Shown piece by piece: positions 1 to 63,111 of a stretch of 63,111 bases of DNA (positions are counted from its first letter, which is position 1; every line of letters starts with the position of its first letter). Below the pieces are notes generated by a model that was not told the origin of the DNA, searched no databases, and saw nothing but the letters and a program-made list of their open reading frames with translations. The DNA is from Myxococcota bacterium. Lineage in GTDB: Bacteria > Myxococcota_A > Polyangia > Polyangiales > Houyiibacteriaceae. Both the position numbers and the translations under genes were made by a program. The stretch covers positions 1 through 63,111 of the forward strand of contig JALOQC010000001.1 of NCBI GenBank assembly GCA_025453555.1, read 5' to 3'.

Positions 1-1388
1 TTGAAGCTGATGAGCTTCTCCCAGTCGAAGCGGTAGTCCGTGGTGCGGTTCTGCATCAGATCGGCGTACTTCACCGCGCCGATGCCGAGGATCTTCGCCG
101 CCGCGGGCCACTCTTCTTCCGGGATTCTCAGGCCGCCTTCTTCCGCCTTTTCCTGAATGGTCTGCAGCGCGCGCTCCTCGGCCTCGTCGAGCAGGGACGC
201 GAGGGTGAAGGTCTCGCCGTCGCGGGTCTTGAAGGGGCGACCGTCCTTGCCGAGCACGGAGCCGAACGCGACGTGCTCGAGGCGCATGGTCTCGCCGAGC
301 AGGTGCGCGAGCGCGAAGAGCTGCTCGAAGTGGAGCGATTGCGGCGTGCCCACCACGTAGACGCCCCGGTCCGCGTTCCAGCGCTCGCGCCGGTACTGGA
401 TCGTCGCCACGTCGCTCGTCGAGTAGAGGAACGCGCCGTCCTTCTTGCGGACGATGAAGGGCTCCTTCTGCTTCGCGAGCCGCTTGGGCACGGGCAGGCC
501 CTTCTCGGCGAGCTCGTTGAAGAAGACGCAGATCGCGCCGTCGTCCTGGCGCGCGAGGCCCTTCTCGAGGAGCTGCTCGACCACGCCGGGCAGCCGTGCG
601 TCGTAGGCGCTCTCGCCGAGCCACTCGTCGAAGCTCACGCCGAGCCGCTCGTACATGCGGTCGAGCGTGGCGCGGGTGGTCGCGACGAACTTCTCCCACA
701 TCGCGCGGTTGGCGGCGTCACCCTGTTGGAGCTTCGCGAGCTCCGCGCGCGCCTCCGCGGCGAACGCTTCGTCTTCCTTCGCGCGTTTGCTCGAGAGCTT
801 GTAGACGCGCTCGAGCTCCACCAGCGCGTCGCCCGCGAGCGCGGCTTCGTCGCCGTACTCGCGCATGCCGACGATGAGCAGACCGAACTGGGTGCCCCAA
901 TCGCCGAGGTGGTTGTCGCCGATCACGTCGTGGCCGACGAAGCGCAGGAGCTTCACGAGCGACGCGCCGAGGATGGTCGAGCGCAGGTGGCCGACGTGCA
1001 TCTGCTTGGCGATGTTCGGGCTCGAGAAGTCGACGACGATCGTCTCCTTCTTCGCCACCGGATCCACGCCGAGGCGCGCGTCGCCGAGCATCGCGGTGAG
1101 CACGCCACCGATCCACGCCGCGTCGAGCGTGAGGTTCACGAAGCCGGGGCCCGCGACCTCGGCCTTCGCGATCTCGGGGCGCGCGAGCAACGCTGCCGCG
1201 ACGGGCTCCGCGAGCTCGCGCGGGTTCTTCTCCGCCTGCTTCGCGAGCGCGATCACGCCGTTGACCTGGTAGTCGCCGAACTTCGGATCCTGCGTCCCGC
1301 GCAGCAGCGCGTTCGGCGCCTCCGGCAGCGAGAGGGTCTCCTTCAAGACGTGCGCGGCGACGTCGGCGAGGTGCTTCTCCAAGAACAT
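1..1388 (-). CDS. argS: Arginine--tRNA ligase; N-terminus and most of the body, with the C-terminus running off the left edge
   Basis: Absent from the ORF track because it has no in-window stop. My minus-strand translation from ATG (complement of 1386-1388) reads MFLEKHLADVAAHVLKE.... It contains the class I HIGH-type motif PNIAKQMHVGHLRSTILG and ends with GIGAVKYADLMQNRTTDYRFDWEKLISF, which is typical of ArgS. Third-position GC is high. Confidence 0.9.
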   Translation of the reverse strand, partial: MFLEKHLADVAAHVLKETLSLPEAPNALLRGTQDPKFGDYQVNGVIALAKQAEKNPRELAEPVAAALLARPEIAKAEVAGPGFVNLTLDAAWIGGVLTAMLGDARLGVDPVAKKETIVVDFSSPNIAKQMHVGHLRSTILGASLVKLLRFVGHDVIGDNHLGDWGTQFGLLIVGMREYGDEAALAGDALVELERVYKLSSKRAKEDEAFAAEARAELAKLQQGDAANRAMWEKFVATTRATLDRMYERLGVSFDEWLGESAYDARLPGVVEQLLEKGLARQDDGAICVFFNELAEKGLPVPKRLAKQKEPFIVRKKDGAFLYSTSDVATIQYRRERWNADRGVYVVGTPQSLHFEQLFALAHLLGETMRLEHVAFGSVLGKDGRPFKTRDGETFTLASLLDEAEERALQTIQEKAEEGGLRIPEEEWPAAAKILGIGAVKYADLMQNRTTDYRFDWEKLISF

Positions 1389-1676
1389 GGCCGCGTGGCA
1401 TAGCCACCGCGGGCGTCCGCGTCCATTCCGCAACCGTTCCGCATCGCGTGCGGTGAGACGTCGTCGGCATCGCATGCCCGACGGAGGTCGGAGCGGGTCG
1501 CCGTGCGAATCGGTCGGCGGCCGGAGGGTCGGAGCGGGTCGCGCGAATCGATCGGCGGCGCCGAGGAACCCCGTTCATGAATCGCCGTTCATCGGCTTGA
1601 CGCGGTGCGGCAACGACGCCAGCCTTCCCAACCTCGACGACCTCGGCGCAACCTCGCCGACACCTGGAGGAAACAC

Positions 1677-3503
<1,827 letters not shown>

Positions 3504-3527
3504 GCCGTCCGGGACATCCCCTGAACG

Positions 3528-3551
3528 AGGGAGGCTTCGGCCTCCCTTTTT
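3528..3551 (+). terminator. Rho-independent terminator after the acyl-CoA dehydrogenase gene
   Basis: An 8-bp GC-rich stem (AGGGAGGC / GCCTCCCT) with a TTCG loop is followed by a T-run (3547-3551), 25 nt after the stop codon. Confidence 0.7.
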
Positions 3552-3825
3552 CATTGGCGCGCACGAGGGTTCCGCGCGTGGCTGATGGTCTTGCGAGTGG
3601 CCGAGGCTGCACGGGTGTCAGGGCTCGTACGTCGGCGCCAGGCTTCGGCCGGCGCGGTCGAGCGAAACCCCCATCGGGGACGAACTTCGAGCGACCCGCA
3701 GCCCGTCCCCGCGAGCGCAGAAAATGCGCTTCATGTCCGCGCGGTTTCCGGTCGCGTTACGGAGTGGTGGCTTCACCCGGCAGCCGTTGACAGTCGTTCG
3801 CCGTGCTGAGAAAGATCGGCTCGAC

Positions 3826-5637
3826 ATGGGAGGGAGTCGGCCCGCGAGCCTCTCCACGAGCGAAGTCGGCACCGCGCCGGCCATGCTCGGGGACACGAGC
3901 TTCGGCAAATACACGCTGATCGCGAAGATCGGACACGGCGGCATGGCCGAAGTGTTCCTGGCGGCGGTGCGTGGGCCGGCCGGCTTCACCAAGCTCTGCG
4001 TGCTCAAGCGCCTGCACCCTCATCTGGAGGAGGAAGACGCGCTCGTCGGGATGTTCCTCGACGAGGCGAGGCTCGCGGCGCGGCTGAACCACCCGAACGT
4101 CGTGCAGACCTACGAGGTCGGCGACGTCGAGGGGCTCCACTTCCTCACGATGGAGTACCTGGAGGGGCAGTCGCTCGCGCGGGTGCTGCGGCACCTGCGT
4201 CGGCTCGATCAGCCGCTCCCGCTCGGGGTGGGGACGCGCATGTTCGTCGAGCTCCTCGACGGACTGCAGTACGCGCACTCACTCAAGGACTTCGACGGTA
4301 CCCCGCTCAACGTCGTCCACCGCGACATCTCGCCCGGCAACGTCTACGTCACGTACGACGGCCAGGTGAAGCTGCTCGACTTCGGCATCGCGCGCGCGGG
4401 CACGCAGCTCGTCGAGACGCGCGCGGGTCAGGTGAAGGGCAAGTTCGCGTACATCGCGCCCGAACAGGCCTCGACCGACGGAAAGCACGATCAGCGCGCC
4501 GACATCTGGAGCCTCGGCGTCGTCATGTGGGAGGCCTTCGCGGGCAAGCGCCTCTTCAAGGGCGACAGCGAGGTCGCGACGCTGCACAACGCGCTCACGA
4601 GCGAGATCCTCACGCTCGACACCGAGATCGACGTGCCCAACGAGCTCGCGCGCATCGTCGATCGGGCGCTGCAGCGCGATCCCGACGCGCGGTATCCGAG
4701 CGCGCGCGCGATGAAGGAGGACCTCGAGCAGTTCATGCACTCCGAGGGGCTCCGCGCGGGACGCAACGACGTGGGCTCGTTCGTGACCGAGCTCTTCGAG
4801 CGCGAGCGCGACGATCAGCGCCGCGTGCTCAGCGCGTACATGCGCGGTGAGTCGCCGGGCATCTCGATGACGCCGATCTCGATCAGCGGAGGCACGGGCT
4901 CCGGCGTGTCGAGCCGCTCGTCGATGCCGAGCGCGGCGAGCGCGGTCGTCGCGACCGACGGCTCGCGCGACAAGAAGAAGCAGATGTTGGTCGTCGGGCT
5001 GCTCCTGCTGCTCGCGGCGGGCGTCGGGGCGTTCTTCGCGCTCTCGGGCGGAGCCGACGATCCGGTGGCGGACGCGGGGACGGTCGGGGCGAACGCGAAC
5101 GGGGCCGGGAACACAGGCACGCCGATCGCGGGCACCGGTACCGCGGATCCGAACGCCGCCGCGAATGCTGCGGGCGCGACCAACGGAACGACGGGCACGA
5201 CCGGTACGACCGACACCGAGAACGCTGGCGCGAACGTGCCGTCGCTGCCGGACCCCGTGACCTCGATGGCCGAGCCGCCCGCGATGGTCGAGGCGCTCAC
5301 CGCGATGGACACGAGCGCCATGAGCGAACGTCCGCGCAATCCGTCGGCCATGCGCCCGCGGACCACGCCGGTCGAAGCGACGACCCCGCCGCCTCGCATG
5401 GAGGAGTCGCCGCCCCCGCCAGCCGCGGAGGATGGCTTCCTCACCCTCGACACCATCCCGTGGTCGAACGTCGCGCTCGGCAATCGCCGCCTCGGCACCA
5501 CACCCTTGATTCGTTTCCGGCTCCCGCCCGGTGAGCACAACCTCACGCTCACCAACCCGGAGCAGGGCATCCGCTCCACGTACCGGGTGGTCGTCCAGCC
5601 CGGTCAGACCACGGCTCGTAGGATCGCGATCCAATGA
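3826..5637 (+). CDS. Ser/Thr protein kinase with a low-complexity linker, a TM segment and a C-terminal PEGA-like domain
   Basis: ORF 3724..5637. Hanks kinase motifs are present (GHGGMAEVF, VLKRL, HRDISPGN, DFGIA, APEQ). A TM helix (LVVGLLLLLAAGVGAFFAL) is followed by a PEGA-like end (FLTLDTIPWSNVALGNRRLGTTPL...). The start is uncertain; ATG 3826 is preferred over 3724 because third-position GC is lower upstream. Confidence 0.85.
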   Translation: MGGSRPASLSTSEVGTAPAMLGDTSFGKYTLIAKIGHGGMAEVFLAAVRGPAGFTKLCVLKRLHPHLEEEDALVGMFLDEARLAARLNHPNVVQTYEVGDVEGLHFLTMEYLEGQSLARVLRHLRRLDQPLPLGVGTRMFVELLDGLQYAHSLKDFDGTPLNVVHRDISPGNVYVTYDGQVKLLDFGIARAGTQLVETRAGQVKGKFAYIAPEQASTDGKHDQRADIWSLGVVMWEAFAGKRLFKGDSEVATLHNALTSEILTLDTEIDVPNELARIVDRALQRDPDARYPSARAMKEDLEQFMHSEGLRAGRNDVGSFVTELFERERDDQRRVLSAYMRGESPGISMTPISISGGTGSGVSSRSSMPSAASAVVATDGSRDKKKQMLVVGLLLLLAAGVGAFFALSGGADDPVADAGTVGANANGAGNTGTPIAGTGTADPNAAANAAGATNGTTGTTGTTDTENAGANVPSLPDPVTSMAEPPAMVEALTAMDTSAMSERPRNPSAMRPRTTPVEATTPPPRMEESPPPPAAEDGFLTLDTIPWSNVALGNRRLGTTPLIRFRLPPGEHNLTLTNPEQGIRSTYRVVVQPGQTTARRIAIQ

Positions 5638-7001
5638 ACGCTCCGCGTGTGCTCTCTTCCCTCCAGGATCGGTCGGGTCGATCGGGCAGGACGTCCGAAG
5701 GGCCCTCTCGAGATGCTTCGACCGCCGGTTCACGTGCCCGCAAGCTCGTGTGTCACGTGGCGTGCGCGCTCGGCTGCTCGATGCTGCTCGGGAGCTGCAG
5801 CGATCCCGACCCGGGCGTGCGGGGGGAGCCGATCCGCATCGGCGTGATCGTCTCGCTGACGGGAGGTCTGGCGTCGGTCGGCCCTCACCTCGCCAACAGC
5901 GCGCGCCTCGCCGCGCGCGAAGTGAACTCCGTCGGAGGCTTGCTCGGCGGGCGCGAGGTCGAGCTCGTGGTCGTCGACGACCGCACCGATCCGGCCTTCG
6001 CGCGAATGGAAGCACAGCGGCTTGTGCAGGAAGAAGGCGTCGTCGCGATCGTCGGATCGCTCGCGAGCAGCGCGTCGCTGCAGGTCCAAGAGATCACCGC
6101 CGAGGCGCAGATCCCGCAGGTGAGCTGCTGCTCGACTTCGCCCGATCTCACCAACGCGCAGCCGGAGATGGAGCGTTTCCTCTTCCGCACGGTGCCGGCC
6201 GACGATCTCCAGGCGGTGGTCGTCGCGCGGCAGGCGGACGCGATCGGCTGCACGCGCCTCGCGGTCCTTCACCTCGACGACAGCTACGGCAACCCGTTCG
6301 GCATGGCGATCGAGGCGCGCTTCGAAGCGCTCGGGGGCACCGTCGTCGCGCGCGTGCCGTTTCCCGCCGAACGTCCGAGCTACTCCACTCAGGTCCAGAT
6401 GATCGCCGACGCCACGCCAGACTGCGTCGGCCTCGTCGCGTTCCCCGCGGAGGGGGGAGCGATCCTTCGCGACTGGAACGCGCTCGCGAGCGCGCCCGAC
6501 GTGACGTGGATCGGCACCGACGGCATCAAGGACTCGGGCTTCCCGATGGCCGCGGGCAGCGCCGCGCTCGTGGACGGAGTCACGGGCACCGCGCCGATCG
6601 TCGAGCCCGTCACGCCGGCGTTCAACGCGTACGCTGCGCTCTACGAGGCGACCTTCAGCGAGCCGGTCGGCATCTTCGGCGGCAGCCAATACGACGCGAT
6701 GGCGCTCGTGCTTATCGCGATCGAGCAGGCCGAGACCACCGATGGGGTCGCGATCCGCGACGCGCTCTTCGACGTATCGAGCGCGGACCAAGCGGGGGAT
6801 CGATTCTTCGGTCCCGGTCAGCTCGGGCTCGCGTTGCAGCGCATCCGCGACGGGCTCGGCATCAACTACGAAGGCGCGGGCGGGCCCGTCGACTTCGACG
6901 CCTTCGGCAACGTCGTGAGCGACTACGAGATCTGGCGCTTCGACGCTGCGACGAGCTCGTTCGTGCGCACCGCCACCATCGGAGCTTCGACCATTCAATG
7001 A
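5634..7001 (+). CDS. Periplasmic substrate-binding lipoprotein, LivK / branched-chain amino-acid binding (type 1 PBP) family
   Basis: ORF 5634..7001. There is a lipobox (LLGSCS). The run IRIGVIVSLTGGLASVGPHLANSARLAAREVNSVGGLLGGREVELVVVDD is typical of Leu/Ile/Val-binding proteins. The start overlaps the kinase stop (ATGA). Confidence 0.8.
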   Translation: MNAPRVLSSLQDRSGRSGRTSEGPSRDASTAGSRARKLVCHVACALGCSMLLGSCSDPDPGVRGEPIRIGVIVSLTGGLASVGPHLANSARLAAREVNSVGGLLGGREVELVVVDDRTDPAFARMEAQRLVQEEGVVAIVGSLASSASLQVQEITAEAQIPQVSCCSTSPDLTNAQPEMERFLFRTVPADDLQAVVVARQADAIGCTRLAVLHLDDSYGNPFGMAIEARFEALGGTVVARVPFPAERPSYSTQVQMIADATPDCVGLVAFPAEGGAILRDWNALASAPDVTWIGTDGIKDSGFPMAAGSAALVDGVTGTAPIVEPVTPAFNAYAALYEATFSEPVGIFGGSQYDAMALVLIAIEQAETTDGVAIRDALFDVSSADQAGDRFFGPGQLGLALQRIRDGLGINYEGAGGPVDFDAFGNVVSDYEIWRFDAATSSFVRTATIGASTIQ

Positions 7002-7537
7002 AGAGTCACTGGGCAAGGATCCGACGCGACGCGAGCGATCGCGCTACACGGACGCATGCGTGCCTTCGAGCGCTCGGGCTCGTCGGGCTCACGCTGCTCG
7101 GCTGTGGAGGGGAGACGGTGTCGGTCGAGCTGGCGTTCCCCTCGTCCGATTCCTTCGTGCGCTCTGCCAACGCGCGCCTCTTCGTGGTCGACGTCGGCGA
7201 CGATCTCGGTGCGTGCCCAGACCTCGTGATGCAATCCGAGCTCGGCAACCTCAGCGGCGACGTCTTCCAGTCCGAAGCGGTCAGCGTTTGCGACACCTCG
7301 GTCGGCCGGCTCACGGTGCCCGACGTCGACGAAGGCCTCTACGCGTTCGTCGCGGCTGCCACCAACGAAGCGGGCCAGGTGCTGCTCACTGGCTGCACCA
7401 TCGCCGATCCCTACGTCGACGACGCGCCCCTCCGGATCGTGCTCGCCCCGACCGAGCGCTACCGAACTACGTTCCCGGTCGGGACCGATCCCGAGACCTG
7501 CTCCGCCGACGACAAGTGCCTGCGAGGGTGCCGATGA
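6998..7537 (+). CDS. Hypothetical lipoprotein
   Basis: This is the C-terminal 180 aa of ORF 5531..7537. ATG 6998 overlaps the upstream stop (ATGA). It has a signal peptide with lipobox (LGLVGLTLLGCGG) and high third-position GC. Confidence 0.65.
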   Translation: MKSHWARIRRDASDRATRTHACLRALGLVGLTLLGCGGETVSVELAFPSSDSFVRSANARLFVVDVGDDLGACPDLVMQSELGNLSGDVFQSEAVSVCDTSVGRLTVPDVDEGLYAFVAAATNEAGQVLLTGCTIADPYVDDAPLRIVLAPTERYRTTFPVGTDPETCSADDKCLRGCR

Positions 7538-8376
7538 CCTCCAACGTGCGAGCCGTGCGCGGCGTCTTCGTGGCGCTGTCGATCGTGGTCCTCTCGCTCG
7601 TCGCGCCGGTCGCGCACGCGCAGGATCTGCTGGGCCAGGCCGAAGAGGCCTACATGAACGTCGACTTCGAGCGCACGCTCGAGCTCGCGCGGCAGGCGAT
7701 GGCGACCGGCCGGCTCTCACCGGATCGGCTAGCGCGCGTGTACGAGCTGATGGGCGTCGCGTACGCGGCTTCGGGCGACGAGGACGCCTCGCGCGAGGCG
7801 TACAAGAAGATGCTCGCGCTGCGACCGGACGCGCAGGTGGACACGAACCTCGCGCCGCGGTTGCGCAGCCCCTTCATGGAGGCTCGCGGATATTGGGCTA
7901 CGCGCAGCGATCGGCTCGCGGCGGACGTGGTTCTCGCACGCGCGGATCGCGGGCTTCGTGTGTCGATCGTCGATCCGCTCGGGATGGCGCGTCGCATCGT
8001 GGTTCGCACGCGCATCGCAGGCGAGATGACGCCGCTCGACGAGCAGACGTTGCCGGCCGAGAGCGGCGTGCTGGCGCCGGTGGCTGGGCTCCCGGAGGCC
8101 GACCGCATCGAGTACGTGGTCGAGCTGCAAGACGAGGCGGGCAATCGCTTGGTGCAGCTCGGGACCAACGACACCCCGAACGTGGTCGGGCGCGATCCGG
8201 TGGTCGCCGGCGGTGGTGGCGGCGGGAGCACGACGCGCGAAGAAGGCGGCGGGGTGCCCGGCTGGGTGTGGGGCTTGGTCGGCGGCGTCGTGGTGGCGGC
8301 AGCGGTCGGCACGGGCCTCTACCTCGGACTGCGTACCGAGCCGATCACCCTGCGGAGCGCGGTCGTCTTCGAGTGA
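7534..8376 (+). CDS. Secreted TPR-like protein with a Gly-rich linker and a C-terminal TM anchor
   Basis: This is the C-terminal 280 aa of ORF 7060..8376. ATG 7534 overlaps the upstream stop (ATGA). It has a signal peptide (VFVALSIVVLSLVAPVAHAQ), a TPR-like helix pair and a terminal TM helix (WVWGLVGGVVVAAAVGTGLYL). Confidence 0.65.
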   Translation: MTSNVRAVRGVFVALSIVVLSLVAPVAHAQDLLGQAEEAYMNVDFERTLELARQAMATGRLSPDRLARVYELMGVAYAASGDEDASREAYKKMLALRPDAQVDTNLAPRLRSPFMEARGYWATRSDRLAADVVLARADRGLRVSIVDPLGMARRIVVRTRIAGEMTPLDEQTLPAESGVLAPVAGLPEADRIEYVVELQDEAGNRLVQLGTNDTPNVVGRDPVVAGGGGGGSTTREEGGGVPGWVWGLVGGVVVAAAVGTGLYLGLRTEPITLRSAVVFE

Positions 8377-8477
8377 GATCGCGTTCGCTCGTCCCTTCGC
8401 TCGTGCATTCGATCGCGGGCTTGCCCTCGTCGTCCTCGGCTCGATAGGGTCCGCCGCGAAGCACGCAGGAGGATCCG

Positions 8478-9149
8478 ATGGGCGAGAAGGTCGAGTTTCG
8501 GGCGAACGGCGGGACGTGCGAGGGGTACCTCGCGAGGCCGTCGAGCGGGAAGGGGCCCGGGCTCCTCGTGATCCAGGAGTGGTGGGGCCTCGTGCCGCAC
8601 ATCGAGTCGCTCGCCGATCGTTTTGCGGAAGCCGGCTTCGTCGCCCTCGCGCCGGACCTCTACCACGGCGCGAAGACGACGAGCCCCGACGAAGCGGGGC
8701 GGCTCATGATGGCGCTCGACATCGCGGAGTCCGCCAAGGATCTGAAGGGCGCCGCGGACTACCTGCTCGGGCTCGACGCGGTGAGCCCGAAGAAGGTCGG
8801 CGCGTTGGGGTTCTGCATGGGTGGGCAGCTCGCGCTCTTCGCGGCCACCGAGCACCCCGAGATCACGGCGTGTGTCGACTTCTACGGCATCCACCCGCAC
8901 GTGAGCCCGGACTTCCGCAAGCTCTCCGGCAAGGTGCTCTGCCATTGGGGCAAGACGGATGGCTTCGTGACGACGGAAGCCGCGGAGGCGTTGGTGGCGT
9001 CGATGCGCGCGGCGGGCGCGGACGTCGAGTCTCACCACTACGACGCTGGCCACGCGTTCTTCAACGACGGCCGCCCGGAGGCGTACGACGCGACGGCGGC
9101 GAAGCTCGCGTGGGATCGCACGCTGACGTTCCTGCGCGCGAACCTCTGA
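8478..9149 (+). CDS. Dienelactone hydrolase family protein
   Basis: ORF 8478..9149, with AGGAGG upstream. DLH-like sequence is present (GLLVIQEWWGL, FVALAPDLYHG, GFCMGG nucleophile elbow, HAFFND). Confidence 0.85.
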   Translation: MGEKVEFRANGGTCEGYLARPSSGKGPGLLVIQEWWGLVPHIESLADRFAEAGFVALAPDLYHGAKTTSPDEAGRLMMALDIAESAKDLKGAADYLLGLDAVSPKKVGALGFCMGGQLALFAATEHPEITACVDFYGIHPHVSPDFRKLSGKVLCHWGKTDGFVTTEAAEALVASMRAAGADVESHHYDAGHAFFNDGRPEAYDATAAKLAWDRTLTFLRANL

Positions 9150-9273
9150 TCGCACTCCGGGCCACCTGCGGATCCGCGGCCGCGTGGTCGGTCGAGCGCC
9201 ATCGAAGCGCGCCGTCGATGCACGCCGTCGATGCACGCGGGACGAAGCCTCGTCTCGTCGCCAGCCGTACGGC

Positions 9274-9876
9274 TCAGAAGCCACGCGGTGCGGGGCCGTG
9301 CTTGGCGAAGCCTCGGTCGCGTCGCCAGCCCGCGATCGCGACGCCGGTCGGGGCGAGCACACCGACGAGCCAGACGTAGAAGCCGATCCCGAAGTGTTGG
9401 AGGCGGAGGTTGTTGACTCCGCCTTCGTTCTGCCAGACCTCGACGCCGAAGAGCGTGGCGCTCGAGAGCGCGAGCACGGCCGCGATCACGAGCACGATCG
9501 ATGCGCCTCGGTAGCGCCGCAGCGCGAGCAGGATCCAGCTGAGGATCAGCATCGGGTTGGCGTACCAACCGCAGATCGGTCCGCCCATCATCGGCCCGAA
9601 CCAACCACAGAGCACGAAGGTCGCGCCGCGCCACATCACGGGCGTGCCGGACTCGTCCGTGAAGTGTCCGGACGGGAGCGCGGTGCCGGACGCGAGCGCG
9701 ATCACGCTGATCGCGATCGCAGCGAAGCGCGCGCGATCGAAGGATTCGAGCGGACGTCGCGTGGGCCGATCGGAGGTCGCGCTCGTCGTGCTCGAGGCGT
9801 CGGCGCGGGAGTTCGTCGTGGCACCCTCGGGGCTCGCGGGGGCGCTCGACGGCGAGGGATCGTCGGGGGTGGTCAT
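9274..9876 (-). CDS. Hypothetical integral membrane protein
   Basis: ORF 9274..9876. A Ser/Thr/Pro-rich N-terminus is followed by 4-5 hydrophobic helices. Third-position GC is high, and it is the last gene of a minus-strand kinase operon. Confidence 0.6.
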   Translation of the reverse strand: MTTPDDPSPSSAPASPEGATTNSRADASSTTSATSDRPTRRPLESFDRARFAAIAISVIALASGTALPSGHFTDESGTPVMWRGATFVLCGWFGPMMGGPICGWYANPMLILSWILLALRRYRGASIVLVIAAVLALSSATLFGVEVWQNEGGVNNLRLQHFGIGFYVWLVGVLAPTGVAIAGWRRDRGFAKHGPAPRGF

Positions 9877-9978
9877 ACCGCTACACCGTGCATCTGCCCT
9901 CTGGGGCCAAGCTCACACGCGCATCGGGGGCGAGGTCGAGCGCGCTCGCGCATCGCGCACGCTTCGGTTCGAGGTGGC

Positions 9979-11061
9979 TCACATGCACATCGGATCGAGA
10001 GAGATCGGGACCGGAGCGCCCCATCGAATCGAGTGCGCTTCGGAGAAGCGCAGCGCGAGGCTGATCGCGTTGCAATCGAGTCCCGTGCCGTCCTCGCTGC
10101 GATCCGAGCGCACGTCGGCCGCGCGGTTGAGCAGGTTCGCGGCCACGGTGCGTATCGTGACGTCGGCGGGGCACGGCGCCAAGAGCTCGACCGCCGCGGT
10201 GGCCTCCGCGACCGACCACCGACCGTACACCGTGAAGTCGGTGGGACCCTCCGGAGTCAGCTCGATCACGAGACGCGCATCGCGGAGCGCGATGCTCAGA
10301 CGGCGACCCTCGGCTGCGAAGTCGAAGGGCAACGACTCCGGGATGACGGCCACGAGCTTGCCGTCCGCGACGTATGCGGTGAGGTCGCGCGCGAGCGGCG
10401 CGCCACCCGCGGTGAAGAAGCCGTCCGCCGGCAGCACCTCGACGTCACCGGCGGTCCAGTCGGGGGAGTTTTCGCCCGCGAGGTCCGCGCCGACCGCGAA
10501 GGTGATCATCACCTGTTCGTCGTTCGCGAGCCCGTTCCAATCCTCGATGCGCACCATCGGGACGCCCACGCCGCGCTCGCGCGCGCTCGACGCGAACTCC
10601 GCCTCGATGGAGGGCGCCACCGCGCGCAGGCCCTCCATGATGATCAGCCCGAACGCGTTGTCGGTCCCCGCGCCGGTCGAGTCGGGGATGGTGCCCATCG
10701 CGTTCGAGCAGCTCGAGACACCTTCGAGCATGGTGCAGTAGCCGTCGAGATCGAACCCGACCGCGGCGCGGAAGTCCGGCATGAGGAAGCCCACCTCGAA
10801 CGGCGGCACGTCGCCCATCTCGTCGCAGAGGGGGCGCGGCGGCGGGCGCACGAGCGTGCAGCCCTCGGGCATGCCGGTGAGGTCCTGGGTGCCTCGGCAG
10901 GGATCGCCCGCGTCCGGCGGCCCGACGTCCACGCGGATGCCCGCGTCGGAGGGCGCGTCGACGGACGCGTCGACCTCACCACCGTCGCGCTCGTACACGA
11001 TGAGCGCCTCGGTGCAGCCGATCAGAAGCGCAAGCGATAGGTACAGCCACCGAGCCCGCAC
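9979..11061 (-). CDS. Hypothetical lipoprotein
   Basis: This is the C-terminal 360 aa of ORF 9979..11262. GTG 11061 gives VRARWLYLSLALLIGC (lipobox). It overlaps the 3' end of the upstream gene by 40 nt. Confidence 0.65.
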   Translation of the reverse strand: MRARWLYLSLALLIGCTEALIVYERDGGEVDASVDAPSDAGIRVDVGPPDAGDPCRGTQDLTGMPEGCTLVRPPPRPLCDEMGDVPPFEVGFLMPDFRAAVGFDLDGYCTMLEGVSSCSNAMGTIPDSTGAGTDNAFGLIIMEGLRAVAPSIEAEFASSARERGVGVPMVRIEDWNGLANDEQVMITFAVGADLAGENSPDWTAGDVEVLPADGFFTAGGAPLARDLTAYVADGKLVAVIPESLPFDFAAEGRRLSIALRDARLVIELTPEGPTDFTVYGRWSVAEATAAVELLAPCPADVTIRTVAANLLNRAADVRSDRSEDGTGLDCNAISLALRFSEAHSIRWGAPVPISLDPMCM

Positions 11062-11978
11062 GCGACCTCGTCGTTCTCGTCGTCCCACGTCAGACGAAGG
11101 ATACCCACCGTCGCCATCGCGAGCCCAGCGGCGCCCACCAGAAACGTCGTCGCCGCTGCGGCGCGACTCTGGCGTCGCAGCGTCCCGAGGTTCAGGCAGC
11201 TCGCCCCGGGCGTCGCCTCGGCCTCCTCGCAGCGCGAGACTTCCTGGCGGCGATCGACCCACCAGAAGACGTCGACCACCGCGGCGACCACCAACGCACC
11301 GCCGGCCGACACGAGGCCGATGCCGAGCGCGTCGAGGCCGGTCTCGCGCGGCGGCTCCACCACCACCGGCTCCGGGCGTGGCGACACCAACGCGTCGGCG
11401 TTCGGCGGCTCGTCGCGGGCGAGCACGACGGTCAGATCTTCGAGCTCACCACCGCGCACCGCGAAGCGACGATCGACGGGGACGAAGCCCTCCGCACGGG
11501 CGGTGATCGTGTGGTCACCCACCGCGAGGAGCAGCGTGCCGTCCTCTTCGGGCTCGGGCGCGCGCAGATCGATCGTGACCTCGGCATCCGCGGGCTCGAT
11601 TCGCAGGCGGAAGCGGCCGAGGAACGTGTCGGTGCGCCCGAGCAGCTCCTCGGTCTCGCGGCGCTGGCGCGGGGTCAGCGCGCGACGGGTCTCCGCGAGC
11701 GCCTCCCGGAGCTGACGGTGCGCGACCACGTACTCGCGCAGCTCGAACGAGGCCATGCCTGCGCCCCGCAGGAGCCGCGCAGAGGGCTGGGCGTCGTATG
11801 CCTGCAGGAACAGCGCGCGCGCCTCGGCGTAGTTGCCGCGATCGAACTCGCGGACCGCCTCGCGCGTGAGCGTGCGCGCATTGCCCTGCGCGTCGACGCT
11901 CGAGACGGGGGCTCCGAGCACGAGCACCGCGACCAGCGACGCGACGAGCGAGGGGATGGACGAGGTCGAACGGCGCAC
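11022..11978 (-). CDS. Secreted TPR-like / PEGA-like protein with a TM anchor
   Basis: ORF 11022..11978. It has a signal peptide (SLVASLVAVLVLGAPVSSVDAQ), a TPR-like helix pair, a PEGA-like beta domain (IEPADAEVTIDL...GDHTITARAEGFVPV) and a TM helix (LGIGLVSAGGALVVAAVV). Confidence 0.7.
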   Translation of the reverse strand: MRRSTSSIPSLVASLVAVLVLGAPVSSVDAQGNARTLTREAVREFDRGNYAEARALFLQAYDAQPSARLLRGAGMASFELREYVVAHRQLREALAETRRALTPRQRRETEELLGRTDTFLGRFRLRIEPADAEVTIDLRAPEPEEDGTLLLAVGDHTITARAEGFVPVDRRFAVRGGELEDLTVVLARDEPPNADALVSPRPEPVVVEPPRETGLDALGIGLVSAGGALVVAAVVDVFWWVDRRQEVSRCEEAEATPGASCLNLGTLRRQSRAAAATTFLVGAAGLAMATVGILRLTWDDENDEVACGLGGCTYRLRF

Positions 11979-12107
11979 TCGACGCCGATGCTCGATGGAA
12001 TTGGCGCGCGGTTCAAGCGGATCGCGTCGGGCGAACCCCCGCGACCTCCGCTTCTCCGAGGGTGAGCATCCGGCGGCGGACCCACGGTTCGCGCAGCTCG
12101 CGAGCTC

Positions 12108-13478
12108 TCAGAAGTCGCCGAGGCTCACGCCGCCCGTTCGATGTTGACGGCGTCGAGGCTCGCGTCGGGTCGAGTCGGAGGCTTCGACGGGCTCGATCGC
12201 GGTCGCCTCCGTCGCTCCCGTCGGAACGGCGTCGGTGGCCGCCACGTCCACTTCGTTCGGCGTTGCGGTCGTCGAGGGCACCGACGCGCCCGTTTCGTTC
12301 GGCGCTTCTGGCGAACTCGGCGACGTCGCGCTCGCTTCGTTCGGTGGGCTCGCGGTCGCGGACGCAGAGGTGGTCGGGGCGAGCGAACGTGCGTGGCCGG
12401 TCGGGCTCGGCTCGTCCGACGGACGCAGCGCCCAGCCGATCGCGAGCCCGATCACCACGATCGCGGCCGCTGCGAACCACAGCGTGCGGGGACGACGGAT
12501 CACCGTGCGCTCGAGGGTCGTGGTCGCGCCCGAGAGCTCGATGTCGTCGAGGGTCGGGTTCGTCGGGCCCGCCGACGGGAAGAGCCCGGAGACGTCGGCG
12601 TCGTCCGAGAAGCGCACGCCGGTGGTGATGGGCTCGAGCGCGGCCGCGAAGCTCGCGAGGTCGGGGAAACGATCCTTCGGCGACGTCGAGAGCGCGCGCA
12701 TCACCGCGGCCACGAAGGGGGGCGGCACGCGGGCGCTGAATCGGCGCGGCGCAGACTTGAGCTTCGACGCCGCGAGCTCCGCGTAGGTGTCGCCTTCGTG
12801 CGGGCCGATGCCTTCGACGAGCTCGTAGAGGATGCACGCGAGCGCGTACTGGTCGCAGCGGCCGTCGAGGTCCTTCAGCCCGCGGAGCTGCTCGGGCGCC
12901 ATGTAGAGCGGCGTGCCGAGCACGACGCCCGTCTGCGTGAGCGCGAGCTCGGGCGGACCGCCTTCGAGCTTCGAGATGCCGAAGTCGAGCACCTTGAGCG
13001 TGGTGTGGCCCGCGCCGTCCTCGGCGAGGAAGAGGTTGTCGGGCTTGAGGTCGCGGTGCACCACGCCCGCCGCGTGCGCCGCCGCCACCGCACGAAACGC
13101 GGGCATGATCAGGCGCACCGCGTCGGCGGGCGCGAGCGGCTCGCGGGCCTCCATCGCGTCGCCGAGGCTGCGGCCGACGAGGCGCTCCATCACGAGGAAG
13201 ACCGCGTCGTCGTGCTGACCGACGTCGTGGACCTTCACGACGTTCGGGTGCACCACGCGCCCAGCGGCGCGCGCTTCGCGGAAGAGCCGCGCGCGCTGCT
13301 CGGTGTCGTGGCCGGTCGCGGAGAGCCACTTGAGCGCGACCGGCGCGCCGGTGACGACGTGGCTCGCGGCGTAGACGACGCCCATCGCGCCGCGGCCGAG
13401 CAGACCTTCGATGCGGTACTTGCGCGCGACGACGGAACCGACGCTCGGCAAACCCGGGCTCGGCGACGTGGCGATCAA
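12108..13478 (-). CDS. Ser/Thr protein kinase with a C-terminal TM segment and a low-complexity tail
   Basis: ORF 12108..13676. Hanks motifs are present (GRGAMGVVY, ALKWL, HRDLKPDN, DFGISK, APEQ). The preferred start is TTG 13478, which has GGAGG 6 nt upstream. The annotated 13676 start would overlap an opposite-strand frame that has strong coding signal. Confidence 0.85.
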   Translation of the reverse strand: MIATSPSPGLPSVGSVVARKYRIEGLLGRGAMGVVYAASHVVTGAPVALKWLSATGHDTEQRARLFREARAAGRVVHPNVVKVHDVGQHDDAVFLVMERLVGRSLGDAMEAREPLAPADAVRLIMPAFRAVAAAHAAGVVHRDLKPDNLFLAEDGAGHTTLKVLDFGISKLEGGPPELALTQTGVVLGTPLYMAPEQLRGLKDLDGRCDQYALACILYELVEGIGPHEGDTYAELAASKLKSAPRRFSARVPPPFVAAVMRALSTSPKDRFPDLASFAAALEPITTGVRFSDDADVSGLFPSAGPTNPTLDDIELSGATTTLERTVIRRPRTLWFAAAAIVVIGLAIGWALRPSDEPSPTGHARSLAPTTSASATASPPNEASATSPSSPEAPNETGASVPSTTATPNEVDVAATDAVPTGATEATAIEPVEASDSTRREPRRRQHRTGGVSLGDF

Positions 13479-13602
13479 AGAGGGCCTCCGCTCGTCACGG
13501 GGAGAGGATAGCAGGGACGTGCCCCGGCTCCACGCGTTCCCTCGACACCCACCGCCGACGGCGGTGGGCGAGCTCTGGGGCTTCTTTCCCGACGCGTCGC
13601 CG

Positions 13603-13881
13603 ATGGCGGTGCGGCAGCTCGACAAGAACAGCGCGGCGACGCTGCGTTCGATCGACGTGTCGTCCATCGACTCCACCGGGCTCGGGCTCGGCGCGAGCGC
13701 GTGGGCCTTCGCGTTCTGGGGTGGCCGCTTCTACGTCTTCCACCAAGGCGTGCTCGACGACTCGACCGGCATCTACCGCGTCACGCCGGACACCGGCGTG
13801 GTGGAGCCGGTCCGCACGAGCATCGGCTACCGCATCGTCGGCGCGGGCGTGTCGACCTGCGCACCGACCGAGCTCATCTGA
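13603..13881 (+). CDS. Small ORF resembling the C-terminal piece of a larger secreted protein; possible gene remnant
   Basis: This is the 3' part of ORF 13411..13881 and has very high third-position GC. The sequence ...ASAWAFAFWGGRFYVFHQGVLDDSTGIYRVTPDTG...IGYRIVGAGVSTCAP has no signal peptide or N-terminal domain. The in-frame coding-like signal extends upstream to about 13519. Confidence 0.45.
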   Translation: MAVRQLDKNSAATLRSIDVSSIDSTGLGLGASAWAFAFWGGRFYVFHQGVLDDSTGIYRVTPDTGVVEPVRTSIGYRIVGAGVSTCAPTELI

Positions 13882-13912
13882 GTCGCGAAACCGCGGCGCG
13901 AGCGCGCCCCGT

Positions 13913-14033
13913 CGTGAGCGTGAACGTGAGCGTGAACGTGAGCGTGAACGTGAACGTGAGCGTGAACGTGAGCGTACGTGAGCGTGAACGTGAACGTGAA
14001 CGTGAACGTGAACGTGAACGTGAACGTGAACGT
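13913..14033. repeat. Hexanucleotide tandem repeat (CGTGAG/CGTGAA)n, about 20 units
   Basis: Read directly from the sequence. CGTGAG and CGTGAA units alternate, then there is one truncated CGTA unit, then about 9 pure CGTGAA units. The tract lies between two convergent gene ends (13881 and 14054). Confidence 0.95.
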
Positions 14034-14053
14034 TCAGTCGTGAACGGCGACGC

Positions 14054-14953
14054 TCAGCCGCCGGTCGCGCCTTCCTGATCCGTCGCGAGCTCCAGCTCGA
14101 GCTCCGCCTCCGCGAGGCCTTCGCCGTCCGCGGCGAGCTCGAACGCGCGGCCGTCGTAGCCGAACCAACCTTGCGCGATGAATGGGTTGAGCGGGCCCGA
14201 GTAGCTCGCGGAGAAGTAGACCATGCCCGCGCGCGGGGCGTCGCCGTCGACCAACACCCACGTCGTGCATTGCAGATCCGCGCAGCGCAGCGGGTGCTCG
14301 CCGTCGTACTCGGGACCCTCGGGGGAGTAGTACCAGTTCGCGCTCGTGCCGGGCACCGGTGCGCCCGGATCCGTCGGGTCGGCCGGGTCAGCCGCCGACG
14401 GATCGCGCAGCCGCAGCACGATTGGCCCCGACGGCGGCGCAGGCGCGGCGAGCGTGTCCACGTCGTCGCTCACGTCCTCCGCGTGCGCGACGTTGATCAC
14501 CGCGCGACCGCTCTCGTCGATGCAATACGTGCCGTCGCTCGGCAGCGTGAGGTGCAGGACCTGACGCGCGACCTCGTCGTCGCCCGGATGGACGATCGCG
14601 AACGCCGACGCGTACGGCTGGCAGCTCTCGGTCGGCGTCGCTTCGGTCACGCGCTCGGCCGTCACCGCGATCGCGGTCGTGATCGGCGCGTCGAGCACCC
14701 AGGTCGTGCACGGTGGCTCGCCTTCTTCGCAGCGCGCCGCGGTGGCCTCGAGCCAGAACGCGTCCGCGGGCTGCGGCTGCCAGAGCACGCGGCGCGAAGC
14801 CACCGGCGCGCCGTCCTCGTCGACCGTGACGATGCGCAGCGGTGGGCCGTCCTCGGGCGGCGCGGAGGAGCCTCCGCACGCCGACGCCCACGTGGTCCAC
14901 GCGGCCGCGAGGCTCCCCACGATCGCACGCCCGAAACGCCCACCCTCGATCAT
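14054..14953 (-). CDS. Hypothetical lipoprotein
   Basis: ORF 14054..15115. The preferred start is ATG 14953, giving MIEGGRFGRAIVGSLAAAWTTWASACGG (lipobox). The protein is Cys-containing, secreted-type and acidic. Confidence 0.65.
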   Translation of the reverse strand: MIEGGRFGRAIVGSLAAAWTTWASACGGSSAPPEDGPPLRIVTVDEDGAPVASRRVLWQPQPADAFWLEATAARCEEGEPPCTTWVLDAPITTAIAVTAERVTEATPTESCQPYASAFAIVHPGDDEVARQVLHLTLPSDGTYCIDESGRAVINVAHAEDVSDDVDTLAAPAPPSGPIVLRLRDPSAADPADPTDPGAPVPGTSANWYYSPEGPEYDGEHPLRCADLQCTTWVLVDGDAPRAGMVYFSASYSGPLNPFIAQGWFGYDGRAFELAADGEGLAEAELELELATDQEGATGG

Positions 14954-15171
14954 GCGCGGCAGCGTATCTGGCGCACGAAGCCGAGCACGCCGACCCCGTG
15001 CGAACTCGTCTGTCGGCTCCGCGCGGGCGCGTGCGATGCGAAGCCAGCGCGCCTCACCGAAGCGCGGGCGTTCGTGGATCGGCCCCGGGCCTGAGTCGGC
15101 GCGCGCGGCCGCCATCCGAGGCGTGAGCGGTGGGACTTGCGCGCGCCCCTCCTTTTCAACAATGTTTCGCG

Positions 15172-16257
15172 ATGGCGCTCCCCCTCAGCTTTTTCGAGAA
15201 GCTTCCGAAGACCGATCTCCACGTCCACCTCGACGGTTCGATGCGCATCGAGACCGTCCTCGACCTCGCGGACAAGGACGGCATCCAGCTCCCCTCCGAC
15301 ACTCCGGACGGCCTCAAGCGCGCGCTGCACCTCGGTGAGAACACCGGCTCGCTCGTCGAGTACCTCAAGGCGTTCGACACCACGCTCAAGGTCCTGCAGA
15401 CGAGCGCGTCGCTCTACCGAGCGGCCTACGAGCTCGCGGAGGACGCGGCGCGCGAGAACGTCCGCTACATGGAGGTCCGCTACGCCCCGATGCTGCACAC
15501 CCGGCAGGGCTTGCCGCTGACGACGGTGGTCGAGGCGGTGCTCGAGGGTCTGCGCGACGCGCAGAAGGACTACGGCATCCGCGCGAACATCATCATCTGC
15601 GGCATCCGCAACATCTCGCCCGCGTCCTCGCTCGAGATGGCGCAGCTCGCGGTGGCCTACAAGAACCGCGGCGTGATCGCGTACGACCTCGCCGGCGCGG
15701 AGTACGACCATCCCGCGAAGAACCACCTCGAAGCGTTCCAGCTCGTGCGCGACAACAACATCAGCGTGACCATCCACGCGGGTGAGGCGTACGGGCCCGA
15801 GTCGATCCATCAGGCGATCCACGACTGCGGCGCGCACCGAATCGGTCACGGTTGTCGGCTGCGCGAGGACGGCGACCTGCTGCACTACGTCAACGATCAC
15901 CGCATCGCGCTGGAGTGTTGTCCCTCGTCGAACGTGCAGACCGGCGCGGTGCGCGATCTCGCGAGCCACCCGCTGCGCCTCTACCACCACCTCGGTCTGC
16001 GCGTCACGATCAACACCGACAACCGGCTCGTCACCGACACCACCGTGAGCCGCGAACTCTGGCTCACGCACACGCAGATGCGCATGAGCGTCGACGACAT
16101 CCGCAAGATGGTGGTCAACGGCTTCAAGTCGTCGTTCCTGCCGTTCCACGAGAAGCAGCAGATGCTCCGCCACGTGGTGAAGGAGCTCGATCTGATCGAC
16201 CCGAAGGACTTCCACGAAGAGCCGACGGGAACGCACTCGGCGCACGCGCCGAGCTGA
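15172..16257 (+). CDS. add: Adenosine deaminase
   Basis: ORF 15130..16257, with probable start ATG 15172. Motifs include LPKTDLHVHLDGS, HAGE, IGHG and TINTDN, which are metal-dependent adenosine deaminase signatures. Confidence 0.9.
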   Translation: MALPLSFFEKLPKTDLHVHLDGSMRIETVLDLADKDGIQLPSDTPDGLKRALHLGENTGSLVEYLKAFDTTLKVLQTSASLYRAAYELAEDAARENVRYMEVRYAPMLHTRQGLPLTTVVEAVLEGLRDAQKDYGIRANIIICGIRNISPASSLEMAQLAVAYKNRGVIAYDLAGAEYDHPAKNHLEAFQLVRDNNISVTIHAGEAYGPESIHQAIHDCGAHRIGHGCRLREDGDLLHYVNDHRIALECCPSSNVQTGAVRDLASHPLRLYHHLGLRVTINTDNRLVTDTTVSRELWLTHTQMRMSVDDIRKMVVNGFKSSFLPFHEKQQMLRHVVKELDLIDPKDFHEEPTGTHSAHAPS

Positions 16258-16303
16258 GCTCGCGGGACGCTGGGTTGCGCTGCTGCCCGGCGCGCGAGAG
16301 CCG

Positions 16304-17125
16304 ATGACGCTCGTCGACGCCCACTGCCACCTCGACTTCGAGGCCTTCGACGCCGACCGCGACGAGGTGCTCGATCGCGCGGCGGCGCTGGGCGTTCGTG
16401 CGATCGTGATCCCCGGCGTGCACTCCGCGCAGTGGGCGCGCGCAGCGGCGCTCGTGCGACGAGGGCATCCACGCGTGCGGCTCGCGATGGCGGTCGGTTG
16501 GCATCCGGAGCACCTCGAGGCGCTCGTCCACCACACGCGCGGTGACGAAAGCGACGACGTGCGCGACGCAGCGTCCGGCGGCAGCGCGGCCCGCGACCGC
16601 GAGCCGCTCGTGACGCAGATCGTCCGCGCGGCGAGCGAGCTCGGCGCGGTCGCGATCGGCGAGTGTGGCCTCGACCGACGCGTCGAGGCACGGGTGAGCC
16701 TCGAGCGACAGCGCGAGGTGCTCGACGCCCACGTCGAAGCCGCGAAGCGCTCCGGGCTCCCGCTCGTACTCCACGTGGTGCGTCGCGACGGGGCGCTCCT
16801 CGACGCGCTCCGTCCGCACGCGCCGCTCCGCGGCATGGTCCACGCGTTCACCGGAGGTCCCGAGCTCGCGCGCGAGTACGTCGCGCTCGGGCTCCACGTC
16901 TCGTTCGGCGGCGGGCTCACGCGACCGAACGCGCGGCGGGCGCGCGACGCGGCGGCGGTCGTGCCGGCCGAGCGCGTGTTGATCGAGACCGACGCTCCCG
17001 ATCAGACCCCGCACGGCGCGCCGAGCCCGCGCAACGAGCCCTCGTTCCTCCCGCTGGTGCGTGACGCGCTCGCACGACCGGAGATCGACGTCGCAGGCAA
17101 CGCCATCGCGCTCTTCGGGATTTGA
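16304..17125 (+). CDS. TatD family metal-dependent hydrolase
   Basis: ORF 16304..17125. It has the MTLVDAHCHLDF N-terminal motif, IGECGLD, and LHVV...H with ETDAPD at the C-terminus. Confidence 0.85.
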   Translation: MTLVDAHCHLDFEAFDADRDEVLDRAAALGVRAIVIPGVHSAQWARAAALVRRGHPRVRLAMAVGWHPEHLEALVHHTRGDESDDVRDAASGGSAARDREPLVTQIVRAASELGAVAIGECGLDRRVEARVSLERQREVLDAHVEAAKRSGLPLVLHVVRRDGALLDALRPHAPLRGMVHAFTGGPELAREYVALGLHVSFGGGLTRPNARRARDAAAVVPAERVLIETDAPDQTPHGAPSPRNEPSFLPLVRDALARPEIDVAGNAIALFGI

Positions 17126-17208
17126 CCTCCGCCTCCGAAGACTCCGGTCGGGCGGCTCGAGGACCGAGACGCTGGCTCGTGGGCGCCACGCTCGCGCGCG
17201 AACGGGCG

Positions 17209-17279
17209 CCTCACGGACGGCCACCTCACGGACGGCCACCTCACGGACGGCCGCCTCACGGACGGCCGTCTCACGGACG
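17209..17279. repeat. 15-nt tandem repeat (CCTCACGGACGGCCR), about 4.7 copies
   Basis: Read directly from the sequence. It is intergenic, between the tatD-like stop (17125) and the next start (17338). Confidence 0.9.
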
Positions 17280-17337
17280 AAGCGAGCGTTCGAACCGCAT
17301 CACGTGAGTTTTTCTGGTCGCCTGCTACATCGGGCTC

Positions 17338-17760
17338 GTGCGAACCGCGGCCTTCCTCCTCGCGATCGTCGGCGCCGTCGCGTGCGTCGGGCTCGGGCTC
17401 TTCCTCGTCGGGAGCGCCTACGCGCGCGGCGAGCAGGTGGAGCGACTGGAGACCAGCGAGCACCGCGCACGCTTCGGGGAAGGCGCGCGCATGGGGCGCG
17501 CCGATGCCGACGCGCGCAAACACGCCGCGATCGCGCTGCTCGTGGGTGGCGCGCTCGGCGCGATCGGCGCGGGTCTCGTGCGCAAGCGTCCGGTCGTCGC
17601 GGCGCCGTTCCTGCTCGTCGGAGGTGTCGCGCCGGCGGTGGTCGCGCTCTGGGCGGTGTGTCCCTCCGCGCCCCTCGCGCTCGCCGCGCTCGTGGCGTTC
17701 GTCGGCAAAGACGAAGAGCCGCCCGCGGAGGCGCCTGCCTACGAGCCGCGCACCTGGTAG
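17338..17760 (+). CDS. Hypothetical small membrane protein
   Basis: ORF 17338..17760 with a GTG start. Three hydrophobic helices are present (AAFLLAIVGAVACVGLGLFLV, AAIALLVGGALGAIGAGLV, LLVGGVAPAVVALWAV...). Confidence 0.55.
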   Translation: MRTAAFLLAIVGAVACVGLGLFLVGSAYARGEQVERLETSEHRARFGEGARMGRADADARKHAAIALLVGGALGAIGAGLVRKRPVVAAPFLLVGGVAPAVVALWAVCPSAPLALAALVAFVGKDEEPPAEAPAYEPRTW

Positions 17761-17879
17761 CCACGCGTACGTCGCCGTTCCTTCCGCTACCACTCGCTCG
17801 AGGTCGACGCTCGCGTCGTTCGCCTTCGTTGGACACGCGCGCGGCTCGAACTTCCCGTCGGGCGTACTACCGTTCACCG

Positions 17880-20117
17880 ATGGACCTTCGCCGTTCTGGA
17901 TGGCTCCTCGTCGTGCTCTTTGCCTGCGCTTCGGGTGCTGGATCTTCGGTGGACGGAGGGCGCCGCGACGACGACGACGCGGGCACGGACGACGTCGGAC
18001 CGCCGGACCCGCCTTCCATCTGCGGGAACGGCACGATCGAGATCGGAGAAGAGTGCGACCTCGGTGCGCTCGGCGACGCGACGTGCGAGTCGCTCGGATA
18101 CGCAGGCGGTTTGCTCGCCTGCGACTCGCTCTGCGCGTTCGACAAGAGCGCTTGCGTCGAAGCGGCATGTGGCAACGGCGTGGTCGACGGCGAAGAAGAG
18201 TGCGATGGCGCCGACGTCGGCCCGGCGGATTGCGCGACCGAAGGGTTCGTCGACGGAGAGCTCCGTTGCGGCGCCGACTGCGAGCTCGACACGTCCGCGT
18301 GTCGAGCGTGTGGAGATGGCGTGGTCGATCTCGGCGAGGAGTGCGACGGCGCCGCGTTGGCCGGCGAGACGTGCGCGACCCGTGGCTTCACCGGCGGCGA
18401 GCTGGCATGCGACGCGACGTGTGGCTTCGACACGAGCGCGTGCACCTCGGTGAGCTGCGGCAACGGCACCCGCGAGGCATCGGAGGTCTGCGACGGCAGC
18501 GATCTCGGCGACGCGAGCTGCGCGACGCTCGGCTTCGTCCGCGGCACGCTGCGCTGTGGTGACGGCTGCACCTTCGACGTCTCGGGTTGTGACAACTGCG
18601 GGAACGGCGTCGTGAACGGTGCCGAGGCCTGTGATGGCGACGACCTCGGCGGCCAGACCTGCGCGACGCGTGGCTTCACCCGCGGGACCCTCGCGTGCGA
18701 CGCGGCATGTGGCTTCGACACCAGCCGCTGCATCATCGCCGCGTGTGGCAACGGCGCGCTCGAGCCGGGCGAGGCGTGCGACGACGGCAACGACGCGAGC
18801 AACGACGGCTGCAGCGCGAGCTGCGCGGTCGAGGCCGGCTGGACGTGCGCGTTCACGCCGTCCGTCTGTTCGCCCATCTGCGGCGACGGAATGCTCCGTG
18901 GCGGTGAGGTCTGCGACGGCGCGAACCTCGGGGGACAGTCCTGTACGACGCAGGGCTTCGTCACCGGCACGCTCCGCTGCGGCGCGAGCTGCACCTTCGA
19001 CACCTCGGCGTGCGCGAACACGACCTGCGGCAACGGCCTTCTCGACGGCGCCACCGAGGAGTGCGACGACGGAAACACCGTGCGCTTCGACGGCTGCGAC
19101 TCGGGCTGCCAGGTCGAGGCGGGCTATCACCTGCCGGTGCGCCTGCGTGGTGGTGAAGGGAGCAACCACGGGCGGGTCGAGGTGCTCCTCGAAGGCACGT
19201 GGCGCGACGTGTGCGACGACACCCCGGCCGCGAGCCAGCAGGCGTTCGCGAACGTGGTCTGTCGACAGCTCGGCTACACCGGCACGGGGCACCAGTTCCT
19301 CACCGCGTTCGGCGGTGGGACCGCGACGCCCGCGATGGACGACGTGGCGTGCACCGGCAGCGAGAGCACGCTCGCACAGTGTCCGTTCGCGGGGTGGGGA
19401 CGCGAGAACTGCAGCGCGTTCGAGGCGGTCGGCGTGCGTTGTGCCCCGGCCGAGGGAGACATCCGCTTGGTCGACGGACCGAGCGGCATGGAGGGGCGCC
19501 TCCAGATCTTTCACGCCGGGGCGTGGGGCGAGGTGTGCGACGACTACTTCGACGGGGCCTACGACGACTTCGGCTACAACGAGGTCACCGTATGCCAGCA
19601 GCTCGGCTACGAAAACGGGGTGTTTCTCTCGACCTACGACTCGCCGACGGCGACCTTCGTCCTCGACGACGTCAATTGCACGGGCACGGAGCGACGCCTC
19701 GGTGATTGTCTGCATCCTCCGTACGGAACCGAGAACTGCTTCACGACCGAAGGCACCGGCATCCGCTGCGACGTCCACACGGAAGGTGACGTGCGGCTCG
19801 TCGGTGGAACCGCGCGTAACAATGGTCGTATCGAGGTGCTTCGATCCGGAGTTTGGGGCACGATCTGCGACGATTTCTTGAGCACGGTGGACACACGTCA
19901 GAGCAATTTCATCGCGGTCGGGTGTCGTCAGCTCGGGTTCACGACGGGCGGGACCGCGCTCCTCGGCTCCGCGGTCGCAGACGGGGTCGACCCCATCTGG
20001 CTCGACGACCTGAGCTGCGGTGGCGGCGAAGCGCAGATCGGCCTCTGTGGCTCGCTCGGGTGGGGGGTCCACAACTGCTCCCACTCCGAGGACATCGGGC
20101 TGAGCTGCATCCCTTGA
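17880..20117 (+). CDS. Lipoprotein with about 9 Myxococcus-type cysteine-rich repeats followed by three SRCR (scavenger receptor cysteine-rich) domains
   Basis: This is the C-terminal 745 aa of ORF 17061..20117. ATG 17880 gives MDLRRSGWLLVVLFACASG (lipobox). It has repeated CGNG..(E/D)xCD...C...G(F/Y)..G.L.C...C.FD.S.C units. These are followed by three blocks of VRL.GG...GR.EV...G.WG..CDD...VVCRQLG...C.G.E..L..C....WG..NC.H.ED.G..C at about 19137-19444, 19461-19772 and 19791-20114. Confidence 0.85.
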   Translation: MDLRRSGWLLVVLFACASGAGSSVDGGRRDDDDAGTDDVGPPDPPSICGNGTIEIGEECDLGALGDATCESLGYAGGLLACDSLCAFDKSACVEAACGNGVVDGEEECDGADVGPADCATEGFVDGELRCGADCELDTSACRACGDGVVDLGEECDGAALAGETCATRGFTGGELACDATCGFDTSACTSVSCGNGTREASEVCDGSDLGDASCATLGFVRGTLRCGDGCTFDVSGCDNCGNGVVNGAEACDGDDLGGQTCATRGFTRGTLACDAACGFDTSRCIIAACGNGALEPGEACDDGNDASNDGCSASCAVEAGWTCAFTPSVCSPICGDGMLRGGEVCDGANLGGQSCTTQGFVTGTLRCGASCTFDTSACANTTCGNGLLDGATEECDDGNTVRFDGCDSGCQVEAGYHLPVRLRGGEGSNHGRVEVLLEGTWRDVCDDTPAASQQAFANVVCRQLGYTGTGHQFLTAFGGGTATPAMDDVACTGSESTLAQCPFAGWGRENCSAFEAVGVRCAPAEGDIRLVDGPSGMEGRLQIFHAGAWGEVCDDYFDGAYDDFGYNEVTVCQQLGYENGVFLSTYDSPTATFVLDDVNCTGTERRLGDCLHPPYGTENCFTTEGTGIRCDVHTEGDVRLVGGTARNNGRIEVLRSGVWGTICDDFLSTVDTRQSNFIAVGCRQLGFTTGGTALLGSAVADGVDPIWLDDLSCGGGEAQIGLCGSLGWGVHNCSHSEDIGLSCIP

Positions 20118-20570
20118 GGTCGACGCCGCACGGCGACCGTTCACCGTTTCAATTGTGAAATCCACTCGCGGTAAGAGCGCGCGCAGCGGCGAGAGGAAAC
20201 GCAGAACGCGAGTAGGCAAGATCCTCAAGGAAGTCGAGCTCTTACGTGCATGCTTCAGGGGGCGGTCGGCGTCCTTTGCCTCGTGACCTTGCACCTGTAA
20301 CGCGTTGCGTCATGACACGGTGCGTCATTGGGACTTCCAAGGTTCGCGAGCGGCCCGGCTCGCGTCCCGCCGCGAGGCTCGCTTGCACCCCCTTCACACC
20401 GCTGCGGAGTTGGATCGGTCGCCCGACGGCTGGGGTCGACGCATCCCCGCAGAGAGTGCTCCTGCTGGCGACTCCGCCCGCCACTCCGTGGGCGGCTCGA
20501 GCCAACGAGCGCTCTCGCAACACCCGAAGACTCGCCCCTTCGTGAGGGCCTTCCTGACGTTTTACGTCCC

Positions 20571-20586
20571 TGGTCCGACGCTTGCT
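20571..20586 (+). promoter_or_regulatory. Candidate sigma-54 (-24/-12) promoter upstream of the 20613 operon
   Basis: TGGTCCGACGCTTGCT matches TGGCACG-N4-TTGCW with exact GG/GC spacing. It lies 27 nt upstream of ATG 20613, with GGAGG at 20599-20603. This is a sequence match only. Confidence 0.3.
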
Positions 20587-20612
20587 GAAGTTCTCGGCGG
20601 AGGCTGTAGTCG

Positions 20613-21445
<833 letters not shown>

Positions 21446-21449
<4 letters not shown>

Positions 21450-23102
21450 GCCGGGTGACGCTGGCCGCGCTCGGCCTCGGCTGGACCGCGTCGCTCGCGC
21501 CGGCTGCCGTGCGCTTCGCGCGTGCGGCTCGCGATCCCGAGCGCGCGCAGCTCGCGTACCTGAAGCGGCTCGTGCGCGACAACGCCGACACCTCGTACGG
21601 GCGCGCGCACGGCTTCGCGCGGGTGCGAGACCTCGCGAGCTGGCGCGCGAACGTGCCCGCGGTTCGCCACGAGGAGCTCACGCCTCACGTCGATCGCATC
21701 GCGCGTGGCGAGCCGAACGTGCTCACGCGCGAACCGGTGAAGATGCTCGAGCGTACGGGCGGCTCGACGAGCACCGGCAAGCTCGTCCCTTACACCGCGG
21801 GGCTGCTCGCGGACTTCGCGAGCGCGACGGGGCCGTGGCTCTTCGATCTGCACGCGCGCCATCCGCAGCTCTTCGGGACCTCGAGCTATTGGAGCGTCTC
21901 CCCGGTCGCGCGTCGTGACGAGCGCACCGAGGGTGGGCTGCCGATCGGCTTCGAGGACGACGCGGCGTACTTCGGCCCGCTCGAGCGCTTCGCGATCGAT
22001 CGTCTGCTCGCGGTGCCGGGACGGCTCGCGCGCGTGTCCGACGTCACGACCTGGCGCTTCGAGACGCTGCGCCGGCTCTTCGAGCGCGACGACCTCGGCC
22101 TCGTGAGCGTGTGGTCGCCGACCTTCCTCACGCTCTTGATGGAGCACGCGCGCGATCACCTCGACGATCTGTTGGCTTGCGTCGGTGGAGAACGCGCGCG
22201 CTCGATCCGAGACGGGCTCGCGCGCGAGGGCGAGTTCGTGGGCGAAGCGATCTGGCCGCGCCTCGCGCTCCTCTCGACCTGGACGGATGGTCCGAGCGCC
22301 GCGTTTCTGCCCGCCCTGCGGAGCTTCTTTCCGCGCACCACGATCCAGCCGAAGGGGCTGCTCGCCACCGAAGGCGTCGTCTCGTTTCCGCTCGGCGACC
22401 GGGAGGGCGCCGTGCTCGCGGTGACGAGCCACCTGATCGAGCTGGTCGACGTCGAGCACCCGGACGCGCCGCCGATCCTCGCGCACGAGGCCCGCGTGGG
22501 GGCGCGCTATACCCCGCTGTTGAGCACCCGCGGTGGGCTCTACCGCTACCGCCTGCTCGACGTCGTCGAGATCGTCGGCAAGCACGGCGCGCTGCCGCGG
22601 CTGCGCTTCGTCGAGAAGCTGGAGCGCGTCGCCGATCGTTTCGGCGAGAAGGTCCACGCCGCCCAGGTGCAGGACGGGCTCGCGAGGGCCGCGCGCGAGG
22701 TCGGTGTGCAGCCACGCTTCGCGCTCGTCGCGCCGGTCGACGCGCCCGCGCGCTACCGGCTCTACCTCGAAGCGGACGCGAGCGACGCGCAGCTCGCGCG
22801 GATGCGCGACGTGCTCGAAGCCCACCTCGCGACCGGCCACCACTACGCGTACTGCGTCCGCCTCGGGCAGCTCGCACCGATGGACGTCGTCCGCGTCCGT
22901 GATGGTGCGGGGACTTTTCTGCGCGAGCACGCCGCGCGCGGGCGCCGCGCGGGCGACGTGAAGCTCACCTGCCTCGATCCGCGCGTCGGGCCCGACGCCA
23001 TCGACTGGGATCGCGCGTTCGCTGGGCCGGACGACTCGGCGCGCGATTCGTCGGATCACTCGTCCGAGCGCGCGATCACGGAAGCCTCAGGAGCCCTCGC
23101 CG

Positions 23103-23110
<8 letters not shown>
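21446..23110 (+). CDS. GH3 family protein (GH3 auxin-responsive promoter family; acyl-acid amido synthetase-like adenylating enzyme)
   Basis: This is the C-terminal 554 aa of ORF 21227..23110, starting at ATG 21446. GH3-family features are ERAQLAYLKRLVRDNADTSYGRAHGF, the P-loop-like LERTGGSTSTGKLVPYT, GLYRYRLLDVVEIVG and PRLRFVEK. Confidence 0.8.
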
Positions 23111-24248
<1,138 letters not shown>

Positions 24249-24256
24249 GGGTGGAC

Positions 24257-25480
24257 ATGGAAGCTCGAGGAATCGGACCGAAGAGCGGCGCCCGAGAGGT
24301 GGGTGGTGGGGACTCGCGCGAAGGCCCGCCGAGCGACGTGACCATCCGTCTCGCCCGACGGGACGAGCGAGAGGAGCTCGCGGCGGTCTATGCGAGCGTG
24401 ACGATGGACGCGGACCTGAAGCTCGCGGTCGAGCGCGACCCCGACTTCTTCGCGCTCTACGACATGGAGCACGAGCCGAACGACCAGCACGTGGTGGCGT
24501 TCGAGCGCGAAGGGCGCGTCGCGGGGGTGTCGGCGCTGCTCGGTCGCGAAGCGTACGTGGGCAAAGAGCGCATCCGCACCGCGTACTCGACCGACACCCG
24601 CTTCACCTCCGCGATCCGCGGAGGGCGCGTGCTCGGTCCGGCGATCGCGGGCTGCTTCTCCGAAGGTTCGGAGCGCCTGCGCGCCGAGCTCACGCACATG
24701 ATCCTCTTCGACGGCAACAAGGCCGCCTACAAGGCCTTCGTCGCGCGCGATCCGCGCTTCCCGAACAAGCCGCTCTGCCGTCCGCTCCGCTCGTTCGCGA
24801 TCACGAACGTTCTGCTCGCGCACCCGCGCCCCATCCGGAACACACCCTTCACGGTGACGCGCGGGACGCCGGCCGAGATGGAGGAGGTGCTCGCCTTCCT
24901 CGAAGCCGATCAGCGCACGCGCCCCTTCGGCGACGTGCTCTGCGAGGGCCGCTTCGCGCGGAGGCTCGAGCGTTGGCCCGGCTTCTCGGCCGAGAGCTTC
25001 TACCTCGCGCGCAGCGCGCGCGGCACCCTCGTCGGCTGCTTCGCGCCTTGGGACGCCCACCCCGTCAAGCGCTACCGCGTGCTCGAGTACCGCGGCTCGA
25101 TGAAGGCGGTGAAGCTCGGCTACGGGCTCGCCAGCAAGGTGCTGCGCTCGACGCCGCTGCCCGCGCCGGGCGAGCTCTTGCGCTACGTCTACGCCACGCA
25201 CCTCTGCGTGCCGAGCCACGACCCACGCGTGCTCGCCGCGCTCCTCGATCGCGCGTACGCGGATTTGCGCGGCGGTCCGCACTCGTTCCTGATGCTCTAC
25301 CTGGAGCACGACGATCCGCTCCGCCCCGCGCTCCGCGGCTACCTCGCGAGCGGCATGAACGCGACCTTCTACTCCGTCTGCACGCCCGACAGCCCGTGGG
25401 CCACCTACGACTTCGGCACCGACGCCAAGCCGGGGACTCCCGGCTACGTACGACCGGGCTTCGAGATCGCGCTCGCATGA
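24257..25480 (+). CDS. GNAT-like N-acyltransferase family protein (about 407 aa, probably two-domain)
   Basis: This is the C-terminal part of ORF 23246..25480, with ATG 24257 only 8 nt after the Rieske stop. It has an N-terminal GNAT-like pattern (IRLARRDEREELAAVY...VVAFEREGRVAGVSALL...). Confidence 0.65.
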   Translation: MEARGIGPKSGAREVGGGDSREGPPSDVTIRLARRDEREELAAVYASVTMDADLKLAVERDPDFFALYDMEHEPNDQHVVAFEREGRVAGVSALLGREAYVGKERIRTAYSTDTRFTSAIRGGRVLGPAIAGCFSEGSERLRAELTHMILFDGNKAAYKAFVARDPRFPNKPLCRPLRSFAITNVLLAHPRPIRNTPFTVTRGTPAEMEEVLAFLEADQRTRPFGDVLCEGRFARRLERWPGFSAESFYLARSARGTLVGCFAPWDAHPVKRYRVLEYRGSMKAVKLGYGLASKVLRSTPLPAPGELLRYVYATHLCVPSHDPRVLAALLDRAYADLRGGPHSFLMLYLEHDDPLRPALRGYLASGMNATFYSVCTPDSPWATYDFGTDAKPGTPGYVRPGFEIALA

Positions 25481-25585
25481 GCGGTCGCCCCTTCAGGCGT
25501 TCGACGACACCCGAAGAGTCCACGAAGATCGCGTCCGATTGACCCGCTTCTCCTTCGCTTCTCTTCCGCTCCGCCGAGGCTCTCC

Positions 25586-28464
<2,879 letters not shown>

Positions 28465-28468
<4 letters not shown>

Positions 28469-29094
28469 TCGTGGAGCCGTTCTCGCTTCGCTTCGTCTTG
28501 CTCGCGCTGGTGCTCGTCGTCGGCGCGATCGGTCGCGCGTTCTACGCGCGGCAGAACCGCGCCGAGGTCCTCGGCGGCCGCATCAGCCGCGCGAAGGCGG
28601 TCTGGCTGACCTTCGCGGTGCTCTACTGGCTCGGGGTCTGTCCGCTCCTCGCGTTCGAGCCGAGCCTGCCGTGGCGTTGGCGCGTCGTGCTCGGCGTGTT
28701 CGGCGCGCAGTTCTGGCTGCGTGGCGTGGCCGAGATGTGGATGCTCTACGTCACGAAGAGCTGGCGGCCCCCGTACGGCATCGCGCACGACGTCTTCAGC
28801 ATCGCGCTCGTGATCGGCACGACCCTCTGGTTCGGTCCGCTCACGACCGACGCACCGAACCTCGTGGGCCTCGGCGTCACCGCGTTGCTGCTCGCCTCGT
28901 TGATCGTGGAGACCTACTACGCGTGGGTCTTCTTCGGGCTCGTCGAAGGCAAGACGACGGGCGACGACGGCGTGTGGTTCGCCGATCAGCACGATCCGCG
29001 CTTCGTGCGCGTGAACCGACTCACCGCCACCGTGAACGTGCCGCTCTTCGTGGGGCTCGCGGCGCTCCTCGGCGTGGCCTTCGGAGGACTCTGA
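28465..29094 (+). CDS. Hypothetical integral membrane protein
   Basis: This is the C-terminal 209 aa of ORF 25672..29094. GTG 28465 overlaps the upstream stop (GTGA). It has about 6 hydrophobic helices. Confidence 0.65.
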
Positions 29095-30083
29095 TGTTCG
29101 TCACCGACCGCTGCGACGTCGCGGGAGCTTCGCTCGCGTACGATCTCTTCTCCACCGACCGGCCCGACGCGCCGTGGCTGATCCTCGTGATGGGCTTCGG
29201 CGTCCAGCGCATCCACTGGCCGGACGGGTTTTGCGAAGAGCTCGCCGCCCACGGCCTGCGGGTGGTGCGCTTCGATCTGCGCGACTCCGGCGAGTCGAAG
29301 CTCGAGCACGCTCCGCACCCGTGGCAGATCGGTCTGCACGCGCTTCGCACGGCGCTGCGCGGTCGCATCCTCGACGGCCTCGATGCGCGCGCGCTCTTCC
29401 AGGGCACGCTGCCGTACTCGCTCGATGCGCTCGCCGACGACGTGATCGCGCTGATGGACCACCTCGGCGCGGAGAAGGCGCACCTGGTCGGCATGAGCTT
29501 CGGGGGTGCGGTCGCGCAGCACGCTGCGTGTCGACATCCGCAGCGCGTACGGTCGCTCGTCAGCATCGCCTCGACGACGGGCAAGCTCTCGGTGTCGATG
29601 CCCACGCGCCGCGCGCTGCCGGTGATGCTCGCCGCGCCCGCGAAGACGCGCGAAGCGGCGGAGGCGGCGTTCCTCGCGGCCCTCTCGGTCGTCGGAAGCA
29701 AGACGCTTCGCACGCCGGAGGACGACGCACGTCGCATTGCGGCGCAAGCGTTCGAGCGCGAAGAGGCGCCGGAGGGACGTTGGCGCATGCTCTTCGCGAT
29801 GCTCGCGGCCGGCGATCGGACCGAAGCGCTGAAGAAGCTGCGCGTGCCGACGCTCGTGCTCCACGGCGCGGACGATCCGCTCGTGCCGCCGCGTGCGGGC
29901 GAAGCGACGGCGGCCGCCATCGTCGGCGCGAGCCTTCAGATCGTCGGAGGCATGGGTCACGACCTGCCACCCGCGCTCTGGCCGCAGCTCACCTCGGACA
30001 TCGCGAAGCACGCCTTCGCCGCGGAGCCCTACGTGCCGCGTCCGGCCAACGACCTCGCCGCACCCCTCGGAGGATCCCGATGA
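29094..30083 (+). CDS. Alpha/beta hydrolase fold protein
   Basis: This is the C-terminal 329 aa of ORF 28671..30083. ATG 29094 overlaps the upstream stop (TGATG). It has the GMSFGG nucleophile elbow, LHGADDPLVP and GMGHD. Confidence 0.85.
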   Translation: MFVTDRCDVAGASLAYDLFSTDRPDAPWLILVMGFGVQRIHWPDGFCEELAAHGLRVVRFDLRDSGESKLEHAPHPWQIGLHALRTALRGRILDGLDARALFQGTLPYSLDALADDVIALMDHLGAEKAHLVGMSFGGAVAQHAACRHPQRVRSLVSIASTTGKLSVSMPTRRALPVMLAAPAKTREAAEAAFLAALSVVGSKTLRTPEDDARRIAAQAFEREEAPEGRWRMLFAMLAAGDRTEALKKLRVPTLVLHGADDPLVPPRAGEATAAAIVGASLQIVGGMGHDLPPALWPQLTSDIAKHAFAAEPYVPRPANDLAAPLGGSR

Positions 30084-30664
30084 GTGAGCTCGACTTCACC
30101 CGCCCCACGGTCTGGGCGACCTGCGCGATGTTGCTCGCGGCGATGTTGGTCGACGTCGCGCTGCGCGATCGCTACGCGGCCGGCGGTGGCGAGCGCGACG
30201 CCGGCACCGCGCGTCGACTGATCGTCTCGCTCAACGTCAGCTCGATCGTGTTGTTCGCGTTGCCGATGCTCGGCGTCGCGTCGTTCGCACCGCGCACCAC
30301 CGCGCTGCTCGCGCCGGTCGGCGTCGGAGTCTGCGCGCTCGGTCTGTTCGTCCGCTACGCCGCGATCTTCCACCTCGGCCGACTGTTCACGTGGCGCGTG
30401 ACGATCCTCGACGGGCATCGCCTCCACACCTCGGGCCTCTTCCAGGTGGTGCGTCACCCGAGCTACGCGGGCGGAATCCTCGCGATGGTCGGGGCGGCGC
30501 TCGCGTCCGGCTCCTGGGGCGCGCTGCTCTTCTTCGTGTGCACCCACGTGCCGGTGATCGTCCACCGCATCCTCGTCGAAGAGAAGGTGCTCGCGTCGAC
30601 CTTCGGGGACGCGTGGCGCCACTACTCCTCTCGCACCGCGCGCCTGGTCCCGTTCGTCTGGTGA
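30080..30664 (+). CDS. Isoprenylcysteine carboxyl methyltransferase (ICMT) / phospholipid methyltransferase family membrane protein
   Basis: This is the C-terminal 194 aa of ORF 29174..30664, with ATG 30080 overlapping the upstream stop (ATGA). The segment LHTSGLFQVVRHPSYAGGIL...EEKVL...FGDAWRHY is typical of the family. Confidence 0.8.
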   Translation: MSELDFTRPTVWATCAMLLAAMLVDVALRDRYAAGGGERDAGTARRLIVSLNVSSIVLFALPMLGVASFAPRTTALLAPVGVGVCALGLFVRYAAIFHLGRLFTWRVTILDGHRLHTSGLFQVVRHPSYAGGILAMVGAALASGSWGALLFFVCTHVPVIVHRILVEEKVLASTFGDAWRHYSSRTARLVPFVW

Positions 30665-30667
30665 GCC

Positions 30668-31798
30668 GTGTCGACGCGGATCGCGTTACCACCCCTCTCG
30701 CGTCAGACCTACCGGCGCGCGTTGCTGCCGGAGCTCGAGCTCGCGCCGAAGCGCGCCGACCGGGCGGTGGTGGTGCACCTGCTCGTGCATCTCGTGGTCC
30801 TGATCGGTCTCGGTGTCACGGCGGCGCGGCACGCCTCGGCGTGGCCGCTCTGGTCGATGGCGCTACTCGCTTTGCCGGCGGGACATTCGCTGATGGTCGC
30901 CGCTTTCGCGGCGCACGAGCTCGGGCACGGCGCGGTACGCATGCCTCGTCGTCTTCGGGTCGTCCTCGTCCACCTCGGCTGGACCTTCGCGATCTTCGCG
31001 ACCGCGACCACGCAGAACCGCGCGCACAACCAGCTCCACCACAAGGAAGAAGCGTCGCGGCGCGATCCGGACCGTCGCCTCACCCGCGCCGAGATCCTCG
31101 AAGCGGGCGGTGAGCACGTCGTGCCTTGGATCTTCCCGAGCTCCGCGCACCCGATCTCCGGCGCGATCCTCGGCTTCGCGACCAGCGTCTTCGGCTACCA
31201 CACGAGCCTCTTCTGGCACTCCGTTCTGCGCACGGGGCAGCTCTACGACCTCCAGCTCTCGCCCGCGCAGCGCCGTCGCGCGATCCTCGAGGGAGCCTCG
31301 AACGGCGCGGTGCAGCTCGCGCTCTTCGCGCTCTCCGGTTTCTCGGGCGCGATGGCGCTCTACCTCGCGCTCTCCTACTTCGTGGGCGCCACGCTCGCGG
31401 GCGCGTACATCGCGACCAACCACCTGCTCTGCGGGCACGTCGAGGATCCGGCGGAGAGCGACGTGCTCGCGACCACGGTCTCGCTACGGATGCCGGCGTG
31501 GCTCGACTTCCTGCACCTGCGCTTCAGTCATCACGTCGAGCACCACCTCTTTCCGGGCGCACCCGCGTCGGTGCTTCCGCAAGTGCGGCGCGCGTTACTT
31601 CGACACTTCCCGGAGCGCTTCGTGATCCTCGGTTGGGGCGAAGCACTTCGGCTGCTCTTGCGTTCGCCGATCGCGATCGAGAGCTCGAATACGCTGGTCC
31701 ACGCCGACGGAACGGGCGCGCAACGCGTCGACTTTCCCGTCTTCCACGAAGGATCGTTTCACGGCTTCGAGAAGCGCCACGACGAGGTGCGCTCGTGA
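30668..31798 (+). CDS. Fatty acid desaturase family protein
   Basis: ORF 30668..31798 with a GTG start 3 nt after the upstream stop. Three His boxes are present (HELGH, HNQLHH, HHVEHH) in a membrane protein. Confidence 0.8.
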   Translation: MSTRIALPPLSRQTYRRALLPELELAPKRADRAVVVHLLVHLVVLIGLGVTAARHASAWPLWSMALLALPAGHSLMVAAFAAHELGHGAVRMPRRLRVVLVHLGWTFAIFATATTQNRAHNQLHHKEEASRRDPDRRLTRAEILEAGGEHVVPWIFPSSAHPISGAILGFATSVFGYHTSLFWHSVLRTGQLYDLQLSPAQRRRAILEGASNGAVQLALFALSGFSGAMALYLALSYFVGATLAGAYIATNHLLCGHVEDPAESDVLATTVSLRMPAWLDFLHLRFSHHVEHHLFPGAPASVLPQVRRALLRHFPERFVILGWGEALRLLLRSPIAIESSNTLVHADGTGAQRVDFPVFHEGSFHGFEKRHDEVRS

Positions 31799-32916
31799 GC
31801 TCCGTCGCACGCGTTCGTCTGCGCGCGAAGGTCGTTTGGCCTCTGCTCGTGGGCGCGGTGTGGCTCGGCTGGGCGCTCGGGGTGCCGCGCGACCTTCCTC
31901 TGCACGAGACGTGGCCGCTCGGCGTCGCGATGCTCCTCGGCTCGTTCATCGCGGGCGCGACGAGCGAAGGTGGTGGCGCGATCGCCTTCCCGGTGATGAC
32001 GTTGCTGTTCGCGATCCCGCCGATGGTCGCGCGGGACTTCGGGCTGATGTGTCAGACGGTCGGCATGGGCGCGGCGGCGCTCGTCATCGTCACCCGTCGC
32101 ACGCCGATCGCGACCGACGCGCTGCGGTGGTCGGCTCCGGCGGGGATCGTCGGGCTCGCCTTCGGCCTGCACTTCGTCGCGCCTCATCTCTCGGGGCCCG
32201 CGGTGAAGATCTTCTTCTGCTCGCTGTGGGCAGCCTTCGCGCTCGCGCACGTGCGGGCGAGCCGCCCCACGCGCGCCGATCACACTGCACGCGCCGATCA
32301 CACTGCACGCGCCGATCACACCGCGCGCGCCGATCACGCCGAGCGCGCCGATCACGCCGAGCGCGCCGATCAGGCCGATCACGGAGCGCACGCCGAGCAC
32401 GCCGAACGCATCCCGCCGACCTCACGGAGCTGGCTATGCATCGCGGGCCTGCTCGGCGGCGTCGTGTCGAGCCTCGTGGGGACCGGCCTCGACATCGTCG
32501 TGTTCTCGGTGCTCGTGTTGCGCCTCGGGGTGTCCGAGACCGTCGCGACGCCGACCTCGGTCGTGCTGATGGCGATCGGGAGCGCCTTCGGCTTCGCGCT
32601 CCGCGCGCTCGACGGCGGACCTGCCCCCGACGCGTGGGCGTATTGGTGGACCTGCGTTCCGGTCGTGGTCGTCGGCGCTCCGCTCGGCGCGCGCTTCATC
32701 GAAGGGCGAGGGCGCGTGTTCCTCTCGCGGCTGCTCTACGTGTCGATCGTCGGGCAGCTCGTCGGCGCCTTGATCCTCTTGCCGCTGACGCCGACGCTCT
32801 TGCTCTTCGGTCTGGCGACCTTCGTCGTGGGCGTCGGCGTGTTCCTCGGGGTCGCGCGCCCTCTCCAAGCGTCCGGCGTGCCAGCGGCCGGTGTGCGAGC
32901 GCCGGAGGCGCCTTGA
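31795..32916 (+). CDS. TauE/SafE (TSUP) family anion permease with a repeat-expanded central loop
   Basis: This is the C-terminal 373 aa of ORF 31126..32916, with GTG 31795 overlapping the upstream stop (GTGA). It has two TSUP-like halves (GSFIAGATSEGGGAIAFPVM..., LLGGVVSSLVGTGLDIVVF). They are separated by a (RADHTA)n loop. Confidence 0.8.
   Translation: MSSVARVRLRAKVVWPLLVGAVWLGWALGVPRDLPLHETWPLGVAMLLGSFIAGATSEGGGAIAFPVMTLLFAIPPMVARDFGLMCQTVGMGAAALVIVTRRTPIATDALRWSAPAGIVGLAFGLHFVAPHLSGPAVKIFFCSLWAAFALAHVRASRPTRADHTARADHTARADHTARADHAERADHAERADQADHGAHAEHAERIPPTSRSWLCIAGLLGGVVSSLVGTGLDIVVFSVLVLRLGVSETVATPTSVVLMAIGSAFGFALRALDGGPAPDAWAYWWTCVPVVVVGAPLGARFIEGRGRVFLSRLLYVSIVGQLVGALILLPLTPTLLLFGLATFVVGVGVFLGVARPLQASGVPAAGVRAPEAP
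32272..32382 (+). repeat. In-frame 18-nt tandem repeat (CGCGCCGATCACRCYGMR), about 5.5 copies, encoding (RADHTA/RADHAE)n
   Basis: Read directly from the sequence. It lies inside the TauE-like CDS, in the central cytoplasmic or loop region. Confidence 0.9.
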
Positions 32917-35900
32917 GCGCGCCGCGTGATCTCGAGGCGCTCTTCGCGGCGCTGCTTCGTCGCCGCACGAAGGCGCTCGGCGCGGTCGTCGTGCTGGTGG
33001 CGCTCGCGTCGGTGCTCGCTGCGCGCGTGCGCCCGAACTACGACGCCGAGGCGTTCTTGCCGACGTGGGATCCACGCCGGCTGGTGTTCGAAGAGCACGC
33101 GGCCGCGTTCGCCGGCTCCGCGCGACGGGTGAGCGTGTTCGTCGAAGGCACGCTCGACGAGCGGACCCACACACGCCTCGGTGCGGTCGCACGGGCGCTG
33201 CACGACGAAGGCCTCGAGGACGTCACGTGGATCGGAAACGTGGAGCTCGCCTCCGCGGATCCCGAAGACCCGTTCTCGTTACGCGTCGACGCTCCATTCG
33301 CCGATCCTTCGCGCGCGGCGGAGGCGCTGGCGTCGCGACGCGACGATCCGCTGCTCGTCGGTCGACTCTTCGATCCGGACGCGGACGCCTTCGTGGTGCA
33401 CGCGACGTTGCCCGAAGATCGCGATCACCCGGAAGGACAGCTCGCGCTCGAGGCCTCGCTCGAGCGAAGGCTCGCGCCTCTCCGCGCCGAGGGCGCCGTC
33501 GTGCGCGTGGCGGGCCTCCCGGTGCTCAAGGCGCGTGGCTTTCGGCTCGTGCAGGGCGACGCGACGCGCTTCCTCTCGCTCGGGATCGCGCTCGTCACGC
33601 TCTTGCTCTTCGTCGTGCTCCGACGCTTGCGTGACGTGCTCGCGATCCTGGGCTCGTTGATCCCTCCGATCGTGATCACGCTCGCCGCGATGGGCGCGAC
33701 CGGCACGCCCATCAGCGCGCTCACCAGCTTCGTGCCGCTGCTCGTGTTGATCGTGGGGGTGTGCGACGCGCTCCACCTCGTCGAGGAGGTGCGGGCCCAG
33801 CGCGCTCTCGGATGGCCGCGCCGCGAGGCGATCGCGCGTGCGTTCTCTTCGCTCGTCCGAAGCTGCTTCCACACCTCGTTCACCACCGCGGTCGGGTTCG
33901 CGAGCCTCGCGACCAGCAACGTCGCGATCGTGGTCGAGCTCGCGATCTTCACCTCGCTCGCGGTGATGCTCACCTACGCGTCGACCATCCTCGTGTTGCC
34001 GCTCCTGCTCGATCTCGGCGTCGAACGACCGGTCACGAGCACGCGCTGGCTGGACCTCGGGGTGGACGCGCTCATGAGCGCCGCGCGTCGCCACGCGAGG
34101 CGACCGAGCGCGCTGCTCCTCGGCGGCATCTTCGTGCTCTGCGTGGCGGCGGTCGCGGGGGCCACCCGCCTTCGGACGAACGCGACGATGATCGACGACG
34201 TCGATCCCGATCATCCCCTGATGCGTGATCTGACGTGGCTCGAGGCGCAGGGGCTCGGTCCGTACTCGGTCGAGCTCTGGATCCGCGGCGAAGGCGATGC
34301 GCTGATGGAGCCCGAGGCGCAGGCGTGGATGGCGCGCACGACCGAGTGGGTGCGCCGCGGCGAGCCCGTGCGTTCGGTGCTCGGCCCGCCCGACTTCCTC
34401 GCGTCGGCGGCGCGCGCGCTCGACCTGCCGCCGCCGCGCACGCGCGAAGAGATCGCGCAGCTCTCGCTCTTGCTCGAGATGGCGGCGCCGTCGGGGCTCG
34501 ACGAGGTGTGGCGTCCGGCGGAGCACGAAGCGCAGATCGTCGCGTCGGTCGTCGATCTCGGGAGCGCGCGCATGGGCCCCTTCTTCGACGCCTGGGAGAC
34601 ACGCCTGCGCGACGATCCACCACCGGCGGGGGTGCGCGCCGATCTCACGGGCGTCTTGCGGCTCGCCCACGTCACGTTGATCGACATCGTCGACGGCTTC
34701 GCGACCTCGCTCGCGCTCGCGACCTTGGTGGTGTGGCTGCTCGTGAGCACGATCTTTCGTTCGCTCTGGCACGGCTTCGTCGCCCTCGTGCCGAACGTGC
34801 TGCCCCTCCTCGCGATGCTCGGCGCGATGGGCGCGCTCCGGCTCGACGTGAAGCCTTCGACCCTCTTGGTGTTCAGCGTCGCGTTCGGGGTCGCGGTGGA
34901 CGACACGCTGCACCTCATCGGCCGCGTGCGGGAGCGTCTGCGCGCAGGCGACGCGATCGAGCTCGCGATCGACACCGCGATTCGGACCAGCGGCCGCGCG
35001 CTCGTGCTCACGAGCCTCGTCGTCGGAGGCGGCTTCCTCGTCCTGGTGACGAGCGACTTCCAGTTCCTCGTGATGGTGGGCTCGATGACCGGCCTCGCGG
35101 TCGTGTTCGCGTTGCTCGGCGATCTCGTGATCTATCCGCTCCTGCTCCGCGCCACGATGCGCGCCCGCGGTAGCGCCCGGCCCGCCACGCTCCTGCTGCT
35201 CGCGGTCGGCCTCGGCAGCGTCGTGAGCGACACGGCGCGCGCGCAGCACGACGAAGACACCGACTCCGTCTCGGTCACCAACGCCCTTGATGTCTCCGAC
35301 ACCGACGCGGACACCAACACGAACACCAATGCGGACACCGACGCGGACACCGACACGAACACCAATGCGGACACCGACGCGGACACCGACGCGGACACCG
35401 ACGCCGACACCGACGCCGACGCGATCGGCTTCGCCTCCAGCATCCCGTCCGCTCCTCTCGTCGACGCTGCGCCGTCGGCGCTCCGCGTCCACGCGCTCCT
35501 CTTCCAAGAGACTCACGTCGCCCTCGCTCGCTCACCGCGCGTTCCGGTCGCGCGTTTCGGCGCGCAGGTGCATCTGGAGCACCGTGGAGAGCACGCGCGC
35601 GTCGTGCTCGGCGGCCACCTCGAAGCCGATCCCGCGGCGCGGCAGCTCCCGGACGACTCGCGTGCGGCGATGCTCTGGCTCGTTCGTCCGCTCGACGCCT
35701 ACCTGCACGTCGACGGCGGTGAGCACGCCGCGAGCCCCGTCACGCTGACCCTCGGCTTCCAACGCCTCGGCTGGGGCGAAGGGTTCTTGCTCTCCCCGCT
35801 CGATCTCGATCCGAAGGATCTGCGCACCCCGGGCCTCGGCGCCGCGACTCGCACCACGCTCTCGCGCCTCTCGACGCGGGTCTCGTTTCGGCACCGCGCG

Positions 35901-36734
35901 CACCGCGTCGAGATCACGGGCGTGCACGAGGCCCGCTTCGATCTCAAGACCGCACCCTTCGACGCGTTCTCCCCCTTTCGCGAGCCCGCGCTCGAGGCGC
36001 TCGGACCGCTCGGTCCGGTGGCGCTCGAACGCGACGTGCGTTGGCGCGACGCGCCACGACCCTTCGCCGCGGAGAGCCAGCAGCTCTTCGCGCGCTACGT
36101 GCTTCATGCCTCGCGTGCGACCTTCGCGCTCCACGCCGCGTCGCTCCTCGATCCGATCGGCGTGCTCGTCACCGACGGGCTCGACCTCGCCACCGATCCG
36201 GTGCGCCTGCGCCTCGAGCATCGTCGCTTCGCGTTGGTCGGCGGCACGCTCGCGGTCCCGCTCGGTCCGGTCGTCGTGCGCGTCGAGCTCGCCGCCGATC
36301 TCGCACGTCCGGTGCACCTGACGAGCGAGACTCCCAACGAGCTCCCCATCGCGGAGCGCACGATGCTGCGCGGCCTCGCCGGCCTCCGCTGGACGAACGA
36401 CCGTGGCGGCGTGCTCGACGTCGAAGCGAGCTACGCGCACGCGTCCGGCGAGCTCCTGTGGCCCTTCGAGGTGCCCACGATCGCGGGCCGCTACGCGCAC
36501 GCCTTCTTCCGCGATCGTCTCGAAGCCGAGGCCGTGATCGTGGCCACGGGACCTTCGCTGCGCGGGGGTGCCTTCGGTCGCGCGGAGCTCACGTGGCGCG
36601 CACACGACCAGCTCGCCGTCGCGCTCGGCGCCGCGACCTACCTCGACGGTCCCCGCCGATCGATCCTCGACGGCTTTTCACGCGAAGATCGCGCGTACCT
36701 GCGCGTCGAAGGTCGCCTCGACTCGTTTCGGTGA
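32913..36734 (+). CDS. MMPL / RND-superfamily exporter (COG1033-like, 12 TM), continuous in frame with a C-terminal region of about 525 aa that starts with a signal-peptide-like segment
   Basis: This is the C-terminal 1273 aa of ORF 31836..36734, with TTG 32913 overlapping the upstream stop (TTGA). It has two MMPL-type TM bundles (LSLGIALVTLLLFVVL..., LATLVVWLLVSTIFRS...AFGVAVDDTLHLI). There is no stop codon before MRARGSARPATLLLLAVGLGSVVSDTARAQ at 35157. Confidence 0.75.
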   Translation: MSAPRDLEALFAALLRRRTKALGAVVVLVALASVLAARVRPNYDAEAFLPTWDPRRLVFEEHAAAFAGSARRVSVFVEGTLDERTHTRLGAVARALHDEGLEDVTWIGNVELASADPEDPFSLRVDAPFADPSRAAEALASRRDDPLLVGRLFDPDADAFVVHATLPEDRDHPEGQLALEASLERRLAPLRAEGAVVRVAGLPVLKARGFRLVQGDATRFLSLGIALVTLLLFVVLRRLRDVLAILGSLIPPIVITLAAMGATGTPISALTSFVPLLVLIVGVCDALHLVEEVRAQRALGWPRREAIARAFSSLVRSCFHTSFTTAVGFASLATSNVAIVVELAIFTSLAVMLTYASTILVLPLLLDLGVERPVTSTRWLDLGVDALMSAARRHARRPSALLLGGIFVLCVAAVAGATRLRTNATMIDDVDPDHPLMRDLTWLEAQGLGPYSVELWIRGEGDALMEPEAQAWMARTTEWVRRGEPVRSVLGPPDFLASAARALDLPPPRTREEIAQLSLLLEMAAPSGLDEVWRPAEHEAQIVASVVDLGSARMGPFFDAWETRLRDDPPPAGVRADLTGVLRLAHVTLIDIVDGFATSLALATLVVWLLVSTIFRSLWHGFVALVPNVLPLLAMLGAMGALRLDVKPSTLLVFSVAFGVAVDDTLHLIGRVRERLRAGDAIELAIDTAIRTSGRALVLTSLVVGGGFLVLVTSDFQFLVMVGSMTGLAVVFALLGDLVIYPLLLRATMRARGSARPATLLLLAVGLGSVVSDTARAQHDEDTDSVSVTNALDVSDTDADTNTNTNADTDADTDTNTNADTDADTDADTDADTDADAIGFASSIPSAPLVDAAPSALRVHALLFQETHVALARSPRVPVARFGAQVHLEHRGEHARVVLGGHLEADPAARQLPDDSRAAMLWLVRPLDAYLHVDGGEHAASPVTLTLGFQRLGWGEGFLLSPLDLDPKDLRTPGLGAATRTTLSRLSTRVSFRHRAHRVEITGVHEARFDLKTAPFDAFSPFREPALEALGPLGPVALERDVRWRDAPRPFAAESQQLFARYVLHASRATFALHAASLLDPIGVLVTDGLDLATDPVRLRLEHRRFALVGGTLAVPLGPVVVRVELAADLARPVHLTSETPNELPIAERTMLRGLAGLRWTNDRGGVLDVEASYAHASGELLWPFEVPTIAGRYAHAFFRDRLEAEAVIVATGPSLRGGAFGRAELTWRAHDQLAVALGAATYLDGPRRSILDGFSREDRAYLRVEGRLDSFR
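35157..36734 (+). other. Distal module of the MMPL ORF: signal-peptide-like segment, acidic DTDA/NTNT repeat linker, and a domain of about 450 aa that may be an outer-membrane (DUF1302-like) protein
   Basis: An internal ATG at 35157 is followed by a canonical n-h-c signal sequence ending ARAQ. The rest is rich in alternating beta-type segments and ends with an aromatic residue near the C-terminus (RVEGRLDSFR). The DUF1302-like assignment is tentative. Confidence 0.4.
35298..35423 (+). repeat. In-frame 12-nt based tandem repeat (GACACCGACGCG and variants) encoding (DTDA/DTNTNTNA)n
   Basis: Read directly from the sequence. It lies immediately after the internal signal-peptide-like segment. Confidence 0.9.
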
Positions 36735-36737
36735 GCC

Positions 36738-37559
36738 ATGAAGCCCCTCCTCTCGTCCGTTCTCGTCTCCGCTCTGGCCGCGATCCTGATCGCGTCCTCC
36801 TCCGTGAGCGCACCCGTCGCGCATGCGCAGCGCGTCCCCGACGACGCACGTGCGATCCTCGAAGCGGTCCACGCGCGCGACGAAGGTGACCGCGGCCGCG
36901 CGCGCGTCCGCATGACCCTCCGCGACGCCCGCGGCGCCACCCGCGTCCGCGACCTCTCGATCCTCGGGCTCCGTAGCGAGGGCTCGCTCCACACGTTGGT
37001 GCGCTTCGAGAGCCCGAGCGACGTCGCGGGCACCACGCTCCTCACGCGCGACTACGACGACACGCGCACCGACGAGCAATGGCTTCATCTGCCCGCGTTT
37101 CGACGCACCACGCGCATCGTCGGCGCGGGCCGCGCGCGCTCGTTCCTCGGCAGCGATCTGACCTTCGCGGACCTCACGCGACGCCACCCCGACGACTTCG
37201 AGGCGACGCTGCTCGGTCAGGAGGACGTGGGCGGCGAGCGTTGCTGGCGGCTCGCGCTCGCGCCGCGCACCGACGCCATCCGCGACGAGCTCGGCTACTC
37301 GCGCATCGAGGTCTGGATCGCCCGTCGCACGCTGCTCGTGCTCCGCTCGAAGGCCACGCTCCTCGACGGTCGCTTCAAGTACGTCCAGGCGGAGGACGTC
37401 GCGCAGGTCGACGGAATCTGGGTCGCGCGTCGCCTCGTCGCGCGCACCGTACGCGGCACGACGCTCGAGTCCGAGACGGTGCTCGAACGCCGCGAGGTGC
37501 GCTTCGGCGACGCGACGGTGACTCCGGCGCTCTTCGAGCCCTCGCGCCTCGGCGGCTGA
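36738..37559 (+). CDS. LolA-like outer membrane lipoprotein-sorting protein family (DUF1329/LolA_like type)
   Basis: ORF 36738..37559, starting 3 nt after the upstream stop. It has a signal peptide (LVSALAAILIASSSVSAPVAHAQ). Family-typical segments are EQWLHLPAFRRTTRI, FLGSDLTFADL and W.L.L.P. Confidence 0.75.
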   Translation: MKPLLSSVLVSALAAILIASSSVSAPVAHAQRVPDDARAILEAVHARDEGDRGRARVRMTLRDARGATRVRDLSILGLRSEGSLHTLVRFESPSDVAGTTLLTRDYDDTRTDEQWLHLPAFRRTTRIVGAGRARSFLGSDLTFADLTRRHPDDFEATLLGQEDVGGERCWRLALAPRTDAIRDELGYSRIEVWIARRTLLVLRSKATLLDGRFKYVQAEDVAQVDGIWVARRLVARTVRGTTLESETVLERREVRFGDATVTPALFEPSRLGG

Positions 37560-37758
37560 CGCATTGCAAGCCGCCCTGCTGGACGGCGCGGAGCGAGCGG
37601 TTCGCGGAGCGAAGTGGACGCAGGCCATGTAGCCGCACGACTCGACGAGGTCGTTGGGCCGCGTGTGCGCGCGGAGCCGGTGGACGTAGTGGGAGGGGGC
37701 GGGGCTTCCTGGGAGGTCTGGCGACAGACCCTCGGGCAAGCTGACGGGAGGAGGAGGC

Positions 37759-39333
37759 CTACCAAGACCACGGACGGTCCGCGGTCCGCGGCGGGGGCGC
37801 ATCGGATACGGCGGGGTCTCTAGGGCGGCGAGTGGTTCGGTCTCGCACCATCCGACGGGAAGGTGGGGAGTTCGTCCGAGGCGACTGAACGGGGATGGCC
37901 TCTTCGGCTTCCGCCATCGAGTCCTCGACGATCGCGTTGGGTGTGGCGGTCGTTCCGAGATGGTTGGGCGCGGCGAGGTCGGGATGGAGAGGGACCGAAC
38001 CGCTGTCGGAGCTGGTGGCGCTGGTGGCGTCGGAGTCAGCGGAAGTGCTCGAGCTTCCACTGGTGTCGGAGCGGCCGGTACCGAGCTCCTCCGACGAGGG
38101 GTGGGTCGGCGAGCTGCGCTCGACTCGGGTGGGGGCTTCGCGAGCGTTCTGGGGCCGCAAAGCGTTCCACCCGACCCACACGAGCACCCCGAGCATCACC
38201 ACGAGCGCGAGCGATGCTAGCTGACGCACGTGCGGGTTGGTGTGCAGGGTCGGGGCCGTCGGTGAGTCGGCCTCCGACGCAGCACGAACGTCGGGTGTGG
38301 CAACGGCCATCGTGGCGGCGTGTCCCACGACTGCAAGCGTGGGGCCTCGTGGGGCTTCGAACGATGCCATCTCCGCATGTTCGGCGAGGGTCGCCCACCG
38401 CGCCGTCTCACGAAGTTTCTCCGCGAACTCGCGTTCGAGGAAGGATTGTACGTCGAAGGGGCCGTCGGTGGCCGCCAGCGTTGCAATCTCTCGCTCGAGG
38501 CGCTGTTCCACGTCCTTCGCGGTGGCCGGTCGATCTTCGGGGTGTTTCGCCAGCAGCTCGAAGATGAGCTCCACGACGGTCGGAGGGACGTCCGTGCGAT
38601 GGTCGGCAACGTCGGGCGGCGGCTCGGTGAGGATGCGGCGGGCGACCGTCGCGATCTCCTTGCCGCGATAGAGGCGGTCGCCCGCGAGGCTTTCGAAGAG
38701 CACGACCCCGAGCGCGAAGAGGTCGGCTCGCCTGTCGAGAGGTTCGAAGCGAAGCTGCTCGGGCGACAGGTATCCGACCTTCCCCTTGAGCAAACCTGCG
38801 GTCGTCTCTCCGACTCGATCGAGGGCTTTGGCAATGCCGAAGTCCGTCACGCGGGCGACGCCATCGAAGCCGATGAGGATGTTCTGCGGGGAGATGTCTC
38901 GGTGGATGAGCCCGAGCGGGGAGCCGTCGACGCGGAGCTCGTGAGCGGCATGCAGACCCCGGCACGCATCGCGAACGAGCCGAAGGACGAGCTGAAGATC
39001 GAGTGGGAGTCCTCGTTGATGCGCCCAACGAAGCAGGTCGTTGAGTGAGATCCCGGCCACGAGCTCCATGACGAGGAATACCCCCTGCTCGTCTTCCCCG
39101 ACGTCGATGACCGGGACCACGTTCGGGTGCTGAATCAGGCCGGCGAGCCGACCTTCCTCGAGGAGCATCGCGCGTGCACTGGGGTCGCTCGCGAGATCGT
39201 CGCGTAATCGCTTGAGGGCGAAGAGCCGCCGGAATCCCGCTCGCCGTCGGGCCGCGATGTAGACCGCCCCCATGCCGCCACGCGCGAGCGGCTGCAGGAC
39301 GGTGTACGGCGTCGAGAGCTCCGAATCCTGCAC
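37759..39333 (-). CDS. Ser/Thr protein kinase with a C-terminal TM segment and a low-complexity tail
   Basis: ORF 37759..39333. Hanks motifs are present (ARGGMGAVY, ALKRL, HRDISPQN, DFGIAK, SPEQ), plus a TM helix (LASLALVVMLGVLVWVGW). Confidence 0.85.
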   Translation of the reverse strand: MQDSELSTPYTVLQPLARGGMGAVYIAARRRAGFRRLFALKRLRDDLASDPSARAMLLEEGRLAGLIQHPNVVPVIDVGEDEQGVFLVMELVAGISLNDLLRWAHQRGLPLDLQLVLRLVRDACRGLHAAHELRVDGSPLGLIHRDISPQNILIGFDGVARVTDFGIAKALDRVGETTAGLLKGKVGYLSPEQLRFEPLDRRADLFALGVVLFESLAGDRLYRGKEIATVARRILTEPPPDVADHRTDVPPTVVELIFELLAKHPEDRPATAKDVEQRLEREIATLAATDGPFDVQSFLEREFAEKLRETARWATLAEHAEMASFEAPRGPTLAVVGHAATMAVATPDVRAASEADSPTAPTLHTNPHVRQLASLALVVMLGVLVWVGWNALRPQNAREAPTRVERSSPTHPSSEELGTGRSDTSGSSSTSADSDATSATSSDSGSVPLHPDLAAPNHLGTTATPNAIVEDSMAEAEEAIPVQSPRTNSPPSRRMVRDRTTRRPRDPAVSDAPPPRTADRPWSW

Positions 39334-39434
39334 GGCGTCGACAGGTTATCACTCCACACCCCGCTCTGGGGTCGACCAATCGGTGCGTCCTCGGACTCGC
39401 ATCACGCGTCGAGTTTCCGGTATCGTCCAGGCCG

Positions 39435-40325
39435 ATGCGCGCGTCGTCGCCTCACCGGGATCCGCAGGTCGTGGCGAGCACCACGCGCTGGACTGCATCG
39501 CGGGTCGCGGGCCTTCTCGCCGCCGCCGCCTTCTTGGTGCCTTCGGTCGGGCACGCGTGCGCCGACGACGCGGAGGTCGAGGCTCGACGACTCTTCGAGC
39601 GCGGCATGTCGGCGCTCGAATCCAACGACCCGACGTTGGCGCGCGATCTCTTCGAGTCCTCCCTCGAGCGTTGCCAGAGACCTTCGACCGCTTTCAACCT
39701 CGCTCTGGCGTTGCGGCGGTCCGGCGAGGTGCGTCGCGCGCTCTCCGTGCTCCGCGACGTGCTCGCGGGGGACCTCGGCGTGCTCGATGCGGAGCAGCGG
39801 GCCTTCGCGGAAGAAGCTCTCACGCTGACACGAGGAGATCTGGCGACCGTCGTGGTCACCGTCTCGCTCGCCGACGTCGATGGATCCGTCGACGACACCG
39901 ATCGGGAGCCGAGGGTCGAGGTGCAGGGAGACGACACCGACGAACGGGGGGTCGAGCTCGAGCCGGGTGTCCCCCACGCGTTGGAAGCGGACCCGGGGCG
40001 TCGCACCCTGCGTTTCCGCGGGCCCTGTCTCCGCGAGTCCTCGCGCGAGGTCACGTTGACGCGAGGCGAGCGCGTGGAGGTGAGCATGATCGTCGAGCGC
40101 GATGAGGCGTGCATCGCCTCCTCACGCATCGGCACTCACGGGGGGGCCGTGGTCCAGGAGACACCGCGTCCTCGGCGACGTGCGCGCCGCGTCGGACTCG
40201 CGCTGGCTGGCGTCGTCGTGTTGGGGGGCGCGGCGCTGCTCGTAGGCGTGCTGGGGCGTCGCGAGCCCTGTCGTGCTCCGTGCAGCGTGGCGCTCGACGA
40301 CGCAGCGCCAGTCTGGAGGTTCTGA
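39435..40325 (+). CDS. Secreted TPR-like / PEGA-like protein with a TM anchor; same architecture as 11022..11978
   Basis: ORF 39435..40325, divergent from the kinase. It has a signal peptide (VAGLLAAAAFLVPSVGHA), a TPR-like helix pair, a beta domain and a TM helix (VGLALAGVVVLGGAALLVGVLG). Confidence 0.65.
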   Translation: MRASSPHRDPQVVASTTRWTASRVAGLLAAAAFLVPSVGHACADDAEVEARRLFERGMSALESNDPTLARDLFESSLERCQRPSTAFNLALALRRSGEVRRALSVLRDVLAGDLGVLDAEQRAFAEEALTLTRGDLATVVVTVSLADVDGSVDDTDREPRVEVQGDDTDERGVELEPGVPHALEADPGRRTLRFRGPCLRESSREVTLTRGERVEVSMIVERDEACIASSRIGTHGGAVVQETPRPRRRARRVGLALAGVVVLGGAALLVGVLGRREPCRAPCSVALDDAAPVWRF

Positions 40326-40461
40326 ACGTGCGCGTCTCGTAACCTCCCGTGCGTGGATGCGTGCCCTGCATCGATCGCTCCGCGAAGCAAAGAAACCTGG
40401 TGGGTCGTCGAGCGTGAGCGGATGGCATCGAGCGGCGTGCGGTAGCCGAGGAGATGAGCGG

Positions 40462-41679
40462 TCATCCGCGGAGGAAGCGGGTGGGCTGCAGGAGCGCGGT
40501 ATCTTCGACGACGTACTCGGTGGCGCGTCCCTGGCTCCGACGCACGCACACACCGTCTTCCACCAGACGTGCGAGCTCTGCCTGAACGGTGCGCAGCGGC
40601 AGGTCCAACTTGTCGGCCAGCTCCTTCGCGGAGACGCCCCCGCCTTCGGCGACGGCACGCGAGACCGCGCTCTCGATTGGGGTGGCGACTCGCGGGTCGG
40701 GGATCGCGAGCGTTTCGTGCGCAACGAGCGTGAGACGCTCCCCGCTTCGTGCGATCTCGCCGTAGGGCTCGAGGACCTTTCGCATCCGGGTCATCAACAC
40801 GCGTACCACACCGTCATGAACCGATCGCCGGAACGCGAAGCCGTACACGCGAAGGAAGAACGTCGAGAGATCCAGACCGAGCGGGGCGAGCGCGAGCACC
40901 GAGAGCCCGAGCTCGGTGCGCCCGGGGCGAGGTGTGGCGAGCTCGTGAGCGTCGAAGAGTCGGTGTGCAGGCGCGATCACACGTCGCGCCCGCGCCGCGC
41001 GAGGGACCACGACCCAGGCCAGCGCTCCACAGGAGCGCGCGAAGGCCTCGAGTCCTCCGGCGAGGGTCGAGCTGTCTCCGAACGCGAACGCTTCGACGTC
41101 GGCGCGTGACGTATCGGCCAACCCGAGTCCTTCGATCAACGCGTCAGTGTCGCGCGCGACTGGAGGGAAGTCTTCCGTTCGCCGAACGAGCGCCATGGTC
41201 GCCGCAGTGATCGCGTGAGGCTCTCCTCGCTCGACTGCCCTCAGCAGTCCGAAGGCGCACCTCGCAGCCGAATCGGACGAGCTCGACACTACCGGTTCCG
41301 ACGGGACGCTGGGATCGGGTTCGTCGCCGAACACGTCCTCCGAGAGAGCGCCCGCTGCGGCGAGCTCCCACTGGATCCACTCCTTCCAGGCGGGAGTCGC
41401 CGTTCGCGCGGCCGCTCCGAGCAGGCGGGCCGCGAGGTGCGGGTGCCCAGTGCTTCGACGTACCCTGGCCAACACGACGACGGTCAAGGTGTGGTCGGGT
41501 CCTGAATCGCGGGCCGCTTCGCGCGCGAGCTCGACTGCGCGAGGCAGATCTCCTCGTTCGAGGGCCACCAACGCCGCAGCCGCGGAGTCCGAGAGAGCGA
41601 GCTCCCTTTCGTCAGCGGAGGCGAACAGTGCGTCGAGACACGGTGCACCGAGGGCGGCCCTCAGCCGATCGTCGAGCAT
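40462..41679 (-). CDS. Putative transcriptional regulator with a C-terminal winged-helix DNA-binding domain
   Basis: ORF 40462..41997. The preferred start is ATG 41679 (MLDDRLRAALG), because the upstream gene ends at 41804. The C-terminus VSAKELADKLDLPLRTVQAELARLVEDGVCVRR looks like an HTH. Confidence 0.55.
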   Translation of the reverse strand: MLDDRLRAALGAPCLDALFASADERELALSDSAAAALVALERGDLPRAVELAREAARDSGPDHTLTVVVLARVRRSTGHPHLAARLLGAAARTATPAWKEWIQWELAAAGALSEDVFGDEPDPSVPSEPVVSSSSDSAARCAFGLLRAVERGEPHAITAATMALVRRTEDFPPVARDTDALIEGLGLADTSRADVEAFAFGDSSTLAGGLEAFARSCGALAWVVVPRAARARRVIAPAHRLFDAHELATPRPGRTELGLSVLALAPLGLDLSTFFLRVYGFAFRRSVHDGVVRVLMTRMRKVLEPYGEIARSGERLTLVAHETLAIPDPRVATPIESAVSRAVAEGGGVSAKELADKLDLPLRTVQAELARLVEDGVCVRRSQGRATEYVVEDTALLQPTRFLRG

Positions 41680-41803
41680 CGCAGCAGCGTAGCCGATCGT
41701 TGCGGAACCGTTCGAGGTGACGCGAACGGAGGCTGCGAAGAGGAAGGGGTGCGAGAGACCTTCGGGCGGAGTCGGTGCATTCGTTCGGTCTCCCAGCGGC
41801 CGT

Positions 41804-43165
41804 TCAATCGATCTCCATCGGACCGAGCGTGCGCCAGCTCCGGTCCGCCCAGTATTCGTCGGCGCCACCCCACGTCGGGTCGCCGAAGGTGTCCATCGGA
41901 GCACCGAAGAGGTGTCCGATGCGAGCGTAGAGCGCGTTGATGGGCTGCCCAGCGCGGTCGAGGTAGCGCCCCGTCCGCAAGCCGAGTGCGCTGCCACCGG
42001 CGAGCATCATGTGCATCGGCTCCGCCCGATGTGCACTCGTCGCGAGGCTCTTGATCCAGAGCACGACGGTGTGGTCCAGCAAGCTTCCGTCACGCTCCGG
42101 GACCGCCGCGAGTCGATCGAGGAACCGAGCGAAGAGATCGAAGTAGATGCGCTCGAGATCGAAGCGTCGCCTTCGGCGCGCGGGCGTTGCGAGGTCGACG
42201 TCGTGCACGACGTCGTTGTGCTCGTCCACACCGATCCCGAGATCGATCCCGAGCTCGGGTGCGACGACGTGACTGCCGAAGAGGTCCCCGGAGGTCCCGA
42301 GCTGAAGCGTGGCCACCCGCGTCACTCCACACGACAACGCCTGGACGGCGACGTCCATCTGAAGCTCCGCCGTTCGGGTCGCCCACAGCGACGCGCGGTG
42401 ATCGAAGCCGCCGTCGAGCTCGAGCGCGGTAGTCGTACACGAGAACGCTCCTGCTACGTCTCGAGTGACTCTGGCTTCGAGCGCTCGGAGCGACTCGAGG
42501 TGAGCGTCGAGGCGTCGGCGGTCGGCGCTCCCGACCGTACGGCGAGCGAGCTCGAGCTGTTCGCGCGACGCGTCGAGCATGCTCCCGCGCCGTCGCAGGC
42601 GCGCCTGCAGCGCCTCTCGTTCCGCGTTCGTGCCGATCGTCGGACCGAACGTCGCCGCGAAGGCCGCGCTCGGGTCGTCTTGGGGATCGACGGGTTGATC
42701 CGACGCGCGGTAAGAGAGCCGGCTCAGCGCATCTCGCCCTCCCGTCCGCACCCCGAGCACCAATGGCGCGGTTCCGATGTGCGCGCCGAGCACGTGGTCG
42801 AGACTCGGACCTTTGCCCCAGACGTCGCCCGTGTGTCCGTCTGCGCCACCCGTGGCGCGGGCGGTCAGCACGCGACCGATCGCGCTGTGGTTCTGCGCGG
42901 GATGAGGCATGCGCAGACCGCCGATCATCAAGAGCCGGTGTGCGTGGCGGCTCAGCGGTTCCAGCGCTTCGGGCATCACCGAGAGCACGCGATCCCCCGA
43001 GCCCGGCGGAACGAGATGCTGCGGTTCGAGCGGATCGTTGGGGGTGTAGAAGACCGCGAAGCGCGGAAGCGGTGTGTCGTCGGCACGGGCTCCGCGGAGA
43101 CTCGGCAACGCCGCGAGACCAGCGCCGATCCCGAGAGCCGACACGAAAGAACGTCGACGCATCAT
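41804..43165 (-). CDS. DUF1552 family protein with a twin-arginine signal
   Basis: ORF 41804..43165. The N-terminus is MMRRRSFVSALGIGAGLAALP (Tat-type). It is paired with an upstream DUF1592/DUF1588-type gene, as is usual for this family. The family call is from memory. Confidence 0.75.
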   Translation of the reverse strand: MMRRRSFVSALGIGAGLAALPSLRGARADDTPLPRFAVFYTPNDPLEPQHLVPPGSGDRVLSVMPEALEPLSRHAHRLLMIGGLRMPHPAQNHSAIGRVLTARATGGADGHTGDVWGKGPSLDHVLGAHIGTAPLVLGVRTGGRDALSRLSYRASDQPVDPQDDPSAAFAATFGPTIGTNAEREALQARLRRRGSMLDASREQLELARRTVGSADRRRLDAHLESLRALEARVTRDVAGAFSCTTTALELDGGFDHRASLWATRTAELQMDVAVQALSCGVTRVATLQLGTSGDLFGSHVVAPELGIDLGIGVDEHNDVVHDVDLATPARRRRRFDLERIYFDLFARFLDRLAAVPERDGSLLDHTVVLWIKSLATSAHRAEPMHMMLAGGSALGLRTGRYLDRAGQPINALYARIGHLFGAPMDTFGDPTWGGADEYWADRSWRTLGPMEID

Positions 43166-44706
43166 TCACCTCCCGTTTGGGGCGCACCCCACACGAAGCT
43201 CTCGTCGAGCGCGACCGCCAGCAGCAGCGTCGCGAACGAGCCTCCCGCCTCGGTCCAGCGCGTTTCCACGTCGTCCACCGAGCATGCGTGTCCCGGGACC
43301 GCTCGACGGTGAGCGAATCGGACGGCGTGTTGCGCGAAGCAGCGCCGCACGGCGTCCGCTTCCGCGAGCCTCTGCGAGAGCTCCTCGAGCGAGTCGAAGT
43401 CGCCTTCGAGCTCAGGGTCCTCCGAGACGACTCGTCCGCCACGTGGCGCACCGGTCGGAAGCCCGGCCGCGTCGAGCTCGTCGAAGGCGGAGCCGATCGG
43501 GTCGATGAATTGATGGCATTGGCCGCACACCGGGTGCTCGACGCGATCGGTCGCCGGTACGGAGCCGAAGTCCACGTTGCGAGGTGTCGGGAGGTGCTCA
43601 CAGAGGAGCTGTTCACGCACGAAGAGGCCGCGCTGGACCCAGCTCGGGTCGAGCGCGTGGGCGTGCGCGGCCGCGAACGCGGGGAGGGTCAGAAGCCCGT
43701 GACGTCCAGGCAGCTCGACTCGGGTCAGCGCTCCATCCGTCGGCGGCGCGACCCCGAAGAGCGGTGCGAGTGACGAATCCAGGTGAGCGTGACGATCGCC
43801 GAGCAGCGCTGCGATGCCTCCCTCGCTGCGCACCACCTCGTCGAGGAACTCGAGCGCGTCGGTCGCCATCGCATTCGCCACGGCCTCCGACCAAAACGGA
43901 AAGCTCTCGTCGTGTTTGGTTCGCGAGCGCACCTGTTCCACGCGAGACCACTCCGCCAAGAACGACGTCACGTGGGCCCGGCCCTCCTCCGAGGCCGCGA
44001 GGCGGCGGGCGTGCGCTTCGAACACCTCGCGTCGAGCGAGGGATCCGGACTCCGCGTCGTCGAGCAAGGCGTCGTCGGGTCCTCGGCCGACCAGCAAGAA
44101 CGAGAGACGCGAAGCGAGGCTGAGGCCATCCAGACGAAGCGCGCCGTTCTCCGCGAGGTCCCCTTGCTCGAAGACGTAGAGGGCCCGAGGTGACAAGAAC
44201 GTGGTCGCCACCAGCAGCTCTGCCGCTTCGGCCGGGGTGCCCTCCGTGGCCCAATCGGCGTATCGCTCGCTCAGCGAGGCGCGTTCGTCGGGCAGCATCG
44301 TTCCACGCGTCAGTCGGCGACCCGCGTGGTCCAGCCAGTCGTTCGCGCACTCCCGGGTCGGGCACGACGGGCCTCCCCCGTTCGCGACCACCCGATGCGC
44401 GACGTCTTCGGCGACGTCGACGAGCTTTTCGAGGTCCTGCTCCGAAACGCTCGTGATCGCGTTGGCTGCGAAACCCGCCACGCGCTCGTCGGCGGGAAGC
44501 GCTGCGGGCGTGACGTCGACGCCGAGCGAAACTCTCAGGGTCGCGACCAGCTCGCGGGCTGTCAGGCGCCTCGCTCGAACCTCGGAGTGCTCGGAGTCGC
44601 AGGAGACGCCCGAGGGGGGTGCGGGGGGCGCGCGGTGGCCCGTCGGCGCGACGATCTCACCGGTGCAGGCGAGGAGGAGCACGCCGAGCGCCGAAAGGCC
44701 GCGCAT
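43162..44706 (-). CDS. DUF1592/DUF1588/DUF1585-type protein (heme-binding-motif partner of DUF1552)
   Basis: ORF 43162..44760. The preferred start is ATG 44706 (MRGLSALGVLLLAC lipobox). The stop overlaps the downstream start. It contains a CGQCH motif and PGRHGLLT, which are typical of the family. Confidence 0.75.
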   Translation of the reverse strand: MRGLSALGVLLLACTGEIVAPTGHRAPPAPPSGVSCDSEHSEVRARRLTARELVATLRVSLGVDVTPAALPADERVAGFAANAITSVSEQDLEKLVDVAEDVAHRVVANGGGPSCPTRECANDWLDHAGRRLTRGTMLPDERASLSERYADWATEGTPAEAAELLVATTFLSPRALYVFEQGDLAENGALRLDGLSLASRLSFLLVGRGPDDALLDDAESGSLARREVFEAHARRLAASEEGRAHVTSFLAEWSRVEQVRSRTKHDESFPFWSEAVANAMATDALEFLDEVVRSEGGIAALLGDRHAHLDSSLAPLFGVAPPTDGALTRVELPGRHGLLTLPAFAAAHAHALDPSWVQRGLFVREQLLCEHLPTPRNVDFGSVPATDRVEHPVCGQCHQFIDPIGSAFDELDAAGLPTGAPRGGRVVSEDPELEGDFDSLEELSQRLAEADAVRRCFAQHAVRFAHRRAVPGHACSVDDVETRWTEAGGSFATLLLAVALDESFVWGAPQTGGE

Positions 44707-44794
44707 CTCGACGAAGTGAATCGGGGCGTGCGCGGGAAGGGCGGTGCGGAGAGCTCGCATGCCGCCACCCTACGGTGGTGTGCGAGGCAGCGGT

Positions 44795-44853
44795 CGTTAC
44801 GAGGCCTGCGCAGGACGCGGTCGACCGTTACGAGGCCTGCGCAGGACGCGGTC
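44795..44853. repeat. Perfect 28-nt direct repeat x2 with a 3-nt spacer; each copy contains the 10-bp palindrome CCTGCGCAGG
   Basis: CGTTACGAGGCCTGCGCAGGACGCGGTC occurs at 44795-44822 and 44826-44853. It lies in the divergent intergenic region between 44706(-) and 44921(+). Confidence 0.9.
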
Positions 44854-44920
44854 ACGCATCGGTTTTCGTATCCGGCCGAAGCGGAGACCAACGCTGTCGG
44901 AGCTGATACGCTCCGCATCG

Positions 44921-46420
44921 ATGCTCCACGTGAGCGGTCCGTCACGCGCGTGCAAGCTTCGGTCGTGGGCCCGTCGGGCTGCGCTCGCGACGCTTCTGGC
45001 GTCGCTCTTCGCGTGTCGCGATGCGGGCGAGACCCGCGTCGTGCTGGCGGTCGATGCGGACCCCTCGCTTCGCGAGCTCGGGGAACGCGTACGCTTCCAG
45101 ACGGTGCGCGACGAAGGCGACGAGCACGTCGTTCACCACGTGGTGCGACGTTGGCCGTTCGAGTTCGAGCTGGTGCCTCGTGCGGGGGACACGAGCCGCC
45201 GCTACCGCGTGATGGCGAGCCTGCTCGGGATCGACGGGGAGGTGGTCGCGGTCCAAAGGGTGGAGGGGGGCTTCTTCGCGGGGCAGCGTCGTGACGTGAC
45301 GCTTCGGTTCGAGGACGCGTGCGGCCCGTGTGCTTCACGGGAGACCTGCCGTCAGGGGCGTTGTGAAGGTGCGTGTGTCGTGTTCGGTCCCTCCCCGGAG
45401 GACACACGCTTCGAGTCCTGCGAGTCGGTCCCAGACGGTGGGCTGCTGGACGCGGGCGGTCTCGACGGAGGCGGTCTCGATGCCGATTCTCCGGACGGCG
45501 GCGGTCGCGATGGAGGCGCTTCGGATGGCGGCGGGGAGCCGCGGGTCCACGAAGATCTGCTCTTCGCCTACGACTTCGCTGTCGCTCCGACCGACACCAT
45601 CGTCGACTGCAGCGGCGAAGGGCACGACCTCGCCGTGATGCGGACGCCACGTTGGGAGCCGGGGCACACGAGGTTCGACGCGGGGGATGGTCCGGCCGCG
45701 CTCTCCTCCGCCCGAGACACCGACGCGCTTCGAATCGTTCGAACTCTGCGGCGCTACACCCTCGAAGCGTGGCTGACGCCACTCGAAGGCTTGTCCGACG
45801 CGCCGAGCACTCAGACCGGGCCCGCGGCCGCGTTCGAGCTCGTCGACACCAGTGCCGCACCCACACGTCATTTGGTTCGTCTCCGCCTCGCGGGTCCGGT
45901 CGCAGGCGACGATCGTCACCGGGTGATCGTGACCACGTCCGACTCGCGTGGAGACTCGTTCGGCCGGTGGTACCTCGTGGCCGACGTTCGGATCTTCGAC
46001 CTCAGACGTCCGCTGCACGTCGTGTACACGCACGACTCGTCGGGAGTGGACGCTCGCGAGGAGATTTGGATCGACGGCCGTAGAGCGATTCCGCGGTGGT
46101 CGGACGCAGGCGTCGCGGAGCCGTGTCCGGCGGAGTGCTCACCTGACGATTGTGTCGACGTGGACCGTCGTGCGGTGTGCGACGTCGGCTATCGCGTGGA
46201 CGGGTCGGTCGCGATTCGACCCGCTCGGCTCTCGTGGTCGAGCAACCCGCGGGTTCGCTTGGCCGGCGCGACGGCCACGGGACCGACCGCCGACGTCTTC
46301 ACCGGTCGCTACCATCTCGTGGCCGCGTACGGACGCGTGCTCAGCTTGGAAGAGGTCTTGCGACACTTCGCGCTCGGCCCGAGCGCCGATCCTTGCCCCG
46401 TCGGACGTTCGTTGCGTTGA
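44921..46420 (+). CDS. Lipoprotein with a C-terminal LamG/concanavalin-A-like domain
   Basis: This is the C-terminal 499 aa of ORF 44744..46420. ATG 44921 gives ...AALATLLASLFACRD (lipobox). A Gly/Asp-rich linker is followed by a LamG_3-like pattern (LLFAYDF...DCSGEGHDL...YTLEAWL...HVVYTHD...GRYHLVAAYGRVLSLEEV). Confidence 0.7.
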   Translation: MLHVSGPSRACKLRSWARRAALATLLASLFACRDAGETRVVLAVDADPSLRELGERVRFQTVRDEGDEHVVHHVVRRWPFEFELVPRAGDTSRRYRVMASLLGIDGEVVAVQRVEGGFFAGQRRDVTLRFEDACGPCASRETCRQGRCEGACVVFGPSPEDTRFESCESVPDGGLLDAGGLDGGGLDADSPDGGGRDGGASDGGGEPRVHEDLLFAYDFAVAPTDTIVDCSGEGHDLAVMRTPRWEPGHTRFDAGDGPAALSSARDTDALRIVRTLRRYTLEAWLTPLEGLSDAPSTQTGPAAAFELVDTSAAPTRHLVRLRLAGPVAGDDRHRVIVTTSDSRGDSFGRWYLVADVRIFDLRRPLHVVYTHDSSGVDAREEIWIDGRRAIPRWSDAGVAEPCPAECSPDDCVDVDRRAVCDVGYRVDGSVAIRPARLSWSSNPRVRLAGATATGPTADVFTGRYHLVAAYGRVLSLEEVLRHFALGPSADPCPVGRSLR

Positions 46421-46467
46421 CCCGAAGACGACGCCCGCTCCTCCGTGGGGAAGAGCGGGCGCCTTCG

Positions 46468-46854
46468 ATCGAGCGGGGAGGGGAGGTACGCGACCACGGC
46501 GTCGAGCAGCGGCTGCACACCTCGGTTGCGGAACGCGCTTCCACCGAGGATCGGCACGAAGCGCAGCGCCATCGTGCCGCGACGGATCGCGGCGACGAGG
46601 GCGTCGTCGGAGATGCGTTCGTTTCGGTCGACCGCCGCGAGCCAGAGCTCGGCGAAGGCGTCGTCGTGCTCGGCGCACGCCTCGACCACCTGCTCGCGGG
46701 CGCGCGTCGCGAGGTCGCGAAGCGTGGGCGAGTGGACGTTCGAGAGTGCATGACGCGCGAACGAGCGACCTTCGTCGTCCGCCCACACGAGCAGCTCGCC
46801 GCGCACGACGTCGAGCAGCACGAGCTCCTCGTCGTCGAGATCGAAAGGGAGACC
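46468..46854 (-). pseudogene. Internal fragment of an elongation factor G (EF-G/fusA-like) gene
   Basis: It lies inside ORF 46309..47055(-). The stretch ...LVWADDEGRSF...REQVVEACAEHDDAFAELWL...ISDDALVAAIRRGTMALRFVPILGGSAFRNRGVQPLLDAVVAYLPSPLD matches the EF-G G'/domain II junction (compare VPVLCGSAFKNKGVQ.LLDAV..YLPSP.D). No G1-G4 GTPase motifs are found upstream, and domains II-V are missing downstream. Confidence 0.7.
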
Positions 46855-46950
46855 CGCGACGTGGACGTGGACGTGGACGTGGACGTGGACGGACGTGGAC
46901 GGACGTGGACGGACGTGGACGTGGACGGCGACGGCGACGGCGACGGCGAC
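46855..46950. repeat. Compound tandem repeat: (GTGGAC)5, (GGACGTGGAC)3, (GGCGAC)4
   Basis: Read directly from the sequence. It abuts the 5' breakpoint of the EF-G fragment and lies 62 nt upstream of the xdhA start. Confidence 0.95.
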
Positions 46951-47011
46951 CGCGAGCCCCGAAGAACGATCTCTGGCGTTTCCCTCGGTCCTGCTACGGT
47001 ACCCGCTTCCC

Positions 47012-48442
47012 ATGAGCATCCGTTTCCGTCTGAACGGGCGCGACGTCGAGGCCACCTCCGTCGACCCTCACGAACCCCTCCTGCATTTCCTCCGCGCGCG
47101 CGGGCTCACCGGCACCAAGGAAGGCTGCGCCGAAGGCGAGTGCGGCGCGTGCGCGGTCGCGATCGTGCGCACCGGTCCGGACGGCAAGACCCGCTACGTG
47201 CCGATCAACTCGTGCCTCGTGCTCACCCCCGCGGTGCACGGGCTCGAGCTCGTATCCGTCGAAGGCGTCGCGAGCGACGACGCACTGCATCCGGTGCAGC
47301 TCGCGATGGTCGAGCACGGCGGCTCGCAATGCGGCTTCTGCACGCCCGGCTTCGTGGTCAGCCTCTTCGCCGAGTACTACCGCGAGGGCCGGCAGCTCGG
47401 CGACTACGACCCCGAGAGCATCGGCGGCAACCTCTGTCGCTGCACCGGCTACCGACCCATCCGCGACGCGCTCGTCTCGCTGCGGCTGCCGAGCGACGAC
47501 GATCCCCACCGCGCGCGCCTGCGCGCCGAAGCGCCGAAGCCGGCCGCGCTCTCGTACGAAGCCGACGGCGTGCGCTTCGAGCGCCCGATCGATCTCGCGT
47601 CGCTCTTCTCGATCCTCGAGGCACACCCGAACGCGAAGCTCGTCTCGGGCGGCACCGACGTCGTGGTCGAGGTGAACCACCGCGACGCGCGCTTCGACGT
47701 CATCGTCGCGCTCGACGGCGTCGCGGAGCTGCGTGGCATCGAGCTCACCGAGCAGACGATCGCGATCGGCGCGGGCGAGCCGCTCGCCGCGATCGAAGAG
47801 GCGCTGCACGGGAAGGTCCCGCTCCTCGATCAGCTCTGGCCGCTCTTCTCGAGCCGCCTCATCCGCAACCGCGCCACGCTCGGCGGCAACCTCGGCAACG
47901 CCTCGCCCATCGGCGACTCACCGCCCGCGCTCCTCGCGCTCGACGCGACGGCGGTGATCGCGTCGAAGCACGGCGAACGCACGGTGCCGCTCGACGGCTT
48001 CTTCACCGGCTACCGCAAGACGATCCTCGCGCCGGGCGAGCTGCTGCGCGCGGTGCGCATCGACAAGCCGCTCCCGACGATTCAGCGCTTCTACAAGGTG
48101 TCCAAGCGCGTGATGGACGACATCTCGACCGTCGCGGGCGCGTTCGCGCTCACGCTCGCGCCGGACGGAACGGTCGCCAAGGCGCGGCTCGCGTACGGAG
48201 GCGTGGCGGCGACGCCCGCGCGCGCGAAGGACGCGGAGGCCGCGCTCGTGGGCAAACGCTTCGACGCGCAGTCGGTGCGCACGATCCGCCCGCTGCTCGA
48301 GCGCGCGTTCACGCCGATGGACGATCACCGCGGCAGCGCGGCGTACCGCAAGGCGATGGTGACGAGCCTGGTGGAGAAGCTCGCGTTCGAGCTCACGAGC
48401 GGCGCCATCGAGGGCTTCGAGCACGCGGAGGGGACCCGATGA
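47012..48442 (+). CDS. xdhA: Xanthine dehydrogenase small subunit ([2Fe-2S] plus FAD-binding)
   Basis: This is the C-terminal 476 aa of ORF 46895..48442, starting at ATG 47012. Motifs include GCAEGECGACAV, CGFCTPGF, NLCRCTGYRPI, the FAD domain GGTDVVVE and ATLGGNLGNASPIGD. Confidence 0.9.
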   Translation: MSIRFRLNGRDVEATSVDPHEPLLHFLRARGLTGTKEGCAEGECGACAVAIVRTGPDGKTRYVPINSCLVLTPAVHGLELVSVEGVASDDALHPVQLAMVEHGGSQCGFCTPGFVVSLFAEYYREGRQLGDYDPESIGGNLCRCTGYRPIRDALVSLRLPSDDDPHRARLRAEAPKPAALSYEADGVRFERPIDLASLFSILEAHPNAKLVSGGTDVVVEVNHRDARFDVIVALDGVAELRGIELTEQTIAIGAGEPLAAIEEALHGKVPLLDQLWPLFSSRLIRNRATLGGNLGNASPIGDSPPALLALDATAVIASKHGERTVPLDGFFTGYRKTILAPGELLRAVRIDKPLPTIQRFYKVSKRVMDDISTVAGAFALTLAPDGTVAKARLAYGGVAATPARAKDAEAALVGKRFDAQSVRTIRPLLERAFTPMDDHRGSAAYRKAMVTSLVEKLAFELTSGAIEGFEHAEGTR

Positions 48443-50802
48443 GCACGCGCAGCATGGAGCCCACGCGTCGGCACGTCGGTCGCGCGATCCCGCACGAGAG
48501 CGCGCCCGAGCACGTCGGCGGCGCGGTCTACACCGACGATCTCTTTCCGCGCTTCTCGAACGTCCTGCACGCGTGGCCGGTCTGCGCGAAGGTCGCGCAC
48601 GGCGTGGTGACCAAGCTCGACGCGAGCGCCGCGCTCGCGATGCCGGGCGTGGTCGCGACGATCGGCGAAGGCGACGTACCGGGTGAGGGCAACACCGGGC
48701 CCGCGGTGCTCGACGAGCCGATGTTCGACGGTGTGGTGCGTTTCTACGGCCAGCCGGTGCTCTGGATCCTCGCGGAGTCCGAGTCGCTCGCGCGGCGCGC
48801 GGCCGCGAAGGTCGTGCTCGAGGTCGAAGCGAAGCCCGCGATCGTCGGCATCGAAGCGGCCATCGAGGCGCAGAGCTACCACGCGGGCCCCTTCACGATT
48901 CATCGTGCGCCAGAGGCCAGCGACGTGACGAAGGAGCTCGGACGCGCGCCGCGCCGTTTGTCGGGCGAGCTGCACGTCGGTGGCCAAGAGCAGTTCTACC
49001 TCGAAGGTCAGTGCTCGTTCGTCTACCTCGACGAGGCGGGCCAGGTGATGGTGCACTCGTCGACGCAGCACCCGACGGAGACGCAGGCGATCGTCGCGCG
49101 TGTGCTCGGGGTGCCCAAGCACGAGGTCACCTGCCAAGCGCTCCGCATGGGCGGCGGCTTCGGCGGCAAAGAGACCAACGCGAGCCCCTACGCGGCGGTG
49201 GCGGCGCTCGGCGCGTGGAAGACGAACCGCCCGGTGCGGCTTCGCCTCGACCGTCAGCGCGACGTGATGATCACCGGCAAGCGTCATCCGTTCCTCGGTC
49301 GCTTCGAGGTCGGCTTCGACGACGACGGACGCCTGCTCGCGGTCGACTGCGAGCTCTACGCGGACGGTGGCTGGAGCCTCGACCTCTCCAAGCCGGTGCT
49401 CCAGCGCGGCATGTTCCACCTCGACAACGCGTACCTCGTGCCTGCGCTCCGCGTGGTCGGCCGCGTCTGCAAGACGAACGTCGTCTCGCACACCGCGTTC
49501 CGCGGCTTCGGCGGTCCGCAGGGCATGGTCGTGATCGAAGAGATCCTCGATCGCGTCGCGCGCGCGACCGGTTTGCCGCCGCACGTCGTGCGCGAGCGCA
49601 ACCTCTACCGCGACGGGGATCGAACCCACTACGGTCAGGAGATCGACGACGCGACGCGCCTGCGCACGATGTGGTCGAAGCTCTGCGAGTCCTCCGAGCT
49701 GCAGGAGCGTTGGACGCAGATCGAGGCCTTCAACGCGAGCCACGAAGATCGTAAGCGTGGCCTCGCGATCACGCCGGTGAAGTTCGGCATCTCGTTCACC
49801 ACTGCGTTCTTCAACCAGGCCGGCGCGCTCGTGCTGCTCTACCAAGACGGCTCGGTGCAGGTGAGCCATGGCGGCACCGAGATGGGCCAAGGCCTACACA
49901 CGAAGATGATCCAGGTCGCGGCGGACGCGCTCGGGGTGGAGCTCGACACGATCCGCCTGATGCCGACCCGCACCGACAAGGTGCCGAACACCAGCGCGAC
50001 CGCGGCGTCTTCCGGCACCGATCTGAACGGCCAAGCGGTACGGGAAGCGTGTCGGGCGATCCGTGAGCGCCTCGCGGAGGTCGCGGGCATCCACTTCCAC
50101 GTCGCGCCGGGCGACGTCGTCTTCGAGGGCGGCAAGGTCTACCCGATCGGTCGCGCGGACGACGCCGTCTCTTTCGCGAAGATCGCCAAGGAGGCGTACC
50201 TGCAGCGGGTGCCGCTCTTCTCGACCGGCTACTACCGCACGCCGAACATCCACTTCGACGAGAAGGCCGGCGTCGGCAAACCCTTCCACTACTTCGCGTT
50301 CGGCTGCGCGGTCACCGAGGTCGAGGTCGAGCGCTTCACCGGGCAGTACACCGTGATCCGCGCCGACATCCTGCACGACGTCGGCGACTCGCTCTCGCCG
50401 CTCGTCGACCAGGGCCAAGTCGAGGGCGGCTACGTGCAGGGCGTCGGCTGGCTCACGCGCGAGGAGCTGCTCTGGGATTCGAAGAGCGGACGGCTCACCA
50501 CGGGCGGCGCGAGCACCTACAAGCTGCCGACCTTGGGCGACATGCCGCTCGATTTCCGGGTGAGCTTGCTGGAGAAAGCGCCTCAGCCGGGCGTGATCCA
50601 CGGGAGCAAGGCGGTCGGAGAACCGCCGTTGATGCTCGCGATCAGCGCGCGTGAGGCGATCCGTCAGGCGGTCTCGGCCTTCGGCGACGCACCGACGCTG
50701 GTCGAGCTCGCGTGCCCCACCACGCCCGAGCAGGTGTACTGGGCGATCGAGAAGGTGCGGCGCTCGGCGGGCGCGTCCGAGCGGGTCGCAGCCGAGGAGT
50801 GA
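48439..50802 (+). CDS. xdhB: Xanthine dehydrogenase molybdopterin-binding large subunit
   Basis: This is the C-terminal 787 aa of ORF 46150..50802, with ATG 48439 overlapping the xdhA stop (ATGA). Motifs include GGGFGGKE, AFRGFGGPQG, GGTEMGQGLHTK and KAVGEPP. Confidence 0.9.
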   Translation: MSTRSMEPTRRHVGRAIPHESAPEHVGGAVYTDDLFPRFSNVLHAWPVCAKVAHGVVTKLDASAALAMPGVVATIGEGDVPGEGNTGPAVLDEPMFDGVVRFYGQPVLWILAESESLARRAAAKVVLEVEAKPAIVGIEAAIEAQSYHAGPFTIHRAPEASDVTKELGRAPRRLSGELHVGGQEQFYLEGQCSFVYLDEAGQVMVHSSTQHPTETQAIVARVLGVPKHEVTCQALRMGGGFGGKETNASPYAAVAALGAWKTNRPVRLRLDRQRDVMITGKRHPFLGRFEVGFDDDGRLLAVDCELYADGGWSLDLSKPVLQRGMFHLDNAYLVPALRVVGRVCKTNVVSHTAFRGFGGPQGMVVIEEILDRVARATGLPPHVVRERNLYRDGDRTHYGQEIDDATRLRTMWSKLCESSELQERWTQIEAFNASHEDRKRGLAITPVKFGISFTTAFFNQAGALVLLYQDGSVQVSHGGTEMGQGLHTKMIQVAADALGVELDTIRLMPTRTDKVPNTSATAASSGTDLNGQAVREACRAIRERLAEVAGIHFHVAPGDVVFEGGKVYPIGRADDAVSFAKIAKEAYLQRVPLFSTGYYRTPNIHFDEKAGVGKPFHYFAFGCAVTEVEVERFTGQYTVIRADILHDVGDSLSPLVDQGQVEGGYVQGVGWLTREELLWDSKSGRLTTGGASTYKLPTLGDMPLDFRVSLLEKAPQPGVIHGSKAVGEPPLMLAISAREAIRQAVSAFGDAPTLVELACPTTPEQVYWAIEKVRRSAGASERVAAEE

Positions 50803-51054
50803 GGCGCGGCCGGCGTCTCCGGCGCACGAGCGTGGGCGAATCCGCGCACCCCGGCGGTCGACCGCGTCGGAGGCGTGCCACGGCGTGCCGCAAGGCGCAG
50901 AACATGTCCGAGTCTGGGCACTTCTGGCGCTGGTCCACCCCTTGCTCTTCTCGAGGTCGGTGTTCCATGAGTCCACGCCCCGGCGGCGTCGGACCAGCCT
51001 CGGAGCGGGCACGGTCTCGCATCGTGCGCGCTCCTTCACACGGACGGTGGGCCA

Positions 51055-52737
51055 ATGAATCGGATGGGGACTCTTCTCGGGTGTGCGGCGGCGATCGCGG
51101 GTGGCGTCCTGCTCGCCCCGCGACCGGCGGAAGCCTGTGGCGGCTTCTTCTGCGGACAGCAGCCGGTCGATCAATCCGCGGAGCGGGTGGTCTTCGCGGT
51201 CGACCAAGAGGCGAATCAAACGACGATGATCGTGCAGATCGCCTTTCAAGGAAACGCGGCAGATTTCGCGTGGGTCGTGCCGCTCGGCAGCGTCCCCGTC
51301 GAGGGCTCGCTCGACACCTTCCCGCAGCTCGCGCTGTCCGCGCTCGACGCGAACACGGGCCCGCAGATCTGGCAGGGCGGTGGGTGCTTCGACGCGGCGG
51401 CCGAAGGTGGCAGCCCGCCGAGCAGCCGCGACGACGACGGCGGCGTCACCGTGCACGTGCGCGAAGAGGTCGGTCCCTACGACGTCGCGGTGATCGAGTC
51501 CGAAGATCCGAACGCGCTGGTGCTCTGGCTGCGCGAAAACGGTTTCCGCGTGACCACGCCGATGGAGCCCTACATCGCCGAGTACACCTCGGAGGGCCTG
51601 AAGTTCCTCGCGCTGCGGCTGCAGCCCGATCGCAAGGTCAACGAGATCGCCCCCTTCCGCATGACGCTGCCGGGCACCTCGCCGGTGCTCCCGCTCCGCA
51701 TGACCGCGCTCGCGGCGGAGCCCGAGATGGGCATCGTGACCTTCGTGCTCGGGCAGCAGCGCTACGAAGGCGCGAACTGGCCGAACCTCGAGGTGCCCGA
51801 CGACTACCTCGTCTTCGACTGGGCGACCTACCGCCACAACTGGACCGCCGCGGTCGCGCGCGTGGTCGACGAGGCGGGCGGGCAGGGCTGGGTGACGGAA
51901 TCGGCCGGCACCACCGCGGACTACGTGCGCACGCTCGAGAACACCTCGCCGGCCGACGAAGATCAGGCCGAGGCGGTGACCGCGCTGCTCGAGCTGATGC
52001 GCCCGTACCCGTACATGTCGCGCCTCTACACGCGCCTCTCCGCGGAGGAGATGATCTCGGATCCGATCTTCCGCCGCTCGGCGGGCGGTGACGTGCCGCG
52101 CTGGCGCGAGCTGCCGACCCGCGACGGCGTGATGGAGTGCTGGTGGGGCGGCGACGACTCGCGCGATGCCGCATCGCCCTGCGACTTCGCGGCGTGTGGC
52201 GCGGGTGGGCGTTGTGCGGAGGTCGAGACGGGCGGCACCGGCGCAGGTCGCATCGCGGGCTGCGCGTGCGTTCCCGGCGCGACCGCGCGTACGACGGTCG
52301 CGCCCGACGGCAGCGCGACGGTCGCATGTCAGGACATGCGGATGTCCTTCCTCAACCCCGGCGATCGCGAGACGCCGGACGCGACGCCGCTGCCCGATCC
52401 CTGCGTCGGCTTCGACTGCGGCGCGGGCACCTGCGTCGCGATGAACATGACGCCGACCTGCGTGTGTGACGCGGGACTCGTCGCGATCGGCAGCATCGAC
52501 GCGGAGACCGGCACGCGCAGCACCTCCTGCGTCGCGCCGCGTCGTCCCATCCCCGCGCGCTTCTACGATCAGCGCCTGCCCGAGCGTCCGCTCGAGCTCC
52601 CGAGCGGTCGCGACATCGAGATGCTCCCGCAGCCCACCCTCACGGGGGGTGGTGGGTGCGCCGCGGGCGGCGCGGGCTCGTACTCCGGCCTCGCGCTCGC
52701 GCTCGCAGCGTTGGTGATGCGTCGTCGTCGCGACTGA
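51055..52737 (+). CDS. DUF2330-like secreted protein with Cys-rich EGF-like modules and a MYXO-CTERM sorting tail
   Basis: ORF 51055..52737. It has a signal peptide followed by ACGGFFC (DUF2330 hallmark, from memory). The C-terminus is GGGGCAAGGAGSYSGLALALAALVMRRRRD (MYXO-CTERM pattern). Confidence 0.8.
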   Translation: MNRMGTLLGCAAAIAGGVLLAPRPAEACGGFFCGQQPVDQSAERVVFAVDQEANQTTMIVQIAFQGNAADFAWVVPLGSVPVEGSLDTFPQLALSALDANTGPQIWQGGGCFDAAAEGGSPPSSRDDDGGVTVHVREEVGPYDVAVIESEDPNALVLWLRENGFRVTTPMEPYIAEYTSEGLKFLALRLQPDRKVNEIAPFRMTLPGTSPVLPLRMTALAAEPEMGIVTFVLGQQRYEGANWPNLEVPDDYLVFDWATYRHNWTAAVARVVDEAGGQGWVTESAGTTADYVRTLENTSPADEDQAEAVTALLELMRPYPYMSRLYTRLSAEEMISDPIFRRSAGGDVPRWRELPTRDGVMECWWGGDDSRDAASPCDFAACGAGGRCAEVETGGTGAGRIAGCACVPGATARTTVAPDGSATVACQDMRMSFLNPGDRETPDATPLPDPCVGFDCGAGTCVAMNMTPTCVCDAGLVAIGSIDAETGTRSTSCVAPRRPIPARFYDQRLPERPLELPSGRDIEMLPQPTLTGGGGCAAGGAGSYSGLALALAALVMRRRRD

Positions 52738-52896
52738 TTCTTTTCGGCGCGACCTGATTCCTCGCGACGAGCCGGCGACTCCGTGTCGACCGGCTCGTCG
52801 CGTTCGTGCCTTCCGCATCGACGCGCCCACTTTCTGCAAATCGAAGACCTCGAAGCTCGCCTCGCGCGCCGAGGCCACGCACACTTCGGAGCCCGA

Positions 52897-53376
52897 ATGT
52901 CCCGCACGCTCTTCGCTTGCCTCCTGTTTCTCCCCCTCGTTGCGTCGTGCGAAGAAGAAGATCCGCCCGGCGAGCTCACGGTCGAGCTCGGGACTGGTGA
53001 GGTCGCGTTCGAGCCGCTCGTGGACGGCACCACGCTCCCGCTGATCGCGGGACCCCAAGGCGGTCACCACGTCTGGCTCGGCTTCCGCGTGATGGGCATG
53101 AGCGGCACCCGCGCGAACCTGACCATCGAGCCGATCCCGCTCACCACCGGTGAGCCGCCGCCGCGTGCGGCTCCGGTGCGCATCACGATGACGGAGCTGC
53201 CCGACGGCACGCACGAGTACTTCGGTTGGCCGGCCCAGCTCAGCGATCCCGGCTGCCTCGTGGGTGAGCAGGTCGTGATGCGCGTGACGCTCGAGGACAC
53301 CCGCGGCAGCGTGGGCAGCGACGAGCGCACGATCGTGATCGGCGACGGAACCAGCGTGGCGCCCTGCGCGGAGTGA
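52897..53376 (+). CDS. Hypothetical lipoprotein
   Basis: This is the 3' 159 aa of ORF 52783..53376. ATG 52897 gives MSRTLFACLLFLPLVASCEEE (lipobox). Confidence 0.65.
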   Translation: MSRTLFACLLFLPLVASCEEEDPPGELTVELGTGEVAFEPLVDGTTLPLIAGPQGGHHVWLGFRVMGMSGTRANLTIEPIPLTTGEPPPRAAPVRITMTELPDGTHEYFGWPAQLSDPGCLVGEQVVMRVTLEDTRGSVGSDERTIVIGDGTSVAPCAE

Positions 53377-53527
53377 GCGGGCTGCATCGACCAGCACTTG
53401 GTCGACGGCGTCGCCGGACCCCGCGTCAGGGTGTCGCGCTTCTTCGTGTAAGGTCACGAAATCACTGGTGTCTCGCGGGCAGGGTGGGGCCGCGGAGCCC
53501 GGTCCGGAGCTTGCGAACGTAGGTCGC

Positions 53528-54082
53528 ATGCGCCTCGGCCTCGTGCTCTCTCTCCTCGCGTTCGCGTGCGGTGGCACCGATCCCGGACCCACTTCTGCGG
53601 GCGCCACCTCGCAGCCGCTCGCCAACGAGCCGGCGTACGCCGCGCTCGCCGCGGAGTCGCGCGACGCCGTGGATCGTTCGCCGGTGCCCGTGTTGCTGCT
53701 GCCCGAGCGCTACGCGCCCGACGCGCAGGTCATGGCCGGGCCGCGTTGGCTCGCGATCGCGTACTCGAAAGACGGGCTCACGTTGAGCCTGCACGCGACC
53801 GACGTGGCGGTGAACGCGCTCTCCGAAGAAGAGCTTCAGCGCGTGGAGCCGGCGCCGCATCGCGTGCGAGGCGTGCCCGCACGCACGACCGTCAACGACG
53901 GCATTCGCGCGGTGACGTGGGAGCACGAAGGTGTGGCTTACAGCCTCGAGGTCGAGTGCGCGGACGTGCTCGAGGACGAGCGCTGCGCCGCGCCGACCTT
54001 TGCGCTGTCGCTCGCGGACGAGCTGGTCGCGCTGCCGGAGACCTTCGAGCGCGGCGCGCGTCGGGCGGGAGGTGCGCAATGA
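53528..54082 (+). CDS. Hypothetical lipoprotein
   Basis: This is the 3' part of ORF 53468..54082. ATG 53528 gives MRLGLVLSLLAFACGG (lipobox). The stop overlaps the next start (ATGA). Confidence 0.65.
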   Translation: MRLGLVLSLLAFACGGTDPGPTSAGATSQPLANEPAYAALAAESRDAVDRSPVPVLLLPERYAPDAQVMAGPRWLAIAYSKDGLTLSLHATDVAVNALSEEELQRVEPAPHRVRGVPARTTVNDGIRAVTWEHEGVAYSLEVECADVLEDERCAAPTFALSLADELVALPETFERGARRAGGAQ

Positions 54083-55749
54083 TCCGCGAGGCTTCCGTCA
54101 CCCGCGACGTCCCGCATCACGCGTTCGACGCACACAGGTCGAAGCGCGACGTGTCACGCGCCCGCTCGTCGAACCTCGGCTTCGGGTTCGCTGTCTCCAT
54201 CACACTCGTCGCCATCACACTGGGCATCGCACTCGCCCTCGCGCTGCCCGGCGTCGCGCGCGCGCAGTTCACCTACGCCGATCCCGGCACGCTCATGGCG
54301 CCGAGCGGAGGCGCGCCGCGCGTCGGCGCGGGCCGCGTCGATCGCAACGTCTACGCGCCCGGCATGCTCTTCCCGATGGAGGGGCTCGCATGGGCCAACA
54401 GCCAGATCTACGGCTACGGCGGCTACATGGGTCCCGGCGGTGGGCAGTGCGACAGTCGGAATTACCGCTACCCGTGGTACGACAACTACTGCGAAGAGCG
54501 GAGCTGGGAGATGCCGCTCTGTCCCGGAGGTCGCGGTCATCAAGGGCAGGACATTCGCCCCGAGACGTGCCGTGACAAAGCCCATTGGGCGGTGGCGGCG
54601 ACGGACGGAATGATCACGAGCATCGGGACCTACAGCGTCTACCTCACGGCGGACGACGGCACGCGCTACGACTACCTGCACATGGATCCCGCGACGCTCG
54701 CGGTGAGCCGTGGGCAGCGCGTGCGCCGAGGGCAGCGCCTCGGGCTCGTGAGCGACGCCTTCGGATCGTCGAGCACCAGCATTCACCTGCACTTCAACAT
54801 CCGGAAGTTCGTGGCTGGAGTCGGCACCGTCTACGCGCCGACGTACATGAGCCTGATCGAGAGCTATCGCGAGCACATCGGCGCAGCGACCCCGGATTGG
54901 CGCGCGGAGTACGTGAACCAGACCTTCCCGCTGGCGAGCCGTCCCTTCGAGCTCGCGCCCGGCGAAGAGGTCGAGGGACATCTCGAGATGCGCAACACCG
55001 GCGCGCAGCCGTGGCGTCCGGGCGAGGTCTTCCTCGGCACCAGCAACCCGCGCGACGCGACGAGCGCGATCGCGAGCGCGGGCTGGGTCTCCGGCAACCG
55101 CGCGGCGACCGTGGATCGCGTGGTGGCGCCGGGCGAAACGGGGCGCTTCGTCTTCACCGTGCGCGCGCCCGACGCGCCGGGCGACTACCCACAGTTCTTC
55201 AACCTGCTGCGCGAGACGGTCGCGTGGTTCTCGGACGGCGGCGGTCCTCGCGACGACATCCTCCAAGTGCGCGTCACGGTCGTCGCGCCCGCGTGCCCAG
55301 CCGGGCTCGGCGAGGCGTGGGCCTGCGACGGTCCGGAGCGTCGACGCTGCGTCGGCGGCACGCTGGAGCGCGAGGCCTGCGCGATGGGCTGCGGCGACGG
55401 CGTCTGCCTGGAGGCGCCGCGCGACGACGACGGGGACGGTCACAACTCGAGCGTCGACTGCGACGACGCGCGCGCGGACGTGTTTCCGGGCGCGGTCGAG
55501 ACCTGCGGAGACGCCGTCGACCAAGACTGTGACGGAGCGGATCTCCCGTGCGACGGGGACGACGGCGGCGTCGCGCTCGCGGACGCGGGGGTGCGAGACG
55601 ACGCAGGGGACGCGACGCTCCCGGACGACGCGCGCACCGTGAAGGGCGGCTGCGCCGCCGGCGGAAGTGGCGCCGAGCTCTCGGGCCTGCTCGGACTGCT
55701 CCTGCTCGCGAGACGACGCCGCGCGCGAGCGTCCCGTCGCGCTTCGTGA
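54079..55749 (+). CDS. M23 family metallopeptidase with an Ig-like domain, a Cys/Asp-rich metal-binding-type module and a MYXO-CTERM tail
   Basis: This is the C-terminal 556 aa of ORF 53566..55749. M23 motifs are HQGQD (HxxxD) and IHLHF (HxH). It has DGDGHNSSVDCDDARADVFPGAVETCGDAVDQDCDG. The C-terminus is GGCAAGGSGAELSGLLGLLLLARRRR. Confidence 0.8.
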   Translation: MIREASVTRDVPHHAFDAHRSKRDVSRARSSNLGFGFAVSITLVAITLGIALALALPGVARAQFTYADPGTLMAPSGGAPRVGAGRVDRNVYAPGMLFPMEGLAWANSQIYGYGGYMGPGGGQCDSRNYRYPWYDNYCEERSWEMPLCPGGRGHQGQDIRPETCRDKAHWAVAATDGMITSIGTYSVYLTADDGTRYDYLHMDPATLAVSRGQRVRRGQRLGLVSDAFGSSSTSIHLHFNIRKFVAGVGTVYAPTYMSLIESYREHIGAATPDWRAEYVNQTFPLASRPFELAPGEEVEGHLEMRNTGAQPWRPGEVFLGTSNPRDATSAIASAGWVSGNRAATVDRVVAPGETGRFVFTVRAPDAPGDYPQFFNLLRETVAWFSDGGGPRDDILQVRVTVVAPACPAGLGEAWACDGPERRRCVGGTLEREACAMGCGDGVCLEAPRDDDGDGHNSSVDCDDARADVFPGAVETCGDAVDQDCDGADLPCDGDDGGVALADAGVRDDAGDATLPDDARTVKGGCAAGGSGAELSGLLGLLLLARRRRARASRRAS

Positions 55750-55867
55750 GCGAACGCGATTGAACGTCGAGCGGCGCGCACTCGGGTTCGAGAACTCCGC
55801 TCGGTTCGAGAAGGCGGCGGATCTCCCCGCGTGTCGGAAGGCCCCAGCCGAGCGAACCGTGAGGGCG

Positions 55868-56419
55868 TCAGCGCTTGCGCGCGTCTTCCGGGATCGGCGG
55901 CGGGTCGGTGCGCGTGCGCTTGCGGCCGCCTGCGATCGGTTGCTGCATCTCCGGCGGCGGCGGCGGCACGTCCGAGACGCGCAGCTCGAGGAAGCTGTCG
56001 CGCATGCTCTTCATGCGCTCGTCGATCGATTCCTCGAACTCGATGGTGAGCACGAGGTCTTGGTACTCCTCGGTCGCCATGCCGAGCGCGCGCGCGAGAT
56101 CGCGGATGAAGTCGCTCTCGCGCATGTCGTGCTGGCCGTCGGCGTCCGAGAGCTTCGCGATGAGCTCGAGGAGACGACGCTTCTTCATGGGCGGATCGGA
56201 GAGGAAGTCCTGCACCGTCGCGTCCATGTCGAAGTCGATGAGACGAAAGCCGCGGATGCGCTCCTCGACGTGGGCGGGCAGGGCGTCGGGCTTGCAGAGC
56301 AAGAGCTCGCCGAGCAGCCGCCGCGCGGCTTGATCCTCTTCGCCGACGATGGTGCCGTCACAGCTCAGGCCAGCCATCAGCAGGTCGACGATCACGAGGA
56401 TCCGATCACTGAGCTTCAT
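55868..56419 (-). CDS. TerB-like (tellurite-resistance TerB fold) domain protein
   Basis: ORF 55868..56455, with preferred start ATG 56419 (MKLSDRILVIVDLLMAG). Two CDG/ADG-type TerB-like segments are present (SCDGTIVGEEDQAARRLL, DADGQHDMRESDFIRDLARALG). Confidence 0.55.
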   Translation of the reverse strand: MKLSDRILVIVDLLMAGLSCDGTIVGEEDQAARRLLGELLLCKPDALPAHVEERIRGFRLIDFDMDATVQDFLSDPPMKKRRLLELIAKLSDADGQHDMRESDFIRDLARALGMATEEYQDLVLTIEFEESIDERMKSMRDSFLELRVSDVPPPPPEMQQPIAGGRKRTRTDPPPIPEDARKR

Positions 56420-56554
56420 GCGGGGCGTTGTGACACATTCACGCGGGCGCGGCATCCACGAGCGCGCGCTTCACACGCGCTCATGGGGTGATCGTCTACG
56501 GCACACGTGAGCGCTCGCGCCGCCGCGAGTCCGCTACCGCGCAGCGCGGGAGCG

Positions 56555-57562
56555 TCAGTCCTCGATCGAAGCGGCGTCGATCGCGGCGGCGGCTTCCGCC
56601 GTGAGCTCTCCGTCGAGCACGCGCCGCAGCCGCGGATCGTCGACCGCGCGCAGGTGACGCGCGGGGCGACCGTGACGCAGCGCGACGAGCTCCGCGGTGA
56701 CGCTGATCGCGATCTCCTCCGGGGTCACCGCGCCGAGGTCGAGCCCCACCGGCGCGTACACGCGATCGAGGGGTGGCAGCGGGCCGCGCACGTGGAGGCG
56801 ATGCAGGATGCGGAAGATCTTCCGGCGGCTCCCGATGAGCCCGAGGTAGCGGTGCGGGAGTCGCGCGAAGACGTCGAGGGCCTCTTCGTCGAGCGCATGA
56901 TCGTGGGTGACCACGAAGAGCCAGTCGTCGTCGCGGGGCGCGATCCGAGCGACCGCGGCGGCCGGCTCGGCGAGCACGCGCGTGCAGTCGGGGAAGCGCG
57001 CTTCGGTGTTCAGCTCCTCACGATCGTCGACCACCCAGACGTCGAAGCCGCACGTGCGCGCGAAGCCCGCGGTGGGCAGCGCGACGTGGCCCGCGCCGAA
57101 GATCACGAGACGAGGGCGCCCTTCGATCGGCTCCACGAAGACCTCCATTCGGCCGCCGCAGCACATCCCGAGATCGCCTCCGAGGTCGCGTCGGATCACG
57201 CGCGGCTTGCCGTCGATCAGGCATGCGCGGAGCTCCGCGAGCACGTCCTCTTCGATCGCGCCGCCGCCCACCGTGCCGGCGCGCTCGCCCGTCGAGGTCA
57301 GCAGGAGCCGTGCGCCGACGACCTGCGGGACGGAGCCGGTGGTCCGAATCACCGTCGCGAGCGCACCTCGGCCACCTTCGTCGAGCAATCGCAGCTGAGC
57401 GCGGGTCACGTCACGCACGAAAGCGAGCTTAGTCCGCTCGGCGCGATGGCGCAGCCACCAGGGTCGGGCTCGCGAGGTCCGATCGTGCAGCCCCGCGCTC
57501 GCGAGCCCCGCTGCGCACGTCGATCGAGCGCCCTCAACCCGCGGGCGCGGGATCGGGCTCAC
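56555..57562 (-). CDS. xdhC: XdhC family xanthine dehydrogenase accessory / molybdenum cofactor insertion protein
   Basis: ORF 56555..57562. Motifs include ALATVIRTTGSVPQVVGARLL, GGGAIEE, CGGRMEVFVEP and the Rossmann motif LVIFGAGHVA. The start is uncertain; GTG 57418 would avoid overlap with the upstream gene. Confidence 0.8.
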   Translation of the reverse strand: MSPIPRPRVEGARSTCAAGLASAGLHDRTSRARPWWLRHRAERTKLAFVRDVTRAQLRLLDEGGRGALATVIRTTGSVPQVVGARLLLTSTGERAGTVGGGAIEEDVLAELRACLIDGKPRVIRRDLGGDLGMCCGGRMEVFVEPIEGRPRLVIFGAGHVALPTAGFARTCGFDVWVVDDREELNTEARFPDCTRVLAEPAAAVARIAPRDDDWLFVVTHDHALDEEALDVFARLPHRYLGLIGSRRKIFRILHRLHVRGPLPPLDRVYAPVGLDLGAVTPEEIAISVTAELVALRHGRPARHLRAVDDPRLRRVLDGELTAEAAAAIDAASIED

Positions 57563-59483
57563 GCACGAGCTCGGGCAGCGGACCGCCGAAGAGCTCCGCC
57601 CACAGATCCTTCGCGGCCGACGCGAGCTCGTCGTTCGGGCGCGCTCGCAGGGCGAGGTGCAGGCGCGCGAGGGCTTCGCGGTCGACGCGGCGGCGCACGA
57701 GCAGCGGCGGGGTCTCGATCGCGAGGCGACGCGCGAGGCCCTCGTAGATCACGAGGATGCTGGAGCTCTCGACGGTGCCCCACGCGCGGCGGAGGAACAG
57801 GTGGCGACCGAAGAGCGCGAGGTTGACCTTCGCGACCTCGGGGGCGCGCGCGAGCTCGCTCAGGTACGCGCTCGTCTCCGCGATCCGCGCCCACGCGCGA
57901 TCGTCGCGCACGTGCTCCGGCGGGAACGCGTCTTGGGGGAGGCTCGGCTGGGCTTCGCCCGGAGGAGGGGGGCTTTCCGAACGACGCCCGGGAAATGGGT
58001 TGCCGAGTCGTTCGTGGAGCGTCGGCAGCGCGCGCGACATCACGCCAGCCGCGTAGTCGAGCCGATGCTGCGCTTCGTGGCGCTCGATGGAGCGCGCGAA
58101 GACGTCTTCCAGCGCGCCGTACGCGCGACGCGGGGCGTCCTCGCGCAGCTCGGAGGCGATCGACTCGAGCTCGCGCCACTGCGCGCGTGGGACGCGGTCC
58201 GCGATCGCGGCGTAGGACTCCGGGTCGAAGTCGAAGCCGCGCGGTCGCGTGATCACGAGATCCGGGAAACGCTCTTGAAAGCCGTCGAGGAGCGACTTGC
58301 GTCGCGCGAGCAGCGCGCCGAGCGCGAGCGCGTCGGGCGAGACGGAGCTCGCGAGCGCTCGTGCGTCCTCGCCCGCGGCTCGCTCGAGCTCGCGCACCCA
58401 CTCTCCCTCCGCGCCGGGGCCGTCGTCGAAGAGCGGCATGCCCGCGTCGTCGGCGAGGCTCGGGAGCACGAAGTCGACGAGGTGCGTCTCGATGCGCTCT
58501 TCGAGCACGAGCGCGTCGCGGACCTGCTCGCGTGTGAAGCCGAGCACGTTGCGCGCGATGGCGAGCCGATCGAGGCGCCGCAGCCGCAACACACGCACAC
58601 GTTCGTCGCCGCTGCGGTGGTGCGCGACGCGCTCGACGGTGAAGGTCGAGAGGTACACGCGGTTGCGACCGGGGCCGTCGGTGGTGCGTGAGAGCACCTC
58701 GGCGTCGACGTAGTAGCCGAGCCCGCGCTCCGCGATGGCGGCGTCGAGCGCGTCGATGGAGCGGAGGTGGCTGTCGGCGGCCGGCGCGGCGTCGTCCTCC
58801 ACGAGCGCGCGCGCTTGATCGAGCACCGCGTGCAGGAACGACGTGAAGTCGTCGCCGAGCGCGGCGCGGCTGCGCGCGATCAGCGTGGTGGTCTGGGCGT
58901 CGAGGTTCGCGACCTCCGGCGTCGATGCGCCCAGCTCGAGCCGCTGCTCGCGCGCGACGCGCAGGCGGTCGAGCGCGACGACCCAGCTCGGGAGCGCGTC
59001 CTCGAAGAGCGCGCGCACCTCCGGCGAGCCGGCGAGCGGGCGGCCTCCGACCTGCCACGCGTCCGCCCGTTCCTCGGCGGTCGCGCGCAGCGCGGTCGGG
59101 GGAAGGGTGAGCACGTAGACGAGCGCGCCGATCGCGAGGGTGGCGAGCGTAGTCACCACGACGAGCACCTTCGTCGGCCCGAAGCGTGTGGGCTCGCGCA
59201 GGGAGGCGCGCGCGGTCTCGTAGCGCACGCGCACCTCGTCGGGACCGTGGTGCGCGCCGTCGTCCACCCCGAGCACACCGAGGAAGGCGAGCCGATGCAC
59301 GTGTGCTTCGTCGCCGCCGCTCGGATCGTCGAGCTGCGCGCGCGCGACGGCGCGCTCGACGCGACCGCGCACGAGCCCTCGCACGAGCGGATCGAGCGCG
59401 GCGTAGGTCGCGCGCCGCGCGGCCGTGCGATCGACCGCATCGGCGATCGAAGCGAGCACCCAGAGCACGCGCGCGCGGAGCAT
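57534..59483 (-). CDS. Hypothetical membrane-anchored protein containing an HEXXH motif
   Basis: ORF 57534..59759. The preferred start is ATG 59483 (MLRARVLWVLASIADAV); upstream of it the frame only translates the hexamer repeat (LRLGLRLGPRLGLRP). There is one TM helix (VLVVVTTLATLAIGALVYVL) and the motif IERHEAQHRLDY. Confidence 0.6.
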   Translation of the reverse strand: MLRARVLWVLASIADAVDRTAARRATYAALDPLVRGLVRGRVERAVARAQLDDPSGGDEAHVHRLAFLGVLGVDDGAHHGPDEVRVRYETARASLREPTRFGPTKVLVVVTTLATLAIGALVYVLTLPPTALRATAEERADAWQVGGRPLAGSPEVRALFEDALPSWVVALDRLRVAREQRLELGASTPEVANLDAQTTTLIARSRAALGDDFTSFLHAVLDQARALVEDDAAPAADSHLRSIDALDAAIAERGLGYYVDAEVLSRTTDGPGRNRVYLSTFTVERVAHHRSGDERVRVLRLRRLDRLAIARNVLGFTREQVRDALVLEERIETHLVDFVLPSLADDAGMPLFDDGPGAEGEWVRELERAAGEDARALASSVSPDALALGALLARRKSLLDGFQERFPDLVITRPRGFDFDPESYAAIADRVPRAQWRELESIASELREDAPRRAYGALEDVFARSIERHEAQHRLDYAAGVMSRALPTLHERLGNPFPGRRSESPPPPGEAQPSLPQDAFPPEHVRDDRAWARIAETSAYLSELARAPEVAKVNLALFGRHLFLRRAWGTVESSSILVIYEGLARRLAIETPPLLVRRRVDREALARLHLALRARPNDELASAAKDLWAELFGGPLPELVREPDPAPAG

Positions 59484-59534
59484 CCCGCCGTTGGTAGCAC
59501 GTGGTGTGGAGATGCGTGGGCGATGGCGGGGGCG

Positions 59535-59576
59535 GAGACCGAGACGGGGACCGAGACGGAGACCGAGACGGAGACG
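59535..59576. repeat. Hexanucleotide tandem repeat (GRGACS)7
   Basis: GAGACC GAGACG GGGACC GAGACG GAGACC GAGACG GAGACG, read directly from the sequence. It lies in the divergent intergenic region between 59483(-) and 59659(+). Confidence 0.85.
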
Positions 59577-59658
59577 AGATGGGCGGCGAGACGGACACCG
59601 CGACGCAGACGGTGGCGAACGCGCGAGACCTCGCGTAGATCGCGCCTCGGAGGGGACC

Positions 59659-60102
59659 ATGGCTTCAGACGACGATCTCGCGCTGGCGGCGGCGCCCAAC
59701 CTCGAGGTGAAAGGCGCGGCCGGAGCGTGCGCGCTCTCGGGGCTCTTGCTCGTGCTCACGGGCGTGCAGATCCTCGGCGTGCGTTGGATCGACGACTGGA
59801 TGAACTACGGGCGCTTCGTGTTCATCGCGCTCGGCGTCGTGCTCTTCGTGCTCGCGCTGCGCATCTACCGCGGCGACCACCGCGCGAACCTCGTCGCGCT
59901 CGGCGTCGCGGGGCTCGCCGCCGCGGTCGGCGCGGGCTGGTTCTTCGTGACCTTCGGCTCGGTGCTCTCGCTCATGAACGTCGCGGCCGTCGGGATGACC
60001 GGGCTCGCGACGTTGCTCTGCGGCTTCTCGCTCGGTCACACGAAGAAGATGGACGCGGCGCGGCGTCGGCTCGCCGACGAGGGCATGAGCCTCGGGTTGT
60101 AG
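59659..60102 (+). CDS. Hypothetical small membrane protein
   Basis: This is the 3' 147 aa of ORF 59425..60102. ATG 59659 is preceded by GGAGGGG. It has four hydrophobic helices. Third-position GC favours this strand over the overlapping minus-strand ORF. Confidence 0.6.
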   Translation: MASDDDLALAAAPNLEVKGAAGACALSGLLLVLTGVQILGVRWIDDWMNYGRFVFIALGVVLFVLALRIYRGDHRANLVALGVAGLAAAVGAGWFFVTFGSVLSLMNVAAVGMTGLATLLCGFSLGHTKKMDAARRRLADEGMSLGL

Positions 60103-60133
60103 GCGACTCGTCGGAGGTTGGACGCACCACGCC

Positions 60134-60809
60134 TCACCCGCGCGGCTCGTCGGCGAGCTCCGCCTCGGCGCGCGCGCTGCGAGCAGGTCCTCGCCGAGCA
60201 GGAGCTTGCCGAGCTTCAGGCTGCCGCCGTCGACGAGGCCGACCTGCGCGTCGAAGTGGCGCCGGTTGAACCAGGTCCCGAAGATCAGGTCGAAGAGCGC
60301 GATGTCGCCGAAGTTGCCCCGATGAACGCCGCGTTGGTGATGCACGGCGTGCATCTCCGGGCGCGCGATCACGTAGCCGAGCCACGCGGGAGTGCGGAGA
60401 TTCGCGTGTTGGAACGTGGCGAGGATCATCGCGACGTTCGCGGCGAAGAGCGCGGCTTCGGGAACGAGCCCGACGAGCCAGACGAGGCCGAGGCTGGTGA
60501 CGAGCGACCATCCGATCATGTCGACCGGATGGAAGTAGTTCGCTCCGAAGACGTCGAAGCGCTCCGCGGCGTGGTGGGTCTGGTGAAACCGCCACAGAAC
60601 GGGCACCGCGTGCAGCAGGCGATGCCAGACGTACGCGACGAGCTCGTAGGCAGGAGACCGAGCAGCGCTTGGGCGCCGAACGAGAGATCCTTCAGCTCGA
60701 ACACCCGGTGGGAGGCGAGCAGCTCGTCCCACAGAAACGGCGCGTGCAGCGACGCCTCCAGGACGCGATGCGGCGCATCGCGGAGCACGATCCGGAGCTG
60801 GGCAAGCAC
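60134..60809 (-). pseudogene. Fatty acid hydroxylase / sterol desaturase superfamily gene split over two frames (apparent frameshift near 60650); 3' end unclear
   Basis: Frame A (ORF 60516..60809) has coding-like third-position GC until ...FGAQALLGLLP. Frame B (part of ORF 59665..60942) continues AYELVAYVWHRLLHAVPVLWRFHQTHH...HAVHH (His boxes). Frame B has no proper stop before it runs antisense into the 59659..60102 gene. Confidence 0.5.
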
Positions 60810-61083
60810 CTCGAGCGGAGCGTCCGTACGGGGATCCTCTGCGTGTACGACCTGGACGGGTGGTCGGTGACCGTCGGTGGAAGAGGTGAGGCGCGTGCGG
60901 GGCGTCGGGCGCGACCGGGGTTCGCGCGCGCTGAATCGTCATTCATTTTTGTCTTGACCCTGCGGGTCGCGTTTTCGAGGATGCGCGCGGCGACGGTTCT
61001 CGAACCGCGCCGAGCGACGAGCACAGGCCACGAGCAGAGGGCGACGGCGCGAGAGCGACCGCGAGAGCCGCAGGGGGTCCGAG

Positions 61084-62709
61084 ATGGGCGCGTTCCACCA
61101 CGAGCAGCGCTACCCGGTGCTGACGACGAAGGTCGACCGAAAGAGCGAGACGTTCCGGGGCAACCGCGAGGCCGCGCTGAAGGCGCTCGAGGAGATCCGC
61201 GGTCACGTCGCGAAGGCACACGAGGGCGGCGGCGCGAAGTACAACGAGCGGCACGTCGCGCGCGGGAAGCTCTTGCCGCGGCAGCGCGTGGAGCTGCTGC
61301 TCGATCGCGACTCGCCGTTCCTCGAGGTCGGAGCGCTCGCGGGCACCGGCATGCCGGGCGAGACGCCGGGCACGTCGGTGGTCGGCGGCGTGGGACGCGT
61401 GAGCGGCGTGGAGTGCCTGGTCGTCGCGAGCGAAGCGACGGTGAAGGGCGGCGCGATCACGCCGATGTCGATGGTGAAGACCGGGCGGCTCTCCGAGATC
61501 GCGGAACAGAACCGGCTGGTCGGCGTGAGCCTCATCGAGAGCGCGGGCGCCGACCTGCCGAACCAAGACAAGATCTTCGTGCCGGGCGGGGCGGGCTTTC
61601 GTTCGCTCACCCAGCGCAGCGAGCAGCAGGTTCCCACGGTGTGTCTGGTGTTCGGATCGAGCACCGCGGGCGGCGCGTACCTGCCCGGCATGAGCGACTA
61701 CGTGGTGATGGTGAAGGAGCAGGCGCAGGTCTACCTGGCCGGACCGCCGCTCGTGAAGATGGCGACCGGCGAAGAGACGGATCACGAGGAGCTCGGCGGC
61801 GCGCAGATGCATTCGCAGGTGAGCGGCGTGTCCGACTACCTCGCGGAGGACGAGCTCGACGCGCTGCGCATCGGGCGCGAGATCGTCGCGCACCTCGACT
61901 GGAGGAAGCCTTCGCGGCCGACGCTCCGCCCGATCGAGGAGCCGCTGCACGATCCGGAGGACCTGCTCGGCATCGCCTCGGCGGACATCCGGATTCCGTT
62001 CGATCAGCGCGAGGTGATCGCGCGCATCGTGGACGGGTCGCGCTTCTCGGAGTTCAAGCCGCTCTACGGGCAGACGATGCTCTGTGGCTGGGCCCACGTG
62101 CACGGCTACCCGGTGGGGATCCTCGCCAACAACGGCACGATCTTCAGCGAGTCGGCGAACAAAGCCGCGCAGTTCATCCAGCTCTGCAATCAAAACGACA
62201 TCCCTCTCGTGTACCTCCAGAACACGACCGGTTTCATGGTCGGCAAGAAGTACGAGCAAGAGGGCATCATCAAGAACGGAGCGAAGCTCATCAACGCCGT
62301 CTCGAACAGCACGGTGCCCGCGATCACCATCATGACCGGGTCGAGCTACGGCGCGGGCAACTACGCGATGAGCGGGCGGGCCTACAAGCCGCGCTTCTTG
62401 TTCACCTGGCCGAACCACAAGATCGCGGTCATGGGCGGCAAGCAGCTCGCGGGCGTGCTCGACATCATCCAGCGGGACGCGGCCGCCAAGAAGGGCGAGG
62501 CGGTGGACGAGCAGAAGCTCGGGGTGATGAAGGCGATGACCGAGAAGGGCATCGACGCGCAGTCGACCGCGCTCTTCGCGACCGCGCGCCTCTGGGACGA
62601 CGGAATCATCGATCCGCGCGACACCCGGACCGTGATCGCGCTCTGTCTCTCGGCCTCGTACAACGCGCCCGTCCACGGCACCACGAGCTGGGGTGTCTTC
62701 CGGCATTGA
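61084..62709 (+). CDS. Methylcrotonyl-CoA carboxylase carboxyltransferase (beta) subunit-like acyl-CoA carboxylase
   Basis: ORF 61084..62709. Features include ...[55 protein letters not shown] and [12 protein letters not shown]. Two carboxyltransferase halves are present. An alternative GTG start lies near 61117. Confidence 0.85.
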
Positions 62710-62782
62710 AGGGTGATCGGGTCTCGCCGATCCGCCGCAACGCTCCGCCCTGCGTCCCCGTCTCTTCGCTTCGAGGTCCCTC

Positions 62783-63111
62783 ATGAAGATCCGCCCCATT
62801 CGCAAGCTGCTCGTCGCCAACCGCGGCGAGATCGCGCGCCGCATCTTCCGCACCTGCCGCGCGCTCGGCATCGAGACGGTCGCGGTGTTCTCGGACGCCG
62901 ACGCCGACATGCCCTTCGTGCGCGAGGCCGACGAGGCGGTGCGCCTCGGGCCGGCGCCGAGCCGCGAGAGCTACCTCGTGATCGAGCGCATCCTCGACGC
63001 CGCGGCGCGCGCCGGCGCGGACGCGATCCATCCGGGCTACGGCTTCCTCGCCGAGAACGCGGGCTTCGCGCGTGCCGTCGCTGAGGCGGGCTTCGTCTTC
63101 GTGGGTCCGAC
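62783..63111 (+). CDS. Biotin carboxylase / acyl-CoA carboxylase alpha subunit; N-terminal part, running off the right edge
   Basis: My translation from ATG 62783 reads [53 protein letters not shown]...[15 protein letters not shown]. This is a canonical biotin carboxylase N-terminus. It is not in the ORF track because it has no in-window stop. Confidence 0.85.

What the first reader, a model, noticed from the sequence alone, without database searches (positions are those of the whole stretch)
17880..20117. Bacterial lipoprotein with three SRCR domains behind a stalk of Myxococcus cysteine-rich repeats
The C-terminal 330 aa or so contains three consecutive blocks with the SRCR signature (VRLxGG...GRxEV...GxWGxxCDD...VxCRQLG...CxGxExxLxxC...WGxxNCxHxEDxGxxC).

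SRCR domains are overwhelmingly metazoan innate-immunity and receptor modules, and bacterial occurrences are rare. Here they are fused to about nine CGNG...CD cysteine-rich repeats and a lipobox. That would display the SRCR domains on a long stalk at the cell surface. Possible explanations include ligand or prey-cell binding by a predatory or social myxobacterium, or ancient horizontal acquisition.
Basis: partly seen in the sequence, partly recalled or inferred. Interest (0 to 1): 0.65.

Follow-up and report, generated by a model that had tools for sequence, protein, structure and literature searches.

The report
Myxobacterial lipoprotein with three SRCR domains
A Sandaracinus-like soil/water myxobacterium encodes a lipid-anchored protein that carries three genuine copies of the animal "scavenger receptor" (SRCR) domain on a long disulfide-rich stalk; it is one member of a conserved, unstudied family in this bacterial order and most likely a calcium-dependent surface binding protein.

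Summary
Window 17880-20117 (+) encodes a 745-aa protein. It has a lipoprotein signal (LFAC, Cys16), a disordered acidic linker and eight cysteine-rich repeats, not nine. Three SRCR domains follow (Pfam PF00530, E 8.8e-56). Each has six cysteines in the group-A pattern.

AlphaFold models the SRCR part at pLDDT 86-96. It superposes on Mac-2BP, SCARA5 and DMBT1 SRCR structures (TM 0.84-0.91).

All residues that form the two ligand-binding cation sites of DMBT1 SRCR8 are kept in all three domains, across 37 family members.

The gene is not a one-off or a contaminant. The same architecture (65 conserved Cys) occurs in about 30 Polyangia MAG loci. It is under purifying selection (dN/dS 0.07-0.17) and has host-typical GC3 and codon usage. 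Synteny holds only within the genus.

SRCR domains occur in 34 of 401 sampled Myxococcota genomes, and in some Gammaproteobacteria, Binatia, Spirochaetia and Latescibacteria.

The domain tree does not resolve the direction of transfer. One bacterial clade is not rejected (AU p 0.56).

The best reading is an anchor-stalk-head receptor that binds anionic ligands through bound Ca2+. The ligand is unknown. I found no paper describing this family.

The parts
17880..20117 (+). Whole gene: 745-aa lipoprotein (P0001), stop at 20115-20117
   Evidence: dN/dS is 0.07 against L015 and 0.17 against L016.
17880..17927 (+). Signal peptide with lipobox (MDLRRSGWLLVVLFAC; lipidated Cys16 predicted)
   Evidence: Pattern match. 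C16 and A17 are at least 90% conserved in 37 homologues. AF2 pLDDT is below 50.
17928..18020 (+). Disordered acidic Gly/Asp/Pro linker, aa 17-47
   Evidence: pLDDT is 29-37. This is the most variable part of the family, with entropy 2.21. Net charge is -6.
18021..18743 (+). Stalk repeats R1-R5: long type, 47-49 aa, six Cys each (aa 48-288)
   Evidence: Every Cys is invariant in 27 orthologous stalks. AF2 pLDDT is 75-88 with short beta-hairpins.
18744..18878 (+). Stalk repeat R6: canonical DUF4215/TIGR02232 repeat (aa 289-333)
   Evidence: The best TIGR02232 stretch is aa 288-323.
18879..19025 (+). Stalk repeat R7: long type (aa 334-382)
19026..19127 (+). Stalk repeat R8: canonical DUF4215 repeat, four Cys (aa 383-416)
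   Evidence: The best DUF4215 stretch is aa 370-411.
19128..19448 (+). SRCR domain 1 (aa 417-523). Six Cys (445, 461, 491, 501, 511, 521). Cation-site residues D446, D447, D487, D488, N510, E515.
   Evidence: pLDDT is 90-96.
19449..19778 (+). SRCR domain 2 (aa 524-633). Six Cys (553, 572, 600, 610, 620, 630). Cation-site residues D554, D555, D596, D597, N619, E624.
   Evidence: This is the most conserved domain of the family (entropy 0.60).
19779..20114 (+). SRCR domain 3, the distal tip (aa 634-745). Six Cys (663, 682, 713, 723, 733, 743). Cation-site residues D664, D665, D709, D710, N732, E737. The protein ends two residues after the last Cys.
   Evidence: This is the most variable SRCR domain (entropy 0.99; 53-91% identity).

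Best explanation
The gene encodes a cell-envelope lipoprotein of a Sandaracinus-like member of the Polyangiales. It is built as anchor, tether, stalk and head.

**Shown by sequence or prediction**
- An N-terminal lipobox.
- A disordered tether of about 30 aa.
- A very acidic rod of about 370 aa made of eight small modules, with 46 conserved Cys that could form up to 23 disulfides.
- Three tandem group-A SRCR domains at the C-terminus.
- Each SRCR domain keeps the complete acidic cluster that in DMBT1/SALSA SRCR8 coordinates the two surface-exposed cations needed for ligand binding. In MARCO, CD6 and CD163 the corresponding site-2 position or surface is likewise needed.

**Inferred**
- The protein is lipidated at Cys16 and carried to the outer membrane. 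This could mean the cell surface, the matrix or vesicles.
- The disulfide-locked stalk holds the three SRCR heads roughly 20 nm out. That length is my own rough estimate, not a computed value.
- Each head binds Ca2+, and through it anionic groups of a ligand such as phosphates, sulfates, carboxylates or acidic protein patches. Three heads would give avidity.

**Speculative**
- The ligand may be an envelope polymer of other bacteria (prey) or a matrix polysaccharide.

The family arose once in Polyangia with its three-domain head already in place. It has since been kept under purifying selection.
For: **Domain identity**
- PF00530: E 8.8e-56, three stretches.
- phmmer against PDB: CD163 4e-111; Mac-2BP, SCARA5, MARCO and DMBT1 between 1e-16 and 1e-20.

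**Fold**
- AF2 pLDDT is 86-96 over aa 417-745.
- Foldseek matches: 1by2 TM 0.91 at 1.3 A, 7c00 TM 0.88, 6san TM 0.84, CD163 E 1e-26.

**Group A pattern**
- Six Cys per domain.
- In the CD163 alignments the group-B C1 and C4 positions are N and F in the query.

**Cation sites**
- D-D...D-D...N....E has the same 22- and 5-residue spacing as D1059, N1081 and E1086 of SALSA SRCR8 (residue numbers from PMC7043408).
- The site-2 triad is invariant in all three domains of all 37 homologues. Site-3 residues change only D to N or N to D, with one D710S exception.

**Family and selection**
- Homologues of 712-782 aa with identical layout and 65 Cys.
- 46 stalk Cys are conserved in 26 further orthologous stalks.
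- D1, D2 and D3 each form one clade, with support 98, 99 and 94.
- dN/dS is 0.07 and 0.17.

**Native gene**
- GC3 is at the 45th and codon adaptation at the 54th percentile of genome ORFs.
- The gene lies on a 63-kb contig among bacterial housekeeping genes: adenosine deaminase, TatD.

**Stalk as a display chassis**
- A profile of the stalk finds 34,972 representative proteins.
- These carry other heads, such as RCC1-like and FG-GAP propellers.

**Precedent**
- Myxococcus TraA is read as a lectin head on a rigid cysteine-rich stalk with a lipid-type anchor (PMC3325183).
Against: - There is no experimental datum for lipidation, localisation, disulfides, Ca2+ binding or any ligand.
- Most bacterial lipoproteins face the periplasm, and surface exposure is not predictable from sequence.
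- No conserved neighbour gene hints at a pathway.
- No promoter or terminator consensus was found.
- Inter-domain geometry is uncertain: pTM is 0.52 for the whole protein and 0.35 for the stalk.
- Some animal SRCR domains, such as those of hepsin and factor I, are not known to bind ligands directly (PMC7043408).
- The mapping onto DMBT1 numbering rests on motif and spacing, not on a printed residue-level alignment to 6san.
Confidence: 0.6

Rival explanations
1. The protein is released rather than kept on the cell. It would be shed into the extracellular matrix or packed on outer-membrane vesicles. There it would act as a matrix cross-linker or a vesicle-targeting adhesin that uses the same Ca2+-dependent SRCR chemistry.
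For: - It has the same sequence features as the main reading.
- There is no second anchor: no MYXO-CTERM and no beta-barrel. The protein ends two residues after the last SRCR Cys.
- The stalk is very acidic (net -51), which suits a Ca2+-rich matrix.
- That myxobacterial vesicles and matrix are rich in lipoproteins is general knowledge. It was not tested here.
Against: - The lipobox and the Cys-Ala junction are conserved across the family. This argues that the lipid anchor matters.
- Nothing in the sequence indicates a cleavage site.
Confidence: 0.15
2. It is a cell-cell recognition or adhesion receptor between sibling cells, homotypic or heterotypic. This would be analogous to TraA or to SRCR-bearing sponge aggregation and allorecognition molecules.
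For: - It has the anchor-stalk-head layout of TraA (PMC3325183).
- The distal domain D3 is the most variable (entropy 0.99 against 0.60-0.75).
- Tandem paralogues occur in one relative (L040).
Against: - There is no PA14 domain, no TIGR04201 repeat and no MYXO-CTERM.
- D1 and D2 are 70-98% identical across genera.
- D3 shows dN/dS of 0.12 with no sign of diversifying selection. This differs from a polymorphic kin-recognition head.
- There is no TraB-like partner next to the gene.
Confidence: 0.1
3. It is a periplasm-facing lipoprotein. The SRCR domains would act inside the envelope, for example by binding peptidoglycan, a periplasmic polymer or metal ions, rather than at the surface.
For: - This is the default topology of bacterial lipoproteins.
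- The periplasm is oxidising, so the 32 disulfides could form there.
- The protein has many carboxylates and could buffer Ca2+ or other metals.
Against: - A rigid module array of about 370 aa plus three heads is long for a periplasm.
- The same stalk repeats are used by proteins with typical extracellular heads and, in this genome, with MYXO-CTERM-like surface-sorting tails.
Confidence: 0.1
4. It is an artefact: eukaryotic DNA binned into the MAG, or a very recent capture from an animal.
For: - The best-scoring database hits are animal DMBT1-like proteins, at 35-44% identity.
- Total GC drops to 0.63-0.67 over the SRCR part.
Against: - The SRCR part lies in the same ORF as a bacterial lipobox and myxobacterial repeats.
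- GC3 is 0.845, typical for the genome. The dip lies in GC2.
- Orthologues occur in about 30 independently assembled MAG loci, and synteny holds within the genus.
- The closest relatives of each domain are bacterial.
Confidence: 0.01

Closest known systems
Group A SRCR domains of animal scavenger receptors and matrix proteins (Mac-2BP/LGALS3BP, SCARA5, SR-AI/SCARA1, MARCO, neurotrypsin, LOXL2)
   Same: - A domain of about 105-110 aa with six Cys at the C2, C3, C5, C6, C7 and C8 positions and no C1-C4 pair.
- The predicted fold superposes at TM 0.85-0.91 and 1.3-2.3 A.
- Identity is 36-42%.
- The acidic cation-binding cluster is present.
   Different: - The host is a free-living bacterium.
- There is no collagenous, coiled-coil, protease or lysyl-oxidase partner domain.
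- It is anchored by an N-terminal lipid, not a transmembrane helix.
- The loop after the CDD motif is longer in all three domains.
DMBT1/SALSA/gp340 and CD163 (group B multi-SRCR pattern-recognition receptors)
   Same: - Tandem SRCR domains.
- All residues of SALSA SRCR8 cation sites 2 and 3 are conserved.
- These are the highest full-length scores because they carry many repeats.
- The likely mode of action is the same: Ca2+-bridged binding of anionic ligands with avidity from several domains.
   Different: - Group B domains have the extra C1-C4 disulfide, which is absent here (alignments).
- There are no SID, CUB or ZP modules.
- There are three domains here, against 9-14.
Myxococcus xanthus TraA (outer-membrane exchange and kin-recognition receptor)
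   Same: - A myxobacterial surface receptor, read as a ligand-binding head on a rigid cysteine-rich tandem-repeat stalk with a lipid-type anchor (PMC3325183).
   Different: - The orientation is reversed: the anchor is N-terminal here and C-terminal (MYXO-CTERM) in TraA.
- The head is SRCR x3, not PA14.
- The repeats are DUF4215/TIGR02232-like, not TIGR04201.
- There is no TraB partner.
- The head is conserved, not polymorphic.
Other bacterial SRCR proteins in MAGs (Myxococcota, sponge-associated Gammaproteobacteria, Binatia, Spirochaetia, Latescibacteria)
   Same: - PF00530 domains well above threshold in large secreted or surface proteins.
- All sampled bacterial domains can be one clade (AU p 0.56).
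   Different: - The architectures differ: five SRCR in a row, LRR plus cadherin-like plus fn3 plus SRCR, or MopE plus DUF4215 plus SRCR.
- The fixed layout of lipobox, eight repeats and three SRCR is specific to the Polyangia family.
Pappalysin (PAPP-A/PAPP-A2) cysteine-rich module
   Same: - This is the only solved structure that the stalk model matches.
- The match is a local piece of about 47-60 aa at 38-45% identity (E 3e-3 to 6e-2). It probably corresponds to the canonical DUF4215/TIGR02232 repeat.
   Different: - It is a single module inside a metalloprotease, not a tandem stalk.
- The match is marginal.

Membership tests
SRCR superfamily (Pfam PF00530) | Profile HMM match above the curated gathering score | tested here: met
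   186.9 bits against a cut-off of 26.1, three stretches. Per-domain scores are 83.3, 64.9 and 71.9 bits.
SRCR superfamily (Pfam PF00530) | SRCR fold: a beta-sheet cradling one alpha-helix, about 110 aa | tested here: met
   This is a prediction only. AF2 pLDDT is 86-96, with one long helix plus strands per domain. Foldseek gives TM 0.80-0.91 and rmsd 1.2-2.9 A to single-domain SRCR crystal structures.
SRCR group A (as opposed to group B) | Six cysteines (C2-C7, C3-C8, C5-C6), lacking the C1-C4 pair | tested here: met
   Each domain has six Cys. In the CD163 alignments, C1 and C4 align with N and F. The six Cys are invariant in 15 aligned domains. Disulfide connectivity itself was not tested.
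SRCR group A (as opposed to group B) | Domain encoded by two exons (the classical animal criterion) | not testable with these tools
   Not applicable to a bacterial gene.
Cation-dependent ligand-binding SRCR (SALSA/MARCO/CD6/CD163 type) | Acidic cluster equivalent to SALSA D1019, D1020, E1086 (site 2) and D1020, D1058, D1059, N1081 (site 3) | tested here: met
   All 18 positions are present. The site-2 triads are invariant in 37 homologues. Residue roles are taken from PMC7043408. The mapping is by motif and spacing.
Cation-dependent ligand-binding SRCR (SALSA/MARCO/CD6/CD163 type) | Ca2+-dependent binding of a ligand | not testable with these tools
   Needs biochemistry.
DUF4215 / TIGR02232 Myxococcus cysteine-rich repeat | Profile match above cut-off | tested here: met
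   DUF4215 scores 75.6 bits against 27. TIGR02232 scores 94.2 bits against 20.8, but with two stretches only. The six long repeats are a variant that these models cover only in part.
Bacterial lipoprotein (Lgt/Lsp pathway) | Signal peptide ending in a lipobox [LVI][ASTVI..][GAS]C at a suitable distance from a basic N-terminus | tested here: met
   MDLRRSGWLLVVLFAC. The PROSITE-like pattern matches here and in 27 of 37 homologues. The pattern was recalled from memory.
Bacterial lipoprotein (Lgt/Lsp pathway) | Actual acylation and outer-membrane or surface location | not testable with these tools
   Ala at +2 rather than Lys would favour export from the inner membrane in Myxococcus. This is general knowledge and was not tested.
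TraA-type receptor | PA14 head, TIGR04201 repeats, MYXO-CTERM tag | tested here: not met
   There is no PA14 hit in Pfam and no TIGR04201 or TIGR03901 hit in NCBIfam at E <= 0.1. The protein ends at C-I-P. The relation to TraA is analogy only.

The most novel reading that the evidence does not exclude
The family may be a bacterial 'scavenger receptor'. Predatory or social Polyangia would use the same Ca2+-dependent SRCR pattern-recognition chemistry that animal macrophages use. They would use it to seize envelope polyanions of other bacteria (LPS, teichoic acids, capsules) at the end of a long stalk.

The bacterial SRCR domains may also form one old lineage, not repeated thefts from animals. 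That would leave open a pre-metazoan, possibly bacterial, origin of the module.
Probability: 0.2. Interest if true: 0.75.

Novelty: new variant of a known kind. Interest (0 to 1): 0.5.

Why it matters
SRCR domains are usually presented as an animal module for innate immunity and matrix functions, and reviews trace them back to sponges.

This case differs in three ways:
- The family is conserved and under purifying selection.
- It occurs in free-living myxobacteria, not in animal symbionts.
- It keeps every residue of the experimentally defined cation and ligand site.

If the binding mechanism holds, three things follow:
- It would show that the SRCR binding chemistry works outside animals.
- It would give a simple bacterial three-domain system for studying SRCR ligand recognition.
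- It would add a candidate recognition or adhesion receptor to myxobacterial predation and surface biology.

The finding also exposes the stalk repeat as a very widespread display chassis that is largely unmodelled: about 35,000 representative proteins match it.

The practical limits are that all carriers found are uncultured MAGs and that the ligand is unknown.

Tried and rejected
1. **Conserved partner genes.** tblastn of the window's neighbours against 67 loci, and all-against-all clustering of ORFs in 30 family loci, found synteny only within the genus and local sub-clades. No operon partner emerged.
2. **Compositional signal of HGT.** None was found. GC3 and codon usage are typical of the genome.
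3. **Direction of transfer from a domain tree.** The tree used 189 domains and 103 columns. Deep nodes are unresolved, and bacterial and animal domains are interleaved without support. The AU test does not reject one bacterial clade. Non-metazoan eukaryotic SRCRs and classical vertebrate group-A sequences could not be added, because long multi-domain proteins dominate the hit lists and I did not type sequences from memory.
4. **Fold of the stalk.** Foldseek gave only marginal local matches to a PAPP-A module, plus noise-level matches to EGF arrays.
5. **Promoter and terminator scan.** Nothing was found.
7. **Literature.** No paper in the searchable library links SRCR with myxobacteria in substance, and DUF4215 appears in only one unrelated preprint.
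8. **TraA membership.** Rejected, because the defining domains are absent.
9. **Eukaryotic contamination.** Rejected.
Full report
**1. What is in the sequence**

The frame containing the finding is open from 17061, but the part before 17880 has GC3 0.61 and GC2 0.80. That is the signature of a non-coding frame in this 70% GC genome. From 17880 on, GC3 is 0.85.

The ATG at 17880 gives a 745-aa protein, P0001. It starts MDLRRSGWLLVVLFAC: two arginines, a hydrophobic core and a lipobox with Cys16. Pfam finds SRCR (PF00530, E 8.8e-56, three stretches) and DUF4215 (E 3.6e-21). NCBIfam finds TIGR02232, the 'myxo_disulf_rpt' repeat (E 2.9e-27).

The one correction concerns the stalk. It has eight repeats, not about nine:
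- six long units of 47-49 aa with six Cys, CGNGxxExGEECDGxxLGGxTCxxxGFxGGxLxCxxxCxFDTSxC;
- two canonical DUF4215/TIGR02232 units, at aa 289-333 and 383-416.

**2. The SRCR domains are genuine and of the group-A type**

- phmmer against PDB sequences gives CD163 at 4e-111, because it has many repeats. The single-domain structures Mac-2BP, SCARA5, SR-AI, MARCO, neurotrypsin and DMBT1 score 1e-16 to 1e-20.
- Each domain has exactly six Cys.
- In the printed CD163 alignments, the group-B cysteines C1 (GxxxCxGRVEV) and C4 (RQLGC) align with N and F of the query. This is the group-A pattern.
- An AlphaFold2 model built on 37 family sequences has pLDDT 86-96 across aa 417-745.
- Foldseek superposes parts of the model on solved single-domain SRCR structures: Mac-2BP (1by2) at TM 0.91 and 1.3 A, SCARA5 at 0.88-0.89, SALSA SRCR8 (6san) at 0.84 and MARCO at 0.87.

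**3. The ligand-binding site is intact**

Reichhardt et al. (PMC7043408) showed the following for SALSA/DMBT1 SRCR8:
- It binds ligands through two surface cations, held by D1019/D1020/E1086 (site 2) and D1020/D1058/D1059/N1081 (site 3).
- D1019A or D1020A abolishes binding to hydroxyapatite, heparin and a streptococcal protein.
- A cation site corresponding to site 2 operates in MARCO, and mutations at the equivalent position or surface impair ligand binding in CD6 and CD163.

The three domains here carry the same motifs: CDD, xDDVxC and NCxxxE. The spacing matches (22 residues, then 5). The residues are:

| Domain | Cation-site residues |
|---|---|
| D1 | D446, D447, D487, D488, N510, E515 |
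| D2 | D554, D555, D596, D597, N619, E624 |
| D3 | D664, D665, D709, D710, N732, E737 |

In an alignment of 37 family members, the three site-2 residues are invariant in every domain. The site-3 residues vary only between D and N, with one D710S exception. Among 15 aligned domains these positions are among only 20 invariant columns. The mapping rests on motif and spacing. I could not print a residue-level alignment to 6san.

**4. It is one member of a conserved bacterial family**

- A search of 5.8 billion proteins with the SRCR part returned animal DMBT1-like proteins at 35-44% identity. It also returned 36 bacterial proteins of 712-782 aa with the same Pfam pair, at 65-94% identity over the SRCR part.
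- These are named only 'DUF4215 domain-containing protein' or 'cysteine-rich repeat protein'. They come from Sandaracinus, Sandaracinaceae, Polyangiales and Polyangia MAGs.
- All full-length members have a lipobox. Most members have 64-66 Cys, with 65 the mode.
- The stalk Cys are conserved: 46 in most orthologous stalks, and 47 in four, of the 26 loci read from genome contigs.
- Identity to the window protein is highest in D1 and D2 (66-98%). It is lower in D3 (53-91%) and the stalk (56-93%), and lowest in the linker.
- dN/dS is 0.07 against a same-genus orthologue and 0.17 against a second. It is low in every part.

**5. Distribution**

- The window's own MAG (8.3 Mb, 699 contigs, 89% complete) has this one SRCR gene only.
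- 12 of 61 near relatives and 34 of 401 sampled Myxococcota genomes carry PF00530. None of 14 control genomes does.
- A scan of one genome per species, using a single degenerate peptide pattern, gives a lower bound of 67 loci.
  - About 30 are orthologues in Polyangia MAGs.
  - The rest are unrelated architectures in other Myxococcota, Bradymonadia, several Gammaproteobacteria, Binatia, Spirochaetia and Latescibacteria.
- Examples of the other architectures are five SRCR in a row, LRR plus cadherin-like plus fn3 plus SRCR, and MopE plus DUF4215 plus SRCR.
- Record titles point to activated sludge, lakes, groundwater, soils and biofilms for the Polyangia family. These are free-living habitats, not animal hosts. 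This is an inference from titles only.

**6. Origin**

- The drop in total GC over the SRCR part (0.63-0.67) lies in second codon positions (0.52 against 0.61). GC3 (0.845) is at the 45th percentile and a codon-adaptation index at the 54th percentile of the genome's long ORFs. There is no sign of recent transfer.
- In a tree of 189 domains, D1, D2 and D3 each form one clade across the family (SH-aLRT 98, 99 and 94). D1 and D2 are sisters. The three-domain head therefore predates the family's radiation.
- Deeper nodes are unresolved, and bacterial and animal domains interleave without support.
- A tree that holds all 105 bacterial domains together is not rejected and even scores slightly better (AU p 0.56).
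- Repeated recent thefts from animals are thus not needed. A single old transfer in either direction, or common descent, remains open.

**7. Context**

- Upstream lie adenosine deaminase, TatD and a small DUF4064 membrane protein.
- Downstream there is a 495-nt gap and then a separate 12-gene train that an earlier report of this scan describes.
- The neighbours are shared only with the two same-genus loci. Across 30 family loci, no neighbour is conserved.
- The gene therefore looks like a stand-alone unit.
- No sigma-70-type promoter or intrinsic terminator was found. This says little for a myxobacterium.

**8. The stalk**

- On its own the stalk models at pLDDT 82 as a string of small hairpin modules with uncertain mutual orientation (pTM 0.35).
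- The only PDB similarity is a marginal local match of about 47-60 residues to a module of PAPP-A and PAPP-A2.
- It is extremely acidic: 64 D+E against 13 K+R.
- In the window's genome the long repeat type occurs in this gene only.
- A profile of the stalk matches 34,972 representative proteins in the 1.84-billion library. Sampled ones carry other heads, such as an RCC1-like propeller or an FG-GAP propeller, or have no Pfam annotation at all.
- The genome has at least eleven other DUF4215 proteins. Some have lipoboxes and some have MYXO-CTERM-like tails.
- This fits a generic display chassis that carries exchangeable heads. It parallels the reading of TraA as a head on a rigid cysteine-rich stalk (PMC3325183). 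TraA's own defining domains are absent here.

**9. Explanation and rivals**

- The best-supported reading is a lipid-anchored, stalk-mounted, trivalent SRCR receptor that binds anionic ligands through bound Ca2+.
- Domain identity, site conservation, family conservation and purifying selection are shown.
- Lipidation, outer-membrane or surface location, cation binding and the ligand class are inferred.
- Prey-envelope or matrix binding is speculation.
- The rivals differ mainly in location (released to matrix or vesicles; facing the periplasm) or in partner (self-recognition).
- Contamination or recent capture is excluded.

**10. Novelty**

- The domain is a textbook one, and public pipelines already tag these proteins with PF00530.
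- No paper in the searchable library discusses SRCR proteins of myxobacteria.
- Earlier notes of this scan describe SRCR proteins mainly in sponge-associated lineages.
- A conserved family in free-living Polyangia, with this fixed lipoprotein architecture, is a new variant of a known kind.
- It is moderately interesting. It would be more so if Ca2+-dependent binding to bacterial envelopes were shown.

Noticed in passing
window 18021-18743 and 18879-19025: The six long 47-49-aa, six-Cys repeats are a distinct repeat type that DUF4215 and TIGR02232 cover only partly. A profile of the stalk hits 34,972 representative proteins (4,195 at E <= 1e-30). Several of these have no Pfam annotation at all (P0177, P0191, P0225). 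Others carry RCC1-like or FG-GAP propeller heads.
   Followed up: partly
own genome contigs C334, C375, C90, C106, C547, C650, C351, C551, C281, C613, C622: At least eleven other DUF4215-repeat proteins occur in the same MAG. Several are lipoproteins with a C-G-D-D-D-G motif after the lipobox. Several have MYXO-CTERM-like tails (GGGGCGC...RRRRR). C90 and C106 also carry long arrays of Ca-binding EGF-like repeats.
   Followed up: partly
L040 (G009:C34) 1672-3978 and 4084-6321: One relative has two tandem paralogues of the family gene, 769 and 746 aa, each with three SRCR domains.
   Followed up: no
L029 (G037:C15) 4050-5849 and 5545-6327: In this relative the family gene is split into two overlapping frames between SRCR D1 and D2. 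This is either a frameshift (pseudogene) or an assembly error.
   Followed up: no
L043, L058, L081 (Gammaproteobacteria MAGs): These loci encode very large mosaic proteins of 1,600-2,200 aa. In the two scanned with Pfam (L043, L058), SRCR is combined with LRR, cadherin-like and fn3 domains; L081 has three SRCR domains and was not scanned. L043 has three such genes in a row. They look like 'eukaryote-like' proteins of host-associated bacteria.
   Followed up: partly
window 19176-19202 (aa 433-441): D1 contains VEVLLEGTW. This is an exact match to the VEVLxxxxW 'bacteria-binding' peptide motif reported for DMBT1 SRCR domains. It is not conserved in the family, where the position mostly reads MLEV.
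   Followed up: partly
window 17338-17760: A small DUF4064-like membrane protein (below the Pfam cut-off: 30.9 bits against 32.1) lies 119 nt upstream on the same strand. It is shared only with the closest same-genus locus (L015).
   Followed up: partly
window 19560-19574 (aa 561-565): The D2 loop after the CDD motif (DGAYDDFGYNE) is acidic and aromatic. It is the only low-confidence stretch of the SRCR head (pLDDT below 50 at aa 562-565). It sits next to the predicted cation site and may shape specificity.
   Followed up: no
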